Below are positions 1 through 64,000 of a DNA stretch of 64,000 nucleotides, piece after piece. Source of the DNA: an uncultured Gammaproteobacteria bacterium (GTDB lineage: Bacteria > Patescibacteriota > Microgenomatia > CAYXHB01); contig CAZLQM010000003.1 of the NCBI GenBank assembly GCA_964561945.1, forward strand, positions 1,954 through 65,953. Direction: 5' to 3'. A program made the position numbers and the translations under genes. Each line of letters starts with the position of its first letter. Position 1 is the first letter of the stretch. The notes beneath the pieces were generated by a model. That model saw only the letters and a list, made by a program, of their open reading frames with translations. It searched no databases and had not been told where the DNA came from.

Positions 1-316
1 AATGTAAGCATCAACTTCTTCAAATGGAACCCAGATAAAACTTCCAAGGCGACTTTTGAGAGAGTGAGCTGTGTGTTCAAATTCGTGGGTTGGAGAAGTA
101 AAGAAAACCATGTCTACGATGTGTGTGGCGATGATAAGAGAAAATAATGCCGGTCCATGGAACAAGTCTGAGCCTGCGATGATAGTTAGCTGGCCGTTAG
201 TTGATTTGGCATCATGTTCTTGAGGCTGATGAAGAAGCTTGAGAAGATTGGGATCAAATTCGGGGGGCATAGATATTCATTATAAGGGATGAGGAAAAAT
301 TTGATACTATTGAGTT

Positions 317-1177
317 ATGATTTTTGATGGAAGGGCGTACGCAGGTTTGATAATTGAAAAGCTGAAAGAAAGAAGAGAGATGCTAAGTGTGGAGCCTCAC
401 TTGGTGTGGTTGTGTGTAGGTGAAGATGAGGCAAGTGTGATGTATGGAAAGCTAAAAGCGAGAGTGGCTGAGAAATTGGGAATAAAATTTACAAAAGTTT
501 ATTTGGGGAATGAAATTGATGAAGAGGATCTTAAATCAGAAATAAGGAAATATTGTGAAGATAGAGAGGTGCATGGGGTGATGGTTCAGTTACCGGCAAA
601 GGTAAAAGGAAATTTGTATCGGGTATTGGGGGAAATATGGGTAACTAAAGATGTTGATTGTCTTAATCCGTACTCTGTGGGTATGTTGATGGCGGGGAGT
701 GGAGTTAATATGCCTGCGACAGTGGGAGCCGTGGGACAGATTCTTATGTATGCTTTGGGCGAAATTGAAGCGCCAATGTATGATTTGGGTAGTTTATTAA
801 AACAGGGGAAGGTTTTGGAGGGAAAGAGAGTGGTAGTTATTGGCGGAGGATGGGAAGTGGGTAAACCATTGGTGGGGTTGTTATCAAACTGGGGGGCAAG
901 TGTGTTATGGGTCCGATCGAGCGAACGAAATTTGGGTGAAATTGTTAAATTGGGAGATGTGGTAATTAGCGCGACGGGTGAGAAAAATTTGGTTGAAGGA
1001 TCAATGATTAAAGAAGGAGCCATTGTGATTGATGTGGGTTCTCCTAATGGCGATATAGAGTTTACTTCTGTGAGTGATGTGGCAGGGTTTTTGACGCCTG
1101 TGCCTGGTGGAGTGGGTCCTGTAACAGTTGCGTGTTTGATGGAGAATGTAATAAATGCTGTTGAGAAATCTGTTTAG
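317..1177 (+). CDS. folD: bifunctional methylenetetrahydrofolate dehydrogenase/cyclohydrolase
   Basis: 286 aa; FolD-like motifs DVDCLNPYSVGML and TPVPGGVGPVTVACLMEN; Rossmann GGGxxVG. Confidence 0.88.
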   Translation: MIFDGRAYAGLIIEKLKERREMLSVEPHLVWLCVGEDEASVMYGKLKARVAEKLGIKFTKVYLGNEIDEEDLKSEIRKYCEDREVHGVMVQLPAKVKGNLYRVLGEIWVTKDVDCLNPYSVGMLMAGSGVNMPATVGAVGQILMYALGEIEAPMYDLGSLLKQGKVLEGKRVVVIGGGWEVGKPLVGLLSNWGASVLWVRSSERNLGEIVKLGDVVISATGEKNLVEGSMIKEGAIVIDVGSPNGDIEFTSVSDVAGFLTPVPGGVGPVTVACLMENVINAVEKSV

Positions 1178-1230
1178 CGGAGTGACAGAGAGAGGTGTTT
1201 TTAAATGAATTTTATTTGTGGAATGACGAT

Positions 1231-2400
1231 TTAGAGAAGGATGACTAAGGCTCCTAGTAAGGCTATGGTGACGATGGAACCGAGGATGATTGTTGGAGTG
1301 CTAGTGCCTGCTACGGGTAGTGTTGGGCTGAGTTCTGGGGTTGTTTGGGCGATGGTTTTGGGAGTTGGAGTAGGTGTTGGATTAACTCCCGGTGTAGTGG
1401 CTGAGGTTGTTGGCTTGTAGCTAATTTCGTTAGAGGCGGAAGAGACGGCACAACCTTTTTGGGATCTGACTACGAAGTAGAAAGTTTTGGTTAGATCGAG
1501 GCTATTGATTTGGTAGCTGGTGGTTTTGCCGGTATTAGGAACTCCAAAGAGGTAAGTATTGGGTTGGTAGCCGTAACTTACAATATAGTATTCTACGTTA
1601 GCATCGGGCTGAGTCCATGTTAAGGTAACGCTTGAATCGCCAGATTTAGTTGCAGTTAGCATGGTTGGTGCAGGTGGAGCTGTGTCATAGCAACCAGGAG
1701 GCGTGGTGGGAGGAGTGGCGGTAGGTGGAACTGGTGTAGCAGAAGCTCTGGTGGTAGGAGTGGCAGTTGGAGTTAGAGTTATGGTGGCTGTTGGTGTTGG
1801 AGGGTGGGTTGGGGAGACAGTCCCTGTGGGGGTTGGAGTGGCTGTTAAGCTACGTGTGGGAGTGGGGGTATTGGTGGGTCTGCTGGTTGGAGTGGGTGTT
1901 GAGGTAGTTGTGGTACATTGGAAAGGTGCGTAACGTATTTTTTTGGGGTTGATGTCGACAGAGGCTTGGGTGCCTGTATTAAATACCTCTACATAGAGGA
2001 CCCCTGTGCTGAGATTATTGGTATCCGTAGTGATGGTTCCTGTTATTGGATTGTTACAGATGTTAGTGTGGGTTTTCTTTTGTTGGGTTTGGAGATCTCG
2101 GACTATGATATCTTTACAAGGATTAAAGCCGATATTGGAAGGTAGGGTAATACTGTAATTAAGAGTTACTTTGGAAGATTGGGTATCGCAACGTGGAGTG
2201 ACAACTATTTGCGTGGTATGAGCTTCGGTTGGGGTGGGAGCGATTTTTTGGCGTTTATTGAGGACGTAAGAGATGACTAGAGCAGAAATTCCCAAAATAA
2301 GTAGGATGAGAATTCCGATAGTGAGTTGAAGTCGAGTTTTACGAGTAATCATAATTGGACACTTACTATTAGGATTGCAGGTTTTACGTGGGGTTGTCAA
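1231..2400 (-). CDS. surface/secreted protein with N-terminal signal anchor, Thr/Pro-rich linkers and a fibronectin-III-like segment
   Basis: 389 aa; N-terminal hydrophobic helix; long PT/TPT repeats; FN3-like stretch SSVTLTWTQPDANVEYYIVSYGY. Confidence 0.5.
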   Translation of the reverse strand: MTTPRKTCNPNSKCPIMITRKTRLQLTIGILILLILGISALVISYVLNKRQKIAPTPTEAHTTQIVVTPRCDTQSSKVTLNYSITLPSNIGFNPCKDIIVRDLQTQQKKTHTNICNNPITGTITTDTNNLSTGVLYVEVFNTGTQASVDINPKKIRYAPFQCTTTTSTPTPTSRPTNTPTPTRSLTATPTPTGTVSPTHPPTPTATITLTPTATPTTRASATPVPPTATPPTTPPGCYDTAPPAPTMLTATKSGDSSVTLTWTQPDANVEYYIVSYGYQPNTYLFGVPNTGKTTSYQINSLDLTKTFYFVVRSQKGCAVSSASNEISYKPTTSATTPGVNPTPTPTPKTIAQTTPELSPTLPVAGTSTPTIILGSIVTIALLGALVILL

Positions 2401-2545
2401 TTGGCTAGTTGTTTAGTAGAATATGTTCATTACTCACACTTAGTTAGTACTCTCTGCTAGCTTGCTAGTTTTTGCTAAGTGGCGGAATAAGAGAGGCACA
2501 TAAATAATTTGTGTCTCCTGTTTGTCCGCAAATAGGAGTTTTTTT

Positions 2546-3295
2546 ATGACTGAAGAAGTATCATTAAACGAATTACTTGAAGCAGGATGTCATTTTGGGC
2601 ATCAGGCTCGTAGGTGGAATCCGAGAATGAAGCCCTATCTTTATGCCAAACGTGATGGTTTACATGTGTTTGATTTGGTTAAAACTAAGGAAGGATTGGA
2701 ATCTGCGATGAAATATTTGTCTGAAGCGTCTAAGGAAGGTAAGAGAATTGTATTTATTGCAACCAAAAGACAAGCTCAAGATATTGTAAAGGAAGCCGCC
2801 ATGCGGGCAGGTGTAGGGTATGTGACTGAGCGTTGGCTTGGAGGAATGTTGACTAATTATGATCAAATGCGCCGAAGCATGACGCGAATGAAAAAAATGA
2901 AAACGCAAAAAGAACAAGGTCAGCTCAAGCAATATACAAAGAAAGAACAATTGTTAATAGAAAGAGACATTGTTAAGATGGAAAAGAACTTAGGTGGCAT
3001 GGCAGTGTATGAATCTCAGCCTGAAGTTTTGGTGGTAGTGGATACGAGAAGAGAAAAAGTAGCGGTTGATGAAGCAAGGAGTATTAATATTCCTGTGGTT
3101 GGAATTGTGGATTCTAATGCTGATCCCTCGATGGTTGATTATGTGATTCCTGCAAATGATGATGCAGTTAAATCAGTGTTTTTGTTGGTTAATAAATTGG
3201 CTGATGCAATAATTGCAGGAAAAAATAAAGTTGAAGAAAAAAAAGAAGTTGTGGATAAAGAAAAGAAAGATAGTAAAGTAAAAAAAGAAAAATAA
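2546..3295 (+). CDS. rpsB: 30S ribosomal protein S2 with Lys-rich C-terminal tail
   Basis: S2 N-terminus LLEAGCHFGHQARRWNPRM; AGGAG RBS 7 nt before ATG at 2546 (the ORF track starts at an upstream TTG, 2522); rpsB-tsf-frr synteny. Confidence 0.9.
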   Translation: MTEEVSLNELLEAGCHFGHQARRWNPRMKPYLYAKRDGLHVFDLVKTKEGLESAMKYLSEASKEGKRIVFIATKRQAQDIVKEAAMRAGVGYVTERWLGGMLTNYDQMRRSMTRMKKMKTQKEQGQLKQYTKKEQLLIERDIVKMEKNLGGMAVYESQPEVLVVVDTRREKVAVDEARSINIPVVGIVDSNADPSMVDYVIPANDDAVKSVFLLVNKLADAIIAGKNKVEEKKEVVDKEKKDSKVKKEK

Positions 3296-3296
3296 T

Positions 3297-3767
3297 ATGG
3301 CAAAATCATCACTTGAGTTAATTAAGAAATTGCGTGAAGAAACCGGAGCTGGGGTGGTGGATTGTAGAACTGCTTTGGAGGAAAATGACGGAGATATAGC
3401 TAAGGCAAAGGAATTTTTGGTAGCCAAGGGTTTGGAAAAGGCAGCTAAGAAAGCTGATCGAGTGGCAAACTCAGGATTAGTTTTTGCGTATATTCATGGA
3501 GGTGGAAAAGTTGGAGCTATGGTAGAGATTGCTTGTGAAACGGATTTCGTAGCTAAGACAGATGAATTTAATCATTTGGCGAAGGAAATTGCGATGCAAG
3601 TTGCTTCGATGGATGCTAAGGACTTGGAAGAATTGTTAGCTCAGTCATATATTAGAGATAGCAAAATGACGATTGATGGATTAGTAAAATCTGCTGTGGC
3701 TAAGATTGGTGAAAATATAATGATTAAGAGATTTGTGCGGTATGGATTGGGTGAAGAGATTGAATAA
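3297..3767 (+). CDS. tsf: translation elongation factor Ts (short form)
   Basis: N-terminal UBA-like ELIKKLREETGAGVVDCRTALEE; directly follows rpsB. Confidence 0.85.
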   Translation: MAKSSLELIKKLREETGAGVVDCRTALEENDGDIAKAKEFLVAKGLEKAAKKADRVANSGLVFAYIHGGGKVGAMVEIACETDFVAKTDEFNHLAKEIAMQVASMDAKDLEELLAQSYIRDSKMTIDGLVKSAVAKIGENIMIKRFVRYGLGEEIE

Positions 3768-3811
3768 TTTGAGTGATTCTTTTTGGAGTGAGTTTTTGGT
3801 AGACTATAGTT

Positions 3812-4366
3812 ATGGACGCGACAAATATTAAGTCACGAATGAAGGCAACTGTTGATGCAGTGGCTGATGAGGTGAGTCGGATTAGAGTAGGTCGAGCAAC
3901 TCCTTCTATCGTAGAGAATATTGTTGTGCCTGCTTATGGAGGAACTCAGATGTTACGAGTTATGGAGCTTGCAAGTATTAATATTGAAGATACTCAGACT
4001 ATCGTAGTACGACCTTGGGATCAAAGTGTAATTGGTGAAATTGCTAAAGCGATTAACAATAGTGGATTGGGTTTGAATGGAGCAATTGATGGAGAGATTG
4101 TGCGAATCAGAATTCCTGAGTTGACGGAAGATCGAAGGAAAGAATTTGTTAAATTATTAGGAGTAAAAATTGAGAATGGGAAGATTGCAATTCGGCAAGT
4201 GAGGCATGATGTGATGGCAGATGTAAAGAAAGACTTTGAATCCAAGGCGATTGGAGAGGATGAGAAATTTCGAATTGAGAAAGATGCTCAGAAAATTACT
4301 GATGATGCTATCGCTGAGATTGATGCAATTGCCAAAGCTAAGGAAGAAGAATTGATGAAGGTGTAG
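3812..4366 (+). CDS. frr: ribosome recycling factor
   Basis: 184 aa; RRF-like sequence and position after tsf. Confidence 0.85.
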   Translation: MDATNIKSRMKATVDAVADEVSRIRVGRATPSIVENIVVPAYGGTQMLRVMELASINIEDTQTIVVRPWDQSVIGEIAKAINNSGLGLNGAIDGEIVRIRIPELTEDRRKEFVKLLGVKIENGKIAIRQVRHDVMADVKKDFESKAIGEDEKFRIEKDAQKITDDAIAEIDAIAKAKEEELMKV

Positions 4367-4514
4367 TTTGTGTAATGTGGAGTGGAGAGGGTAAATAGTG
4401 GTGAAGTGTGTAGATTTTTTGAGGTTTTTTTAGAAGAGAGACTTGGACTTGTTGTTTGATTAGTTGAACGGGGATGGATTTGGTGTTTGTCATAATGTGG
4501 GTTTATTGGATACA

Positions 4515-5660
4515 ATGGGAAAGATTATGTTGACATTTGTAGTGTTTTTTTTGATTTTATCAATATTAGTGATTATCCACGAACTTGGTCATTATTGGGT
4601 GGCGAAAAAAAATGGAATATATGTAGAAGAGTTTGGGTTTGGGTTACCCCCTAGGTTGTTTGGAATTAAATGGGGAGAAACGTTGTATTCGTTGAATTGG
4701 CTACCGTTTGGAGGGTTCGTAAGGCTATATGGTGAGGATGCTGAAGGGGAAGGAGAGTACGAAGTTGATGGTAAGGTGATTCCTAAGAGGAGAGCTTTTT
4801 ATGCGCAGAAGCCGTGGAGGAAAGCATCTGTGATCGTGGCTGGTGTGGTAATGAATATAATTTTGGCGGTGGGATTGTTTGCGGGAGCTTATTCGTTTAC
4901 GGGAATTCCGCAGTTAACTGACCGCGTCCAAGTGATCGATATAACGGATAGTAGTCCTGCTAAAGAAGCCGGATTGATGGCTCGAGATGTAGTAGTTGAG
5001 ATTGTGCCTGAGGGACAAGAGGCTGTGAAGGTTAATTCGGTTAAAGAATTTGTGGATGTGGTGGGAGCTAATAAGGGGAATTTGATTGGGGTAAATGTAA
5101 TAAGAGAAGTAGATGGGCAAGAAATTGAGGCTATGGTTAATGTGATTCCACGGGTTGATCCTCCAGCAGGTGAGGGATCGCTTGGGGTGGTGGTTTCGCA
5201 GGAAGTTATAAATAAATTTTATCCTTGGTGGCAGATGCCATTTTTGGGAGCTTGGGAGGGAATGAAAGAAGCCTTTGCATGGGCCGTAATGATCTTGCAA
5301 ATGTTGGGGACGATGGTGATGACAATTTTGCGAGGAAATGTACCACAAGGAGTAGCGGGACCTGTGGGTATTTATCAAGTTACAGGAGACGTGGTTAACT
5401 ATGGTTGGTTGGCTGTTGTTAGGTTCTTGGGTGTGTTATCGTTGAATTTGGCGGTGATGAATATTTTGCCGTTGCCTGCTTTGGATGGAGGTAGATTGTG
5501 GTTTGTAATTTATGAGGCAATTACAGGTAAGAGAGTTAAGCCTGCTTGGGAGAGAAGGATTCATGGAGCGGGAATGATTTTGTTATTAAGTTTGATCGTA
5601 TTGGTCACAGTGTCGGATGTGGCACGATTGTTTAGTTTTGATTTGCAGAGGATTTTTTAG
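4515..5660 (+). CDS. rseP: RIP zinc metalloprotease (site-2 protease, M50 family) with PDZ domain
   Basis: HELGHYW zinc motif; multiple TM helices; internal PDZ-like region; the ORF track starts at TTG 4464, ATG at 4515 more likely. Confidence 0.75.
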   Translation: MGKIMLTFVVFFLILSILVIIHELGHYWVAKKNGIYVEEFGFGLPPRLFGIKWGETLYSLNWLPFGGFVRLYGEDAEGEGEYEVDGKVIPKRRAFYAQKPWRKASVIVAGVVMNIILAVGLFAGAYSFTGIPQLTDRVQVIDITDSSPAKEAGLMARDVVVEIVPEGQEAVKVNSVKEFVDVVGANKGNLIGVNVIREVDGQEIEAMVNVIPRVDPPAGEGSLGVVVSQEVINKFYPWWQMPFLGAWEGMKEAFAWAVMILQMLGTMVMTILRGNVPQGVAGPVGIYQVTGDVVNYGWLAVVRFLGVLSLNLAVMNILPLPALDGGRLWFVIYEAITGKRVKPAWERRIHGAGMILLLSLIVLVTVSDVARLFSFDLQRIF

Positions 5661-5794
5661 GTTAGGAAAGTAAATTTTGCGTAAAAATTGGAGTGTGTTA
5701 ATAATAGAGTTTTAAGTATTTACATGATATTATAGGCTTAATATCGACATCTGCGCTGATAGGTTTTGACAAAATTACACGAGAGGAGAGACCT

Positions 5795-6139
5795 GTGGAT
5801 AATAAGAGTGATACTTTAATTGATTTGCATGGACAAAAAAATGAATTGGATATGGAATTGGGAGCAATTTATCATGAGAATTTGCGATTACTTGATTTAT
5901 CTTTACTTCCGATTCAAAGCGTGGTGGATTATTTAGATAAGATTATTGACCTACTTACGGAAAAGTGGACAGTAGTCGAAAAGATTGCTGTTTGGTATGA
6001 AGCAGATGAAGAAATATCTACTGTATGTAAAGAAACGTTAGCGTTGATGAATGATGCTAGTGAAACAAGAGCTGTTTACCAAGGTGTATTGGCTGGAGGC
6101 TACAAATTGGCCAAAAATCCGAAGGGAGAGGGCGGTTAG
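5795..6139 (+). CDS. hypothetical protein
   Basis: 114-aa ORF; no recognisable motif. Confidence 0.3.
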   Translation: MDNKSDTLIDLHGQKNELDMELGAIYHENLRLLDLSLLPIQSVVDYLDKIIDLLTEKWTVVEKIAVWYEADEEISTVCKETLALMNDASETRAVYQGVLAGGYKLAKNPKGEGG

Positions 6140-6449
6140 TGAGTTGTTGAATAACTTTTAGCCTTAGTTTCTCTTTGTAGTAATTGTAATTTGAGATTTA
6201 GGTGGTTGGTCTTCGTGACTGGCCGCTTTTTTTGATTAATTTTATGTTGAAGATAATTGTCTTATAGTGGATAATGATGGTGCTTGATTTTGGGAGGGGT
6301 AAGCCTTTATACTAGTCATGTTATTTATAAATTTCGTGTTTGCACTGATTTTGGATGTTTCTGCTTGCCGGAGTTGGAGGAATTTGATTTTGGCGAGTTG
6401 AGAGCTCGAAAAGAAAGTAAAGGCGCGGATTTGGAAGGAGGTGTTTTTT

Positions 6450-6644
6450 ATGGCAGTTGTTATAAAACGCAAAGCCAATGATACAGATGACAAAATGATC
6501 GCGGAATTCCGCAAAATGGTTATCGAAAACAATTTAATTGAATACTATAAAAGTAAAATGTTTCATTTGAAGCCATCGGCTCAAAAGAATATTTTAAATA
6601 ACAGTAGGAAACGTGGTAAAACACAGCCTCGTCGGAGTAAGTAA
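6450..6644 (+). CDS. rpsU: 30S ribosomal protein S21
   Basis: MAVVIKRKAND...RKRGK basic C-terminus typical of S21; GGAAGGAGG RBS upstream of ATG 6450. Confidence 0.7.
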   Translation: MAVVIKRKANDTDDKMIAEFRKMVIENNLIEYYKSKMFHLKPSAQKNILNNSRKRGKTQPRRSK

Positions 6645-6650
6645 ATTAAT

Positions 6651-7088
6651 ATGGCTTTGATAGATACGTTAAGCGAGGATATGCGACAGGCAATGAAGGC
6701 TGGAAACAAGCCATTGCTTGGAGTGTTGCGGTTGTTGGTGAGTGAGTTGAAGTATCGATTGATAGATAAGAGTGATTTGACGAAGGATGATGAGATTGCT
6801 TTTCTTATGTCTGAAGCAAAGAAAAGACGAGATTCAATCGAAGCCTATAAAAGTGTTAGCCCCGAGAGAGCAGATGCCGAGAGAGAAGAATTACGAATAA
6901 TTGAAACATATCTGCCAACCCAGCTGAGTGATGCGGAAATATTAGAAGTAGTCAAATCTGTTAAGAGTGAAAATCCAAGTTTGGCGATGGGGCCACTTAT
7001 GGGCAAAGTAATGGGTCAAATTAAACAGAATGGTGGATTAGTAGGTGGATCGCGAGTGAAATTAATGGTTGAAGAGATATTTAAATAA
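6651..7088 (+). CDS. yqeY: GatB/YqeY domain protein
   Basis: AMKAGNK...LGVLRLLVSELKY pattern of the YqeY family; follows rpsU as in many bacteria. Confidence 0.7.
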   Translation: MALIDTLSEDMRQAMKAGNKPLLGVLRLLVSELKYRLIDKSDLTKDDEIAFLMSEAKKRRDSIEAYKSVSPERADAEREELRIIETYLPTQLSDAEILEVVKSVKSENPSLAMGPLMGKVMGQIKQNGGLVGGSRVKLMVEEIFK

Positions 7089-7097
7089 AGAGTCTTT

Positions 7098-7493
7098 ATG
7101 TATAGTATTGATATAAAAAGTGATAGTAGATATCCTATTGATAGGGACAGAATTCGAGGAGCAATTGAAGATGTATTGCAAAAAGAAGGGATAAAAACTG
7201 ATGTGGAAGTAAGTGTGTTTGTGGTGGGAAAACGCAAAATGCATGGATTAAATTTGGAGTGGAGAGGGCTAGACTATGCGACTAACGTACTGTCTTTTTG
7301 TCAGGGCGAAACTAAAGATGGTAGTGGTGAGTACGCATATCCTAATAATCAGGTGTTGTATTTGGGTGATGTAGTGGTGTGTTACCCTGTGGCGCGCGAA
7401 CAAGCGCGGGAGTCGTGGTTGATGGTAGATGACTGGATTGAGACTCTCGTACGACACAGCATGGAGCATTTGTTAGGTAGGCATCATGTTTAG
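7098..7493 (+). CDS. ybeY: rRNA maturation endoribonuclease YbeY
   Basis: 131 aa; C-terminal HSMEHLLGRHH histidine cluster (H..H..H metal site). Confidence 0.8.
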   Translation: MYSIDIKSDSRYPIDRDRIRGAIEDVLQKEGIKTDVEVSVFVVGKRKMHGLNLEWRGLDYATNVLSFCQGETKDGSGEYAYPNNQVLYLGDVVVCYPVAREQARESWLMVDDWIETLVRHSMEHLLGRHHV

Positions 7494-7571
7494 GTTTTTG
7501 GTGAGGTTGGAGCTTGAGAAGAATTTATTTTTGCTTGCAATATAAGGATATTGAGGTTAGATTTAGAGTCA

Positions 7572-9218
7572 ATGGCTTTTTATCTTAAGTATCGTCCACA
7601 GTTGATAAGTGAACTTGATTTACCTGAAGTAAGAGAATCGTTACTTGGGTTACTTAAGTCAAAGTCTTTGCCTCATGCATTGTTATTTACGGGAATTCGG
7701 GGAACAGGTAAAACAAGTAGCGCGCGTATCTGGGCAAAGGCGATAAATTGTGAGAAGAGAGGTAGGGATTATGAGCCATGTAATAAGTGTGCTAATTGCG
7801 AGTCGATTACAAGCGGACGGAGTGTGGATGTGGTGGAGATGGACGCGGCCTCGAATCGCAAGATTGATGATATTCGGGATTTGCGTGAAAAAATTAGATT
7901 GGCTCCAACTGCGTTGAAGTATAAGATTTACATCATTGATGAGGTGCACATGTTGACGAATGAAGCCTTTAATGCGTTGCTTAAGACGTTGGAAGAGCCG
8001 CCTATAAATGTTTTGTTTGTGTTATGTACTACGGAGATTGATAAGTTGCCTGCAACGATTGTGTCGCGGTGTGTGAGAGTTAATTTTCGAATGGCAGGAT
8101 TAGAAGAGATCGCTAATTCTCTAGCGCGAGTAGCTAAAGGAGAAAAAATAAATATTGATAAGGAAGGAATTGATTTGATTGCCAAGTTGGGCGAGGGGAG
8201 TTTTCGCGATGCGACGAAAATGTTGGAGGAGATTGCTTGGATGGAGGGTAAGATTACGCAAGAAAGAGTTGAGGAGTTTTTTCATATAATCGGTGGGGAG
8301 ATGGAGACTTTGGGGCAGTTGATAAATTCCAAGGATGGATTGGGGATAATGAGTTTTGTGGAGTCTCGAGTCAGTGGCGGTGGGGATATAAAATTGTTAG
8401 CCGGTAGGGTCTTGGATTATTTGCATGTAGAATGGAAGAAGGCTTTGGAAGGTAAGAGTAGTTTAAATTATAGCGCCGGTGAAATAGGAAGTCTGATTGA
8501 TCGAGTGGATGAGTATTGGTGGAGATTTAATACGGCGCTTAAGGCCCAGTTGCCTTTGGAATTGGCTTTGGTTAATTGGTTAGAGGATCAAAATGATGGA
8601 AGTAATACAAATAAAAAAGTGAATGAAAAAAAAGTGATTAATCTTGAGATAAAAGGACAAACTCAAGATGTTAAGAAATCAGTCAAGGTTGAAGAACCAA
8701 AGGTCGAAGTGAAGAGAGCCCAATCGAAAGAAGTGATACCAGATGAATCTAAAACAGGTGCGAGCGTTGAAAGTATTGTGTTGGTTTGGGATGAGATTCT
8801 GGGGAAAGTGCGACAAAGGAATATTTCAGTCGAGGCATTTTTGCGTGCAGCTAGACCTGTGCGATTAAATAACAATCGATTAGTTTTAGAATTGGCGTAT
8901 TCGTTTCATCGGGATAAATTACTCGAAGAAGCAAATCGGAGGCTGGTGGAAGAGGTGGTAAGTAATTTGGTGGGGTTAAATTTGGGTATTGAGTGTGAAT
9001 TAAATATAAAATCAAGTTCGCTTGGTAAAGAAAAGGTAGTGGAAATTAAACCCGTATTTGTACCTTCGGCTGTGCGGAGTGTCCCAAGTGAGAATGCGGT
9101 TAGTTCTAAGAAATATGGTGGTGGATTTGGGCGGAGAACCATATCATCACAGTCTCCAGTGCCGACTGAGGAAGATGATGCGTTGGTGGAGTTTGCGGAG
9201 GAGTTATTTGGAAAGTGA
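7572..9218 (+). CDS. dnaX: DNA polymerase III subunit gamma/tau
   Basis: KYRPQ start; Walker A GIRGTGKTS; zinc module CNKCANCESI; dnaX-ybaB-recR synteny; the ORF track starts at TTG 7551. Confidence 0.9.
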   Translation: MAFYLKYRPQLISELDLPEVRESLLGLLKSKSLPHALLFTGIRGTGKTSSARIWAKAINCEKRGRDYEPCNKCANCESITSGRSVDVVEMDAASNRKIDDIRDLREKIRLAPTALKYKIYIIDEVHMLTNEAFNALLKTLEEPPINVLFVLCTTEIDKLPATIVSRCVRVNFRMAGLEEIANSLARVAKGEKINIDKEGIDLIAKLGEGSFRDATKMLEEIAWMEGKITQERVEEFFHIIGGEMETLGQLINSKDGLGIMSFVESRVSGGGDIKLLAGRVLDYLHVEWKKALEGKSSLNYSAGEIGSLIDRVDEYWWRFNTALKAQLPLELALVNWLEDQNDGSNTNKKVNEKKVINLEIKGQTQDVKKSVKVEEPKVEVKRAQSKEVIPDESKTGASVESIVLVWDEILGKVRQRNISVEAFLRAARPVRLNNNRLVLELAYSFHRDKLLEEANRRLVEEVVSNLVGLNLGIECELNIKSSSLGKEKVVEIKPVFVPSAVRSVPSENAVSSKKYGGGFGRRTISSQSPVPTEEDDALVEFAEELFGK

Positions 9219-9737
9219 GGGATTATTTGATATTTTGTGGACTAATGGGTTATGGCAATTGAAATTCGAGGACAAAGGGATTTAAGAATAGTTGTGAGTG
9301 AGGCAGAAAGTCAGCCCGTAACTGATAGATTAGAGATTTCATTTTTGGATTTAGAATTAAGAAATAGGTCTCGAGGAGGAAGTAGGGTAGAGATTCCAGC
9401 ACCTTCAAGACGAGGAACTGGACATCGGGGAACTTGGGCGCGGGAATGGGGAGAGATATTAGATTAGGGATTGGAAGGTGAGGGATTTTGGTTGTTAATG
9501 TGGACATATGTGGTGAATGAGCACGATACCTGAGTTACGTCGAAATCGAGGATATTTACTTAATCCGCTTGAGCATGGGTTTCGGCCTGAGAGGTTGCGG
9601 CAGGAAGCGACTTCTAATAGTAGCCAAAGAATTGATACTCAGATTGCTAAGCAAGATGATGGAGGAATTAGAGCTATTAATTTCCCCATGAGAGTTCCAG
9701 TTGAAATTAGTGCTGATGACTAATACAATAGGCTAAT

Positions 9738-10022
9738 ATGTTGGATAAATTAAAGCAGGCGGGTCAGATGGCCAAAGCTATGAATGAAGCTCGCAAGTTA
9801 CAAAAAGCCTTGGAAGGAGAAAAGGTTGAGATTGAAGACAATGGAGTTAAGGTCGTGGTTAATGGGGTGCCAAGGATTTTGGATTTTTCGGTGAATGGAG
9901 TTAGTAACAAAGCTGTAATTAATGTATTGAATAAGGCGATAGAGAAGGCTCAGATGGCTTATGCTACGAAAATGCGGGAAATGCCTGGGATTGAAGATAT
10001 GATGAAAAACTTCATGAAGTAA
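9738..10022 (+). CDS. ybaB: nucleoid-associated protein YbaB/EbfC
   Basis: 94 aa; YbaB-like sequence between dnaX and recR. Confidence 0.85.
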   Translation: MLDKLKQAGQMAKAMNEARKLQKALEGEKVEIEDNGVKVVVNGVPRILDFSVNGVSNKAVINVLNKAIEKAQMAYATKMREMPGIEDMMKNFMK

Positions 10023-10053
10023 TAAATTTGGTGTTAAGGCATATAATATACCT

Positions 10054-10590
10054 ATGAGCCATGAACCGGATAGTAATTTGGGAGGATTTGTAAAAAATAT
10101 TGCGAAGGATGTAGTGAGTGATTTGGTGTCAATTCCCAAGGAAGCAGCAAGACAAGCTGTGGGTTTGCCAAGTGAGAATTTGGATCACGATAGAGGGATG
10201 GGGAATGGAGATATGGCCCAAGAGAATGAGCGAATTCGTGATGAGTTGGAACAAAAATTAAAATCGTCAGATGAACGGTTGGCCAAATCTCAAGCTGAGT
10301 CAGAAAATTGGGAAAATGAGGCGGTAGAGCGAACGCTTATTTATCAAGACCGTGCAGGTGATAGGGTGGCTAAGGAACAAAGAAATGAGCCTGCGGTTGT
10401 TGGTCCGGCAGTAATTCAGGTACAAGAAAAATTACAACAAACGGCGAATGTGGGAGGTGCAACGCAAGAAAGTCATTTGTTAGCAAAAGAAAATGAAGTG
10501 AAAAAGTCAAATGAAGAGGTGGCACAAGCAGAAAAGGATGAAGTGTATGAATGGTTGTATAAAGCTGTGTGGCAGGGGTATGAAGCTTAA
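10054..10590 (+). CDS. hypothetical coiled-coil protein
   Basis: 178 aa, charged/E-rich. Confidence 0.35.
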   Translation: MSHEPDSNLGGFVKNIAKDVVSDLVSIPKEAARQAVGLPSENLDHDRGMGNGDMAQENERIRDELEQKLKSSDERLAKSQAESENWENEAVERTLIYQDRAGDRVAKEQRNEPAVVGPAVIQVQEKLQQTANVGGATQESHLLAKENEVKKSNEEVAQAEKDEVYEWLYKAVWQGYEA

Positions 10591-10632
10591 GTGATTTCCC
10601 TAATTGGGTAAATGGTTTATGATGGTTGAGTT

Positions 10633-11235
10633 ATGAAAACACCAAGAAGTATATTGCGAGTAAGTGAGGCGTTTGAGCGTTTGCCTGGGATTGGATCTAA
10701 GACAGCTTCAAGACTGGCTTATTATCTTTTGCGAGTGCCTCAGACTCAGTTGGATCAGTTTGCAAGTGCAGTGGTTGCGTTAAAAAAAGATACTCATTTG
10801 TGTAATATTTGTATGAACCTGGATGAGAATGATCCTTGTAGTATTTGTGCAAATAAAAATCGAGATGCAAGTGTAATTTGTGTGGTTGAACAGCCCTTGG
10901 ATATTGTGGCGATTGAAACAACGGGAGTTTATAAGGGTCTGTACCATGTGTTGCATGGAGTGGTTGCTCCGCTTGATCACATTGGACCTGATGAAATTTA
11001 TATTAGCCAATTAGTCCAGAGAGTGAAAACTGGAATTGATGAAGTAATACTTGCACTGAATCCAACGATGGAAGGTGAGGCTACGGCTCTGTATATCCGT
11101 CAAGAAATTGAAAAGATTGGTAATGAAGGCTTGGTGATAACGCGGCTGGCGCAAGGGTTGCCACTGGGGGGAGATGTGGAGTATGCGGATAGTATTACAT
11201 TGGGACGAGCGCTTGAGGGGAGAAGAGGTTATTAG
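10633..11235 (+). CDS. recR: recombination protein RecR
   Basis: N-terminal HhH LPGIGSKTASRLAYYLL; C4 zinc finger CNIC...CSIC; Toprim region. Confidence 0.9.
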   Translation: MKTPRSILRVSEAFERLPGIGSKTASRLAYYLLRVPQTQLDQFASAVVALKKDTHLCNICMNLDENDPCSICANKNRDASVICVVEQPLDIVAIETTGVYKGLYHVLHGVVAPLDHIGPDEIYISQLVQRVKTGIDEVILALNPTMEGEATALYIRQEIEKIGNEGLVITRLAQGLPLGGDVEYADSITLGRALEGRRGY

Positions 11236-11660
11236 TGTGGTATAATGCGTTGATTATGAAGCAAGAAGTGAGAGGTTCAGATGTTCCATATATAAAAAGA
11301 GATCGGGAGTCTGGATTAAATAAAAAAATATATCCTGAAGTCGGGAATCTTCCTGATGCTTGGGCGCGGGCGATAAAGGGATTGGTAGTTGAATTGCCAG
11401 AAACAGAAGAAAGAGAGATTGATGGAGTGGTATATAGGTTTGAAATAAATAAGAATTCTGGAGTTAAACCAGATTATAGTGATGTAAAAACCACTTGGGA
11501 AAGAAAAGGCATAGCACGTCCAAGTCGTGAAGAAATATTTAAGAATACGGTATGCGATCGAGATGGTGGGAGGGTAGCTTTTAATGGTGAGACTTTTAGG
11601 ATAGAGAAAGAAAATCCTGGATTTCATGCACGATGTGCATTGAATGGAAGAGCTAAATAA
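11235..11660 (+). CDS. hypothetical protein
   Basis: 141-aa ORF overlapping the recR stop. Confidence 0.35.
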   Translation: MWYNALIMKQEVRGSDVPYIKRDRESGLNKKIYPEVGNLPDAWARAIKGLVVELPETEEREIDGVVYRFEINKNSGVKPDYSDVKTTWERKGIARPSREEIFKNTVCDRDGGRVAFNGETFRIEKENPGFHARCALNGRAK

Positions 11661-11736
11661 TAATTCGTATTGGATATAGACATTTGGTAGTTTTTGAGGC
11701 AAAATAAGGGGCAATCATGAAAGGAGGTGATTGTTA

Positions 11737-11973
11737 ATGGCAAATAGAATAAGTAGAGAGGGGATTGGCGGTTTGAGTGCAACAGATGTTCGGGCAAGGC
11801 AAGTAGAAGAAGCTCTTAATGCAGGTATGTATGGTCGAGATATAAAAAACGCGACTGTTGGAGTAGACGGGATAACATTTAGAGGAAAAGGAGGAGAAAG
11901 ATTTGCGACGGTAAGCCCAACAAGTTCAACGGGTGAAGTAATATTTAATTCGGATCCAACAAATAGGAGATAG
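11737..11973 (+). CDS. hypothetical small protein
   Basis: AAAGGAGGTGA RBS 9 nt before ATG 11737. Confidence 0.35.
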   Translation: MANRISREGIGGLSATDVRARQVEEALNAGMYGRDIKNATVGVDGITFRGKGGERFATVSPTSSTGEVIFNSDPTNRR

Positions 11974-12049
11974 GGTGCGGGAATTGTTTTTATAAAGGAG
12001 GCTATGCCTCCTTTGCGGTAAAGTTGGTAAAGTATGATAGATTATTAAT

Positions 12050-12484
12050 ATGGGTGATGGAATTAATGGGGTTGGAGATATAGCTAAAGATTTTGTAAAA
12101 CAAATTGGTGATTTGCCTAAGGAAATTGTGGCGGATGTTTCTGATCAGGTGATGGGAACGGATTCTAATCAGAAAGATGTTGAACAGGGACAATCAGATG
12201 GTAATTCGCAAACAGGTGGAACTAAGAGTCAGAATGACTTGGCAACGCAGGCACGGACTGAGGAACTGCGGATGAGATTGAAGTCGATGATTGAAGGGGA
12301 GATTGAGCAACACCATCAGGTAAGGATGGATAATCAAAAACAGCGAGATGAGGATTGGGAAGTGAGGATGGTGCAAGATGAACAAAGAGAACAAGAAGAA
12401 AGAGCAAAAGCTCAGGATCGAGTAGCACAGATGATTTATCAGGAGAGAGCAGGATCCGGAGAAACAGGAAAGAGGAAAGGATAG
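12050..12484 (+). CDS. hypothetical charged (Q/E/D/R-rich) protein
   Basis: 144-aa ORF. Confidence 0.3.
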   Translation: MGDGINGVGDIAKDFVKQIGDLPKEIVADVSDQVMGTDSNQKDVEQGQSDGNSQTGGTKSQNDLATQARTEELRMRLKSMIEGEIEQHHQVRMDNQKQRDEDWEVRMVQDEQREQEERAKAQDRVAQMIYQERAGSGETGKRKG

Positions 12485-12565
12485 TCATGTTTGACAAAGA
12501 AGTGAGTATCGCTAACAATAGCGATTAATTAAAGTGAGTTTTTTATGTCACAACAATAAAATAAT

Positions 12566-13309
12566 ATGGAGATTTATGCATTAGATTTGAATAAAATAAA
12601 AGACAAGAAAATAGTTGTATTTGGAGTTCATGGAGATGATTGGTTGGAAATTAGTGGGACGCTTAATCAATTATCGCAAGGAAATGAAGTAATTGGAGTT
12701 GTGAGTAGCGATGGACGAATGGAAGGGCATGAATTTGAGATAAATGGAGATGAATTTGTAACTAAAAAAATAGAAGAGACACGGAAGTACATTGAGAAAC
12801 TGGGAATGAAAAAATGTTTGTTTTGGATGTATCCAGATTGGGATTTGGTAAATCGTAAGAATCATATAACTAAAAAGATTGTTAAATTAATGCTTAAAGA
12901 ACGACCTGACATGGTTATAAATCTCGATCCATGGGGCAAATACGAAGGTTATGAATTGCCTGATGGGCGGGTGTTGGCGTGGTTGGTGATGGAGGGGGTT
13001 AAGTTATCTATGAGTCCTCGATGGGTGCAGTTGCATCGATTGGGGAGGCGAATGTTGCAACCTGAGCCACAGATGTGGTTGATGAATCCTAATCAAGTTA
13101 ACGCGGTAGTCGACGTGAGTGATAAGTGGGACACGTTAAGGGGATTGTTAGAATTATTTGAGTCAAAATTTGATGAGTATGTATCTAAAGATAAATTTCT
13201 CAAAAAATGGGACGAGAAGAGTGAATCGAATGGGAAGTTGATTGATGCATTGAAGGGTGAGGTTTTTCGGATAATGAATTATGAAAATGAATGGAATGAA
13301 GATAAGTAA
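12566..13309 (+). CDS. hypothetical protein (weak PIG-L/LmbE-like deacetylase resemblance)
   Basis: 247 aa; N-terminal VVFGVHGDDWLEISGT resembles the AHPDDE motif region of LmbE-like enzymes. Confidence 0.3.
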   Translation: MEIYALDLNKIKDKKIVVFGVHGDDWLEISGTLNQLSQGNEVIGVVSSDGRMEGHEFEINGDEFVTKKIEETRKYIEKLGMKKCLFWMYPDWDLVNRKNHITKKIVKLMLKERPDMVINLDPWGKYEGYELPDGRVLAWLVMEGVKLSMSPRWVQLHRLGRRMLQPEPQMWLMNPNQVNAVVDVSDKWDTLRGLLELFESKFDEYVSKDKFLKKWDEKSESNGKLIDALKGEVFRIMNYENEWNEDK

Positions 13310-13311
13310 AT

Positions 13312-14721
13312 ATGAAGTTATTTAATTCATTGAATCGCCAAGTTGAAGAATTGGAAATGGGTGATGGAGAAATGGGAGTTTATACTTGTGGTCCGACTGT
13401 TTATAGTTATGTGACAATTGGTAATTGGCGGACTTATACGCTTGGGGATTTGGTCGTACGTGTTTTACGAATGAATGGAAAGGAAGTTAATTATGTGATG
13501 AATATTACTGATGTGGGGCATTTGACTGGTGATAATTTGGGTGATGCGAATACGGGTGAGGATCGACTGGAGAAGGCGGCAATTAAGGAAAATAAAACAG
13601 CTTGGGATGTGGCAGCTCATTACACGAATGATTTCCTTTATTGGTATGAGAAGCTTAATTTGAGTAAACCGAGTGTTTTTTGTAAGGCTACGGATTATAT
13701 TGAGGAGCAGATTAATCTAATAAAACAATTGGAGGAGCGAGGATTGACTTATTTAATTGGAGATGGGGTTTATTTCGATGTGCGCAAGTATGAAGAGATG
13801 GGGTTTGAATACGGTAAGTTATCGACATTGGATCAGATTCAGGCTGGAGCTCGAGTTGAGGTTAATCAGGAGAAAAAAGATGCGCGTGATTTTGCGTTAT
13901 GGAAATTTTCGCAAGCTGAAGAAAAGAGACACATGGAATGGGATAGTCCTTGGGGGAAAGGGTTTCCTGGGTGGCATATTGAGTGCAGTGCGATGAGTAT
14001 GAAGTATTTGGGTGAGCAGTTTGAGGTTCATGTGGGTGGTGAGGATTTGCGTAGTACGCATCACCCTAATGAAATTGCTCAGTCGCAGGGTGCGACGGGG
14101 AAAGAACCTTTTGTGAAGTATTGGGTGCATGGAGCTTTTCTTTTAGTTGATGGAGGGCGAATGGGGAAGAGTCTGGGTAATGCTTATAATATGGTTGATG
14201 TGGTGGATCGTGGTTATGATCCGTTGGCTTTGAGATATTTTTATTTTACTGGTCATTACCGTAAGCAATTGAATTTTAGTTGGGATGGGTTATCGGCCTC
14301 TGCGACTACCTTGCGTAGATTAAGAGAAAAAATAGCAGAGTTGCGAAAGGGGAACTTGGAGATGAAAGAAAATTTTAAAGGTCAGTTGGAGGAGTGGAAT
14401 CAAAAATTTATGAGTGCTGTAAACGATGATTTGGATATGCCTAGGGCAATTGCGATTGTATGGGATCTGGTGAGGTCTGATGAGGTGGCGAGTGTTAAAT
14501 ATGAATTGGTGGTTAATAATTGGGATAAAGTATTAGGTTTGGATTTGGACAAGGAAATGGTGATAGAGATTGATAGTGTGGTTGAGGAGTTGGTGAAAAA
14601 ACGTGACGAGGCGCGGGTGAATAAAGATTGGCAAAAGTCTGATGCGATTAGAGATCAATTGATGGAGTTGGGATATGAAGTTGAGGATGGGGCGGAAGGG
14701 ACGAGAGTGGTTAAGAAGTAG
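13312..14721 (+). CDS. cysS: cysteine--tRNA ligase
   Basis: 469 aa; class I aaRS; RMGKSLGN (KMSKS-type) motif; Zn-binding Cys/His near active site. Confidence 0.9.
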   Translation: MKLFNSLNRQVEELEMGDGEMGVYTCGPTVYSYVTIGNWRTYTLGDLVVRVLRMNGKEVNYVMNITDVGHLTGDNLGDANTGEDRLEKAAIKENKTAWDVAAHYTNDFLYWYEKLNLSKPSVFCKATDYIEEQINLIKQLEERGLTYLIGDGVYFDVRKYEEMGFEYGKLSTLDQIQAGARVEVNQEKKDARDFALWKFSQAEEKRHMEWDSPWGKGFPGWHIECSAMSMKYLGEQFEVHVGGEDLRSTHHPNEIAQSQGATGKEPFVKYWVHGAFLLVDGGRMGKSLGNAYNMVDVVDRGYDPLALRYFYFTGHYRKQLNFSWDGLSASATTLRRLREKIAELRKGNLEMKENFKGQLEEWNQKFMSAVNDDLDMPRAIAIVWDLVRSDEVASVKYELVVNNWDKVLGLDLDKEMVIEIDSVVEELVKKRDEARVNKDWQKSDAIRDQLMELGYEVEDGAEGTRVVKK

Positions 14722-15664
14722 TTTGGGCGGATTGGAGATTGCGGTAGTAGTTGAGGGTGTCAGTTAGTGTTTGAACAAGAGGAATATGGGGTTGCCAGTT
14801 AGTGGCTTGGCGGAATTTGGCGCTGTTACCAATAGCAATGGGAATGTCGATGGGGCGGAGTTTGTTAGGATCTTGATGGATGGAAAGGTCAACGGTTGAG
14901 AGATGGGTAAGTTGGGTGAAGATGTCTTGAATAGCAATGCCGTGGTCGCTTGAGATGTTATAAACTTCTCCTTGGGGCAAATTAGAAGTCAGAGCTAGGT
15001 AGTAAGCACGGACCATGTCACGGACATCTGTATAATCACGAATAGAGGTGAGATTGCCGACTGATATTTGATTGGTCGTAGCAGGAGTTTGTTCGATTGT
15101 GACAATTTGAGAAGCCATGTCAGGGACAAAGAAGCCTGTAGATTGTCCTGGGCCGGCGTGGGGAAAGGGACGAAGAATTGTAACGTTGAGATTATGGCTG
15201 TATGAAAATTGGTAGCTGAGTCGATCGGCAGAGAGTTTGCTAACGGCGTAGGTGTTGATAGGATTGAGGCTTGATGATTCGTCGATACTTGAAGAATTGT
15301 TGGTTTGGCCATAGACCTCAGAGGAGCTAACGTAGATGATTTTGGGTGAATAGGATTTTTGGTTGAGGATTGATTGGTAGATGTTGAGAGTGCCTGTGAG
15401 ATTGGTCTGGAAGAGTTTGGTAACATCGGTATTCCACGATTGAGAAACAGCAGCTAAGTGAATGATAAATTCAGGTTTGTGAGCGGTGATAATTGAATTG
15501 ATTGCTTGGGAATCTGTGATATCACACTCAAGATATGTAATGGGATGAGGTTTGGTTTGGGGAGTTTGGAGAACGAGACCAATTATTTGATATTCGGGAA
15601 TAAGCAAAGGAATTAAGTGATTGGCAACGAAACCGAGTGCGCCTGTGATTAGTACTTTGGGCAT
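14711..15664 (-). CDS. NAD-dependent epimerase/dehydratase, likely GDP-4-keto-6-deoxy-D-mannose reductase/epimerase partner of Gmd
   Basis: N-terminal ITGALGFVANHL Rossmann motif; immediately downstream of gmd in the same operon. Confidence 0.7.
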   Translation of the reverse strand: MPKVLITGALGFVANHLIPLLIPEYQIIGLVLQTPQTKPHPITYLECDITDSQAINSIITAHKPEFIIHLAAVSQSWNTDVTKLFQTNLTGTLNIYQSILNQKSYSPKIIYVSSSEVYGQTNNSSSIDESSSLNPINTYAVSKLSADRLSYQFSYSHNLNVTILRPFPHAGPGQSTGFFVPDMASQIVTIEQTPATTNQISVGNLTSIRDYTDVRDMVRAYYLALTSNLPQGEVYNISSDHGIAIQDIFTQLTHLSTVDLSIHQDPNKLRPIDIPIAIGNSAKFRQATNWQPHIPLVQTLTDTLNYYRNLQSAQTTS

Positions 15665-15666
15665 GA

Positions 15667-16674
15667 TTAAGTAAATCTTTTGAGATCTTCATCGACCATC
15701 AATTTGATCAAATCCGCAAAAGATGTACGAGGTTCCCAACCAAGTTCTTTCTTGGCTAGTGAATAGTCGCCGGTGAGTTCTTTGATTTCGGTGGGACGTT
15801 TGAGGTCGTTATCGGAGATGACGTAGTCTTGGTAATTGAGCCCTACGTGGTCAAAGGCAATCTGACAAGCATCGCGGACACTGTAGGCGCGTTTGGTGCC
15901 GATAACGTAGTCCTTGGGTTCTTTTTGTTGGAGCATGAGCCACATGGCTTCGACGTATTCTTTGGCGTAACCCCAGTCGCGCATAGCATCAAGGTTGCCA
16001 AGGTGGAGTTTGTAATCGGGAGTAACAAGCAGGTGCCCAAGTTCGTTGATGGGGATGTTTTTGGATTTGTTTCTGATGATGGCAGCCCCTGCTGTGATTT
16101 TGCGGGTGACGAAGTGGAGTCCACGGCGTGGGCTTTCGTGGTTAAACAAAATACCTGCGCAAGCAAACATATTGTATGATTCGCGGTAGCAACGGATCAT
16201 CATATGAGCATAGGCTTTGGCGATGCCGTAGGGATTATTAGCGTCTATAGGTGTAGACTCGTTAGCGAAGGGGGCTTGGATGTTGCCAAAGATTTCGCGA
16301 GTGGAGGCTTGGTAGACACGGGCACGAGGAGCAAGGTGGCGAACTCCTTCGAGGACACGGACAACGCCCAAGGCGGTGACCTCGCCTGTGTAATAAGGAT
16401 GGTTCCAGCTGTCAGCTGGAACTGATTGGGCAGCAAGGTTGTAGATTTCATCAGGTTGGAAAGTGCGTAAGATGTGGTTGATTGTTTCGGAATCAGTGAG
16501 ATCGGCAGCTACGAGGTCAATCTTGCCTAGGAGGTGAGCGATGTTTTCTTTGTAATTGATGCCGGAGCTACGGCGAATAGTGCCTGTGACGTGGTAGTTT
16601 TTTTGAAGTAATAGATCAGCTAAATATGATCCATCTTGAGAAGTTGCACCAATAATGAGAGCTTTTTTTGCCAT
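15667..16674 (-). CDS. gmd: GDP-mannose 4,6-dehydratase
   Basis: MAKKALIIGATSQDGSYLADLLLQKNYHV canonical Gmd N-terminus; 335 aa. Confidence 0.9.
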   Translation of the reverse strand: MAKKALIIGATSQDGSYLADLLLQKNYHVTGTIRRSSGINYKENIAHLLGKIDLVAADLTDSETINHILRTFQPDEIYNLAAQSVPADSWNHPYYTGEVTALGVVRVLEGVRHLAPRARVYQASTREIFGNIQAPFANESTPIDANNPYGIAKAYAHMMIRCYRESYNMFACAGILFNHESPRRGLHFVTRKITAGAAIIRNKSKNIPINELGHLLVTPDYKLHLGNLDAMRDWGYAKEYVEAMWLMLQQKEPKDYVIGTKRAYSVRDACQIAFDHVGLNYQDYVISDNDLKRPTEIKELTGDYSLAKKELGWEPRTSFADLIKLMVDEDLKRFT

Positions 16675-16735
16675 GAAATTATTGGTTTACCTTAGCATAT
16701 GCAAACTTATATTGGCAAATGAACGATCTAAAGAC

Positions 16736-16765
16736 TTTGACTGGTACTTAAATAAGACTTATAAT
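16736..16765 (+). promoter_or_regulatory. near-consensus sigma70-type promoter TTGACT-N17-TATAAT
   Basis: TTGACT (16736-41) and TATAAT (16760-65) with a 17-nt spacer, followed by AAGGAG RBS and ATG 16827. Confidence 0.55.
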
Positions 16766-16826
16766 ATGCGCAAGGGTTCAACAGCTGTTGAGCTTATCAG
16801 TAAGAACGTTGACAAGGAGAACTGGA

Positions 16827-17069
16827 ATGGCAAAAAAGCTGGATAATGAGCAATGCAGTGCATGGGTAATTATGCATATTGGTGAGGCGGGCGCATTACT
16901 TCCCTGCCGTACTTGGGGGAATGGAAAATGTCTTTTGGAAGCAAGACGTGAAGCAGGCATAGATGCGGATGTTCACCATGGTGAATGTTTGGGCGATACA
17001 GATGACGGTCCGCTTCCGGTGCAGGAGACTCGGAAAGCTTTTGATTGGCCATGGAGACGTAAAAGTTAG
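16827..17069 (+). CDS. small Cys-containing hypothetical protein (80 aa) in its own transcription unit
   Basis: strong promoter, AAGGAG RBS 8 nt before ATG, intrinsic terminator downstream; locally elevated GC. Confidence 0.4.
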   Translation: MAKKLDNEQCSAWVIMHIGEAGALLPCRTWGNGKCLLEARREAGIDADVHHGECLGDTDDGPLPVQETRKAFDWPWRRKS

Positions 17070-17084
17070 TTACGGTTTTACTGG

Positions 17085-17120
17085 TACCCCCCCGTTTCTT
17101 GTGAGACGGGGGGATTTTTT
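17085..17120 (+). terminator. rho-independent terminator (CCCCCCG...CGGGGGG stem followed by a T-run)
   Basis: 7-bp GC stem, ~12-nt loop, then ATTTTTTTGTT. Confidence 0.6.
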
Positions 17121-17122
17121 TG

Positions 17123-18319
17123 TTAATCTTTTTTGTAATATTTTTTGTTTTTAAGTTGGTCGGGGAGATATGATTTGGCATCATACATTTGGTAGCCTTT
17201 GCCGTAATCAAGATCCTTCATGAGTTTGGTAGGAGCATTACGGAGATGTAATGGAATAGGCAGGTTAGCAAATGTTTGGACGTCGTTGACAGCTTGGGAA
17301 TATGCATTATATGAACTGCGGTCTTTGGGTGATTGACACATATAAACCACAGCATGTGCGAGATTGATGGCACATTCGGGATAGCCAATAATTTCGCAAG
17401 ATCGGAAGACTTGGTTGGCAAGCAGGAGGGCATTTGAATTGGCAATGCCGATATCTTCAGATGCAAAAATAACGATGCGTCGGGCGATAAAAAGTGGATC
17501 TTCGCCTGCTTCGACCATGCGAGCAAGATAATAAAGAGCTGCATCGGTTTGGGAGGCGCGCATGGATTTGATGAAGGCACTGATTGTGTTGTAGTGTTCG
17601 TCGCCTTGGCGATCGTAGTAGAGAGACTCACGTTGAGCAGCTTCTAGGATATCTGATTTGGTTATCTTGTGTTTGTTGTTAGCAAGTTCATGGGCGAGTT
17701 CGAGGATGTTAAGAGCTGTTCGAGCGTCTTGGTTAGCAAGGGAGATGATAAGGTTAGTGTCTTGGGCGGTGAGAGTTTTGGGAGGTAAGCCTAGGCCTTG
17801 GAGTTTGTTGGTAAGTGCAGTTTGGATAAGTTGAGCTAAAGGTTCTTCGGTGAGAGGTTTGAGGGTGAGGACGCGACAACGGGAGAGTAGGGCGTTATTG
17901 ATTTGGAAGCTGGGATTTTCTGTGGTAGCTCCGATGAGGATTAGAGTTCCTGATTCGACGTGTGGTAAGAGATAATCTTGTTGGGATTTGTTGAAGCGGT
18001 GGATTTCGTCGACGAAAAGGATGGTAAGTTGATTAGAGGTTTGGCTACTGGCTACGGCTTGGCGGATGTCTTTGACGCCAGAAGTTACAGCTGAGAGGTG
18101 AATTAGATTGCCGTTGAGACTGCGAGCTAAGATCCAAGCTAGAGTGGTTTTGCCGGTGCCCGGCGGTCCCCAGAAAATGAGGGAAATAGGTTTTGAGCTA
18201 TGGATGATGGAGTGAAGGATTTTGCCTGGGGCGGTGAGATGGTCCTGACCAAGAACTTGGTCAAGAGTTTGGGGGCGCATGCGATCAGCTAGAGGTGTGT
18301 AGGTGTTTGTGGTTTGCAT
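17123..18319 (-). CDS. rarA: replication-associated recombination protein A (AAA+ ATPase)
   Basis: Walker A FWGPPGTGKTTLA; RarA/MgsA C-terminal domain. Confidence 0.85.
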   Translation of the reverse strand: MQTTNTYTPLADRMRPQTLDQVLGQDHLTAPGKILHSIIHSSKPISLIFWGPPGTGKTTLAWILARSLNGNLIHLSAVTSGVKDIRQAVASSQTSNQLTILFVDEIHRFNKSQQDYLLPHVESGTLILIGATTENPSFQINNALLSRCRVLTLKPLTEEPLAQLIQTALTNKLQGLGLPPKTLTAQDTNLIISLANQDARTALNILELAHELANNKHKITKSDILEAAQRESLYYDRQGDEHYNTISAFIKSMRASQTDAALYYLARMVEAGEDPLFIARRIVIFASEDIGIANSNALLLANQVFRSCEIIGYPECAINLAHAVVYMCQSPKDRSSYNAYSQAVNDVQTFANLPIPLHLRNAPTKLMKDLDYGKGYQMYDAKSYLPDQLKNKKYYKKD

Positions 18320-18348
18320 TATTTGATTAAGCTGATTATATTTGAATT

Positions 18349-18744
18349 ATGGCTCATAAGATATTAGTAGTAGAAGATGAGGCTTTATTAGGTCAAAGTG
18401 TACAGGAAGTGTTGGAGGAGAGTGGATTTGACGTATCTTGGGCTAGGGATGGAGTGGAAACTTGGCGTAAATTGAAAGAGATGGATGAAGTTGATTTGAT
18501 TTTACTCGATATTATGCTACCTGGAGATGAGGATGGATATGCAATTTTGCGTAGGCTGAAGATGAATAATAGTGAGTACAAAGATGCACTGGTGGTGATG
18601 ATGACGAACTTGGGTCAGATTGGAGAGATGGATCGTGCTATGGAATTGGGGGCTGATGATTATGTTATTAAGGCAAATGTAGATTTAGATAGACTGGTAG
18701 ATTTGGTTAAAGAAAAATTAGCGATTGTGAAGGCAAAGAGGTAG
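18349..18744 (+). CDS. stand-alone response regulator receiver domain (CheY-like)
   Basis: 131 aa; LVVEDE...LDIMLPGDEDG...K receiver motifs; no output domain. Confidence 0.75.
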   Translation: MAHKILVVEDEALLGQSVQEVLEESGFDVSWARDGVETWRKLKEMDEVDLILLDIMLPGDEDGYAILRRLKMNNSEYKDALVVMMTNLGQIGEMDRAMELGADDYVIKANVDLDRLVDLVKEKLAIVKAKR

Positions 18745-18774
18745 ATTGAAGATGGGTTGTGGTTGTGATATATT

Positions 18775-19083
18775 TTGGGCATGAGTATGCATGACGAAGA
18801 GGATTCAATGTCTAATTTTGTTGGGGGTATTGCGATGGCAATATTAGATGAAAATATAAAAAATGGTGGAACTTTATATATTCCTTCGATGGGGATTAGG
18901 ATAAATAATCAAATGGGTTGGAAAGTAGATGAAGAAGGGAAAATATGGGGGACGAGTGATTCGGTTACTTTTGAAGTTACTGATCGTAATGATTTACGGC
19001 TTAAGGGTGAGGCTACTGATGAAGTGATTGAGTATGAACGGTTGAGAAGTATTGAAAGAAATAGGATAGAAAAGGATAAATAG
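18775..19083 (+). CDS. hypothetical protein
   Basis: 102-aa ORF. Confidence 0.3.
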   Translation: MGMSMHDEEDSMSNFVGGIAMAILDENIKNGGTLYIPSMGIRINNQMGWKVDEEGKIWGTSDSVTFEVTDRNDLRLKGEATDEVIEYERLRSIERNRIEKDK

Positions 19084-19111
19084 GAGGTGAAGGAATTTTG
19101 GATTTATTTGG

Positions 19112-20395
19112 TTAAATGCTTTTGGGGGCTTGGGTGAGGGTGGTGTCGCCTTTGATAGTTTGGCTACCTTTGCGAGGAAGAGTAAAGGTAAAAGTTGTAC
19201 CTTTGTCTGAAGATGTAAATGAAATCTCGCCTCCTGAAGCATTGATGATCATTTTGACAAGATATAGGCCTAGGCCTGTGCCCTCAATATCTTGGGAAAC
19301 TACATTGGAGGCTCGATAGAAACGACTGAAGATTTGGGGTTGGTCTTCTATGGGGATTCCCATGCCTGCGTCTTGGATATTGAAAATTATGTCATTATCT
19401 TTGCGAGTAATTGAGATTTGGATGGTGCTTTTGGGTGGGGAATATTTACTGGCATTAGAGAGTAAATTGAGGATAACCTCACGAATGAGCATGGGATCAA
19501 CGTTGAGCGTTTTGGGGACTTTGGTGGTGATTTCAAGAGAAATTTTTTGGTGTTTGGATTTGAAATTGTGGGATAGTTCTGATTGGATGTCTTGGAGTAA
19601 TTCTTCCAAATTAGTGGGGCGGGGAGTGACTGAGACTCTGCCGGATTCAAGTCGAGAAATATTGAGGAGATCGTTAACTAGGCGGATTTGGCGGATGGTG
19701 CTTTGGGACAGATGGGAGACAATTTCTAATTGTTTGGGATTGAGAGGACCGGTTTGGGTTTTGCGGAGTCTTTCGATTAGCCATTTGGAAGCGGTTAAAG
19801 GAGTGCGTAATTGATGGGAAGCAAGAGATACGAATTCTGACTTCATTTGGTCGGATAGTTGCTCTTCAGTGACGTCACGTCCGTAGATGTTGACTTGTGA
19901 TTTGGAAATTGGGACTATGAGAAGAGAGATGATCTGGGTTTGGAGTTGGAATTGATAAGTTCTGTAAAGATTGGATTTGAGGGATTGAGTGATGGTTTCT
20001 TGGAGGTCTTTGGGAATGGTGTGTTTGTGATGTTTAGCCCAAAAGGTGAGGAGCTCTTTGCCTGGGGGATTGGAATAGGTTATTTGCATATCGTTAACTT
20101 TGAACATGGGATAAGGATATTTGGAGACGAGGTCTATTTTGGTGGTATTGTGTTTGGATTGGGTTTGGGGGGATTGTTTGAAATACAAAATTAGTAAGAT
20201 AGTTATGGCGCTGATGGTGAGGAGATTCATGGCTACGAGGAAACCAAAAAGAAGTTGGGCTCCTTGGGCGGTGAGCATAGCTCGGTAAGCATTAGAAAGT
20301 TGGATGTTAATAGCGATATGATAAGCCCAGAGTGAGGTGAGAATTGCTATTTGCCAGGAATATTTGCGGATAAATTTGAGGAATTTGTGAGTCAT
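19112..20395 (-). CDS. membrane sensor histidine kinase
   Basis: N-terminal TM helices; HisKA H-box ASHQLRTPLT; HATPase N/G boxes NLLSNASKYSP and GTGLGLYLVK. Confidence 0.8.
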   Translation of the reverse strand: MTHKFLKFIRKYSWQIAILTSLWAYHIAINIQLSNAYRAMLTAQGAQLLFGFLVAMNLLTISAITILLILYFKQSPQTQSKHNTTKIDLVSKYPYPMFKVNDMQITYSNPPGKELLTFWAKHHKHTIPKDLQETITQSLKSNLYRTYQFQLQTQIISLLIVPISKSQVNIYGRDVTEEQLSDQMKSEFVSLASHQLRTPLTASKWLIERLRKTQTGPLNPKQLEIVSHLSQSTIRQIRLVNDLLNISRLESGRVSVTPRPTNLEELLQDIQSELSHNFKSKHQKISLEITTKVPKTLNVDPMLIREVILNLLSNASKYSPPKSTIQISITRKDNDIIFNIQDAGMGIPIEDQPQIFSRFYRASNVVSQDIEGTGLGLYLVKMIINASGGEISFTSSDKGTTFTFTLPRKGSQTIKGDTTLTQAPKSI

Positions 20396-20490
20396 GGGAG
20401 ATTTAGATGAACTTAAGCTAGTTGGCTTATATTATGAGGATTTGTAGGCGTAACTGCAATTATTAGCGGGTTTTGATGTGGGGAAGTGAG

Positions 20491-21123
20491 TTAATTAGAG
20501 GAGTTTTGGTTTAAAGATTGTTGGTAATTCTCGATTAATTCTAAGATCCTTGGCATGATTATTTCGTGTGGTTTGATGTGAGGAGCGGTAATGCTGTCAG
20601 GATCGAAAAGTCCAAATTCATGAAGTTCTGCCAATGTTTGTAAATTTATGCCTGCGAGCATGAGATATTTTTCGTGTATTGTACCTCTTAGTTGTTGGGC
20701 GAGGATTTCTTGTTCGATATATACCAAGGTTTTACTATTAAAAACATGAGGTTCGTGGCTTTTAAGGGCATCAATTCCATATGCGCCACTACCACGAAAA
20801 ATTCTCATAGTTCTATTAAAAGCGGTGTGAGCCAATTCACTTGGTGGTTCATCTGGACTGGAGGTGCGGAGGTTTTGGAAGAAAGCGTTGAAGCAGTCTG
20901 CAAAATTGCCACCGGCAAGACGCTCTTTTATGGCTGCTAGATAATTTCCGTTGGTGGGACGATCTATACCGAACAATGATTTGAAAGCTGAGGTTTCCCA
21001 TGCGATAGCTCCAGCTTCGGCCATGACGCTACCTCTGTCACTACCGACATTGTCTGTGAGACTAATTCCAATAGTGCTTTTGTTGATGTGTTGAAGAATA
21101 TGAACAATTTCGTGATCTAACAA
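20491..21123 (-). CDS. HExxH-motif protein; the frame stays open upstream to 21426, so probably the C-terminal part of a larger frameshifted gene
   Basis: HEIVHILQH near the annotated TTG start; about 100 further in-frame sense codons upstream with no ATG/GTG/TTG. Confidence 0.4.
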   Translation of the reverse strand: MLDHEIVHILQHINKSTIGISLTDNVGSDRGSVMAEAGAIAWETSAFKSLFGIDRPTNGNYLAAIKERLAGGNFADCFNAFFQNLRTSSPDEPPSELAHTAFNRTMRIFRGSGAYGIDALKSHEPHVFNSKTLVYIEQEILAQQLRGTIHEKYLMLAGINLQTLAELHEFGLFDPDSITAPHIKPHEIIMPRILELIENYQQSLNQNSSN

Positions 21124-21401
21124 TGGTAAGGCACCTGTCGGGCTGAGCGAATTTAGTTTTCGAGATAAACTTTGGGGAATTAGTAACCTACGTGTTTTGG
21201 GAAGGTATCCTACGGTTTGGCGTTTGGAACTGATTTCAACTTGGACGTCGGAGATTTGATAGTTTTTGAGGACTTGTTCGGCTAAGTTTTTGAATTCATC
21301 AGCATTTATGGTGAGTGTATCTAGGATTTCGGGTGGTATATTTGAGAGAATACCTATAGTGTCGGGATTTGGAGGTTGCTCTAATGTATTGATTAATAGT
21401 T

Positions 21402-22382
21402 CTATTTGAGGAGCAAAACCCCAAAGTCATGGTTTGGTTCGTTGGTTGCAGATCCGTGGATGAATTTATCTCGTCGTGATATTTGACGTGAAGAGGTTTG
21501 GTGAGTGTTGTTTGTTAATTCTAGTGGAAGGGGGATATCTGCGGTGAGACATTGTCGTGCATAAATATCAGCATAATTACCTGATTCCGCCAAGAGAACG
21601 TTAATTCTTCTTCTATGAATGTTGAGCATGGTTATTTTGGCAAGAGAGGTAACAGTGTCATCACCTTTGAGTTCTTTGGTTTTTGCTTTGTTTATGCGTT
21701 TGAGAGATTTGAGCTGGTTGATTTTTTGGATTAGTTCATCTGGATTACGAATGACAGAAAATCTATGAGGAAGAGGGATATTATTTGTTTGGAAATTGTT
21801 CTGTTCTAAGTTTTTGATAAATTCTTCTTGTGCGTGTTTTTCGCTATCACCTTCGAGTTGGGATAATTGTTTAATTTGGTTTTGGGTTAATTGAGCATAG
21901 TCGTATCTACTTAAGAATTGACTGATATCTTGGATGTTAGCAAAGTCTAATTTATCAATTGGTTGATTTAATGTTTGTGACAATTGTTGTTTGCCTTGAT
22001 CGGTTAGGAAGTATTCTAGGAAAAAATTAGAAGCTTGGATGGTTATAGCATAGGTTGATTCTAGGCTGGGAGTTTGAAGTGTTTCTCCGGTGGGGAACGT
22101 ATGAGTAAGGTATCCAAGGGGTATGGCTTCTTGGGTATCAGAATTAATTGAGGTTGACCCACATGTAAGTTCATGCTCAAATGTGAGGACTTGATCTTTT
22201 TCTTCTGGAGTTAGAGAGAACTTGGGTTCTTGAGATAGGGTTTCTAGGTAAGATTCGATTGCAATTGCTGGACGTTCTGGGTAAGGGTAGTAACGAGATT
22301 CGGGGTGCACTATGTGATTATATAATATTATGTATCTTTGTGATAAGTTGACTAATTTCTGGTTGGAGTTGATTATGTTCAT
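21402..22382 (-). CDS. hypothetical protein (probable N-terminal part of the frameshifted gene)
   Basis: 326 aa; ends inside a GGGGTTTT homopolymer region where the downstream frame is open. Confidence 0.4.
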   Translation of the reverse strand: MNIINSNQKLVNLSQRYIILYNHIVHPESRYYPYPERPAIAIESYLETLSQEPKFSLTPEEKDQVLTFEHELTCGSTSINSDTQEAIPLGYLTHTFPTGETLQTPSLESTYAITIQASNFFLEYFLTDQGKQQLSQTLNQPIDKLDFANIQDISQFLSRYDYAQLTQNQIKQLSQLEGDSEKHAQEEFIKNLEQNNFQTNNIPLPHRFSVIRNPDELIQKINQLKSLKRINKAKTKELKGDDTVTSLAKITMLNIHRRRINVLLAESGNYADIYARQCLTADIPLPLELTNNTHQTSSRQISRRDKFIHGSATNEPNHDFGVLLLK

Positions 22383-23679
22383 TTAGAGATTTGGTAGGAA
22401 TGAGCATTTTGAGATATCGTTTACCCGGTTTAATTAATGCGTTAGGATTTGGCGTTTCATAAAGGAAGTATTGATAAGGAGTCAATTTAGGAAAAAGTGG
22501 GTTAGGATGGTTGGATGTCTTTGAAGGTGGAGCACTTGGGTCTTGAATAGAGTAAATGCCTGATTTGATAATATTTGGTTTTATTGGTTGGGCGTATGAA
22601 TTATAAAAAATTAAATATGAGAGAGTTGGGGGGTCGAAATTTATTGAATTAATTTTATCGAGTTGATTTGTGGTAAGTTTATAGGGAATTTGGAGGTGTT
22701 CAAGAATGTGGAGATATTGGAGGGGGATTGTGTTTTTATTGATTTGAATGGCAGTTAAAATCGGAGTCATATCTGTTAAGCGAGCATTAATCTCGATGAT
22801 ATATATTTGGTTATCTGATGTTTTGATAGCATCAATCCCAAAGATTCCTAAATATCCGTATTGAAACATTATTTTTCCTGCTACTTGAGCTTGATTTTGG
22901 AGGAATTGAATATCTTGTTTGGTAAAATCATTTGGAGACCATTGTCCTCCACAAAATTGTGATGATCCTAATTTCGTTGTGTTGCAGAGTTCTGGTTGGG
23001 AAATTATTTGTTTTTGGATGCCAGAGGTTAGAGTACCGTAGTTGCTGGTGTTGCAAGCTTGAATACTTATTGAGCTTCCTTGAATAAATTTGGAGATGAT
23101 GAGAGGATTATTTTGAGTTTGAGTACTTAGATTATTGAGTGAGTTTTGGAATTCTTGGTAGCTATTGATTATATAAGTTCCTCTTCCTCCACTTAACATT
23201 GAATGTTGGATAACAAATTTGCCATATTTAGAATTTAAAGTTTTGAATTTTTGCAGGGGTGATTGGATTAGATTCGGGAGATATATAAATTCAAAAGGGG
23301 GAAATTTGAGATTGGGAATGGTTTGTCTAACTTTTGATTTGTTTTCGAATTTTTTATATATTTTGTAGTTGTTTTGGAGTATTGGAATATTTAATTTTAG
23401 GGGAGTTGGCTTGTATAGAATAACAGCTGTAATTGCAAGTTTGTGGAGCATTTTTGTGATTTGAGGGTTTAGAAATATTGTTTCTGTTTTGGCGTTAGAT
23501 GTGTTTACTAGATGATGAACTTTATCGAGATTGGGGTATTGGGATATCCAGTTTGCAGGTTTGGTGGTGATAATGGAATAGTTGTTAAGAATTGTTTCTA
23601 GTCCAGTACGGTCTGAGAATTTGAGACCAACTCCAACGATTTTGTGTTTTTGTAATTGCAGAAGAGAGGGGAGGTACAT
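22318..23679 (-). CDS. ATP-grasp family protein (putative peptide/amide ligase)
   Basis: 453 aa; GIFGIDAIK...IYIIEINARLT resembles the ATP-grasp C-terminal catalytic motif. Confidence 0.5.
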   Translation of the reverse strand: MYLPSLLQLQKHKIVGVGLKFSDRTGLETILNNYSIITTKPANWISQYPNLDKVHHLVNTSNAKTETIFLNPQITKMLHKLAITAVILYKPTPLKLNIPILQNNYKIYKKFENKSKVRQTIPNLKFPPFEFIYLPNLIQSPLQKFKTLNSKYGKFVIQHSMLSGGRGTYIINSYQEFQNSLNNLSTQTQNNPLIISKFIQGSSISIQACNTSNYGTLTSGIQKQIISQPELCNTTKLGSSQFCGGQWSPNDFTKQDIQFLQNQAQVAGKIMFQYGYLGIFGIDAIKTSDNQIYIIEINARLTDMTPILTAIQINKNTIPLQYLHILEHLQIPYKLTTNQLDKINSINFDPPTLSYLIFYNSYAQPIKPNIIKSGIYSIQDPSAPPSKTSNHPNPLFPKLTPYQYFLYETPNPNALIKPGKRYLKMLIPTKSLNEHNQLQPEISQLITKIHNII

Positions 23680-23759
23680 ACATTAATAGAATTGGTAAGT
23701 TTTATTTTGTTGGTGATTTGGAATTGGGGTATTGTATCAAAACTTGAGTGGATGATTAA

Positions 23760-24317
23760 CTAAGTTTTGAGATGGGTGATTTGGTTGATGAGCATGGTTC
23801 GGTCCCAGAGTTCGATTTGGTTGGCTGTGGCCAATTCTTTGGCGGCACGGGTGAAGTAACTGTTGGTTACGACGATGCCTCGATCGGCCTTGTAGTAACC
23901 TTTGGCACCAATTGTTTGTTGTATAGCTTCGATGCCGACGGTTTGGTCGTAGCGTTTGGCTTGGACGACGATAGTTTGGCCGTCGCGTTCGAGGAGTAGA
24001 TCGCATCCAAAATCGCCAGTGTCACCGATGTTAGTGCTTTTAAATTTAAGTTGTTGGAAAAGCCAGTGAAGATAGTCTTCGAATCGAGATCCTTCCATAC
24101 GGTCAATATCGCGGATACCTGAACGGATGAGCTTGAGGTGTCTGCGGATGTGGATGGTGACTTGTAGGATAATTACAATTAAGGGAACAATCCAAAGTGG
24201 CCAGAGGCGTGGAAGTGTGTATGTAAAGAATACTTTGATATATTGATTTATATTAAGATTGGTTAAGTCAGAGAATGATTGATTTATTTGAGATGTGTAG
24301 TTTTCAATTGTGGGCAT
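23760..24317 (-). CDS. membrane-anchored restriction-endonuclease-like (Mrr_cat, PD-(D/E)xK) domain protein
   Basis: N-terminal TM helix; DTGDFGCDLLLERDGQTIVVQAKRY matches the Mrr catalytic core pattern (D...D/E.K, QxKRY). Confidence 0.55.
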   Translation of the reverse strand: MPTIENYTSQINQSFSDLTNLNINQYIKVFFTYTLPRLWPLWIVPLIVIILQVTIHIRRHLKLIRSGIRDIDRMEGSRFEDYLHWLFQQLKFKSTNIGDTGDFGCDLLLERDGQTIVVQAKRYDQTVGIEAIQQTIGAKGYYKADRGIVVTNSYFTRAAKELATANQIELWDRTMLINQITHLKT

Positions 24318-24445
24318 AGTGAGTGTGATGTTAAAAATAGGATTACTTAATATTGACTATATCAATTAGTTGGGGTGGACGTGAAGATAGAGTGGTTTAA
24401 CTTCAAATTCTGATTGAAGTTTGGGAATTTTAAATTGCGAAGTAA

Positions 24446-25579
24446 TTATTTGGGTGGAGTATTGAGATCGTAGAGGATTTTGAGATTTTTAAGAAATGAG
24501 GGGTTATTAGGGGAGATTGGTTGTGTGAATTGTTGGAGTTCTTGGAGACTGGCTTTGCCGTTCCAAGCATAATTTAGAAGATCTGGATCGTTGAGTATTT
24601 GTTGAATGACTGATAGAGTCCATTGAAAATATAGGTCTTTGGTTAGAGCTCCGGGTTGAGTAGTGTCGGAGAGGCCTCTTTTGGCTCTAAAAGTTAGATT
24701 CCAGAGAGTATTTTTATTATGGGTAAAGGTTTGAAGATATTTAAAGGTTTGTGAGAATGAATGTTCTAGGGCAAAGTTGATGGTGATAAGTGATAGGGCT
24801 GTTTTGCGTAAATGGGTTTGGGGGTTGTTAGCACGGCTAGTAATTATGGCGATGCCTTCTTCATCTTGGAAGTAGCGGGCGGTACCGTACTTAAATATTT
24901 GGTAGGGATTTTTATTCCCATTAGATAATCGGAGGAGATGTGTACCAATTTCGTGTTCGAGAGAGATATTTAATTTATTTTGGGTGCGACGAATAAGATG
25001 TGGAATTTTGATTTTGCCAAGACGAGTAATGGAGAGAATATTTTTGGTATTTTTGTGGACGCTGATAGGAGCGGTGAGATTGTATTTTCGGAGAACTTGA
25101 TTGGTGGTTTGAATAATTTGATCAAGGGTCAAATTGGGATTTGAGGTGCGGGGTTTTTTGGGAAGTTGGAGGACATAGAGAGCGTCTTTGATAAATTGAG
25201 GTTCGGGGTGACCGTAAATTTTAATTGATAAATTAGTAAACTGACTTGGTTCTTGGCCTATTTGATTAATTAAATCAAGGACAAGTAGGCATTCTTGGAG
25301 TCTGTTTAAATAGAGTTTCCCAATATCAGTATTTGGGATTTTGGGGAGAAGATTATTTATATCTTGGCGGTATTGGTCTAAGTTGGCTTTGAGTGGGCGA
25401 TACTGAAATTGAGGATTGTAGGTAAAGTTTGATTGGAAGAATTTGCGTTTTTCTTCAAGTAGGTTTATTGGGCGGGTGGCTTTGATTATTGATATGTGAG
25501 ATACGAATTTTTTTAGAAAATTATCTAGCTTGGTATAAATGGGATCAATTGGCATATGGTGATTATATATTATTCTCAT
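24446..25579 (-). CDS. DUF1704-like zincin (QEGLA-motif family, tyrosine/phenylalanine carboxypeptidase-like)
   Basis: HEIGTHLLR HExxH motif plus FQDEEGIAI resembling the QEGLA signature; this family commonly pairs with ATP-grasp ligases. Confidence 0.45.
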   Translation of the reverse strand: MRIIYNHHMPIDPIYTKLDNFLKKFVSHISIIKATRPINLLEEKRKFFQSNFTYNPQFQYRPLKANLDQYRQDINNLLPKIPNTDIGKLYLNRLQECLLVLDLINQIGQEPSQFTNLSIKIYGHPEPQFIKDALYVLQLPKKPRTSNPNLTLDQIIQTTNQVLRKYNLTAPISVHKNTKNILSITRLGKIKIPHLIRRTQNKLNISLEHEIGTHLLRLSNGNKNPYQIFKYGTARYFQDEEGIAIITSRANNPQTHLRKTALSLITINFALEHSFSQTFKYLQTFTHNKNTLWNLTFRAKRGLSDTTQPGALTKDLYFQWTLSVIQQILNDPDLLNYAWNGKASLQELQQFTQPISPNNPSFLKNLKILYDLNTPPK

Positions 25580-25602
25580 TGGAGAGCGTGTGTGATAAGT
25601 CT

Positions 25603-26574
25603 ATGATTTATAATTCAATCGATATGTTTAATATTTGGCAGGAATTACCTAGGCCTTTGGTTGTAATGGCACCGATGGAAGGGGTGACTGATATTGCTTT
25701 TCGGCAGTTGATTGATGAGATTGGTCGGCCAGATTTGAAGTTTAGTGAGTTTGTAAATGCGACGGGGATGTTTTCGCGAGGGAGTAGGAGTGTGATGATG
25801 AGTTTGGAGTATGAGCAGAGTGAGAAGCCTTTGGTGGCTCAGTTGTGGGGAACTAATATTGATGATTTTCGTAAAGCAGCTGGATTAGTAGCAGAGAAGG
25901 GTTTTGATGGAGTAGATATAAATATGGGATGTCCAGTGCGCAAGATCATTAATAAGGGAAGTTGTAGTGCATTGATTAAAAATAAGTCATTAGCGCAAGA
26001 GATAATTAAGGCGGTTAAAGAGGGTGTGGGTGGGCGGATTCCTGTGTCGGTAAAAACTAGAATTGGGTTTGATCAAATCGTGACCGATGAGTGGATTAGT
26101 TTTTTGCTTGAGTGTGGGATTGATGTGTTGACAGTTCATGGACGGACTACGGATGAGATGTCGAGTGTGCCGTGTCATTGGGATGAAATTGGCAGAGCGG
26201 TGGAAATACGTAATCAAATGGGTGTTAATACCTTGATCATTGGGAATGGAGATGTAGAGAGTTTGGATCAGGTGAAGCAAAAGGTCAGTGAGTATGGAGT
26301 GGATGGAGTTATGATTGGTAGGGGAGTGTTGCATAATCCTTGGGTGTTTGAGGGGAGTAAGTTCGAGGATCACACTAAGGAAGAAAAGATAAATTTGTTG
26401 CGTAGACACGCAGAGTTATTTTTTAGGTATTGGCCAAATGATGAGTGTCCTTTTGTGGTGCTGCGAAGATTTTTTAAGATTTATTTGCGAGGATTTGTTA
26501 ATGCTAATGAGTTGCGAGATCAAGTGATGAGTGCAAGAAGTTGGGAAGAGGTAGAAAGAATATTAGGGGAGTGA
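25603..26574 (+). CDS. dus: tRNA-dihydrouridine synthase
   Basis: VVMAPMEGVTDIAFRQL and NMGCPVRKI motifs of the Dus family; ATG 25603 avoids overlapping the upstream convergent gene (the ORF track starts at TTG 25489). Confidence 0.85.
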   Translation: MIYNSIDMFNIWQELPRPLVVMAPMEGVTDIAFRQLIDEIGRPDLKFSEFVNATGMFSRGSRSVMMSLEYEQSEKPLVAQLWGTNIDDFRKAAGLVAEKGFDGVDINMGCPVRKIINKGSCSALIKNKSLAQEIIKAVKEGVGGRIPVSVKTRIGFDQIVTDEWISFLLECGIDVLTVHGRTTDEMSSVPCHWDEIGRAVEIRNQMGVNTLIIGNGDVESLDQVKQKVSEYGVDGVMIGRGVLHNPWVFEGSKFEDHTKEEKINLLRRHAELFFRYWPNDECPFVVLRRFFKIYLRGFVNANELRDQVMSARSWEEVERILGE

Positions 26575-26605
26575 TAAGTGAGAATTTAAATATTAAAATA
26601 GATGT

Positions 26606-27358
26606 GTGGCAAATTTTATACCTTTTAAAAAATATTTTCTTTATTGTTTGAAGAAATATAGTGAGAAATATGATTTCCAATCGCCTTTTTTGGATATTGG
26701 CTGTGGTATTGGTGATGTAAGTTTGTTTTTAGGACAAAATGGCTATAGTGGAGAAGCAATAGATTTGTCTATTGATGCTTTGGATAAAGCAAAATGTATT
26801 TTATTTGATTATCAGGTAAGAGTACATGAAGTAGATTTTATGGATCATAAAGGTAAATATAATTTAATTATTTTTTTTGATGTGATGGAGCATATTGAAG
26901 ATGATATGAAAGCTCTGAAGAAAATATATAAACTTTTAAATAAAGGAGGGTATTTGATAATTACAACACCAAGTAATAAGCGTGAGTGGGGTTGGGATGA
27001 TCGATTTTACGGTCATTATAGAAGGTATTCAATTGAGGAAGTTAGAAATAAGTTGCATAAAAGTAAGTTTGGAATTTTTGAAATTATCGATGTGTCATTT
27101 CCTGTGTTTTGGATGATGAGGAAGTTTTTTGTTTTTTTAGGTTTGAAGAGAAATTCTAGCGTTTATAAGAAAGAGTTTCAAAAACGTACAGTTGATAGTA
27201 CAGCAAATGATGCGTGGAAAATTCCTGTCATCTCAACTCTGATTAATAGAGAGTCTATAGTTTGGAGAGTTATTTATTTTATACAATATACTTTTTTTAA
27301 GAAATTTACAGTTTTAGGTAGCGAAATTATGATTATTGCTAAGAAATATGAGAATTAA
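26606..27358 (+). CDS. class I SAM-dependent methyltransferase
   Basis: LDIGCGIGD motif I. Confidence 0.7.
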   Translation: MANFIPFKKYFLYCLKKYSEKYDFQSPFLDIGCGIGDVSLFLGQNGYSGEAIDLSIDALDKAKCILFDYQVRVHEVDFMDHKGKYNLIIFFDVMEHIEDDMKALKKIYKLLNKGGYLIITTPSNKREWGWDDRFYGHYRRYSIEEVRNKLHKSKFGIFEIIDVSFPVFWMMRKFFVFLGLKRNSSVYKKEFQKRTVDSTANDAWKIPVISTLINRESIVWRVIYFIQYTFFKKFTVLGSEIMIIAKKYEN

Positions 27359-28322
27359 AGTGAATCGGGCGTGTATATTGTGTGATGGGCGGAAATTTGT
27401 GAATTTGTATTCGAGTTATGATTATTTGACATGTAAATCTTATTTGGTTGAAAAATGTTCTAAGTGTGAATTGGTGAGAACTAAAATTAATGGAAAAGTA
27501 AGTGTGAGCCAAATATATCCGGTGGAATATTATGGTAATAAAGGGTCTAGATTTGGAGTTTTTTTGGAAATATTAGTTAAGTATTTTAGGTATCAAAGAG
27601 CAAATTTTATAGATTATGTAGTAAGGATTAATTCTAAGTCAATTTTAGATTGTGGCTGTGGAAGAGGAATTATGCTTGATCATCTTAAAAATAGAGGTTG
27701 GAGTGTGTGTGGTACTGAAATTGATTCTGTTTTAGTTGATGCTTTGAAAAGTAAAGGGATTGATGTATTTGAGACTGATAGTGTTAGTTCTTTAGGAAAT
27801 AAACCAAGATTTAAGGTTGTGTCGTTATTTCATGTTTTGGAACATTTATCAAATCCTAAGGTTGAGCTTGGTTATATTTATAATTTACTTGAAGATGATG
27901 GGTTATTAGTGGTAGAAGTACCGAATTTGGGAAGTTTCCAAGCAAAAATATCAAGAGGAAAGTGGTTTCATTTAGATGTACCAAGACATATAAGTCATTT
28001 TGAGTTAAAGACTTTGAAAGCTTTAGTTGAATCTACTGGCTTTGAAATATGTTCGATAACTACTCACTCATGGGAATATGGGTATTTTGGATTGTTGCAA
28101 AGTTTACAGAATATTTTGTCTTCGGATGGTCAGTCAAATGCTTTTTATAATAATTTGCATGTTAACAAGGGGAAAAGTATTAATAATCGCAAGAATTTGG
28201 TTTTTGGGTTGATACTGTCTTTTATTTTGTTACCTATTGTTTTTGTTTTGGAGAGTATCTTTTCGTTGGTTGGACGAGGTGGGGCGCTTCGGTTGGTTGC
28301 TAAAAAGAGGGAAATTAAATAA
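27336..28322 (+). CDS. class I SAM-dependent methyltransferase with N-terminal Cys4 zinc ribbon and C-terminal TM helix
   Basis: CILCDG...CSKCE; ILDCGCGRG motif I; hydrophobic tail. Confidence 0.7.
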   Translation: MLRNMRIKVNRACILCDGRKFVNLYSSYDYLTCKSYLVEKCSKCELVRTKINGKVSVSQIYPVEYYGNKGSRFGVFLEILVKYFRYQRANFIDYVVRINSKSILDCGCGRGIMLDHLKNRGWSVCGTEIDSVLVDALKSKGIDVFETDSVSSLGNKPRFKVVSLFHVLEHLSNPKVELGYIYNLLEDDGLLVVEVPNLGSFQAKISRGKWFHLDVPRHISHFELKTLKALVESTGFEICSITTHSWEYGYFGLLQSLQNILSSDGQSNAFYNNLHVNKGKSINNRKNLVFGLILSFILLPIVFVLESIFSLVGRGGALRLVAKKREIK

Positions 28323-29036
28323 TTTAAGTTTATGGAGTTTGAATTGTATTCCTACACGTAAGATTCCCAGCCCATATTTTAGACTACGTCTAAAGTTAAT
28401 TGAGGAAGCGTCAGGGTGGTAGCTGGTGGGACAGGAAATTTCTCCTATTCTGAATCCATGATAAATTGATTGAGCTAGTAGTTCGTTATCAAAAATGAAG
28501 TCATCTGAGTTAGCAGAAAAGTTAATTTTTTTAAGAACGTCACTTGTGTATGCTCTGAAACCTGTGTGATATTCGGATATTTTGTAATTAAATATTATGT
28601 TGGAATATAGGGTTAACAATCTATTAAATAGATATTTCCACCATGGCATTTGTTTGATTCGTAGAGTTTGATCTCCTATTATTCTGGAAGCAAGAATAAT
28701 GTCGTAGTGGCCAGAAATAAGCATTGCTGCCATGGCGGTTGTTAAAAGGGGTGAGTATTGGTAGTCAGCGTGAATCATAATTATGATATCCGCATTTTGT
28801 TTAAGTGCCGTTTGATAGCAAGTTTTTTGGTTGGCGCCATAACCTTGGTTTTGGGAGTGGCAGATATATTGAACTGGAAGTTTTCTTGCTATTCGAGCAG
28901 TCTTGTCCTGACTGTGATCATCAACTACAATAATTTTGTCTACAATGTTATTAGGTATTTCATCAATAGTTTTCTTGAGAGTTTTTTCTGCATTATATGC
29001 GGGCATGACGACAATAATTTTTTGGTTCTTTAGCAT
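28230..29036 (-). CDS. family 2 glycosyltransferase
   Basis: IIVVMPAYNAEKTL...IIVVDDHSQD GT2 signature (DxD). Confidence 0.8.
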   Translation of the reverse strand: MLKNQKIIVVMPAYNAEKTLKKTIDEIPNNIVDKIIVVDDHSQDKTARIARKLPVQYICHSQNQGYGANQKTCYQTALKQNADIIIMIHADYQYSPLLTTAMAAMLISGHYDIILASRIIGDQTLRIKQMPWWKYLFNRLLTLYSNIIFNYKISEYHTGFRAYTSDVLKKINFSANSDDFIFDNELLAQSIYHGFRIGEISCPTSYHPDASSINFRRSLKYGLGILRVGIQFKLHKLKLFNFPLFSNQPKRPTSSNQRKDTLQNKNNR

Positions 29037-29044
29037 ATAATTAA

Positions 29045-30589
29045 ATGTTCATTATAAATTCTAAACTAAAACTAATTGTTGTTTATTTAATAATAATATT
29101 GGCAGGTTTTGTCTTTGTTGGGAAAACGCAATTGCATACAGATATCTTATACTTTTTGTATGTTTTTAAGTCAATTATTGTTAACAATTTGCGATTAAGT
29201 GTTGACATATTTGATGTTAATACACCTATTACTTATTTGTTTAATTTACCGGTTGTTTTGTTAAATCTTAAGTTAGGAATGCCATTGGAAGTAACGTTTA
29301 AGATTTATTCGTTAATACTAGTATTAACAGTTTATTTTGGATTTTACAGAACCCTGTTTAGGGATCTAAAAATTATAATTTGGGATAATAAATCAGAAGA
29401 ATTTACCGGAGTTGTTTTCTTGACTTTGGTTTTGTTTACGGGACAAGATTTTATGCAAAGAGATTTTTGGGGAGTATATTTGACAATTCCATTTATTTTT
29501 TTGTCATATAGAAATTTGATTTTAGATAGAAAGCCATATTTTTGGGAAATTATTTTTGTAGTTTTGTTAGGAACTGTTGGTTTGGGGTTTAAACCGGTGT
29601 ATATAATAATGGTTTTATTTTGTGAAGTTTATTTTTTAATCATGACTTCTGGTAGAAGTCTTTTACGTAGAGAATTGTGGATTCTAGCTGGTGTGGGGAT
29701 TGTAGAATTGGTTGCTATGTATGTCTTTTATCCTGGTTTACTTCAAGAGTTCTGGTTAGGCACGCGATATTATCACGGTTTTGTAAGTCGGGGTGTGTGG
29801 GTGAACTGGGAGATGTGGTTTGGTATAGTGTTATTTTTATATTTGTTTTTGAAATCAGTTTTAAATAAAAAGTATAAATTTAATTTGTTTTTGAGTATTT
29901 TGATATTAAGTTTGTTAAGTACGGCTTATTTACAAGGAAAGGGATTCTGGCACCATTTTTGGGGAATTAGAATTATCTTGGGGATTTCGGCGGTGAGAAT
30001 AATTTATTCCCTGAAAGGGAATTGGAAGAAAATCTCAATAAAACTGTTTTTAAGTAAACTTATATTAATATTGATTTTGTATTTAATTTCTGTGGTGTGG
30101 TTATTTCAATGGATAGTAGCAATGCAACCTTTGTTGTCAGTGTCCAGTGAAGTATATGTTCAAAATGTAGAGTATTTTAAGTTGAAACTAAATTATAATG
30201 AAAGATTTGCAGTCGTTAGTACTGTATTATATCCATTTTCATTATTAGAGGAGTATACGGGGGCATTAAATGTTATGAGGTATAGAAATTTGTGGATGTT
30301 ACCTGGGATGTATTTTGGTACAGATTCGGATATATATAGAAATGTAAATCAAATGAATGTTGATGAATTAGGAGTTTATGAGAGTGTGATAGGAGATTTG
30401 ATAAATAAAGAACCGAAAATTATTGTAATTGATAATTGTAATCAGAAAAGTGGTTGGGTTAATAGATCTTTTGATTATTATAAATATTTTGGCCAATCAA
30501 AAGAATTTGATTTATTGTTATTAACTTTATATACGAAGGATACTTCTGTGTATGGGTGTTATGATGTTTGGGAACGTCGCTTGTTGTAA
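29045..30589 (+). CDS. polytopic membrane protein (possible GT-C-like glycosyl/oligosaccharyl transferase)
   Basis: 514 aa, more than 10 predicted TM helices; lies within the glycan-modification cluster. Confidence 0.4.
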   Translation: MFIINSKLKLIVVYLIIILAGFVFVGKTQLHTDILYFLYVFKSIIVNNLRLSVDIFDVNTPITYLFNLPVVLLNLKLGMPLEVTFKIYSLILVLTVYFGFYRTLFRDLKIIIWDNKSEEFTGVVFLTLVLFTGQDFMQRDFWGVYLTIPFIFLSYRNLILDRKPYFWEIIFVVLLGTVGLGFKPVYIIMVLFCEVYFLIMTSGRSLLRRELWILAGVGIVELVAMYVFYPGLLQEFWLGTRYYHGFVSRGVWVNWEMWFGIVLFLYLFLKSVLNKKYKFNLFLSILILSLLSTAYLQGKGFWHHFWGIRIILGISAVRIIYSLKGNWKKISIKLFLSKLILILILYLISVVWLFQWIVAMQPLLSVSSEVYVQNVEYFKLKLNYNERFAVVSTVLYPFSLLEEYTGALNVMRYRNLWMLPGMYFGTDSDIYRNVNQMNVDELGVYESVIGDLINKEPKIIVIDNCNQKSGWVNRSFDYYKYFGQSKEFDLLLLTLYTKDTSVYGCYDVWERRLL

Positions 30590-31419
30590 ATTATTTCTCC
30601 AACAGTTATTAAGCTGAATATAAATAAACTTAATAAAACTCCGGCAATTATATCGATAACATAGTGATGGGATAGGTAGACAGCAGAGATGGAAATGGCA
30701 ACTGGAAGGAGAATTATAGGAAGAGTTTTTTTGCCGAAGAACTTGATAATCATTAGAGCAAAGTAAGTTGGGTAGGCTGCGTGGAGTGAAGGCATGGCCG
30801 CGACATGGTTGATCGAGAATTCGAGTATTTGCTTGGCATCAAGGATTTTGGGTGAAGGAAGTTCTAAATATCCATAGTAATCTGCCCACCAAGGTGGAGC
30901 GGCTGGGAATAAGAAATAAATAGTGAAGCCTAGATAAGATAATAAGATTAAGCCAAACATGAATTGCCAGAAGTATTTGTGATTGGTTTCCCAGAGGATA
31001 ATTCCGATGACTGCTGGAACCCAGTAAAAGGAAGTATAAAAAATTGCAGCAATTACTGTGATAATCTGGGGATCTGAGTAGTTAGTGGCCCAGTTTTGAA
31101 GTTGAATGGTAGGGATGGGAGTACCAAATAATTTTTGTTCGAGATTGATAAGGTCGGTGATATGGATTTGGTGAGGATTAAGTTGTTGGATGAAGTTGCG
31201 AAGAAATTCGTAGGCAAAGAGAACTGCAGTGAATGGTAGTGTGGCTAGTACGAAGCGCCATCGGTTCCAAATAAAGATCATGATAAGGAGGATAAAACTG
31301 GTGCCGATATTGGCAATTCTTAAGTATAAAAGGAAATATATATAAAGGATGACAAGGGTAATACATTGGAAAGCGATAATAAGTTTTTGGTTGGAGTTAG
31401 GAGGAGATTGAATAGACAC
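30559..31419 (-). CDS. PAP2-superfamily membrane phosphatase/phosphotransferase
   Basis: PSLHAAY (PSGH-like) and SHHYVIDIIAG (SRxxxxxHxxxD-like) motifs; multiple TM helices. Confidence 0.6.
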   Translation of the reverse strand: MSIQSPPNSNQKLIIAFQCITLVILYIYFLLYLRIANIGTSFILLIMIFIWNRWRFVLATLPFTAVLFAYEFLRNFIQQLNPHQIHITDLINLEQKLFGTPIPTIQLQNWATNYSDPQIITVIAAIFYTSFYWVPAVIGIILWETNHKYFWQFMFGLILLSYLGFTIYFLFPAAPPWWADYYGYLELPSPKILDAKQILEFSINHVAAMPSLHAAYPTYFALMIIKFFGKKTLPIILLPVAISISAVYLSHHYVIDIIAGVLLSLFIFSLITVGEIIYNKRRSQTS

Positions 31420-31500
31420 TCTAGTTATGATGATTGAAAAAAAGTGATTTGTTAAGAAGCGGATTGGAAAATGTAGAGATATGAAGGTAAAAATGATATA

Positions 31501-31989
31501 TTGATTATTGTGAAAAAGTTTTTTGAACGAGTTAATGAGCGTTTTCTAAAAGTAGCAGATGCGGTGAGTTTTGGGATGGGAACACCCACGAATATTTTTT
31601 TCTGGATACTGGCGATCGTGATTTGGTTCGTGTTGGGATATTGGCGGAGTGATTTGTTTGTAAGGGGGAGCTTTTTGCCGGACTGGTTTACCTCAAATGC
31701 TTGGAATTTTCCTCTTAATACTATTACGACGTTGGCGGAGTTATATATTGGGTTTTTGGTGGCGGCAGCGACAAATCGCTCTGAACGTAAGTTGCGCAAA
31801 ATAATTATAACAATTAAAACTACCCTAGATAAGGTAGAGACTCTTAATCGACAACAGACTGAGATGCTGACGATGTTAATGAAAGATCAGAAACGTGAAC
31901 TAGCCAAAGAAAATGAAATGCTTAGGCAGGTAAAGGGTTTGACGCAAAGTATGGAGACTGATAATGTAGGGGGAGATGGAAATGAATGA
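31501..31989 (+). CDS. hypothetical membrane protein
   Basis: 162 aa; two TM helices then a charged coiled-coil tail. Confidence 0.3.
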   Translation: MIIVKKFFERVNERFLKVADAVSFGMGTPTNIFFWILAIVIWFVLGYWRSDLFVRGSFLPDWFTSNAWNFPLNTITTLAELYIGFLVAAATNRSERKLRKIIITIKTTLDKVETLNRQQTEMLTMLMKDQKRELAKENEMLRQVKGLTQSMETDNVGGDGNE

Positions 31990-32590
31990 TGGGAAAGTAG
32001 ATGAGGTACAGATTGAAAAAATGATTGAAGTTTTGGGTGAGAATGGAATTAAGGCGATGGTGGTCAAGACAAAAGAAGATGCAAAAACTAAAGTATTGGA
32101 ATTGATCCCTAAGGGCAGTGAAGTGATGACGATGACAAGTGTGACTTTGGATCAGATTGGTATTGCGAGTGTAATTAATGATGGTGATGATTATGTTTCG
32201 GTTAGGAAAAAATTATCTGCGATGGACCGATCCATTCAAGGTAGAGAAATGCAAGCAATGGGTGCAGTTCCTGAGTGGGTGGTGGGAAGTGTGAATGCAT
32301 TGACGTTAGAAGGTGAGGTGGTGTTTGCATCAAACACCGGAAGTCAGATGGCAGCCTACGTGTATGGAGCTGAACATGTGGTTTGGGTGGTGGGAATACA
32401 GAAAATAGTTGAGAATATGGAAATGGCGATGAAACGTTTGTATGAACATGTATTGCCGTTGGAGTCAGAAAGAGCTCATAAAGCTTATGGAGTAGATGGA
32501 AGTTATATAAGTAAGGTTTTGACTATTAAGCGTGAGGTTAGAAAGAATCGAATTAATTTGATTATTGTGAGGGAAAGTTTGGGGTTTTAG
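31976..32590 (+). CDS. hypothetical protein (tentative LUD/YkgG-like domain)
   Basis: 204 aa; weak resemblance only. Confidence 0.3.
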   Translation: MEMNDGKVDEVQIEKMIEVLGENGIKAMVVKTKEDAKTKVLELIPKGSEVMTMTSVTLDQIGIASVINDGDDYVSVRKKLSAMDRSIQGREMQAMGAVPEWVVGSVNALTLEGEVVFASNTGSQMAAYVYGAEHVVWVVGIQKIVENMEMAMKRLYEHVLPLESERAHKAYGVDGSYISKVLTIKREVRKNRINLIIVRESLGF

Positions 32591-32607
32591 AAATTGGAGG
32601 AGATGAG

Positions 32608-32823
32608 TTATCTTTTGGGTTCTTTGGGTTCAATAGTTTCAAATCCAAAGTATTTTTGTGTTTTATTTGATATTTTCGATAAAGTTTTATCAGTTATGTT
32701 ATTGGGTGCTGGTGGTTTATTTGATTTATATGGAGTTTCGCCTAAAATTTTTGCTGATTCGTGAAAACTATCGTCCCTTTTTGATTCTGTTTTAGGATTT
32801 TGTGGATGTGGAAGTTCGGACAT
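32608..32823 (-). CDS. hypothetical small protein
   Basis: 71-aa ORF. Confidence 0.25.
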   Translation of the reverse strand: MSELPHPQNPKTESKRDDSFHESAKILGETPYKSNKPPAPNNITDKTLSKISNKTQKYFGFETIEPKEPKR

Positions 32824-32931
32824 GGTTTTATTATAGCAAATTATAAATAAAGATGTTTTAAATGTTGAAATTATAAGAGCATGAGTTTTATGGGAATTAA
32901 AGTAAGAATTTGTGTAGTAAAATAGCTAGAT

Positions 32932-34029
32932 ATGGCTTTGTCTATTGGGATTGTGGGATTGCCTAACGTGGGTAAATCAACTTTGTTTAATGCGCTGTTG
33001 CAAAAGCAACAAGCGTTGGCTGCAAATTATCCGTTTGCGACGATTGATCCGAATGTGGGAGTGGTGGAGTTACCGGATGAGAGATTGGGTCATTTGGCAG
33101 AAGTAATTGCGGGAGATAAAAATGCAAAACCGCCATTGGTTCGTGCTGTGGTAAATTTTGTTGATATTGCGGGTTTGGTTAAGGGAGCGAGTGAAGGAGA
33201 GGGTTTGGGGAATAAATTTTTGGCAAATATTCGGGAGACTGATGCTATTTGTCATGTTTTGCGGGATTTTAGTGATGATAATGTGATCAGAGCTGGAGCT
33301 GTAAGTCCTGTGGAGGATTTGGATATAATTAGAACGGAGTTAATGTTGGCGGATTTGGCTACGCTTGAGAAGCAAAGAGAACCAAAAGGTAAAAGTACCA
33401 AGGAAGAAGCAATTCGTTGGAGTGGAATAGTAAAATTGAAAGCTGGGATTGAAGGTGGAATGAGAGCTGCTGATGTGGATCTGGATGAAGATGAGATCAA
33501 ATTAACTCGAGATTTGTTTTTGTTGAGTTTTAAACGAGAATTATTTGTGATAAATGTAGATGAGAATGATTTGGGAAGTGCTAAAGATATCAGGGATGCT
33601 TTTGTGGATAAAGCTAAAGTCGAGGAACATCAAGTTGTAGTAATTTGTGCAAAAATTGAGTCTGAGTTGGTAGAGCTTGATGGAGAAGAGCGCAAGGAAT
33701 ACATGGAGACTTTGGGTATAAATGAGTCAGGATTGGATCAATTGGCTCGCGCTGGATATGAAACATTGGGATTAATGTCTTTTTTGACTGCGGGTGAGAT
33801 TGAGTGTCGAGCTTGGACCGTGAAGCGTGGAGCTAGTGCGGTAGAGGCTTCTGGTGTAATTCATACCGATTTTATGAATAAGTTTATTAAGGTTAAGATT
33901 TGTGCGTATGATGATTTTATAGCTTATGGAGGTTGGAAGGGTGCGGCAGAGAAAGGCAGGGTGCGGATGGAAGGACGCGATTATGTAATGAAAGATGGAG
34001 ATGTAGTTGAGTTTATGATTGGGAGCTAG
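32932..34029 (+). CDS. ychF: ribosome-binding ATPase YchF
   Basis: G1 motif [12 protein letters not shown]; C-terminal TGS domain; 365 aa. Confidence 0.9.
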
Positions 34030-34395
34030 GATAATTGGTTTTGTGAATGTGGTAAAAGTGTTGGAGTTATATTAGCAGCTTTAGGTTTGGGATATTTTTT
34101 GTGGCCGGTTGATAAAGTAGTAATCAATTCAGATTATAGATATGAAAGTGTTTTTGAAATATTAGTGGGTGGATGTTTTCAAACTTGTGTGGGTTTAAGT
34201 GACTGCACAGTGTAGAGAGGATAAATATTATTGTGAGGAGGGGAGATGTTATGGAGTATTGATTGGGACATGTGTTGGTCCAAAAGATGATAAATTGGAT
34301 TTTGTAAGTTTTTTGCGAGCTAAATTTGGAATACCGCAGTAATTGATAATTAAGGGGATGATTTTTGGGCTAGGCTTTGGTATACTAGGCGGGCA

Positions 34396-34746
34396 ATGGC
34401 TAAAAAAGCAGTGACTAAGGTTGATAAGAATAAGGCAGTAAAATCAGAGGCAGTGTCTGTGATGGTGGCTTATGAAGTGAGTTTGGTGGTAAGTCCTGAA
34501 GTTGAGGAAGATGGACGTTTGAAATTGGTTGAATGGTTAAGAAATACGGTTGTAGCCTTGGGTGGTCAAGTTGATAAGACTGAGGAAGCTGGCAAGAAGG
34601 TTTTGGCTTATCCAATTAAGAAATTTAATGAAGCTTGGTATTATTTTTTTGATGTTCATATGCCGAGTAGTAAAGCTAAGGACTTGAATACAAAGATTTC
34701 TTTCGAAGAGCAAGTGATACGGCATTTAGTCGTGCGCGCTGATTAG
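34396..34746 (+). CDS. rpsF: 30S ribosomal protein S6 (core may start at ATG 34462; a 22-aa Lys-rich N-terminal extension if it starts at 34396)
   Basis: MVAYEVSLVVSPEV and KVLAYPIKKFNEAWYYFFDV match the S6 core; rpsF-ssb-rpsR operon. Confidence 0.75.
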   Translation: MAKKAVTKVDKNKAVKSEAVSVMVAYEVSLVVSPEVEEDGRLKLVEWLRNTVVALGGQVDKTEEAGKKVLAYPIKKFNEAWYYFFDVHMPSSKAKDLNTKISFEEQVIRHLVVRAD

Positions 34747-34769
34747 TTAATTTGTTATAGTAAAAAAAT

Positions 34770-35330
34770 ATGTCTTCTCGTTCACTTAATAGAGCACAAT
34801 TAATGGGTAATCTGACTCGGGATCCTGAGTTGCGTTATACACCTGCTGGAACTGCTGTTTGTTCGTTTGGGTTAGCGACTAACCGATCTTGGATGACAGA
34901 TTCGGGTGAAAGGAAAGAAGATGTTGAGTTTCATAGAATTGTGGCGTGGGCTAAATTGGCTGAGTTATGTGCTCAGTTGTTGCATAAAGGTCGACAAGTT
35001 TATGTAGAAGGTAGATTGCAGACGCGTCAATGGACTGGTCAGGATGGTGTGGCTCGATCGACAACTGAAGTAGTAATCGATGACATGATCGTGGCAGGAG
35101 ATCGACGGTCTGGGGGAGAAGAAAGCAACATGGGTGGTGTTGACTATGATGAACAGTCACAAGGTGGAGCTGCTTATGGAAGTGGTGGCGGATACGTGGA
35201 TGATTTTGCAAATGATACGAGTAATGAGGATGTAGATGAGAAGCCGGCAACTAAAAAGACAGCTACCAAAAAACCAGAGGATAAGAAAAAGACTGAAAAA
35301 GAAGAGTTAGATAAAGATTTGCCATTTTAA
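34770..35330 (+). CDS. ssb: single-stranded DNA-binding protein
   Basis: OB-fold N-terminus; Gly-rich disordered middle; acidic C-terminal tip DLPF. Confidence 0.9.
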   Translation: MSSRSLNRAQLMGNLTRDPELRYTPAGTAVCSFGLATNRSWMTDSGERKEDVEFHRIVAWAKLAELCAQLLHKGRQVYVEGRLQTRQWTGQDGVARSTTEVVIDDMIVAGDRRSGGEESNMGGVDYDEQSQGGAAYGSGGGYVDDFANDTSNEDVDEKPATKKTATKKPEDKKKTEKEELDKDLPF

Positions 35331-35339
35331 TTAGTTTGT

Positions 35340-35570
35340 ATGTTAAAAGTTAAACGCAAGGCAGTTCCTGTCAAGGATCCGTTCACGACAAGTGGCACCA
35401 AACCTTCATATCGGGATGTGGCTACTTTGTCTACTTTTTTGCGGACGAGGGGAGGGTTGTCATCTCGATTTTTTAATGGAGTGACTGCCAAGACTCAGAG
35501 GCAAATTGGTAGAGCAGTTAAGCGGGCTAGACATTTGGGTTTGTTGCCGTTTGTTAATAGTATCGATTAA
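35340..35570 (+). CDS. rpsR: 30S ribosomal protein S18
   Basis: SYRDVATLSTFLRTRGGL...RHLGLLPF. Confidence 0.9.
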   Translation: MLKVKRKAVPVKDPFTTSGTKPSYRDVATLSTFLRTRGGLSSRFFNGVTAKTQRQIGRAVKRARHLGLLPFVNSID

Positions 35571-35611
35571 TTTCTTTTTTTGGTTGTGTCTGTTACGTAT
35601 TTTTCCTTATA

Positions 35612-36436
35612 ATGGGAATTATGTCTGACATGGTTAAAAAGGAAATTGAATTTCGGTTGCCGATTGTGGTGCCTGAAAAATTTGAGATATTGGTTGAGTC
35701 GGGTGATATCGTTAAGAAAAATCAAGTAATTGCCAAGGTTGGTGAGCCTCGAGTGCAAGTCTGGAATGTGGCTCGTGATTGGAATGTTGAGATTGGTGAT
35801 ATGGCGAGTTTACTAATGATTAACGAAGGTGCACGAGTTTTAGAAGGAATGGTGGTAATGAAATATGTTGATAAAAAGAATCATAGATATGAGTTGGTTG
35901 CTCCTTTCGATGGCAAATTGGAAGTTGATTATGAAAATGGGGAAGTGCGATTGATTGAAGATCCAAAAGTCAAAGAAATTTTGGCTAATCATGATGCAAA
36001 GATTGAATTGACTGAGGGTGTATGGGAATTGGTGTTTGAAGCGTGGGCTGTGAGTTTTGATTTTGGATGGGGTAAGAGTGCGGTTGGGAAGTTGGGTTTG
36101 GCAGGAGCTGATGTAGATGTGGTGACTTTGCCGTGGTTGAATCGAAGTTATCAAGGAGTGGCGTTGGTTGTCCCGTATATAACTCAACATTTATGGCATA
36201 AGGCAAATGCATTGGGTGTGGTGGCGGTGATTAGTGGGAATTTACCGTCAAACTATGAGTTATGGTTTGATGAAAATAGGGATGATGCTTGTTTGTTGGC
36301 GTACGGAGGAGATGAGTCAAAGTGGGAGGAGTTATTGAAATTATTATCATCAAGAGTGGGAGATTATGTTTATGTTTTGGGTGATAGTAAGCAATTGATT
36401 GTTGATAAGAAAAATAAACGACTGAAGAAAAGTTAG
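35612..36436 (+). CDS. hypothetical protein with N-terminal barrel-sandwich (biotin-lipoyl-like) fold features
   Basis: 274 aa. Confidence 0.3.
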   Translation: MGIMSDMVKKEIEFRLPIVVPEKFEILVESGDIVKKNQVIAKVGEPRVQVWNVARDWNVEIGDMASLLMINEGARVLEGMVVMKYVDKKNHRYELVAPFDGKLEVDYENGEVRLIEDPKVKEILANHDAKIELTEGVWELVFEAWAVSFDFGWGKSAVGKLGLAGADVDVVTLPWLNRSYQGVALVVPYITQHLWHKANALGVVAVISGNLPSNYELWFDENRDDACLLAYGGDESKWEELLKLLSSRVGDYVYVLGDSKQLIVDKKNKRLKKS

Positions 36437-36474
36437 AGTATGGACATTGTTAATGGTATGTTATCCTAATTGAT

Positions 36475-37812
36475 ATGTCTGAAAATATAGACGCTGTTGG
36501 GGGTGCCAAAGTTGCGAAGGTGAGAGTGATTCCGTTAGTAAAATTGAGAAGAATTTTTTTAGGTTTGGGAGTGGTGGTTTTGTGTTTTTTGGGAGGATAT
36601 TCACTGGGACGACAAGATGCGATTCCGTTATTAAATAAGCAACCTAGTTTGAGTCAAAGTTTGGGAGTAATCGGCACGTCGGGAAGTGGTTTGGGTTTGA
36701 CTGGGAAGGTTAGTGCCAATGATGTAGATATGCAGTTGTTCTGGGATGTTTGGAATCAATTAAAACAGAGATATTTGGATCAGAGTAAAGTAGATCAGAG
36801 TAAGATGGTTTATGGGGCTATTAAGGGAATGGTGGCAGCTTTGGAGGATCCTTATACTGTTTTTTTGACTCCTGATGAGAATAAGCGATCACAGGAAGAT
36901 TTGCAGGGTAGTTTTAGCGGGGTTGGAATTCAATTGGGATATAAGGATGATCCAGAAACAACAGTTGAGGAGCGGTGGTTGGCGGTGATTTCTCCACTTG
37001 AGGGGACCCCTGCGTATGCAGCGGGAATTAAGGCTGGTGAGTTAATAATCAAAATCGATGGAAAAGTTACAAGCGGAATGAGTGTGCCTGAGGCGGTTGA
37101 ATTAATTCGTGGGGAGAAAGGTACGAATGTGACATTGACGTTATTGCCCGAAGTGGGGCAGGAGACTCGAGATGTGGTGGTGGTAAGGCAAGAGATAGAT
37201 GTGCCAAGTGTGACAATGGAGTATGTTGAGTCAAATGGTAAGAGAGCAGCGAGGTTGAAGGTAAGCAGGTTCGGAGAGAAAACAACAGAAGAGTTAATTG
37301 AATCGGCGCGCAAAATATTTGCTGAGTATAAGTCTGGAAAGATAAGTGGTGTGGTGCTGGATCTGCGTGGTAATCCTGGTGGTTATTTTACCAAGGCTAT
37401 AGATATGGTGGGATTGTTCGTGGAGAGCGGTGTAGCTGTGCAACAGGAAGATGCGCAGGGTAGAAGGGAGCCATATCGAGTGGATGGTAAGAATCCTTTA
37501 CTTAAAGATGTGCCTCTGGTGGTGTTGATTGATCAAGGAAGTGCTTCATCGTCTGAGATTACAGCTGGAGCTTTGCGGGAAATGAGACAAGCTAAGTTGA
37601 TTGGTAAAACATCCTTTGGTAAAGGAACGGTACAGGCAGCTGAAGATTATCCTAATGGTGCGGGGATTCATATTACGATTGATCGGTGGTTATTGCCGTC
37701 GGGAGCTTCAATTCACAAAGTTGGAGTTAAGCCTGATGTGGAAGTGGATTATAAAGCGGGAGAAAATGGAGCATTAGATACGCAGTTGGAGAAAGCGTTG
37801 GAAGTGTTGTAG
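36475..37812 (+). CDS. ctpA: carboxyl-terminal processing peptidase (S41 family) with PDZ domain
   Basis: N-terminal TM; PDZ region; catalytic region DLRGNPGG...GKTSFGKGTVQ. Confidence 0.8.
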   Translation: MSENIDAVGGAKVAKVRVIPLVKLRRIFLGLGVVVLCFLGGYSLGRQDAIPLLNKQPSLSQSLGVIGTSGSGLGLTGKVSANDVDMQLFWDVWNQLKQRYLDQSKVDQSKMVYGAIKGMVAALEDPYTVFLTPDENKRSQEDLQGSFSGVGIQLGYKDDPETTVEERWLAVISPLEGTPAYAAGIKAGELIIKIDGKVTSGMSVPEAVELIRGEKGTNVTLTLLPEVGQETRDVVVVRQEIDVPSVTMEYVESNGKRAARLKVSRFGEKTTEELIESARKIFAEYKSGKISGVVLDLRGNPGGYFTKAIDMVGLFVESGVAVQQEDAQGRREPYRVDGKNPLLKDVPLVVLIDQGSASSSEITAGALREMRQAKLIGKTSFGKGTVQAAEDYPNGAGIHITIDRWLLPSGASIHKVGVKPDVEVDYKAGENGALDTQLEKALEVL

Positions 37813-37967
37813 GAATTTTGGTTCGATGATGTGGGTGAAGAAAATTATGGTGTTTTGTAGTTTGAATAATTAAATTAAGAATATGGACTACGACTGTGAG
37901 CAGAAATGTTGGGTAGATTTTTTGTTTTAAATACTGAAGACAGGGACAATCTTAATGTTGAGTATTA

Positions 37968-38657
37968 TTATTCTGATGTTTTGATGCGGAAGATATAGCC
38001 AGAAGTGAATTGGGTTTTGAGTTTGGAGGAGAGGGTCCCCGTAATGGTAATAGTGTCTTGAGTGTTTAGATCTGTGAGTTTGAGCGGGGAGTTGGGAGCG
38101 GTGATTTCGCGAATGGGAGTCGATGAGGAGAATTTGAGTGTGTACGTAGTTTCATCAGATGAGAGTTGGATTTCGGAGTTGAGGATTTTGGTGATGGTTC
38201 CAGTGATGGATTCGCGTTCGGGAAGGTCTGGAGTGGGAATGACTTGGATTTCGTTGGCATTAACTATGGTTTGAGTGTTGGCAAGAGTGCCTTTGATTAG
38301 AAGGAAATCTTGGATGGCGATATCATTGCGTTTGATTTCTTTGCGACCTGGGATTTTGAGATAAGTGGTAGCACCTGTAGATGCTACTGAGTATTCTTGT
38401 TCGTCAACGAGAATGGTTATGGATTGTTCAGTTAGGTTGGTAACTTGGCCGATGATACCAACTGGTCGATCTTCGATTTGGTCAAGTTTGGCTGCAACTT
38501 TTTCGCGGACAGCTTCGCGGATTTGATCGATGGTTCCAGAAGGTGTTGATTCTCGTGCAGGAGTAATAGCGTAGATGGGTGATGCAATTAATAAGGTGAA
38601 GAAGATGGCGGTGATCAAGATTGTGGGCTTCATAGTTTTAGTTAGTGCTGTAAACAA
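37968..38657 (-). CDS. secreted hypothetical protein
   Basis: N-terminal signal peptide; 229 aa. Confidence 0.35.
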   Translation of the reverse strand: MFTALTKTMKPTILITAIFFTLLIASPIYAITPARESTPSGTIDQIREAVREKVAAKLDQIEDRPVGIIGQVTNLTEQSITILVDEQEYSVASTGATTYLKIPGRKEIKRNDIAIQDFLLIKGTLANTQTIVNANEIQVIPTPDLPERESITGTITKILNSEIQLSSDETTYTLKFSSSTPIREITAPNSPLKLTDLNTQDTITITGTLSSKLKTQFTSGYIFRIKTSE

Positions 38658-39090
38658 CAGTTTGGTCGATGCGTTTGGATTGTCCTTGAGGATCGATTGA
38701 GAAGAAAGTTAGATAATTGCTACCTTGAGTAAGTTTGATTTCGGTTTCAAATTCACCTTTTTCATTGGGCATTGTGGAAAGAGTATTGTTTTCGTTGATG
38801 ATTACAACCTGATCGTTTTTGGAAGTGAACCCGCGGATGATTAAGTTATCGTCGTTAACTAGTGCGTGAGGATAGGGATTAACAATGGTTAAACTTGATT
38901 GGTCTTGTGGAGGGGCATCGGTGGGTTCGTTAGATTTGGGAGTAGGTGAGTCTTGAGTTATGGTTGTAGGTTCAGGGGAGACGGTGGCTTGGTCTTTGAG
39001 TGAGCGAGTTGCGGTTACGATGCCATACATAACGATTATGCCTACAGCAAAACCCACAACGATAGGAATGATCATTTCTTTGTTCATCAT
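38638..39090 (-). CDS. membrane-anchored hypothetical protein
   Basis: N-terminal TM helix, Pro/Thr-rich linker; overlaps the downstream gene start. Confidence 0.35.
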   Translation of the reverse strand: MMNKEMIIPIVVGFAVGIIVMYGIVTATRSLKDQATVSPEPTTITQDSPTPKSNEPTDAPPQDQSSLTIVNPYPHALVNDDNLIIRGFTSKNDQVVIINENNTLSTMPNEKGEFETEIKLTQGSNYLTFFSIDPQGQSKRIDQTVVYSTN

Positions 39091-39186
39091 TGGGAGAATA
39101 TCATGATGGAATGGTGGTGTCCAGAGTTTGAGGTCAAAGTAGATGGGACTTGAGATTTGGCTCGTAGGTGTTTAGAATGCCAGTAC

Positions 39187-39843
39187 ATGGATATTGTTTA
39201 TTTAGGTCATTCTTGTTTTAAATTACGGGGTAAAAATGCAGTAGTAATAACTGATCCATATGATAGTGAGATGGTAGGTTTGAAGTTGTCTAAACAACAA
39301 GCTGATATTGTAACCGTGAGTCATGATCATGGTGATCATAATTATCTTGAAGCTGTTAAGCCTAAGAGTGAGGATCATGTAGTAGTATTTGATACTCCTG
39401 GTGAATTTGAGTCTAAGGGGGTTGATGTGCGGGGTTGGAGGACATATCATGATGACAAACAAGGTGAATTGCGAGGTAAGAATATTGTTTATTTAATTGA
39501 AGTAGATGGAATTAGAATCGTACATTTGGGTGACTTGGGACATATGATTAGCGATGAAATTATCGATGCTTTGGGAGATGTGGGGGTATTAATGGTTCCA
39601 GTGGGTGGACATTACACAATTGATGCGGTAATGGCGATGAGCATTGTTAAGAAGCTTGAACCACGAATTGTAGTCCCAATGCATTATTATGATGCGGGAA
39701 TGAATGGTGAGAAGTTTGGTGAATTGGCACCGTTGTCGGTTTTTATGAAAGAAGCTGGGGTTGAAGTTGAGCCTGTAGAGAAGCTTAATTTGCAAGTTGG
39801 ATCTTTGCCGTTAGACACGACTTATGTTGTGTTGCAATCATAG
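39187..39843 (+). CDS. MBL-fold metal-dependent hydrolase (UPF0173-like)
   Basis: HDHGDH metal-binding motif; the ORF track starts at TTG 39157, ATG 39187 more likely. Confidence 0.7.
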   Translation: MDIVYLGHSCFKLRGKNAVVITDPYDSEMVGLKLSKQQADIVTVSHDHGDHNYLEAVKPKSEDHVVVFDTPGEFESKGVDVRGWRTYHDDKQGELRGKNIVYLIEVDGIRIVHLGDLGHMISDEIIDALGDVGVLMVPVGGHYTIDAVMAMSIVKKLEPRIVVPMHYYDAGMNGEKFGELAPLSVFMKEAGVEVEPVEKLNLQVGSLPLDTTYVVLQS

Positions 39844-39849
39844 TTGATT

Positions 39850-41163
39850 ATGGCGGGCGTTAAGATCCCTCCACACAGTGAGGATGTAGAGGTGTCGGTG
39901 CTGGGAGCGGTGTTGATTGATAAGGATACTTTTATAGATTTAGCCGGTTGGTTGAAGAGTGAACATTTTTATAATGTGGGGAATAGTGCGATTTATGAAG
40001 TTATGTTGGAGTTATATGAAAACCGACAGCCGATTGATGTGGTGACTGTGAGCGAAGGACTAAAGAAAAACAAAAAACTCAAAGCCGTGGGGGGATTGAG
40101 TTATTTGACTGAGTTGACGACTAAGGTGCCTGTTGCTGCAAACGTAGTTGAGTACGGCAAAATTATTCGTGATTATTCGATTAAGCGAAATCTGATTGCT
40201 GTGGCTGGCAAATTAGCTGATGCAGGATTTAATGATAGCGTGGCGGCGAAAGAGTTATTGGATCAGGCGGAGTCTGATGTCTTTAGTTTATCTGATCAGG
40301 GTACAACTAAGTCGTTTATTTCGGTACGTGAGGTATTATCTGGGAGTTTTGATCGGTTGGATGAATTGCAGAAACATGCAGATGGATTGCGGGGTGTGCC
40401 GACTGGATTTACAGATTTGGATGATGCATTAGCTGGGATGCAGGACTCGAATTTGTTGATTTTGGCAGCTCGACCTGGAACGGGTAAAACATCATTGGCT
40501 TTGAATTTGGCGCATTATGTGGCGGTTGAGAAACATATTCCCGTGGGGATATTTTCGTTGGAAATGAGTAGTGAGGAACTGACTGACAGGTTGCTGGTGT
40601 CTCAAGCAGATATAGACGCCTGGAAGTTAAAGACGGGACGGCTGGGAAGCGATGATTATGCGAGGTTGACTGATGCGATGGGAGTATTGGCCGAGGCTCC
40701 TTTGTATATTGATGATACGCCTGGTTTGTCGATATTAGAAATTAGGACTCGGGCAAGACGATTAAAAATGTCTACAGGTGTGAGGTTGATTTTGGTAGAT
40801 TATTTGCAGCTAGTTCATGCCTCGCGCAAGACTGATAGTCGGGTACAAGAAGTGGGAGAAGTTTCGCAGGGGTTGAAAAATATTGCTCGAGAATTGAAGA
40901 TACCTGTGCTGGCGGCGGCACAGTTGTCACGCGCAGTGGAACAGAGAGGTACCAAGAAGCCTCAGTTGTCTGACTTGCGTGAATCAGGCTCGATTGAGCA
41001 AGATGCCGACGTGGTGATGTTTCTGTGGCGAGAAAATGATGATGATTTGGAGCGAGTTAATCTGTCGATTGAGAAGCATAGGAATGGACCACTGCGAACT
41101 GTGCCGTTATTCTTCCGTGGAGATAGGATTAGGTTTTATGGGATGGATACTAAGCATAAGTAG
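39850..41163 (+). CDS. dnaB: replicative DNA helicase
   Basis: Walker A ARPGTGKTSLALNLA; DnaB N- and C-terminal domain pattern; ~437 aa. Confidence 0.9.
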   Translation: MAGVKIPPHSEDVEVSVLGAVLIDKDTFIDLAGWLKSEHFYNVGNSAIYEVMLELYENRQPIDVVTVSEGLKKNKKLKAVGGLSYLTELTTKVPVAANVVEYGKIIRDYSIKRNLIAVAGKLADAGFNDSVAAKELLDQAESDVFSLSDQGTTKSFISVREVLSGSFDRLDELQKHADGLRGVPTGFTDLDDALAGMQDSNLLILAARPGTGKTSLALNLAHYVAVEKHIPVGIFSLEMSSEELTDRLLVSQADIDAWKLKTGRLGSDDYARLTDAMGVLAEAPLYIDDTPGLSILEIRTRARRLKMSTGVRLILVDYLQLVHASRKTDSRVQEVGEVSQGLKNIARELKIPVLAAAQLSRAVEQRGTKKPQLSDLRESGSIEQDADVVMFLWRENDDDLERVNLSIEKHRNGPLRTVPLFFRGDRIRFYGMDTKHK

Positions 41164-41430
41164 AAGAGTTGTACATTGACTTGAACTTGTCGATTATTTT
41201 TATACACAGAGAGAGATCTTTAGCTTTGTTCTGAATGACGTTTTAAGCCTTGAGGAAAATAATCATGACTTTTTGATTTGATAAGAATTGTGTTAAGGAA
41301 GTGCAGGATGACGAAGATTGTGAGTGGGATGATGGGGTTAGTAGACAAATAGGGTTTGGCGTCGTTTTAAATATAATTTAGATTATTTAATAAGGATAGG
41401 TATGTTGAATGATTTGATTTTTAGACAAAA

Positions 41431-41462
41431 AAAGCCCGCGGCTACTCAGCCGCGGGTGGTGG
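41431..41462 (-). terminator. rho-independent terminator (GCCCGCGGCT/AGCCGCGGGT stem) for the 41470..41733 gene
   Basis: perfect 10-bp GC stem; an A-run on + means a T-run after the stem in the minus-strand transcript. Confidence 0.6.
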
Positions 41463-41469
41463 GTGGAAT

Positions 41470-41733
41470 TTATTTTCTCCCGAAGAGTATGGCATTGGCT
41501 TTGTGCGTTGATTCTTGGATAAACATTTTTCCGATGAGAGATGCAATCTCGTAATCGCTTGTGCCAATGTCCTCGAACGTCGAGTGAGAGGCTGTCATAA
41601 AGTACAGCATCTTATCAAGATGTTTGAGTTGTTTTTTGGAGTTTTTGGCTTTTCGTAGTTTAATGAGTTGCTTTTGCGCGATTTCTCTAAATTCAGTGTG
41701 TTGTTTTTTGAGCCATTCGTCAAAGTAGGTCAT
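41470..41733 (-). CDS. hypothetical small protein (87 aa) driven by conserved regulatory element E1
   Basis: AAGGAGAG RBS; conserved promoter/operator element upstream; terminator downstream. Confidence 0.45.
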   Translation of the reverse strand: MTYFDEWLKKQHTEFREIAQKQLIKLRKAKNSKKQLKHLDKMLYFMTASHSTFEDIGTSDYEIASLIGKMFIQESTHKANAILFGRK

Positions 41734-41786
41734 TGCTCTCCTTAAGTTTTAAAGGTTCCACCTGTGACTCTATGATTGAAGAGCCA

Positions 41787-41835
41787 ATCCTGATTAGGAC
41801 GGATATATTATAGGATAAAAGATATAGAAAGTCAA
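41787..41835 (-). promoter_or_regulatory. conserved promoter (TTGACT-N16-CTATAAT) plus palindromic operator ATCCTaatcAGGAT and hairpin-GGTGGAAC leader (copy E1)
   Basis: same element found upstream of 60772..61341 and 61586..62125. Confidence 0.55.
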
Positions 41836-41844
41836 AATTATAGG

Positions 41845-42360
41845 TTGAGAATTGTTGGGGAGTTGTGGCATAGTCTTATAATGGCAAAAATAGTGGGGTT
41901 TATATTTTTGGTTGGGGTGATAGTTGGAGGATGGTTTTATCTGCGGAGTGAGAGGGTTTTGTCGGAGGTTGAAAGGGATGATTTGATAAAAAATGCACGA
42001 GAGTATTTATCCAGTAATCCAATAGTCGAGAATAGCAACAATCGTGTGAAATTAGATCAGTATTGGGAACAATCACATTTGGGGAGAGATGAGTCGAGAA
42101 GATTTGATAGTGAATGGATTGATGGTAATGATCCTCTAGTTTATCCGATGGGCGGAGATAAATGGGGAGTGGTGTGGAAGGGAATGCCTGGATGTAAGCT
42201 GGTAGAGCCTTTGGAACTTGGATATGAACCTGTGTTGGTGGATGAGAGCGGTAAAGTTTGTGGGACTTGGTGGCAAATAACTGTGGAGATTGATAATAAG
42301 ATAGAGCAGAGGAGTCTTGTGATTCGGGAAATAGGATATGGTGAGGATTTGGAGTTGTAG
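41845..42360 (+). CDS. hypothetical protein with N-terminal TM helix
   Basis: 171-aa ORF. Confidence 0.35.
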   Translation: MRIVGELWHSLIMAKIVGFIFLVGVIVGGWFYLRSERVLSEVERDDLIKNAREYLSSNPIVENSNNRVKLDQYWEQSHLGRDESRRFDSEWIDGNDPLVYPMGGDKWGVVWKGMPGCKLVEPLELGYEPVLVDESGKVCGTWWQITVEIDNKIEQRSLVIREIGYGEDLEL

Positions 42361-42422
42361 AGAGAGCAAAAAGTAAAAAGCACCATACTTGTCGAGTATG
42401 GTGCTGGAGTATATATGTGGGT

Positions 42423-42791
42423 TTATCCGCGGTGAATCCACCAGCCGATTAAACCGTTGATTTGGATGGGGTCTATGCGTCCACCATGAATGGTGAATTC
42501 AAGCTCTCCGCGGGATGAGGAATTAATTCTCATATAAACACCTGACTGGGTGTTTTCTATGAAAAGTTCGCCCGCTGGGTTAGTGTAAACCTTTAAGCGA
42601 CGATGATTGTCGATGTAGCAAACTGGGAAAGGAGAATCATCATATGTTTCTTCCTTCTTTTCTTCAGCCAGGTAGAATTCCTCGTCGCTCATAACCATCT
42701 CCTTTGGGTGTAAAGTGCGATTTTCGTTAAAACGAAGACTTCTGGTGTTCAGAAGTTGAGTGATTATAGTGTAGTCATATCCAGAAGTCAA
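42423..42791 (-). CDS. hypothetical protein
   Basis: 122-aa ORF. Confidence 0.3.
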   Translation of the reverse strand: MTSGYDYTIITQLLNTRSLRFNENRTLHPKEMVMSDEEFYLAEEKKEETYDDSPFPVCYIDNHRRLKVYTNPAGELFIENTQSGVYMRINSSSRGELEFTIHGGRIDPIQINGLIGWWIHRG

Positions 42792-42914
42792 TTGTTATAG
42801 GTTAGTTGATGGAATTTAATCTTTGATATGTTTTGGATGGTGAGATATAGAGAAGTTAAATGATTTAAAGTCTAGGTTTGTTTCATTGTTTAGGAGGCTG
42901 GCGTGGAGAATTAA

Positions 42915-43250
42915 TTATTTTTTTGACAAAAAAATCCACGACTCGGGAGAGTCGTGGAAGATAGTCGATCGGAGAAAATTAGCTGTTCCACCCTTTGCAG
43001 GTTCTGGACGCAACTTGTCTTTTAGCCTGTTGAGTTCCTGAAGTTTTTTAGGAAGTGTTTCAATTGGCTCCAAACCATTAAGTATCGTCAGTTCGTTGAT
43101 TGTGACTTCGCCTGTTTGAATAGCTTCGGTTATTTCAAGAATAGTTTTTTCTGCGTAAGTCTGATCCTTTAGCGCTTGGTTACCGTCTTCAGCCTGTAGC
43201 CATCGGATTTTTGCATTGATATCGTCGAGTGCTCTAGATCCAATTACCAT
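42915..43250 (-). CDS. hypothetical protein
   Basis: 111-aa ORF; a terminator-like hairpin (CCACGACTC/GAGTCGTGG) lies within its 3' end. Confidence 0.3.
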   Translation of the reverse strand: MVIGSRALDDINAKIRWLQAEDGNQALKDQTYAEKTILEITEAIQTGEVTINELTILNGLEPIETLPKKLQELNRLKDKLRPEPAKGGTANFLRSTIFHDSPESWIFLSKK

Positions 43251-43391
43251 TATTATTCTCCTTGTGAAAGTACTATCTGAGTTTGGTTAGATTACTAAAC
43301 TAATCCCAGAAGCTGGGATGAAGTAAAGTTCAATAGGTATTTATTGTGCGTTTGTTTGACGAAATCCGAACCTTTTTTGAACGGAACTGAC

Positions 43392-43470
43392 GGCGCGCTT
43401 CGCGCGCCAAACTGAACACTCGGGCGGGCAAAAAGGAAGGGGGTTAGGGGGAAGGAATTTTTGCCCGCCC
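43392..43470. repeat. GC-rich structured element: palindrome GGCGCGC-TTC-GCGCGCC plus a 13-bp-stem hairpin GGGCGGGCAAAAA/TTTTTGCCCGCCC with a mirror-repeat loop
   Basis: read directly; GC content far above the surrounding ~40%. Confidence 0.6.
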
Positions 43471-43519
43471 TCGCTTTCCGCCGCCGCCGAATTTCGTGCC
43501 AACGAAGTTGGTGCGCCGC

Positions 43520-44497
43520 CTATTTATCAAATTTCAAAAAATATTCTTTCGGTTTGGACTCTCGCTCTATTATATCATTCCAACTCGGTTTTACATCTGA
43601 AACTCTTTTGATTTTTCCCTCATGCCAACAAAAGGGATTCACTACTCGCGATTTACAAAAAACTTTTCCATTGTAATTATTCGGATCGTTTCTGAAACCG
43701 ATTTTATTATTCATTCTATCAAACAATAAACTTAATTGTGAATCTGTCTTAATGTGCGGCTCTATTTTTTCCAAAACAATTTTATCGGTAGTATACAAAT
43801 CGGTTTCAGAAATATAGTTTTTTGAAAGTGCATAACGAAGATAATCGCCAACAGTTCGAAACATAACCGCAGAGAGCGGTCCAGCATAATAATCTGTGTT
43901 TAGCTTCAAAAATAACTCAGCGTATTTTTCAGCACTTTCAAAATCTTTAAAAATCCACTTTCCATTTTCCGCTAAAAGATTATCAGTAAAATATTTTCCA
44001 TTTTCTATTTCTCTAAAAACAGTAGCGGTTCTTAACGAGTAATCAATTCTATCCGCACATAAATCCGGCAAATCTTTTTCTTTTAGCGGAAAATTTTTGT
44101 CGTCTAAAATGTAATCTAAATCCAAATTGTATTTTTTGAGTATTTCGGGAATTTCTGATTTTCTAACAAATTCGTCAAAAACATTATCTTGATGATTATG
44201 TTCTTTTTCAGAGCCAGCGTCTAAAACATAATCTATACAATGAGAAAAAGCCGAGTGCGAAACATCGTGAATAAGTCCGGCAATTTGTTCTTCAATCGGG
44301 CGCACCGTACATTTTAAAAGCAAATAAACGCCGATTGAATGTTCAAAACGAGAATGTGCGGTTCCGGGAAAATGAGGCTCAAAATAGCCAGCTTGGTCTA
44401 CTTCCTTTAATCGCTGAAAAGTTTTGGAATTTATCAATTCCAAGATTATCGGTTCCTCAATTTCAAAATTTCCATATACTCGGTCTGTGTATTTCAT
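43520..44497 (-). CDS. HD-domain phosphohydrolase of the SAMHD1/dGTPase-like dNTP triphosphohydrolase type
   Basis: HSRFEHSIGVYLL, HDVSHSAFSH and ADRIDYSLR correspond to the three signature motifs of dGTPase/SAMHD1-like HD enzymes. Confidence 0.6.
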   Translation of the reverse strand: MKYTDRVYGNFEIEEPIILELINSKTFQRLKEVDQAGYFEPHFPGTAHSRFEHSIGVYLLLKCTVRPIEEQIAGLIHDVSHSAFSHCIDYVLDAGSEKEHNHQDNVFDEFVRKSEIPEILKKYNLDLDYILDDKNFPLKEKDLPDLCADRIDYSLRTATVFREIENGKYFTDNLLAENGKWIFKDFESAEKYAELFLKLNTDYYAGPLSAVMFRTVGDYLRYALSKNYISETDLYTTDKIVLEKIEPHIKTDSQLSLLFDRMNNKIGFRNDPNNYNGKVFCKSRVVNPFCWHEGKIKRVSDVKPSWNDIIERESKPKEYFLKFDK

Positions 44498-44500
44498 AAT

Positions 44501-44887
44501 TTATTTTAATCTTTTAACAAGTTCTGCCGGCGAAGAAATTATTTCTCTAAATAAAACATGACGACATAATTCTTCGTCGCCCGTTAGTGCATAAATTGGT
44601 TTTCCAGTCGCTACTGCATAGCCGATTTCCAAAGTCGTACTATTTCCAGCATATCCGTCTTTGTTAAAAACAAAAACCACATCGGCCATTTGTATTTTGT
44701 AAAAATGGTCATGAGTTAGCCCAAGAGCAACAAATTTTTTGTAATCGTCTGATAATTCCGCCCATTCATCTTGTCCGGAATGTAAATATGGTTCAAACAC
44801 AACAACGCCGAACTCTTTTAGTTTTTTGCCAAATTCTCGCATTTCTGGTTTAAAGCGGCGACTGCCGCAAAGGACTACTGTTTTCAT
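44501..44887 (-). CDS. nucleoside 2-deoxyribosyltransferase / DNPH1 (Rcl)-like N-glycosidase family protein
   Basis: VVLCGSRRF and ADVVFVFNKDGYAGNSTTLEIGYAVATGKPIYAL align with the DNPH1 motifs YFCGSIRG and ADVVVAEVTQPSLGVGYELGRAVA..KPILCL, including the catalytic Glu. Confidence 0.55.
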   Translation of the reverse strand: MKTVVLCGSRRFKPEMREFGKKLKEFGVVVFEPYLHSGQDEWAELSDDYKKFVALGLTHDHFYKIQMADVVFVFNKDGYAGNSTTLEIGYAVATGKPIYALTGDEELCRHVLFREIISSPAELVKRLK

Positions 44888-44892
44888 AATGT

Positions 44893-45099
44893 TTATTTTA
44901 TTAACTCTTCTATTGAAACGCCCAGCGCTTTGGCAATTTTTGCCATAGTTTGGACGCTTGGCTTATTAACAGTGCCGCCTTCGACTTTCATAAGCGTTGT
45001 ATATTTAATATCCGCTTTCTTGGCTAAATCGTCTTGGGTCAAGCCAAGTTTAGCCCGTGCTTTCTTTATATTTTCGCTGATTGTTTTTCCACTTGTCAT
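44893..45099 (-). CDS. XRE-family helix-turn-helix transcriptional regulator
   Basis: 68 aa; LGLTQDDLAKKADIKYTTLMKVEGG HTH_3 pattern; first gene of the 3-gene operon. Confidence 0.75.
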   Translation of the reverse strand: MTSGKTISENIKKARAKLGLTQDDLAKKADIKYTTLMKVEGGTVNKPSVQTMAKIAKALGVSIEELIK

Positions 45100-45146
45100 A
45101 TAAATAAAGTTTTGGTAGTATTATAGTATATAAGGTTATTACCTTT

Positions 45147-45161
45147 CCGCGCTTCGCGCGG
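45147..45161. repeat. GC-rich palindrome CCGCGC-TTC-GCGCGG, related to the one at 43392
   Basis: shares the GCGCTTCGCGC core with the left-flank element. Confidence 0.55.
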
Positions 45162-45197
45162 CCGAATCGGTCGGCAAAATTCCTGAAAGTTTGATTG

Positions 45198-45284
45198 TGG
45201 TGCCGGGGGCGGGAATCGAACCCGCACCTAGTTGCCTAGACAGGTTTTTGAGACCTGCGCGTCTGCCAGTTCCGCCACCCCGGC
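45198..45284 (-). tRNA. tRNA-Leu (anticodon CAA), type II with long variable arm, CCA encoded
   Basis: reverse complement folds as acceptor GCCGGGG/CCCCGGC, anticodon stem CAGGT/ACCTG with loop CUCAAAA, variable-arm stem CTAG/CTAG, T-arm GCGGG-TTCGATT-CCCGC. Confidence 0.85.
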
Positions 45285-45423
45285 TTGGGTAAAAATGTTG
45301 TTAATTTTTAAACTTAGAAACTAAAAAGTTTTTTGACTGCACTTGAAATGATAAGATGTTGGGTGCGTGCTTTTGAGCGTATTTTATTATACAATAGGTT
45401 GGTTGGAAATATAAAACAAAAAT

Positions 45424-46008
45424 ATGATTGGTGTAACTGAATTACGTGCTGGGACAGCGTTTCGATTGGATAATCAGTTATGGGTAGTGGTGAAGTATGA
45501 GCATGTCAAAATGGGTCGAGGAACGGCAACGATTAAGATCAAAGCTCGTAATTTGGAAAGCGGATCAGTGGTAGAAAAATCGTTTATATCGGGAGCTAAG
45601 GTAGAAGAGGCAAATACCATGCGCAGAGAAATGACTTTTTTGTATGCGGATGGAGATAATGTGGTGATGATGGACCCGCAGTCTTATGAGCAATTTATGA
45701 TACCGCAAAGCCTCTTGGAGGATGAGATGGTTTATTTGAAAGAAGGAGAAAACGTAGTTGTGCTTATGGTAAATGAAGAGGATGGAGCAAGAGCTTTGAC
45801 GATAGATTTGCCACCGAAGATGACCTTTGTGGTGGCTGAGGCAGATCCTGGAGTTAAGGGAGATAGCGCTGCTAATATGTTAAAAAAGGCTAAACTTGAG
45901 AACGGCATGGAAGTTAAAGTGCCGTTGTTTATCAAAGTTGGAGAAAGAATCAGAATTGATACTCGAACTGGTAACTATGTGGAACGAGCCAATGATGAGG
46001 GCAAGTAG
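45424..46008 (+). CDS. efp: translation elongation factor P
   Basis: 194 aa; KOW-like N-terminus ...VKMGRGTATIKIKARNLESG. Confidence 0.9.
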   Translation: MIGVTELRAGTAFRLDNQLWVVVKYEHVKMGRGTATIKIKARNLESGSVVEKSFISGAKVEEANTMRREMTFLYADGDNVVMMDPQSYEQFMIPQSLLEDEMVYLKEGENVVVLMVNEEDGARALTIDLPPKMTFVVAEADPGVKGDSAANMLKKAKLENGMEVKVPLFIKVGERIRIDTRTGNYVERANDEGK

Positions 46009-46061
46009 TTATTTTTTTTGAGTAAGATTAATTTGTGTTAGGATGAGCTAGGATAAATATT

Positions 46062-46763
46062 ATGATGGGCAATTTATTATTTGTTTTGAGTTGGATTGCA
46101 GTATTGGTGGTCGGACCTTTTTTGATTTGGCGTAGGATTAGGGATGAATATAACGATGAAGATGTAGTTAAATTACTGTTAATTCTTATTGTTTTTAGCC
46201 TGGTTGGGGCAAAGGGTTTTGGGGTGATTGGGTGGTTGGCAATAAGTGGCTGGAAAGTAGGGAGTAATTGGTGGATGGATAGTAGACTAGATATTTGGGG
46301 TGGAGTAATGGCTGGAATGGTAGGGATGTGGTGGTATCACTTGGATCGTGCTCGAGGTTTGACGGGGGATGTTGAGGATGCAATAGCTGAAGGATATTGG
46401 TGGGTGTTAGTGATTTTGGCGTTGGGGCGAGAAGTCGCTAGATTAATGGAGGGAAACTGGGCTGGGTTGGGGTGGGTGTTGATTTGGTTGGTGGGATTAG
46501 GAGCTTTTTATTGGGTACGAGGGAAATATCGTCAGTTTAGTTGGTATCCAAGTGGTAAGGTGGGATTTGTGTTTTGGTGTTCGATGATTTTTGTTGGATT
46601 GGGGTACAGTGTGTGGGCATTTATGAGTGGGAATATATTGTTAGGATTTGGGAGGTTTGTGTTTGGTTTTGGGACCACGATTTTTGGGTTAATTGGTTGG
46701 TATCGCAGATCTGGACGCAAGGTGCGTAAGGATTTTGGGTGGTTACCTGGAGTAAGATTTTAG
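46062..46763 (+). CDS. polytopic membrane protein, distant Lgt-like (prolipoprotein diacylglyceryl transferase family?)
   Basis: Gly/Trp-rich TM protein immediately upstream of lspA; motif conservation weak. Confidence 0.35.
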   Translation: MMGNLLFVLSWIAVLVVGPFLIWRRIRDEYNDEDVVKLLLILIVFSLVGAKGFGVIGWLAISGWKVGSNWWMDSRLDIWGGVMAGMVGMWWYHLDRARGLTGDVEDAIAEGYWWVLVILALGREVARLMEGNWAGLGWVLIWLVGLGAFYWVRGKYRQFSWYPSGKVGFVFWCSMIFVGLGYSVWAFMSGNILLGFGRFVFGFGTTIFGLIGWYRRSGRKVRKDFGWLPGVRF

Positions 46764-46765
46764 CC

Positions 46766-47173
46766 ATGAAGAATGTTTTGGATAGGTATGGATTGATTGT
46801 TGTAGGATTATTAGTTTTTGGGTTGGATCGATGGACTAAGTTTTATATATTAAACAATGGTTGGGAATATGTGATGAACGAGGGCGGAGTTTGGGGATTG
46901 CATCAAGGTTTGGACTGGCGATGGGTGAGTTTGGTAGTAATTGCTGGATTGGTGGTTTATGTGATGAGGCAGAAAATGAGTTTGAAATATCAAATTGGCT
47001 ATGGAATGGTAATTGGTGGAGGATTGGGAAATCTATATGATAGATTAACTCTGGGGGCGGTAATTGATTGGATTGGGTTGGTGGATTGGTTTGCATGGTT
47101 TAATATAGCTGATATGGCGATTAATGTTGGATTGGGGTTAATAATTTTTTGGACTTTTTATGGAAAACGATAA
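46766..47173 (+). CDS. lspA: lipoprotein signal peptidase II
   Basis: LDRWTKFY, NEGGVWG and VIDWIGLVDWFAWFNIADMAINVG match the LspA conserved boxes; the ORF track starts at GTG 46739, ATG at 46766. Confidence 0.8.
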   Translation: MKNVLDRYGLIVVGLLVFGLDRWTKFYILNNGWEYVMNEGGVWGLHQGLDWRWVSLVVIAGLVVYVMRQKMSLKYQIGYGMVIGGGLGNLYDRLTLGAVIDWIGLVDWFAWFNIADMAINVGLGLIIFWTFYGKR

Positions 47174-47924
47174 TGATTTGTTAATAGTGTTTAATAAATA
47201 TTTTCCAATTGATCAGGAGATAAAAATAGTTGAGGAGAATGATGAAATGCTTGTTATAAATAAACCTGTTGGCGTGGTGGTAAACGATGCTGTGAGTGCC
47301 AGGGGAATGACAGTACAGGCATGGATGGAAGAGAGATACGATTTTGGATCAGGTCCTGAAGTTGCGCCTGAGAAGTATAAAGACTGGGATGGTGTTAATT
47401 ATCTTGCTTTTTGGGAGAGAGATGGTATGGTGCATCGGCTAGATAAAGAAACTAGTGGATTGTTAGTTTTGGCCAAAAATCCTGACAAATTTGTAGAGTT
47501 GTTAAAAATTTTTCGGGAGCGTGAAGTACGCAAAACTTATTATGCATTGGTGCATGGTGTCCCTGTCAATTTGGAAGGGGAGATTGATGCACCCGTGGGA
47601 AGATTGCCTTGGAATAGGGTGAGATTTGGAGTGTTTCCTGGGGGTAGACAAGCGTTAACGAGTTATAAAGTGATAAATATTTGGAAAAAGGTAGCAATTG
47701 AAGGAGTGGCGGGGAGATATGATTTTGCGTTGGTTGAGGTCAAACCCCACACTGGGCGGACTCATCAGATTAGAGTGCATATGCAGTTGTTGGGAACTCC
47801 GATTGTGGGAGATGAGTTGTATAGTGGGCGGAAATTATTGCGAGCAGGGCGGAAACTGTGGAAGCGAATGTGCTTGGTGGCGGGGAAGTTGGAGATGGAG
47901 GGGAAGATATGGGAGATGGTTTAG
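47160..47924 (+). CDS. RluA-family pseudouridine synthase
   Basis: HRLDKETSGLLVLAKN catalytic-Asp motif. Confidence 0.8.
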   Translation: MENDNDLLIVFNKYFPIDQEIKIVEENDEMLVINKPVGVVVNDAVSARGMTVQAWMEERYDFGSGPEVAPEKYKDWDGVNYLAFWERDGMVHRLDKETSGLLVLAKNPDKFVELLKIFREREVRKTYYALVHGVPVNLEGEIDAPVGRLPWNRVRFGVFPGGRQALTSYKVINIWKKVAIEGVAGRYDFALVEVKPHTGRTHQIRVHMQLLGTPIVGDELYSGRKLLRAGRKLWKRMCLVAGKLEMEGKIWEMV

Positions 47925-48029
47925 TGGCTTAAGGTACAATTTTGAAATTTATTCATATGAATGAACGGTTATATTTTTTATTGTTTATAGTTGCTAATAG
48001 GGGAAGCGTGGGGTGGATGGGTATGATAA

Positions 48030-48512
48030 TTAGGGTTTACATATTCCACTGATACAGCTTATCGGGGAGCAACACGTTGATGATCCTCCACAAGTTTCTC
48101 CAACTTTTTGGCAGGGGACGGGGGTTGGGGTAGGTACAAACTTAGGTGTAGGTATTGTTGATGCTGGTGGGGGAGTAAAGATTGAGCCTGGGGCTTGGAA
48201 GACTGAGATACCAAGGAAGTACTGGACAAGGAGAGCAATGGTGTAGGTTAGTGAGAGAACTGCAAAGCCAAAGAGGCAGTTGGTGATTTTGGTTCTGGAT
48301 GAGCTGACGGTGTTAGTATCACCACCTGAGTTAATCCATTGGACTCCGTAGATGATAATACACATAAAGAGTATAAGAGCTCCGATGATGAGTGACCAAC
48401 CTATGGCTTGAGAAATTAAGCCAAAGACATCAGTAATTTGGAAGGAGGTTTGAAGTTTTGGGTTACGTAGTTCAACATCAAGATTAGAGACTATGGTTGC
48501 GTAGAGCCACAT
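48030..48512 (-). CDS. pilin-like (VirB2/TrbC-like two-TM N-domain) protein with Cys-rich C-terminal tail; short paralog
   Basis: first 143 aa identical to 48600..49922; tail CCSPISCISGICKP. Confidence 0.45.
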   Translation of the reverse strand: MWLYATIVSNLDVELRNPKLQTSFQITDVFGLISQAIGWSLIIGALILFMCIIIYGVQWINSGGDTNTVSSSRTKITNCLFGFAVLSLTYTIALLVQYFLGISVFQAPGSIFTPPPASTIPTPKFVPTPTPVPCQKVGETCGGSSTCCSPISCISGICKP

Positions 48513-48521
48513 ACGCTAATG
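48081..48521. repeat. direct repeat copy 1 (~440 bp, identical to 49491..49930)
   Basis: read directly; covers the 5' end and start codon of the pilin-like paralogs. Confidence 0.8.
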
Positions 48522-48599
48522 TTAGAAGTTTGGAGATTTTAACTCAAGGAGAGAAAAATGTGATTGTAGTTGGGTTGGAGAAGAAAGTGGATAATTAAT

Positions 48600-49922
48600 T
48601 TAAGGTAGTGGAGTAGGGGTTGGTGTGGGTGTTGGGGGTGGAGGAAGGACTGGTAATGTAGTTGGATCAGCTTGTGGTCCTGCATTAGCATCGCAGTTTT
48701 GGTATGCATTGGATACCATGCCTGGACTAAACTCTTCATTGTCATCAGCGTAATAAATGACTTCGTCTATGTATCCTTGAAATTCTCCTCCCCAATCGCT
48801 GGTGTTAGTATAACCACCAATTGTTAGTGGATTGTTTAATGGGGTGCTGAATGCCGGATTTATTGTTGATGTACTAGTTTGTAGACCATTTATATATGTG
48901 TTAATTGTATTTGTAGTTCTGTTGAAGGTTAACATGACATGTGTCCATGCTGGTGGGGTGGTAGAAATTGATGTTTCTTCAATTTTAAATATTCCACCAT
49001 AATTTGTGTAAGAAATTCTAAAATTTCCATTTGCTATTATACTTCCTTTATCTTCTAACTTTGGTACATCAGGCTTAATCCAAGCACCCATAGCCATAAA
49101 GTTCATACTAGTTTCGTTGATTCCAGTTCCGACAATTTCTCCTCCAGCCACTCCTCCATAATAATACATGCTTCCTCCACAACCACCGGCATTGGGTACC
49201 CATACGTTATTTCCTGTTCCGTATTCTTTTATCAAAGTTTTTGCTTCGGTTTTGGTTATTGGATTAGTAAAGGTTAGTGTTGCTGTAGAACCAGAGATAT
49301 TAATTACTGGTGTATCTTTGTGGTTAAAATAATAAAAGTAACTTGGATTATTTACTGCTGTCGCTGGAGGTGGTAGCGTGCCACCTGCGGGTGGGGGAAC
49401 AATTGGTGGTGGGGGAATAATTACTGGAGCTATGTTGTAACCGCAAGTTGAGACTATAGGGGTACAAGTTAATCCTGTACAACAATTTAGTGATCCTCCA
49501 CAAGTTTCTCCAACTTTTTGGCAGGGGACGGGGGTTGGGGTAGGTACAAACTTAGGTGTAGGTATTGTTGATGCTGGTGGGGGAGTAAAGATTGAGCCTG
49601 GGGCTTGGAAGACTGAGATACCAAGGAAGTACTGGACAAGGAGAGCAATGGTGTAGGTTAGTGAGAGAACTGCAAAGCCAAAGAGGCAGTTGGTGATTTT
49701 GGTTCTGGATGAGCTGACGGTGTTAGTATCACCACCTGAGTTAATCCATTGGACTCCGTAGATGATAATACACATAAAGAGTATAAGAGCTCCGATGATG
49801 AGTGACCAACCTATGGCTTGAGAAATTAAGCCAAAGACATCAGTAATTTGGAAGGAGGTTTGAAGTTTTGGGTTACGTAGTTCAACATCAAGATTAGAGA
49901 CTATGGTTGCGTAGAGCCACAT
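48600..49922 (-). CDS. pilin-like N-domain fused to Cys-rich spacer, LamG/concanavalin-A-like lectin domain and Pro/Thr-rich tail (putative adhesin)
   Basis: two TM helices; CQKVGETCGGS..CC..C..C; LamG-like region with aromatic/Gly-rich beta-strand pattern; PTPTPTPLP tail. Confidence 0.45.
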   Translation of the reverse strand: MWLYATIVSNLDVELRNPKLQTSFQITDVFGLISQAIGWSLIIGALILFMCIIIYGVQWINSGGDTNTVSSSRTKITNCLFGFAVLSLTYTIALLVQYFLGISVFQAPGSIFTPPPASTIPTPKFVPTPTPVPCQKVGETCGGSLNCCTGLTCTPIVSTCGYNIAPVIIPPPPIVPPPAGGTLPPPATAVNNPSYFYYFNHKDTPVINISGSTATLTFTNPITKTEAKTLIKEYGTGNNVWVPNAGGCGGSMYYYGGVAGGEIVGTGINETSMNFMAMGAWIKPDVPKLEDKGSIIANGNFRISYTNYGGIFKIEETSISTTPPAWTHVMLTFNRTTNTINTYINGLQTSTSTINPAFSTPLNNPLTIGGYTNTSDWGGEFQGYIDEVIYYADDNEEFSPGMVSNAYQNCDANAGPQADPTTLPVLPPPPTPTPTPTPLP

Positions 49923-49930
49923 ACGCTAAT
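49491..49930. repeat. direct repeat copy 2 (~440 bp)
   Basis: identical to 48081..48521. Confidence 0.8.
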
Positions 49931-50039
49931 AGTAGAAGTTTGGAGATTGAAACTCAAGAAGAGATTTGAATAGTAATTATTTTTTTCAGCTTCTTCTCAT
50001 ATTGATGTTTTAGAATGACAGATTATATATTGATGTTAT

Positions 50040-51236
50040 ATGAAAATTTTTAATAGGAATTTTTTCTTAGGAATTTTGTTTGGGGTTTTTTTGGCGGGCT
50101 TGTTTGTAAGTGGAGCGGTGGTTGATCGAGTTTGGGGTATTTCTGGGATTGAGAAAGTTGCAAGCTTGGTTGGGGTATCAATTCCATCTAATATGGATAT
50201 GAATAGTAATGGCACTATTACAAAAACTGTATTGAATGAGGAGTCAACTGTGATTGATGTGGCAGAAAAAGTTAGTCCTGCAGTGGTAACTGTGGGGATT
50301 AAGAAAAACCAGAGGATATTGAGGAACGATCCTTTTTTCGATCCGTTTGGATTTTTCCGTCAACAGCAACAGCCATCGATTGACACTCAAAAGATTGAAC
50401 GAGATATTGGTTCGGGATTTGTAGTGTCCAGTGATGGACTAGTAGTGACCAATAAGCATGTTGTGAGTGATGTGAATGCTGGATATGTGGTGATAACTAA
50501 AGATGGTAAGGAGTATGAAGTAGAAAAAATAGATCGTGATCCTTTGAATGACTTGGCAATTTTGAAAATAAATGCAAACGATTTGGCAACAGTAGCGATG
50601 GGGGACTCAGATGTGCTTAAGGTAGGACAGTCTGTAGTGGCAATAGGGACGGCATTGGGAGAATTTCGGCATACTGTAACCACTGGAGTAATTTCGGGTC
50701 TAGGACGAGGAATAACGGCGGGAGATGGTTATTTTCAAATGTCAGAAGAGCTTGATAACGTGATTCAGACTGATGCAGCGATTAATCCTGGTAATTCTGG
50801 TGGTCCGTTGTTAAATAGTTTGGGACAAGTAATTGGTGTAAACGTAGCCATTGCTCAAGGAAGTGAAAATATCGGATTTGCGTTGCCGGTGAATTTGATA
50901 AAAGATGCCTTGGATAGTTTTCAGAATCGAGGTGGGTTTGGAAATAGGGCTTACTTGGGAGTTAGATACTATATGATTAGTGAAAAATCTGCGATTGTAA
51001 ATGAAGTACCTCAAGGAGCTTATTTGGAAGATGTGGTTGAGGGATCTGCTGCCAATGTGGCGGGGCTTGAATCAGGAGATATTCTTGTGAAGTTTGATGG
51101 TAAAACAGTTAAAGATGTTAAAGGTGGATTGGCAGTGCTGATAAATGAAAAAAAGGCTGGAGATAAAGTGAAGATAGAGTATTGGAGAGATGGAGAGACT
51201 AAGAGTGTGGATGTTGAGTTGAAGGCAGGTGAGTAA
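50040..51236 (+). CDS. htrA: HtrA/DegP-family serine protease with PDZ domain
   Basis: trypsin-like catalytic triad regions TNKHVV, DLAILK, GNSGGPLLN; C-terminal PDZ. Confidence 0.85.
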   Translation: MKIFNRNFFLGILFGVFLAGLFVSGAVVDRVWGISGIEKVASLVGVSIPSNMDMNSNGTITKTVLNEESTVIDVAEKVSPAVVTVGIKKNQRILRNDPFFDPFGFFRQQQQPSIDTQKIERDIGSGFVVSSDGLVVTNKHVVSDVNAGYVVITKDGKEYEVEKIDRDPLNDLAILKINANDLATVAMGDSDVLKVGQSVVAIGTALGEFRHTVTTGVISGLGRGITAGDGYFQMSEELDNVIQTDAAINPGNSGGPLLNSLGQVIGVNVAIAQGSENIGFALPVNLIKDALDSFQNRGGFGNRAYLGVRYYMISEKSAIVNEVPQGAYLEDVVEGSAANVAGLESGDILVKFDGKTVKDVKGGLAVLINEKKAGDKVKIEYWRDGETKSVDVELKAGE

Positions 51237-51239
51237 TTA

Positions 51240-52154
51240 TTATTCTTCGTCTTGAATATTATCTTGATCGGGATTGGGTGGGGTGGTTTGGAGAGTTTGG
51301 ACAATAGGTTCGAAGTTGCCTTCAAGAATAGAGCTTAGGTTGTACCATGACTTGCCGATGCGGTGATCTGTGATGCGGTCTTGGGGATAGTTATAGGTAC
51401 GAATTTTTTCGCTACGCATGCCACGACCGATGGCGAGGCGAGCATCGCCGAGTTTTTCGATACGTTCTTGTTCTTTGATTTCCCAAAGTCTGGAGGCAAG
51501 TAATTCCATGGCAATTTCACGGTTGCCGTGTTGGGTGCGATCTTGGTTGCATTCGACAACGACGCCTGTGGGCTTGTGCGTGAGTCGGACGGCAGTGGCA
51601 ACTTTGTTGACGTTTTGGCCGCCAGCACCTGCTGAACGTTTGAAAGCTACAAATTCGATGTCATCGTTTTTTAGTTCGACTTGAGCGGGTTTGATTTCAG
51701 GAAGGATAGCGATGGTGGCGGTAGAAGTGTGGATACGGCCAGATGATTCGGTGGTTGGCACACGTTGAACTCGATGGACGCCTGATTCGTATTGGAGAAG
51801 TTTGTAGACGTCTTTGCCTTTGAACTTGAGGACGTTGCCATCAAGGACTTCGATTTTCCAGCCTTTGATTTGTGCATATCTGGTGTACATATTGAGGAGA
51901 TCTTCGCCCCAGATTTTGGCTTCTTCACCACCTGCTGCACCTCTGACTTCGAGAATGGCAACGTTATTATTTGGTTGATTGGTAGAAGTGGGGGCGCCAT
52001 TGAGGGCTTGGGTGAAGTGAGTTAGTTGTTCTTTGAGAATTTTGATTTCTTCATCAGCAAGACTAGTCATCTCTGGATCTGCAGATTTGAGTTCTTCAAG
52101 CTGGGTAATTTGATTGTTAAGATCTTCAATTTGTTGTTCTAGATAGTTTGACAT
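51240..52154 (-). CDS. prfA: peptide chain release factor 1
   Basis: RVQRVPTTESSGRIHTS (PxT-type codon-recognition region) and GGQ motif. Confidence 0.75.
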   Translation of the reverse strand: MSNYLEQQIEDLNNQITQLEELKSADPEMTSLADEEIKILKEQLTHFTQALNGAPTSTNQPNNNVAILEVRGAAGGEEAKIWGEDLLNMYTRYAQIKGWKIEVLDGNVLKFKGKDVYKLLQYESGVHRVQRVPTTESSGRIHTSTATIAILPEIKPAQVELKNDDIEFVAFKRSAGAGGQNVNKVATAVRLTHKPTGVVVECNQDRTQHGNREIAMELLASRLWEIKEQERIEKLGDARLAIGRGMRSEKIRTYNYPQDRITDHRIGKSWYNLSSILEGNFEPIVQTLQTTPPNPDQDNIQDEE

Positions 52155-52202
52155 AGATTAAGTCTATACTATAAGTTAAAAATGTGAGAATGACAACTGA
52201 AG

Positions 52203-52526
52203 TTAGTTGTTGGATTTGGAGATGGTTTTTTTGGCTTTGCTAAGCATTTCTTTGAGAGAAAGATCTTCAGTTTCAGTTTTGGCAACTGGTTTGGCTTTAG
52301 ATTTTTTGGGAGTGGATAGTGACTCTGCTTGTTTGATTTGAGCTGTAAATTTGTCGACTCGACCAGCAAGATCGATGTAACGAACTTCACCTGTGAAGAA
52401 AGGATGACAAGCGGAGCAGAGCTCGACTTTGATGGCTGGTAAGGTTGAGCCTGTAGTAAATGTATTGCCACAAGCGCAAGTAACGGGAACCTCGTCATGA
52501 TAATTAGGATGGATATTTTGTTTCAT
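52203..52526 (-). CDS. rpmE: 50S ribosomal protein L31 with C-terminal extension
   Basis: MKQNIHPNY...C.C...C..CHPFFTG zinc-ribbon L31 signature; the ORF track starts 7 codons upstream. Confidence 0.85.
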
Positions 52527-52696
52527 AGACCTTGCATATTGTAACATTGAGGGGCTTTTTTTGCTAGGGATGGTAAGAATGGTTTATTGTTTTGTGGATG
52601 TTGTCTTGTTGAATTTGAGGTTTTGAGGGGATTTATAAAAAGGATCAAAGGTGGCACTCGAATAGTTGGGGGATTTATTGTTAGTATATTAGGAGT

Positions 52697-54403
52697 ATGT
52701 TCGTAGAAATTGCCATGGTAGTAATGGTGGCCGCGGTTTTGGGAGTGATTATGGATCGGTTAGGGCAACCCACGATGATTGGATATATAATCGCGGGCTT
52801 ATTGGTGGCAGGTGTGGCTGGGAATTTAACTGAGAGTGAGTTGTTGATTACAATGTTAGAAAACTTAGGTCAAGTTGGAGTAGTTTTGTTGTTATTTTTG
52901 GTGGGGATGGAGTTGTCGGCTCCGAGGGTTAGTGCTGTGGGTAGAGCTGCGTTATTGGTGGGGTTGGGGCAGTTGGTGGTGACAATTAGTTTGGGATGGT
53001 TGATGACGACGTGGATGGGGTATTCGTGGATTAGTGCTTTGTTTATTGCTGTAGCATTGGCGTTTAGTAGTACTGTGGTGGTAGTAAAGCTGTTGAATGA
53101 ACGTGGAGATTTGCACAGTCTGCATGGTCGGATCGCGGTTGGGTTTTTGTTGGTTCAGGATATGGCTGCAGTTTTTTTGTTGGTGTTATTGTCATCTTTG
53201 GGAACGGGGGCATTTGGATGGGAAACTTTGGGACTATTGGCTTTGAAATCAATTTTGATCATTGGAGCAGTGTGGTGGCTGTCTGTCAAAGGAGTCCCTT
53301 TGATAATGGAAAAGTTAAACTTGTCTCCAGAGTTACTATTTTTAACGTCTGTGGCGTGGGGATTGGGACTGGCTGCATTGATGGTATGGTCTCCGATTGG
53401 ATTTACGATTGAAGCAGGAGGTTTTTTGGCTGGTGTTACTCTAGCAAATACGATTCAGCATCATGAGATTATATCGAGATTGCGACCTCTGCGTGATTTT
53501 TTTGTAATGATATTTTTTGTGGTGATGGCGTTTGAGTTGTTTCATACAATAGGGATGGTTAATTGGTGGCAGGTGGTGGCTTTGTCGGTGTTTGTCTTGG
53601 TAGGAAACCCATTGATTGTGGTTATTTTGATGTGGCAATTGGGTTATCGAGCTAGGACAGGATTTTTGGTTAGTTTGGCTGTAGCTCAGATAAGTGAGTT
53701 CAGTTTGATTTTGGTTGGAGTGGCATATTCGATGGGACAGGTAGGCAAAGATACGGTGGGTTTGATTACTTTAGTAGCAATTATTACTTTTGGAGTGAGT
53801 GCTTATTTGATAGTTCACGGGTTTAAATTATGGACTCATTTGGGCCCAATTTTGAAAAAATTTGAAAAAAAACGCGGAATGATCGTAAGTGGGGTAGAGG
53901 AAAAAAAGTGGAAAGATCATATTGTTTTGATTGGGTGTCATCGAAGTGGAAATATGCTGTTGAGTCATTTAGGGAAGTATGATTTGCCAATGGTGATCAT
54001 GGATTTTAATCCTGAGGTGGTTAATATGCTTGAAAAACAGGATAGGGCAGTGGTGTTAGGAGATTTGGATGATGTTGAAGTTTATGAACCTGTAGGGTTA
54101 GCCGATGCAAAAATTGTGATATCAACGGTGTTTGATGCAAGAGGAACAAAGACAATGTTAGAGTACCTCCAAAATCATGGATCAAAGAGAAATCAATTGA
54201 TTGTTGTGACAACTGATTATATTAAAGAAGCTGAAGAGTTTTATAAATTGGGAGCCAGTTATGTTAATTTGCCTCGTTTGGTGAGCGGTTGGCACTTGGG
54301 GCAATTAATTGGTCGGGCGATTAGGAAGAATGATTTTGAACAAGTTAAGATTAAGGGAGAGCTTGAGTATTCGAAGATAATTAAAGAGAGTGTGATGATA
54401 TGA
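52697..54403 (+). CDS. CPA2-family cation:proton antiporter with C-terminal TrkA-N/RCK domain (KefB-like)
   Basis: 12-13 TM exchanger core plus Rossmann-like IVLIGCHRSGNML RCK domain. Confidence 0.8.
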   Translation: MFVEIAMVVMVAAVLGVIMDRLGQPTMIGYIIAGLLVAGVAGNLTESELLITMLENLGQVGVVLLLFLVGMELSAPRVSAVGRAALLVGLGQLVVTISLGWLMTTWMGYSWISALFIAVALAFSSTVVVVKLLNERGDLHSLHGRIAVGFLLVQDMAAVFLLVLLSSLGTGAFGWETLGLLALKSILIIGAVWWLSVKGVPLIMEKLNLSPELLFLTSVAWGLGLAALMVWSPIGFTIEAGGFLAGVTLANTIQHHEIISRLRPLRDFFVMIFFVVMAFELFHTIGMVNWWQVVALSVFVLVGNPLIVVILMWQLGYRARTGFLVSLAVAQISEFSLILVGVAYSMGQVGKDTVGLITLVAIITFGVSAYLIVHGFKLWTHLGPILKKFEKKRGMIVSGVEEKKWKDHIVLIGCHRSGNMLLSHLGKYDLPMVIMDFNPEVVNMLEKQDRAVVLGDLDDVEVYEPVGLADAKIVISTVFDARGTKTMLEYLQNHGSKRNQLIVVTTDYIKEAEEFYKLGASYVNLPRLVSGWHLGQLIGRAIRKNDFEQVKIKGELEYSKIIKESVMI

Positions 54404-55332
54404 AGAAAATTGTTTGGTTATTATTGGGAATAATTGTAATAGGCGTAATTGTGGGGGGTGGATGGTGGTTAATGAGTGAGAAAAAGAAATCAGTTTGGGA
54501 TGGGGAAAGCAGGATAGGAGTAGTGTTGTTTGTGAATAAAGGGGACGGACATGAATTGATGTTGATGTCTTATGAACCCGATGGTGAAGCGGTGTGGACT
54601 TATTTGCCTGCTGATATGCAAATTGGAGTTAGTCGAGGATATGGGAAGTACTCGGCAAGTTCACTGTGGAATTTGTCAGAACAAGAGAATGATCGAAGAT
54701 TGTTAACTGAGTCAGTTACGTTATTATTAGGAGTTCCGTTTGAGTGGTGGGTAAATATAGGTCAGGAGAATTTGAGTTGTAATGATATGAATTGGGAGTG
54801 TATAAAAAGTGGATTAGTTTATGGACGAAATCATTTACGGTTATTAACAAATATGGTGTGGTGGGATAGAATGAAGTTATTGTGGAGAATGAGGGATTTG
54901 GATATAGGTGACGTGGTAAATTTAGACGTTACTAAGGCTGGCAGGTCGAAGAGTGAAGTTGAGGTTGATGGTAAAGAGGTGTTGGTTTATTTAGATGAGT
55001 ACACAGGTTCGAGGTTGGTTGATCGACGAATTAGGAATGAAGCGTTGAGTATACGAATAGTAAATACATTGATGATAAATGGATTAGGGAGTGCAGTTGA
55101 ACGAGTAATTGTTGGAATGGGGGGTAGAGTAGTTTCAGTTGAATCTATTCCTACGGATATTGGGAAGTGTTTGGTTAAAGGAAATGAGAGTATGTTGAAG
55201 TCATTGACTGCTAAGAAAATGATGAGTTTGTGGAATTGTGAACCAAGTGTTGGGGTGGTTGATTCTAAGGCGAATTTAGAGTTTTGGGTGGGGAAAAATA
55301 CGGGTGAATGGTTAGTTGGTAAGGATAAGTAG
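54400..55332 (+). CDS. membrane-anchored hypothetical protein (weak LytR-CpsA-Psr-like features)
   Basis: N-terminal TM helix; 310 aa. Confidence 0.25.
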   Translation: MKKIVWLLLGIIVIGVIVGGGWWLMSEKKKSVWDGESRIGVVLFVNKGDGHELMLMSYEPDGEAVWTYLPADMQIGVSRGYGKYSASSLWNLSEQENDRRLLTESVTLLLGVPFEWWVNIGQENLSCNDMNWECIKSGLVYGRNHLRLLTNMVWWDRMKLLWRMRDLDIGDVVNLDVTKAGRSKSEVEVDGKEVLVYLDEYTGSRLVDRRIRNEALSIRIVNTLMINGLGSAVERVIVGMGGRVVSVESIPTDIGKCLVKGNESMLKSLTAKKMMSLWNCEPSVGVVDSKANLEFWVGKNTGEWLVGKDK

Positions 55333-55338
55333 TCTTAG

Positions 55339-56007
55339 TTAAATTGTTTTGTGGCCTGTTTCTTGAATCATGATTTGGATTTTGTTGGAAGAAGTTTCTT
55401 TGATACAAGCTGAAAAAGTGTGGCCATTTTTGGAAAGTTGGTTAAATCTAAATGCCATGTCGTCTGGTAATTTGCCAATATGCCTGTCTAGATGGTCGAG
55501 AACGGAAATAGTGCGTTTGCTAAAATGCATCTTGATAATATCTCCACAACTTAAACTGGCGATAACTTCTGATGGACCTAAATTAACTAAGTTAACTAAT
55601 TTGGTTACACCTGGTTTCTTGATAAAAAGCTCTTGATTTGCGACAGTTGTTTTGTTGAGAGATGGAGTTTGGATATGATGTTTGAGGTTATTAAGTTTTT
55701 CTAGATTTTTGATGGCTATGGAGTTTTGGGGGTCAATATCAAGGACTTTTTGGTAGGTTTTTTGAGCTTGGTTAAGTTCACCCATTGCAGTATAAGCTCT
55801 ACCGAGACGATTGAGGGTTGCGGTGTCGTTGGGATTAGTAGAAATAATTTTTTTGTTTATATCGATTGCGAGTTTCCAATTTCCTTGGGTGGCGGCTGTT
55901 ATTGCTTGGGTATTTAGGTCGGGTAAGGATTTTGAAGTATTGAGATGGGTATTCATGTATGTTTTTTGTAGAGAGTGACAAAAAATAGTTAAATGAGATA
56001 TAACCAT
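55339..56007 (-). CDS. TPR-repeat protein
   Basis: tandem TPR-like helices in the N-terminal half; likely starts at the internal Met (MNTHLN). Confidence 0.45.
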   Translation of the reverse strand: MVISHLTIFCHSLQKTYMNTHLNTSKSLPDLNTQAITAATQGNWKLAIDINKKIISTNPNDTATLNRLGRAYTAMGELNQAQKTYQKVLDIDPQNSIAIKNLEKLNNLKHHIQTPSLNKTTVANQELFIKKPGVTKLVNLVNLGPSEVIASLSCGDIIKMHFSKRTISVLDHLDRHIGKLPDDMAFRFNQLSKNGHTFSACIKETSSNKIQIMIQETGHKTI

Positions 56008-56075
56008 TTTTGGGTGATGTTTGTCAATGGTTGGTAGTTTTGGATAGATCTTGTAGAGTATAATTAGTTTTTGTT

Positions 56076-56807
56076 ATGTCAGGGCACAGCAAATGGTCAC
56101 AAATTAAGCGACAAAAAGGAATTACAGATCAGAAGCGAGCAAATGTTTTTACCAAGCTGGCTAGGTTTATTACCGTGGCTGTAAAGGAGAGCGGAGGGAT
56201 TGGAGACCCTGATATGAATTATAAGTTGAGGTTAGCGGTGGAAAAGGCAAAGCAGAGTAATATGCCAAAATCTAACATTGATCGGGCAATTGATTTAGGT
56301 ACTGGCAAAGGTGGGGAACATAATATGGAGTATGGAATGTATGAAGGATATGGACCGGGAGGAATAGCGGTGATGGTTGAAACTGTGAGTGATAATCCTG
56401 TGAGGACTTATCAAGACCTGAAACACACTTTTGACAAAAGAGGTGGAAATCTAGCACAAATGGGAGCTGTGGGGTATATGTTTGATCATGTGGGGAAGTT
56501 AGTAATAGATCAAAGTTTGAATGAAGAAAAACAATTAGAGTTAATGGATGTTGAGGGGGTAGTGGATGTTGAAAATGGTGAAGAAAGTACCTTGATATTT
56601 ACAGATGCCAAAGAGTTAAAACAGGTTCAGGATCGGTTGATTGAAATGAAATATAGCATAAGCGAAGCAGGTCTGGTAATGAGACCAAAACAACCGGTCG
56701 CGATTGATGAAGAGATGGTTGAAAGAGTAGGAGAATTTGTGGAGCATTTAGAAGACAATGATGATGTGCAACAGGTTTATATCAATGTAGATTCTCGTTA
56801 TGTCTAA
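56076..56807 (+). CDS. yebC: YebC/PmpR-family transcriptional regulator
   Basis: MSGHSKWSQIKRQKG canonical N-terminus. Confidence 0.85.
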   Translation: MSGHSKWSQIKRQKGITDQKRANVFTKLARFITVAVKESGGIGDPDMNYKLRLAVEKAKQSNMPKSNIDRAIDLGTGKGGEHNMEYGMYEGYGPGGIAVMVETVSDNPVRTYQDLKHTFDKRGGNLAQMGAVGYMFDHVGKLVIDQSLNEEKQLELMDVEGVVDVENGEESTLIFTDAKELKQVQDRLIEMKYSISEAGLVMRPKQPVAIDEEMVERVGEFVEHLEDNDDVQQVYINVDSRYV

Positions 56808-57630
56808 AAGGCAAAGATCGGTGATTACGGCGTTGGTGCTGACTTTTATGTTAGTGTGGGTGAATTTGATTGATAATTTACGGTGGAGGTATGGAATAAT
56901 TGGTTTTTCGACAGTTTTGGCACCGATTATGACTGCGTGGTCGATGAAGGAGGTTTGGGTGGGATTATCACGAGGAATGACATTAATTTTGCCTTTGATG
57001 CTGATGTTGGGGGCTGCGATGTTTACGTTTCTTTTACCTGATGTTGTACCTGGAATTGGAAATTGGTTTTGGGGAGTAGATGTGGGTTTGTGGATTGGAT
57101 GGATATTACGGATTGTGTTTTGGAGTGCGTATGGGTTTGCTGTGTATTTATTATTATTAACGGAGAATATTTTTGCGGTGAGTGCAATTAGAACTATTCC
57201 GTTAGTTCGGGCAGCTTCGGTAGCAGGTTATTTGTTGACTTTGGTGAGTGCTTTTTTCTTGTATTACGCAATTTTGTCATTTAGATTGCCTTATTATTAT
57301 AATTTTTTGTATGTAGGATTAGTCAGTTTTCCATTGATATTACAAAGTTTATGGTCGGTGAGTTTGGGCGAGCGAATTACAAAATCATTGAGTTATGTAA
57401 CTTTTGTGTTGGCTTGGGCATTGATGCAGTTGGTAGCGGTGTTGTCTTTTTGGGATATGAGTGTGGGAGTGATTTCAGTGTTAATGACAGTGTGGTTGTA
57501 TGTGCTGTTGGGAATTTGTCAGCATTGGTTGATTAGGCGATTGTTTGTGCGAACTGTGTGGGAGTATGTGGGATTGGGATGTTTTGTATGCACTGTGGTA
57601 GGGATTTATTACTGGGCATTTTTAACTTAA
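56800..57630 (+). CDS. hypothetical polytopic membrane protein
   Basis: 276 aa; 7-8 TM helices. Confidence 0.35.
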   Translation: MSKRQRSVITALVLTFMLVWVNLIDNLRWRYGIIGFSTVLAPIMTAWSMKEVWVGLSRGMTLILPLMLMLGAAMFTFLLPDVVPGIGNWFWGVDVGLWIGWILRIVFWSAYGFAVYLLLLTENIFAVSAIRTIPLVRAASVAGYLLTLVSAFFLYYAILSFRLPYYYNFLYVGLVSFPLILQSLWSVSLGERITKSLSYVTFVLAWALMQLVAVLSFWDMSVGVISVLMTVWLYVLLGICQHWLIRRLFVRTVWEYVGLGCFVCTVVGIYYWAFLT

Positions 57631-57642
57631 TTTAAAAGCAAG

Positions 57643-58905
57643 ATGAAATTTAAAGTATTGGCAAGTCAGAGAAATGCTCGTGTGGGTGAGATTGAAACGG
57701 ATCACGGTACAATATCTACCCCTGCGTTTGTGCCTGTAGGAACTCAGGCAACGGTCAAGAGTTTGGTAAGTGAAGATTTGGATGATTTGGGAGCAAGTTG
57801 TGTGTTGGCAAATACTTATCATCTGTATCTGCGACCTGGACATGAGGTTATAGAATCCTTGGGTGGATTACATAAATTTATGTCATATGACAAACCGATT
57901 TTTACTGATAGCGGAGGGTTTCAGGTGTTTTCGCTTGGTATTGCAATGGAGCAAGGGATTGGAAAGGTGATTGATTTGTTCGCGGATGATTCGCGGGAAG
58001 AAATGTCGTTGAATAAAAAGATTGAGAATATAAAAGAGCAAACTGCAATTTTGGATCGAAGATCTTTTTGTAAAATTGACGATGAAGGGGCAACTTTTAT
58101 GTCCCATTTGGATGGAACTCTGCATCGTTGGACAGCAGAAAAAAGTATGGAGATACAATCTGCTTTGGGTGCTGATTTGATATTTGCAATGGATGAGTGT
58201 ACTTCGCCGACCCATGATTATGAATATACGAAAAAATCTATGTATCGATCTCATGATTGGGAGAAGAGAAGTTTGGATAAATTTGCTATTTTGCAGTCAT
58301 TGCGGAAAAGCAAAGGTTTGTATGGACAAGGTTTGTACGGGATAATTCAAGGAGGGCAATATCAGGATTTGCGTGAGGAGTCGACTCGGTTCGTGGTAGA
58401 AAATAATTTTGATGGAATTGGAATTGGCGGGGCTTTGGTGTCCAAAAGGATTATGGGCGATGTTTTGGGCTATATAAAGCCATATTTGGACGATAATAGG
58501 CCACGACATTTATTGGGAATTGGGGGAGTGGATGATATTTTGGTAGGGGTGAGTCAGGGAGTCGATACTTTTGATTGTGCGCATCCAACTAGGATTGCAA
58601 GACGAGGACATTTGTTGATTCGGCCAGAATCAGGTGGAAATATAAAGAATAAATGGAGAGTTGCAGTTGCAAGTAGTGATTGGGTAGGTGATAGTGGACC
58701 GATCGATAGGGCGTGTGATTGTTTTGCTTGTCGGAATTACAGTCGGAGTTATATAAAGCATTTATATTGGGCAGCTGAGCTAAGCTATCATCGATTGGCG
58801 ACAATTCATAATTTGCGATTTATGATAAAGCTGATGGAAGATATTAGAGAATCAATATTTGAGAATAAATTTGACCAATTTAAATCAAGGTGGATGGTAG
58901 AATAG
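57643..58905 (+). CDS. tgt: queuine tRNA-ribosyltransferase
   Basis: TDSGGFQVFSL and CxCxxC...H zinc site; ~420 aa with an insertion. Confidence 0.85.
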   Translation: MKFKVLASQRNARVGEIETDHGTISTPAFVPVGTQATVKSLVSEDLDDLGASCVLANTYHLYLRPGHEVIESLGGLHKFMSYDKPIFTDSGGFQVFSLGIAMEQGIGKVIDLFADDSREEMSLNKKIENIKEQTAILDRRSFCKIDDEGATFMSHLDGTLHRWTAEKSMEIQSALGADLIFAMDECTSPTHDYEYTKKSMYRSHDWEKRSLDKFAILQSLRKSKGLYGQGLYGIIQGGQYQDLREESTRFVVENNFDGIGIGGALVSKRIMGDVLGYIKPYLDDNRPRHLLGIGGVDDILVGVSQGVDTFDCAHPTRIARRGHLLIRPESGGNIKNKWRVAVASSDWVGDSGPIDRACDCFACRNYSRSYIKHLYWAAELSYHRLATIHNLRFMIKLMEDIRESIFENKFDQFKSRWMVE

Positions 58906-59650
58906 AGGAGTTTTCACGACATTTGTTTCACATCCTATAATAATTATAGGACTTTAGTGTATTGAAGTAAGTTTTGAGCGATGCATAGGTTTGCATGCGG
59001 AAAATATTTAGTTGTTATTTTAATTAAAATGTAAGTTGACTTCTGTGTCAGGAGAAGTGATAAAAGAGCTAATTTGTGTATGTTATAAGTATTTTTTTTG
59101 AAGAATTTAGAGTCAGGTTTGGTGATATGAGAATAATTAATATTAGGTCTATTCTACTATGGTGGAGAGGTGGATAATGTACGTCGCACAATATAACTTT
59201 TGCGACATAGAACTTAGATGTGAAGAGGAGAAATGATTATTAGAAATTGATTGTTATTTGATTGCTATTATTGTTTTTTGCGACTGTGAGCAAGATATAA
59301 ATTAATTGAATAATCCACTATTTGTTTTAATTAGACGTATTAATAAATACGAATATTATACGAATATTCTAGGGCGTTTAAATTCTGGAAAATCATAAAT
59401 TAGGTCGATTGTTGGTTAATATTAAGATATTTTGGGGTCATAATTTATTATGATATAGATATTTATTGTATTTAGATTTATTTTTGGTGACGTCTATTGA
59501 CTGTCATTTACATATGGTTTTTATTTGTAAGTTGCATTTAATAAAATACAATTTGTGTTTATTAAATATATTGTGTACCTCATGAGTTGGAGTGCTTATA
59601 TATTTTTTAAAATGATGACATGAAACATTGGTTTGTGATACAAATAAATT

Positions 59651-60649
59651 ATGTCGCACAATCCATCGATGCTTCCTCAAGGGAATTTGGAGATGTTGTT
59701 GGGTGATTTTTTTGATTATTTGTTGGTTGAGCGACAGGTGTCTGTGTTGACTGTGAGGAATTATCGACATTATTTGGAACGATTTGCAGGGTGGATTTTT
59801 GAGGCTGGGAGAACTAAGTTCGATGTGGAAGAAATTGATCAAACGTTGATACGTAAATACCGAGTTTGGTTAGCATCGTTTCCTGTAGAAGGTGGAGGAG
59901 TATTGGACGGAGTGACTCAGAGTTATCATGTGATTGCCCTACGCTCTTTTTTGCGATGGTTGATTAAGACTGATCATAAGGTATTGGCGCCTGATCAGTT
60001 GGATTTGCCAAAGGCAAAAAATCGCAGGGTTGAGTTTATGAGTATGGATGAAGTAGAAAGATTGTTGGAAATGCCAATCACCTCTACTCTATCGGGATTG
60101 CGTGATAAAGTTATATTGGAAATGTTATTTAGTACTGGGTTGCGAGTTAGTGAGTTAGTGGGGTTGGATCGAGATCAGATTAATATCGAGCGGAGAGAGT
60201 TTGGGGTCAAAGGAAAAGGTGGGCGTGTAAGAGTGGTGTTTTTGAGTGAGCAAGCGACCCATTGGCTAGAAAGTTATCTGGTAACTCGGGATGATGAATG
60301 GGAACCGCTGTTTATAAACTATCGAGGAAGCGCGCAGAGTGAGTCTGTGGAAGAAGAAATGAAGAAATTCGATCCAGAGTATGGTAAGGCGCGGAGATTG
60401 ACAGCTCGGAGTGTACAGAGAATAGTAAAGTTGTATGCCAAAAAGGCAAAGATTCCGATTACGATAACCCCGCATGTGATTAGGCATTCGTTTGCAACGG
60501 ACTTGTTAACTGCAGGAGCGGATCTTAGAAGTGTACAAGAATTATTGGGACATAAGAATATTGCGACTACACAAATCTATACGCATGTGACTAATCGGCA
60601 ATTGAAAAATGTACATGAGCAGTTTCACAGTAAGGGAAAGGATTTTTGA
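59651..60649 (+). CDS. tyrosine site-specific recombinase (XerC/XerD-like)
   Basis: catalytic box RHSFATDLL...LLGH...TQIYTHV with active-site Tyr; SAM-like N-domain. Confidence 0.8.
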   Translation: MSHNPSMLPQGNLEMLLGDFFDYLLVERQVSVLTVRNYRHYLERFAGWIFEAGRTKFDVEEIDQTLIRKYRVWLASFPVEGGGVLDGVTQSYHVIALRSFLRWLIKTDHKVLAPDQLDLPKAKNRRVEFMSMDEVERLLEMPITSTLSGLRDKVILEMLFSTGLRVSELVGLDRDQINIERREFGVKGKGGRVRVVFLSEQATHWLESYLVTRDDEWEPLFINYRGSAQSESVEEEMKKFDPEYGKARRLTARSVQRIVKLYAKKAKIPITITPHVIRHSFATDLLTAGADLRSVQELLGHKNIATTQIYTHVTNRQLKNVHEQFHSKGKDF

Positions 60650-60653
60650 GGTA

Positions 60654-60750
60654 GACTTCTCTACCCTGCGCTATTATTGGCGTGATTATAGCGTGATAAG
60701 CACACTTGAGTTATGCAAAAAAAGCCCCGTAGCAAGGTTAGCTGCGGGGC
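60654..60750. repeat. ~75-bp repeat plus terminator hairpin (copy 1) at the 3' end of 60772..61341
   Basis: near-identical to 61468..61555; ends with AAAAAAAGCCCCG...CGGGGC. Confidence 0.6.
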
Positions 60751-60771
60751 GATGGATGTTTTCTGGGAGTG

Positions 60772-61341
60772 TTATGCCTGTCTGAATCGGAGATCCATGA
60801 TTTCCTGTTCGGAACTCTCGAGTTGCTCGAGAGTTGTTTCTGCTGCAGAAATCTCACTACGTAGGTGTTTGAGATATTCTGTAAACAGAAGCAGGTTGCC
60901 TCGAGTTTGACGAAGTAGCCTCAAGTATCCCTCCGCTTGTTGTCGATGGTATTTCCGGTTGATTTTTGAAATCAACTCTTCAGAACTCCCAAGCCATTTC
61001 AGTGTGATTCGTCCTTCTTGGAGGTGATATCTGAGACACTCAATCTCAGAGGTCATGTCCTCTATCTGGTAAAAATCTTCTGGTTTGCTGGCTTCATAGC
61101 GAAGTGTATAAAGGATTTCTTTTGCGAGTTCTTGGTGCCACTGGATGCGGCGTTTGCAGATTTCAGCTCTTGATGTACCGAAAAACTCGATAGGTTTACC
61201 CGAGGCTTTGGAGTGCAGCAAAAATTTATTTTCCCACGTTTTAAAATCATCGTGGAAATAAATTTCTTCGCTGCGAAGTGCTGTGAGACCCTCTGAGGCC
61301 ATCATGATATGCTCGGCTTGTGTGTATTTCGGCTGTGGCAT
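60772..61341 (-). CDS. hypothetical protein (189 aa), paralog of the disrupted gene at 61586..62125
   Basis: shares N-terminal AEHIMMASEGLTALRS...FFGTS with the downstream copy; conserved promoter element E2. Confidence 0.45.
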   Translation of the reverse strand: MPQPKYTQAEHIMMASEGLTALRSEEIYFHDDFKTWENKFLLHSKASGKPIEFFGTSRAEICKRRIQWHQELAKEILYTLRYEASKPEDFYQIEDMTSEIECLRYHLQEGRITLKWLGSSEELISKINRKYHRQQAEGYLRLLRQTRGNLLLFTEYLKHLRSEISAAETTLEQLESSEQEIMDLRFRQA

Positions 61342-61417
61342 TTGTTTCTCCTTGGTTTTTAAAGTTCCACCGGTGATTCAACGTAGGCTGAACCAATCCT
61401 TGTTTAGGATGATGGAT

Positions 61418-61445
61418 ATTATAGGTTTTTAAACTCAGAAGTCAA
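61418..61445 (-). promoter_or_regulatory. conserved promoter/operator/leader element copy E2
   Basis: TTGACT...CTATAAT, operator ATCCTAAAcaAGGAT, hairpin, GGTGGAAC, RBS AAGGAGA. Confidence 0.5.
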
Positions 61446-61467
61446 TACTATAAGATGTTATCAAATG

Positions 61468-61555
61468 CAGACTTCTCTACCCTGCGCTATTATTAGCGTG
61501 ATAAGCACACTCAAGTTATGCAAAAAAAGCCCACGGTTTGGGGAAACCGTGGGAT
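61468..61555. repeat. ~75-bp repeat plus terminator hairpin (copy 2) at the 3' end of the pseudogene
   Basis: CCCACGGTTT/AAACCGTGGG stem preceded by an A-run on +. Confidence 0.6.
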
Positions 61556-61585
61556 AGGTGGATGTCTCTTTGGGAAAAACTAAAG

Positions 61586-62125
61586 CTAAAGCTGGCGGAA
61601 GCGGATCTGATCGATCTTTTCTTCTGATATCCCCAGCTCATCAAGCGTGGTGCGAGCTTTTTGAGCAAAATCCTCGAGCTTGTTGAGGAGTTGAGTGAAT
61701 TTGTAAAGATCTTCTGAGAGTTGTGAAAGCTCAATCCACGTCATTAGAGCATAGTGTTTGTAATGTTGGAGCCTGAGAGATTGAATTTTAGCCTCTGAAA
61801 GCCCCATGTCTTCAAGTGTCAATCGAGCTGCCTTGAGATGAAAGCGGAGATGCTTGACAGCCCCTTCTGAGAAATACTGAGGAATGTTTTCCTGCAAGTA
61901 TTTGGCAAAATAATGTGCTTGGGCAGTGTGCCATCGAATGTAGTGCTTGAAGATTTCGGTCTATGAGGTGCCAAAGGCTTCAATTGGTTTTTCTGAAAGC
62001 CTTTGATGTCTCCAAAATTCGTCTTCCCAAATTTTAAAGTTTTGAGAAACGATTTCTAGGCTACGCAAAGCAGCAAGGCATTGCCTTGCCATCATCTCAT
62101 GCTCATTAGGTGTATAAGCCGTCAT
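61586..62125 (-). pseudogene. paralog of 60772..61341 interrupted by an in-frame TAG (61958..61960) at a position that is Arg in the intact copy
   Basis: ORF-track pieces 61586..61897 and 61961..62158 are in the same frame and align colinearly with the intact paralog. Confidence 0.55.
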
Positions 62126-62204
62126 TGCGTTTTTCCTCCTTGAGATGTCAAAGTCCACCGATAATTCAACAAGTGTTGAACTAATCCTGAATTAGGATAC
62201 GTGT

Positions 62205-62232
62205 ATTATAGGATTGTGGGTTAGTTTGTCAA
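62205..62232 (-). promoter_or_regulatory. conserved promoter/operator/leader element copy E3
   Basis: TTGACA...CTATAAT, operator ATCCTAATTCAGGAT, hairpin TTCAACA/TGTTGAA, GGTGGAC, RBS AAGGAGG. Confidence 0.5.
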
Positions 62233-62330
62233 TGTTATAAGGTACGGGGAAAGCAGACTTTTTTATTTTTTGTGTTATTTTTAGCGCGATTATGACGTGA
62301 TATTTTATGAAGAATATAAGTTTTGGGTTA

Positions 62331-64000
62331 TTAGTTTAGCTCTAGTTGTGTATCGTTGATGATTTCGCCTTCGAGGACGGCTGCGGTAGTGACGAAGTCG
62401 TTAGGGCGAGGTCTCATGAGGATGACCCCTTGGGTGGCTCTTCCTAGGGTGGGGACGTTTTTGATGGGGAGTTTGATGACTTGGGCTGATTTGGTGGTGA
62501 TTAAGAGTTCAAGTGAGTCTTGGTTGACTAATCTGGCGGCGACAATGTGGCCTGTTTTAGCTGTGACGTTAGCTATTTTGACTCCCTGACCTCCCCTGCC
62601 TTGGAGTGGAAATTGACTGATTACAGTTTGTTTGCCTAGACCATTTTCCATGACGACGAGAATGGTGGGTTTAGGATTAAGTGTTTCCATGCCAGAGGAG
62701 ATAACTTCGCAACCGACAACATAGTCATCGGGTGACGAGAGCTTCATGCCGATGACACCCATGGTGTCGCGACCTGTGGCTCGTATGTCTTCTTCGGAGA
62801 AGCGGATGGATTTGCCGTTATAGGAAACTAGGAGGAGATGGTCTTTGCCTTGTGTAGCTAATGCGCGGACTAGTTTGTCGTCATCTTTGAGGTTAATGGC
62901 AATTAAACCATTGACACGAATATTGGCGTATTCGGAGAGGGCGGTTTTTTTAACTGTGCCTTTACGGGTTGTAAGAAGTACATACTGGGATTTGTTTTGG
63001 AATTGTTCATTATTAAGAGTTAATAGTGATTGGACTGTTTCGGTGCTTTCGATGTTGAGCAGATTGACTAAACTTGAACCTTTGGAGGTACGAGAGCCTT
63101 CGGGAAGTTCCCAGACTTTGAGTTTGAATACTTTGCCTTTGTCGGTGAAGAAAAGAATATGATCGTGAGTTTCGGCAGAGATTATATGGGCGATATCGTC
63201 TTCGGCTTTGGTGGTCATGCCAGAAACGCCTTTGCCACCGCGTTTTTGTTGACGGAAGGCTTGGGGCTGGAGACGTTTGACGTAGCCTGAATTGGTGATG
63301 GCAATGACGGTTTTTTCGCGAGGGACAAGATCCTCTTCGTTGAAGTCGCCCAAAGGATGAGGGACGATTTTAGTCCGGCGTTCGTCGCCGAAGTCTTTGA
63401 TAAGTTGTTTAACTTCGTCTGAGATAACGGTAATTATTTTTTCGGGGTGCATGAGTAAGTCTTCGAGATGGCGAATTGTAGCCATAATTTCGTTGTATTC
63501 GTCTTCAATTTTTTTGCGTTCAAGACCTGAGAGTTTGCGTAGTTGCATGTCAAGGATGGCAACAGATTGGATTTCAGATAAACCAAATTTGGACATTAAG
63601 TTGTTTTTGGCTTCATCAGTGTCTTTGGAGGCACGAATGGTTTTAATGATTTCGTCAATATGATCAAGGGCTATTTTGAGTCCTTCGAGGATATGAGCTC
63701 TATATCGGGCATTACGCAGGTCAAATTGTGAACGACGGACAATAATGACTTGACGATGTTTGACGTATTCGGTAAGGATTTGTTTGAGGGAAACAGTTTG
63801 GGGGGTCCCATCGACGAGAGCAACGATGTTGGCTGGGAAATTGGTTTGGAGTTGGGTGTGCTTATAGAGTTGGTTAAGCACGGCCTTGGGTTTGGCGTCT
63901 TTCTTGAGCTCAATGACGACTCTGATACCTTGGCGGTCAGATTCGTCGCGTAAATCACTGATGCCATCGACTTTTTTGTCTCGGACAAGTTCGGCGATTT
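62331..64000 (-). CDS. gyrA: DNA gyrase subunit A (3' portion; gene continues beyond the window end)
   Basis: IRVVIELKKDAKPKAVLNQLYKHTQLQ and the following C-terminal beta-pinwheel repeats; no start codon inside the window. Confidence 0.9.
   Translation of the reverse strand, partial: IAELVRDKKVDGISDLRDESDRQGIRVVIELKKDAKPKAVLNQLYKHTQLQTNFPANIVALVDGTPQTVSLKQILTEYVKHRQVIIVRRSQFDLRNARYRAHILEGLKIALDHIDEIIKTIRASKDTDEAKNNLMSKFGLSEIQSVAILDMQLRKLSGLERKKIEDEYNEIMATIRHLEDLLMHPEKIITVISDEVKQLIKDFGDERRTKIVPHPLGDFNEEDLVPREKTVIAITNSGYVKRLQPQAFRQQKRGGKGVSGMTTKAEDDIAHIISAETHDHILFFTDKGKVFKLKVWELPEGSRTSKGSSLVNLLNIESTETVQSLLTLNNEQFQNKSQYVLLTTRKGTVKKTALSEYANIRVNGLIAINLKDDDKLVRALATQGKDHLLLVSYNGKSIRFSEEDIRATGRDTMGVIGMKLSSPDDYVVGCEVISSGMETLNPKPTILVVMENGLGKQTVISQFPLQGRGGQGVKIANVTAKTGHIVAARLVNQDSLELLITTKSAQVIKLPIKNVPTLGRATQGVILMRPRPNDFVTTAAVLEGEIINDTQLELN

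Follow-up and report, generated by a model that had tools for sequence, protein, structure and literature searches.

Two adjacent genes with an identical beginning

The question raised by this locus, from an uncultured, ultra-small bacterium of the CPR/Microgenomates type, is how two neighboring genes come to be identical, to the last nucleotide, over the first part of their sequence and yet encode proteins with different C-terminal parts. Both genes lie on the minus strand of the window (the whole 64-kb stretch of DNA that was analyzed), which corrects the original prediction. The long paralog (48600..49922; 440 aa) comprises an N-domain, a PT linker, a six-Cys motif, a Pro-rich linker, a LamG/ConA-like domain, and a PT tail; the short paralog (48030..48512; 160 aa) has the same N-domain and linker and ends two residues past its sixth cysteine. 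A profile search found no third family member in the 64-kb window. Read-through or fusion of the two genes is ruled out by several stop codons in the 88-nt spacer.

Direct comparison at an offset of 1410 nt revealed an uninterrupted run of 440 nt that is 100% identical between the long-gene copy (49491..49930, minus strand) and the short-gene copy (48081..48520, minus strand); blastn, a repeat search, and alignment agreed. The identical 5' segment that had been predicted is therefore real and its length of about 440 nt stands, but it consists of 8 nt of leader and codons 1 to 144, not of 143 codons. Such an exact repeat cannot have arisen by chance within 64 kb. The run forms the core of a wider similarity of 485 nt at 98.1% identity (48070-48554 versus 49480-49964; blastn and repeat search of the window), and all mismatches are confined to the flanks of this core: five within 34 nt toward the promoter (48521, 48522, 48539, 48540, and 48549), in agreement with the prediction of similar upstream regions carrying several mismatches, and four within 11 nt 3' of the core (48075, 48076, 48079, and 48080). 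Outside the 485 nt, the nucleotide alignment of the two copies breaks down. On the 3' side, the copies diverge immediately after the identical run, yet the cysteine codons of both genes stay aligned; the identity ends between the second and third cysteines of the six-Cys motif, so that its abrupt end inside this motif was correctly predicted.

The proximal upstream sequence of the long gene (49923..49964, minus strand) consists of TTGAGT, a 17-nt spacer, TACTAT, 6 nt, and ATG; that of the short gene (48513..48554, minus strand), its duplicate with the five mismatches, has TTGAGT, a 17-nt spacer, TAACAT, 6 nt, and ATG. The promoter-like element of the long gene is conserved in a sister species (L004), and by its sequence it is a possible candidate promoter of a leaderless mRNA. 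A scan for consensus promoters and terminators did not call it (8/12 matches), showed no enrichment, and detected no terminator.

A VirB2-like N-domain

The N-domain (aa 1-104) is encoded at 49611..49922 in the long gene and at 48201..48512 in the short gene, both on the minus strand. Hydropathy analysis and AlphaFold2 (AF2) predict two hydrophobic transmembrane helices, paired as a hairpin around a short polar loop: the hydropathy segments peak at aa 29 and aa 78, and the AF2 model, built from a 126-sequence alignment, is a helical hairpin (residues 29-61 and 66-100) with a pLDDT of >90. Conserved residues are W59, G63, G64, A72, G82, and G101. Against Pfam PF18895, both proteins stay below the gathering threshold of 26.6 bits (long protein, 15.5 bits, E=0.019; short protein, 18.7 bits, E=0.0018). 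However, phmmer/HMMER searches found 1,776 relatives at E<=1e-3, with lengths between approximately 100 and 660 aa, and 59 of the 63 HMMER relatives tested match PF18895 (best E=1.2e-14); the syntenic orthologue P0006 exceeds the PF18895 cutoff with 29.4 bits, and a profile of the family N-domain matches the window proteins at 1e-31. By sequence and through transitive homology, the N-domain is thus a divergent member of PF18895, the VirB2-like "T4SS_pilin" of Patescibacteria, and together with the hairpin model this upholds the two-transmembrane VirB2/TrbC-like N-domain of the original prediction.

The link to PF04956 (TrbC/VirB2) itself consists of one match among the 63 relatives (2.4e-4), and neither window protein matches this family at E<=0.1. 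A profile search of PDB sequences found no relative. Foldseek gave no significant structural neighbor in the PDB, and no VirB2 or TraA structure was among the matches listed (top 50); a helical hairpin is too generic a Foldseek query to be informative. No domain of the type IV secretion system (T4SS) machinery was found among the approximately 25 larger open reading frames of the window that were scanned, and a role in a pilus is thus without support from the gene context.

Knottin-like and LamG-like C-terminal modules

In both proteins, a Pro/Thr-rich spacer of approximately 30 residues separates the hairpin from a six-Cys knottin-like module, CQKVGETCGGSLNCCTGLTCTPIVSTC in the long protein (49443..49523, minus strand) and CQKVGETCGGSSTCCSPISCISGIC in the short protein (48039..48113, minus strand). 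The cysteine spacing is C-x6-C-x5-CC-x4-C-x4-C in the short protein, and the last loop is x6 in the long protein (...-x6-C). A scan of the six-frame translation of the window with the knottin pattern C-x(3-7)-C-x(3-6)-CC-x(1-4)-C-x(4-13)-C returned exactly two matches, one per paralog; L004/P0152, P0133, P0004, and P0038 contain this motif as well. When a 29-residue peptide was compared with the PDB by phmmer, the best match was the tarantula double-knot toxin DkTx (E=0.002), with a local similarity of CQKVGETCGGSSTCCSPISC to CAKEGEVCGWGSKCCHGLDC of the toxin, followed by further ICK toxins at E=0.24-1.1. Pfam Toxin_19 matches the short protein with 16.6 bits, under its cutoff of 23.2 bits. 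The AF2 model of the tail has a pLDDT of 71-81, and two scorpion toxins, 2kyj and 2lds, appear among the Foldseek matches with rmsd values of 1.8-2.2 Å over 28-29 residues, at scores below significance (E=2.9 for 2kyj). The predicted knot-like tail is thus consistent with the knottin spacing and the DkTx match, but it is not exclusive to the short copy: since the complete motif is present in both proteins, the Cys module is common but diverged, and only the LamG region and the PT tail are unique to one of them.

The LamG/ConA-like region of the long protein (aa approximately 194-412; 48687..49343, minus strand) contains a Pfam-matched core (aa 298-391; 48750-49031, minus strand) that scores 46.7 bits with PF13385, Laminin_G_3 (E=4.9e-12), above the gathering threshold of 27.6 bits, and it is followed by a Pro/Thr-rich C-terminal tail evident from the translation (48603..48686, minus strand). 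Both the LamG/concanavalin-like domain and the PT-rich tail had been correctly assigned to the upstream copy. The long protein is collinear with P0009, which has a PF18895 match of 37.9 bits, a Cys-rich region, and a LamG_3 match of 95.9 bits; the alignment to this LamG_3 domain spans the GGCGG motif and the C-terminal cysteine. The LamG region alone had no match in a word-indexed protein search, and a single-sequence AF2 model of the long protein (pLDDT of 41) was unusable past the hairpin. The architecture of the short paralog has an independent counterpart in P0133 (157 aa), which likewise combines a pilin domain with a terminal knot. No obvious signal peptide was seen at the N terminus of the window proteins. 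We infer that the parts beyond the hairpin are extracellular binding tips, their topology, surface display, and binding function being predicted.

The locus in related species

The gene order around the locus (efp, a membrane protein gene, lspA, and rluD on one side of the pilin gene and htrA, prfA, and rpmE on the other) is kept in two related species, which have a single pilin gene at this position, encoding 287 aa in L004/L014 and 611 aa in L013; the tandem duplication is thus lineage specific. The proteins flanking the locus are 78-97% identical between the window species and the sister L004, in whose pilin tail no similarity to the LamG tail could be detected. The predicted exposed tips are therefore replaced by unrelated ones between sister species, and the unrelated C-terminal parts at the orthologous locus in three species support the proposed combination of a constant anchor with alternative tips.

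Other searches added little. In the word-indexed protein search, the short protein retrieved nothing but itself, and the long protein retrieved the sister-species protein and P0006 alone. No match came from tblastn against phage and plasmid collections, and two scans of JGI metagenomes yielded no match and one unrelated 1.2-kb contig, respectively. An Rfam scan of the window detected only a tRNA (45201-45284). The region at 46062-46763, previously considered "lgt-like," has no Pfam match and is better described as encoding a plain conserved membrane protein.

Origin of the identity

We consider it likely that a lineage-specific tandem duplication of a PF18895 gene was followed by homogenization of the N-terminal part by gene conversion, the mechanism being an inference from the pattern of divergence. 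At the divergence rate of the flanks, the probability of no mismatch in 440 nt is approximately 4e-31, and even at 2% divergence it is 1.4e-4. Between the window species and L004, 75 of 339 nt of the N-domain differ (22%), with 46 codons that are changed only synonymously and 16 nonsynonymously. Given this largely synonymous divergence, the absence of any difference between the paralogs points to conversion or an equivalent recent recombination, and purifying selection as the source of the identity is ruled out.

Tandem direct repeats with sharp ends also look like a fresh segmental duplication, in which a piece of 440-485 nt, comprising the promoter, the N-domain, and half of the knot, was copied once, without conversion, and has been too young to diverge. 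The sequences on either side of the repeat make this very improbable. What continues the repeat in frame is the second half of the knot, homologous but heavily diverged and correct in its cysteine spacing. The preceding 34 nt are homologous, with five mismatches; the outgroup L004 is split over these, sharing two positions with the long copy and another two with the short copy. Diverged homologous sequence on both sides means that a homologous gene was already present and that the identity was imposed on it, i.e., gene conversion, as the original prediction had held against a fresh duplication of the whole gene. Campbell-type integration of a circular donor was also considered and rejected; the donor would still need an identical N-domain between a diverged promoter stub and a diverged knot, so that conversion would still be required.

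The history that we propose under gene conversion begins with an ancestral, conserved chromosomal PF18895 gene, which would have been duplicated in tandem together with approximately 42 nt of promoter-proximal sequence. The tails would then have diverged, the downstream copy now stopping right after the knot. One or more recent conversion events, by RecA-type recombination between the direct repeats, would have homogenized 440 nt, comprising the last 8 nt of the leader and codons 1 to 144, with the tract halting where the two genes grow too different to pair. In the resulting proteins, the hairpin may act as a pilin-like assembly or anchor module, followed by the spacer, the knottin-like module, and, in the long protein only, the LamG/ConA-like β-sandwich; an identical membrane or assembly domain would allow both proteins to fit the same partners or filament while their tips differ. 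The 440-nt direct repeat would also render the 1410-nt unit prone to pop-out deletion, after which the promoter of the long gene would drive expression of the short protein.

Support from other assemblies

L001 (ERZ795037; 2 SNPs in 8,988 nt) and L002 (ERZ795034; 18 SNPs in 8,735 nt) likewise contain the tandem pair, again with the 440 identical nt. In the Logan contig L003 (SRR5576005), the sequence upstream of the long gene is joined, across the repeat, to the tail of the short gene, which makes this contig either a deletion recombinant or an artifact of assembly collapse. L003 bears SNPs of the L002 strain and begins right beside a SNP site, a pattern that points to mixed strains. The supporting assemblies are all short read and of low coverage (SPAdes contigs at 3.9x and 6.6x) and may share reads. 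Since bubble popping at such coverage could merge rare differences, the value of 100% may be an overestimate.

These features raise the alternative that the tandem arrangement or the perfect identity was created during assembly, by collapse or consensus of strain variants or by a wrong path through the repeat graph. The coverage of only 3.9-6.6x, the different resolution of the repeat in L003, and the signs of a strain mixture in that contig are what such an artifact would predict. However, the LamG tail and the 88-nt spacer are flanked by the repeat on both sides, so that a path through this segment can only yield the tandem order. In addition, SNPs distinguish the window, L001, and L002 from one another, but all three show the tandem, and none of these contigs breaks off at the repeat. 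Bubble popping could erase a few SNPs but not the approximately 50 expected at the divergence of the flanks. An artifact is thus improbable, and L003 illustrates the predicted hazard of assembly collapse at this repeat. As assemblers resolve the repeat differently, the gene content of MAGs at such loci is untrustworthy without read-level checks.

Programmed variation and a recombination handle as possible readings

The repeat might also be the constant region of a cassette-switching locus of the pilE/pilS or shufflon type, in which the tip is changed at high frequency. Such programmed variation would account for the difference in tips, seen both from one paralog to the other and from one sister species to the other, and for the structure of L003, which resembles a recombinant between the repeats. 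The literature on Patescibacterial VirB2 arrays draws on Bartonella and Anaplasma as analogues in discussing antigenic or host range variation (PMC12102498). However, the 64 kb contain only two copies, each of which possesses a start codon and is preceded by promoter-like sequence, so that neither is a silent cassette; recombination between direct repeats deletes and does not switch. Moreover, no long inverted repeats flank the genes, the neighbors are housekeeping genes, and no recombinase is adjacent. We regard programmed variation as highly improbable, and no programmed mechanism was shown behind the comparison with antigenic-variation loci made in the original prediction. Diversity-generating retroelements were rejected separately because the repeat is the part that does not vary, A-biased mismatches are absent, and no reverse transcriptase was seen among the scanned open reading frames.

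Host recognition and attachment by CPR/Patescibacteria are largely obscure, and VirB2-like "pilins" are among the most abundant lineage-specific surface proteins of these organisms. At this locus, the pilin-like domain is an unchanging base that carries large modules, disulfide-rich or lectin-like and predicted to be exposed, and recombination probably keeps the base identical between paralogs. The locus supplies concrete candidates for host-binding determinants and a testable population-genetic prediction, namely, junction reads and copy number variation at the repeat. We further speculate, while considering it doubtful, that the PF18895 N-domain is both an assembly module and a recombination handle for exchanging nonhomologous tips among strains and species of CPR episymbionts, with tandem intermediates kept compatible by conversion and resolved by pop-out deletion, L003 being one such product. 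If so, this would be a simple cassette-exchange route for host recognition determinants (knottin-like, LamG, or other β tips), and the six-Cys module would be a true bacterial knottin, exposed on a filament or anchor of the VirB2-like type.

Comparison with known systems

Tandem VirB2-like arrays of 2 to 11 genes have been described for 383 Patescibacteria assemblies; they are especially abundant in Microgenomatia, and a role in interaction with the host has been proposed for the variability of their tips or sequences (Quinonero-Coronel et al. 2025, PMC12102498). The locus analyzed here shares with these arrays (PF18895/PF04956) the family, by transitive homology, the phylum, and the tandem arrangement. 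It differs from them in its long C-terminal extensions (knot and LamG) and in the 100% identity of 144 residues, whereas identity within arrays has a mean of 25% and a maximum of 54% (PMC12102498); the detection cutoff used for the arrays (i-Evalue of <0.001) would miss both proteins. VirB2-like genes lie near virB4 or other T4SS genes in 1,135 of 1,948 assemblies, a typical but not obligatory neighborhood (PMC12102498), in contrast to the housekeeping surroundings found here and the lack of T4SS domains in the scanned open reading frames of the window. In Southlakia, the pilin genes of the T4SS cluster are essential (PMC10633639).

The six-Cys module matches knottins such as tarantula DkTx and the omega-conotoxins in its C-C-CC-C-C framework and loop lengths. 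Knottins, however, are free secreted peptides, whereas the module found here is bacterial, lies inside a membrane-anchored protein, and is predicted from sequence; the likeness is probably convergent.

Concerted evolution by gene conversion between tandem paralogs is familiar from tuf, rRNA genes, and surface-protein families. The present locus likewise has a sharp tract of identity within older, diverged homology, here in direct repeats about 1.4 kb apart; in the one species sampled, only the assembly or anchor module is homogenized and the exposed parts stay different. The layout also resembles that of the R64 PilV shufflon and Neisseria pilE/pilS, in which the N-terminal assembly domain is conserved and the exposed C-terminal part comes in alternative forms. 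Those proteins are type IV pilins, varied through inversion by a site-specific recombinase or through silent cassettes, whereas the window has a VirB2-like domain, two expressed-looking direct copies, no recombinase among the adjacent genes, and no silent cassette. Because tandem VirB2-like arrays in Patescibacteria have already been published, the novelty is modest: the locus is an exceptionally fresh case within a type of gene family that was already known, and it does not represent a new system.

Evidence for recent gene conversion between two pilin-like paralogs

A self-comparison of the window, shifted by 1,410 nt, revealed a single unbroken run of 440 identical nucleotides (48081-48520 and 49491-49930), shared by two genes on the minus strand: a long pilin-like gene encoding 440 aa (49922..48600) and, 88 nt downstream, a short pilin-like gene encoding 160 aa (48512..48030). 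This confirms the original prediction of a 440-bp identical 5' segment in two paralogs. A repeat search and blastn placed the core within a 485-nt similarity of 98.1% (48070-48554 versus 49480-49964). In the sense direction, the run comprises the final 8 nt ahead of the ATG and codons 1 to 144; the predicted inclusion of the start codon was correct, but the coding part is one codon longer than the first 143 codons proposed. All nine mismatches flank the core, with five in the 34-nt high-coordinate flank (48521, 48522, 48539, 48540, and 48549) and four in the 11-nt low-coordinate flank (48075, 48076, 48079, and 48080); beyond the 485-nt similarity, the two copies showed no DNA-level alignment.

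Were the core as diverged as the adjacent promoter-proximal stub (5/34), the probability of finding no difference in 440 nt would be about 4e-31; even 2% divergence would give only 1.4e-4. Selection as the cause of this identity was ruled out by the single orthologue of a sister species (L004): over its first 339 nt, this gene differs from the window at 75 positions (22%), with 46 synonymous-only and 16 nonsynonymous codons. Purifying selection acts on the N-domain, yet silent changes accumulate in it freely. At two mismatch positions of the 42-nt stub upstream of each gene, this outgroup has the bases of the long copy (TTTC versus TTAA), and at two others those of the short copy (TAAC versus TACT), so both copies have changed since they separated. 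In the second half of the six-Cys motif, Cys codons and reading frame are retained between the paralogs, and little else. All of these features, both the identity of the core and the diverged homologous flanks, are explained if gene conversion, a textbook process between tandem paralogs, recently overwrote the central 440 nt of an older duplicate pair. A fresh partial duplication without conversion does not explain them, since there must already have been a homologous recipient. Recent gene conversion or recombination between the paralogs, rather than a recent whole-gene duplication, had been proposed at the outset, and the diverged homologous flanks, the 0/440 differences, and the 22% N-domain divergence from the sister species all argue for it.

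The tandem pair with its identical repeat was present in the window and in two other assemblies, L001 (ERZ795037) and L002 (ERZ795034), which differ from the window by 2 and 18 SNPs, respectively, all outside the pilin genes. The repeat does not lie at any end of these three contigs, and its presence on both sides of the LamG tail and spacer forces the tandem order once that segment exists. Coverage was only 3.9 to 6.6x, and the data sets may overlap; true identity could be slightly below 100%, as assemblers can merge rare differences. A Logan contig (L003, 1-1161; SRR5576005) is 100% identical to 50014-49491, the long-gene upstream region plus the repeat, and then runs into the short-gene tail and rluD (48080-47444). 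All three rluD SNPs of the L002 strain recur in it, and its start lies beside a SNP site. Deletion by recombination between the direct repeats would yield exactly this structure, and tip-clipping or collapse at low coverage would yield it equally. A more ambitious reading, in which the N-domain would serve as a handle for recombination that exchanges tips and populations would contain pop-out variants, rests on this one ambiguous contig. Regarding the suggested likeness to antigenic-variation loci, no evidence for a programmed switching mechanism was found.

The shared N-domain and its family

The protein part common to both paralogs consists of about 28 polar residues, two hydrophobic helices, and a Pro/Thr-rich stretch (aa 105 to 133). 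Hydropathy segments begin at aa 29 and aa 78, and AlphaFold2 (126-sequence alignment) predicted helices H29-61 and H66-100 with pLDDT above 90. Both window proteins scored below the threshold in direct Pfam searches with PF18895 (T4SS_pilin; 15.5 and 18.7 bits versus 26.6). When 1.84 billion representatives were searched exhaustively with phmmer, 1,776 relatives were returned at E<=1e-3, of which 48 reached E<=1e-10, and PF18895 was matched by 59 of the 63 relatives tested, which were taken from the best matches. The N-domain thus belongs, as a divergent member, to the VirB2-like pilin family of Patescibacteria; together with the two-helix model, this supports the two-TM VirB2-like N-domain originally predicted. 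A profile of the family N-domain matched only two ORFs in the 64-kb window, the pilin paralogs themselves. One Cys in each transmembrane helix (C51 and C79) is invariant in the 13 closest subfamily members (alignment A5); these residues may form an inter-helix pair or occupy a lipid- or metal-facing position.

Lengths in the family run from about 100 to 660 aa (46 of the 152 sequences compared have 151 to 250 aa, and 35 exceed 250 aa), and the longer ones inspected have a pilin-like N-domain, a PT linker, and then a Cys-rich or other C-terminal part. C-terminal extensions are thus common. A 481-aa homolog (P0009) is collinear with the long protein (PF18895, 37.9 bits; LamG_3, 95.9 bits), while a 157-aa homolog (P0133) has the layout of the short protein, with pilin domain, linker, and terminal six-Cys knot. 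Both window architectures therefore also occur elsewhere, and neither looks like a freak fusion or mere truncation.

C-terminal modules

The identity ends within a six-Cys motif that is present in both proteins, reading CQKVGETCGGS/STCCSPISCISGIC in the short one (48039-48113, minus strand) and CQKVGETCGGS/LNCCTGLTCTPIVSTC in the long one (49443-49523, minus strand), where the slash marks the end of identity. The short protein does end after its six-Cys tail, two residues past Cys6, as predicted, but the module is not unique to it, since the long protein has a diverged version. The Cys spacing fits the knottin pattern in both paralogs. Among PDB sequences, a 29-residue six-Cys query locally matched the tarantula double-knot toxin DkTx (CAKEGEVCGWGSKCCHGLDC; E=0.002) and, less strongly, further ICK toxins; Pfam Toxin_19 and Foldseek scorpion-toxin matches were below significance. 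The same motif occurs in family members P0133, P0004, P0038, and P0152. We therefore describe it as knottin-like and withhold the name knottin; if confirmed, such a unit inside a bacterial membrane protein would be unusual.

Beyond the knot, the long protein continues into a Pro-rich linker, a LamG/ConA-like domain (PF13385, E=4.9e-12; 46.7 bits versus a cutoff of 27.6), and a PT tail, in agreement with the lectin-like domain and PT tail expected for this copy. Directly past the short-gene stop codon, 47925-48029 (minus strand) contains the in-frame reading LSYPSTPRFPY and matches the PT-linker region of the L004 gene in a DNA alignment. It may, on weak grounds, be the remnant of a lost longer tail of the short gene.

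Genomic context and related loci

The pilin locus is bordered on one side by efp, a gene for a conserved membrane protein, lspA, and rluD and on the other by htrA, prfA, rpmE, and a Na/H exchanger gene, an order found in two other species. Between rluD and htrA, the sister species (L004, equivalent to L014; HtrA 86% and EF-P 97% identical to the window) has one gene, encoding 287 aa (L004 2704-3567, minus strand; L014 2162-3025) with N-domain, linker, knot (CCTPLVCNSGIC), PT linker, and a beta-rich domain of about 110 aa. A related species (L013; HtrA 63% identical) has one family gene there, encoding 611 aa (P0006), and in the more distant relatives L006 and L007, no family gene lies closer to htrA than 8 kb; the duplication is thus confined to the window lineage. 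Despite flanking proteins that are 78 to 97% identical, the LamG tail and the tail of the L004 protein share no similarity (best E=1.6); unrelated sequence has thus replaced the exposed part over the short evolutionary distance between sister species. L014 and L002 come from one sample (ERZ795034), so the two species co-occur.

All of the closest genome loci located by HtrA are MAGs, among them L004 (86% identity) and a Candidatus Woesebacteria (L007, 54%). Several (L004, L005, and L006) are titled "uncultured Gammaproteobacteria" or "Pseudomonadales" in TPA records, labels that look wrong because L004 is gene-for-gene syntenic with the window. Throughout the window (1-64000), one strand has 28.2% G versus 11.9% C (GC skew +0.41, positive in each 2-kb bin). 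The third-codon-position skew is +0.55 to +0.82 for genes of both strands, indicating a strand-specific mutational bias rather than a coding effect. A comparable disparity has been reported for the Microgenomates order UBA1400 (PMC7143001), and we accordingly place the organism in Microgenomatia (CPR). As a result of this bias, minus-strand genes, including both pilin paralogs, are C-rich and their products Pro/Thr/Ser-rich.

The roughly 25 larger window ORFs scanned were housekeeping genes or lacked a Pfam match, and none had T4SS domains. Among them, a MATCAP/DUF1704-type carboxypeptidase homologue (24446-25579, minus strand) lies near an ATP-grasp protein gene (22318-23679, minus strand), with a smaller ORF between (23760-24317), and the product of 1231-2400 (minus strand), 389 aa long and bearing a fibronectin type III domain, is possibly another surface protein. 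A tRNA gene (45201-45284, minus strand) was the sole Rfam match within 44 to 54 kb.

Proposed function

Each of the two neighbouring genes has a start codon of its own and a conserved 42-nt stub; the hairpin and linker that they encode are the same, but the ends differ. VirB2 and TraA pilins have a cytoplasmic inter-helix loop and outward-facing termini; the window proteins, whose loop bears R73 and K75, would by analogy share this topology, and their Cys-rich and LamG parts would require an oxidizing, extracellular location. The PT linker would keep these parts off the membrane or filament. With identical N-domains, both proteins could use common insertion or assembly partners, or co-assemble, offering two tips, which are plausible candidates for host- or surface-binding modules. 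Given the large extensions and the lack of nearby T4SS genes, a plain anchor or display role is at least as likely as pilus polymerization.

In both copies and L004, the stub reads TTGAGT, 17 nt, TA(C/A)(T/C)AT, 6 nt, ATG; L013 has a -10-like hexamer 5 to 7 nt upstream of the ATG. No Shine-Dalgarno sequence was visible upstream of the pilin-gene ATG, and on sequence grounds a leaderless mRNA is possible. A consensus promoter scan did not call the stub elements.

Comparison with known VirB2-like arrays

The PF18895 VirB2-like pilin family and its tandem arrays in Patescibacteria are already published, as is the essentiality of such pilins in one cultivated Saccharibacterium (PMC10633639). To this, the locus adds very recent conversion restricted to the assembly/anchor module, members whose C-terminal extensions include a knottin-like unit and a LamG domain, and a tail that, at a conserved chromosomal site, has been exchanged for unrelated sequence between sister species. 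A JGI comparator contig (L012) carries tandem PF18895-like ORFs (430-774 and 804-1157, plus strand) that are 51% identical, the usual array type, in contrast to the window pair. A survey of Patescibacterial VirB2-like arrays described 441 arrays in 383 assemblies, with a mean within-array identity of 25% and a maximum of 54% (PMC12102498); against these, the window pair is an outlier in identity, and it would miss the survey's detection cutoff.
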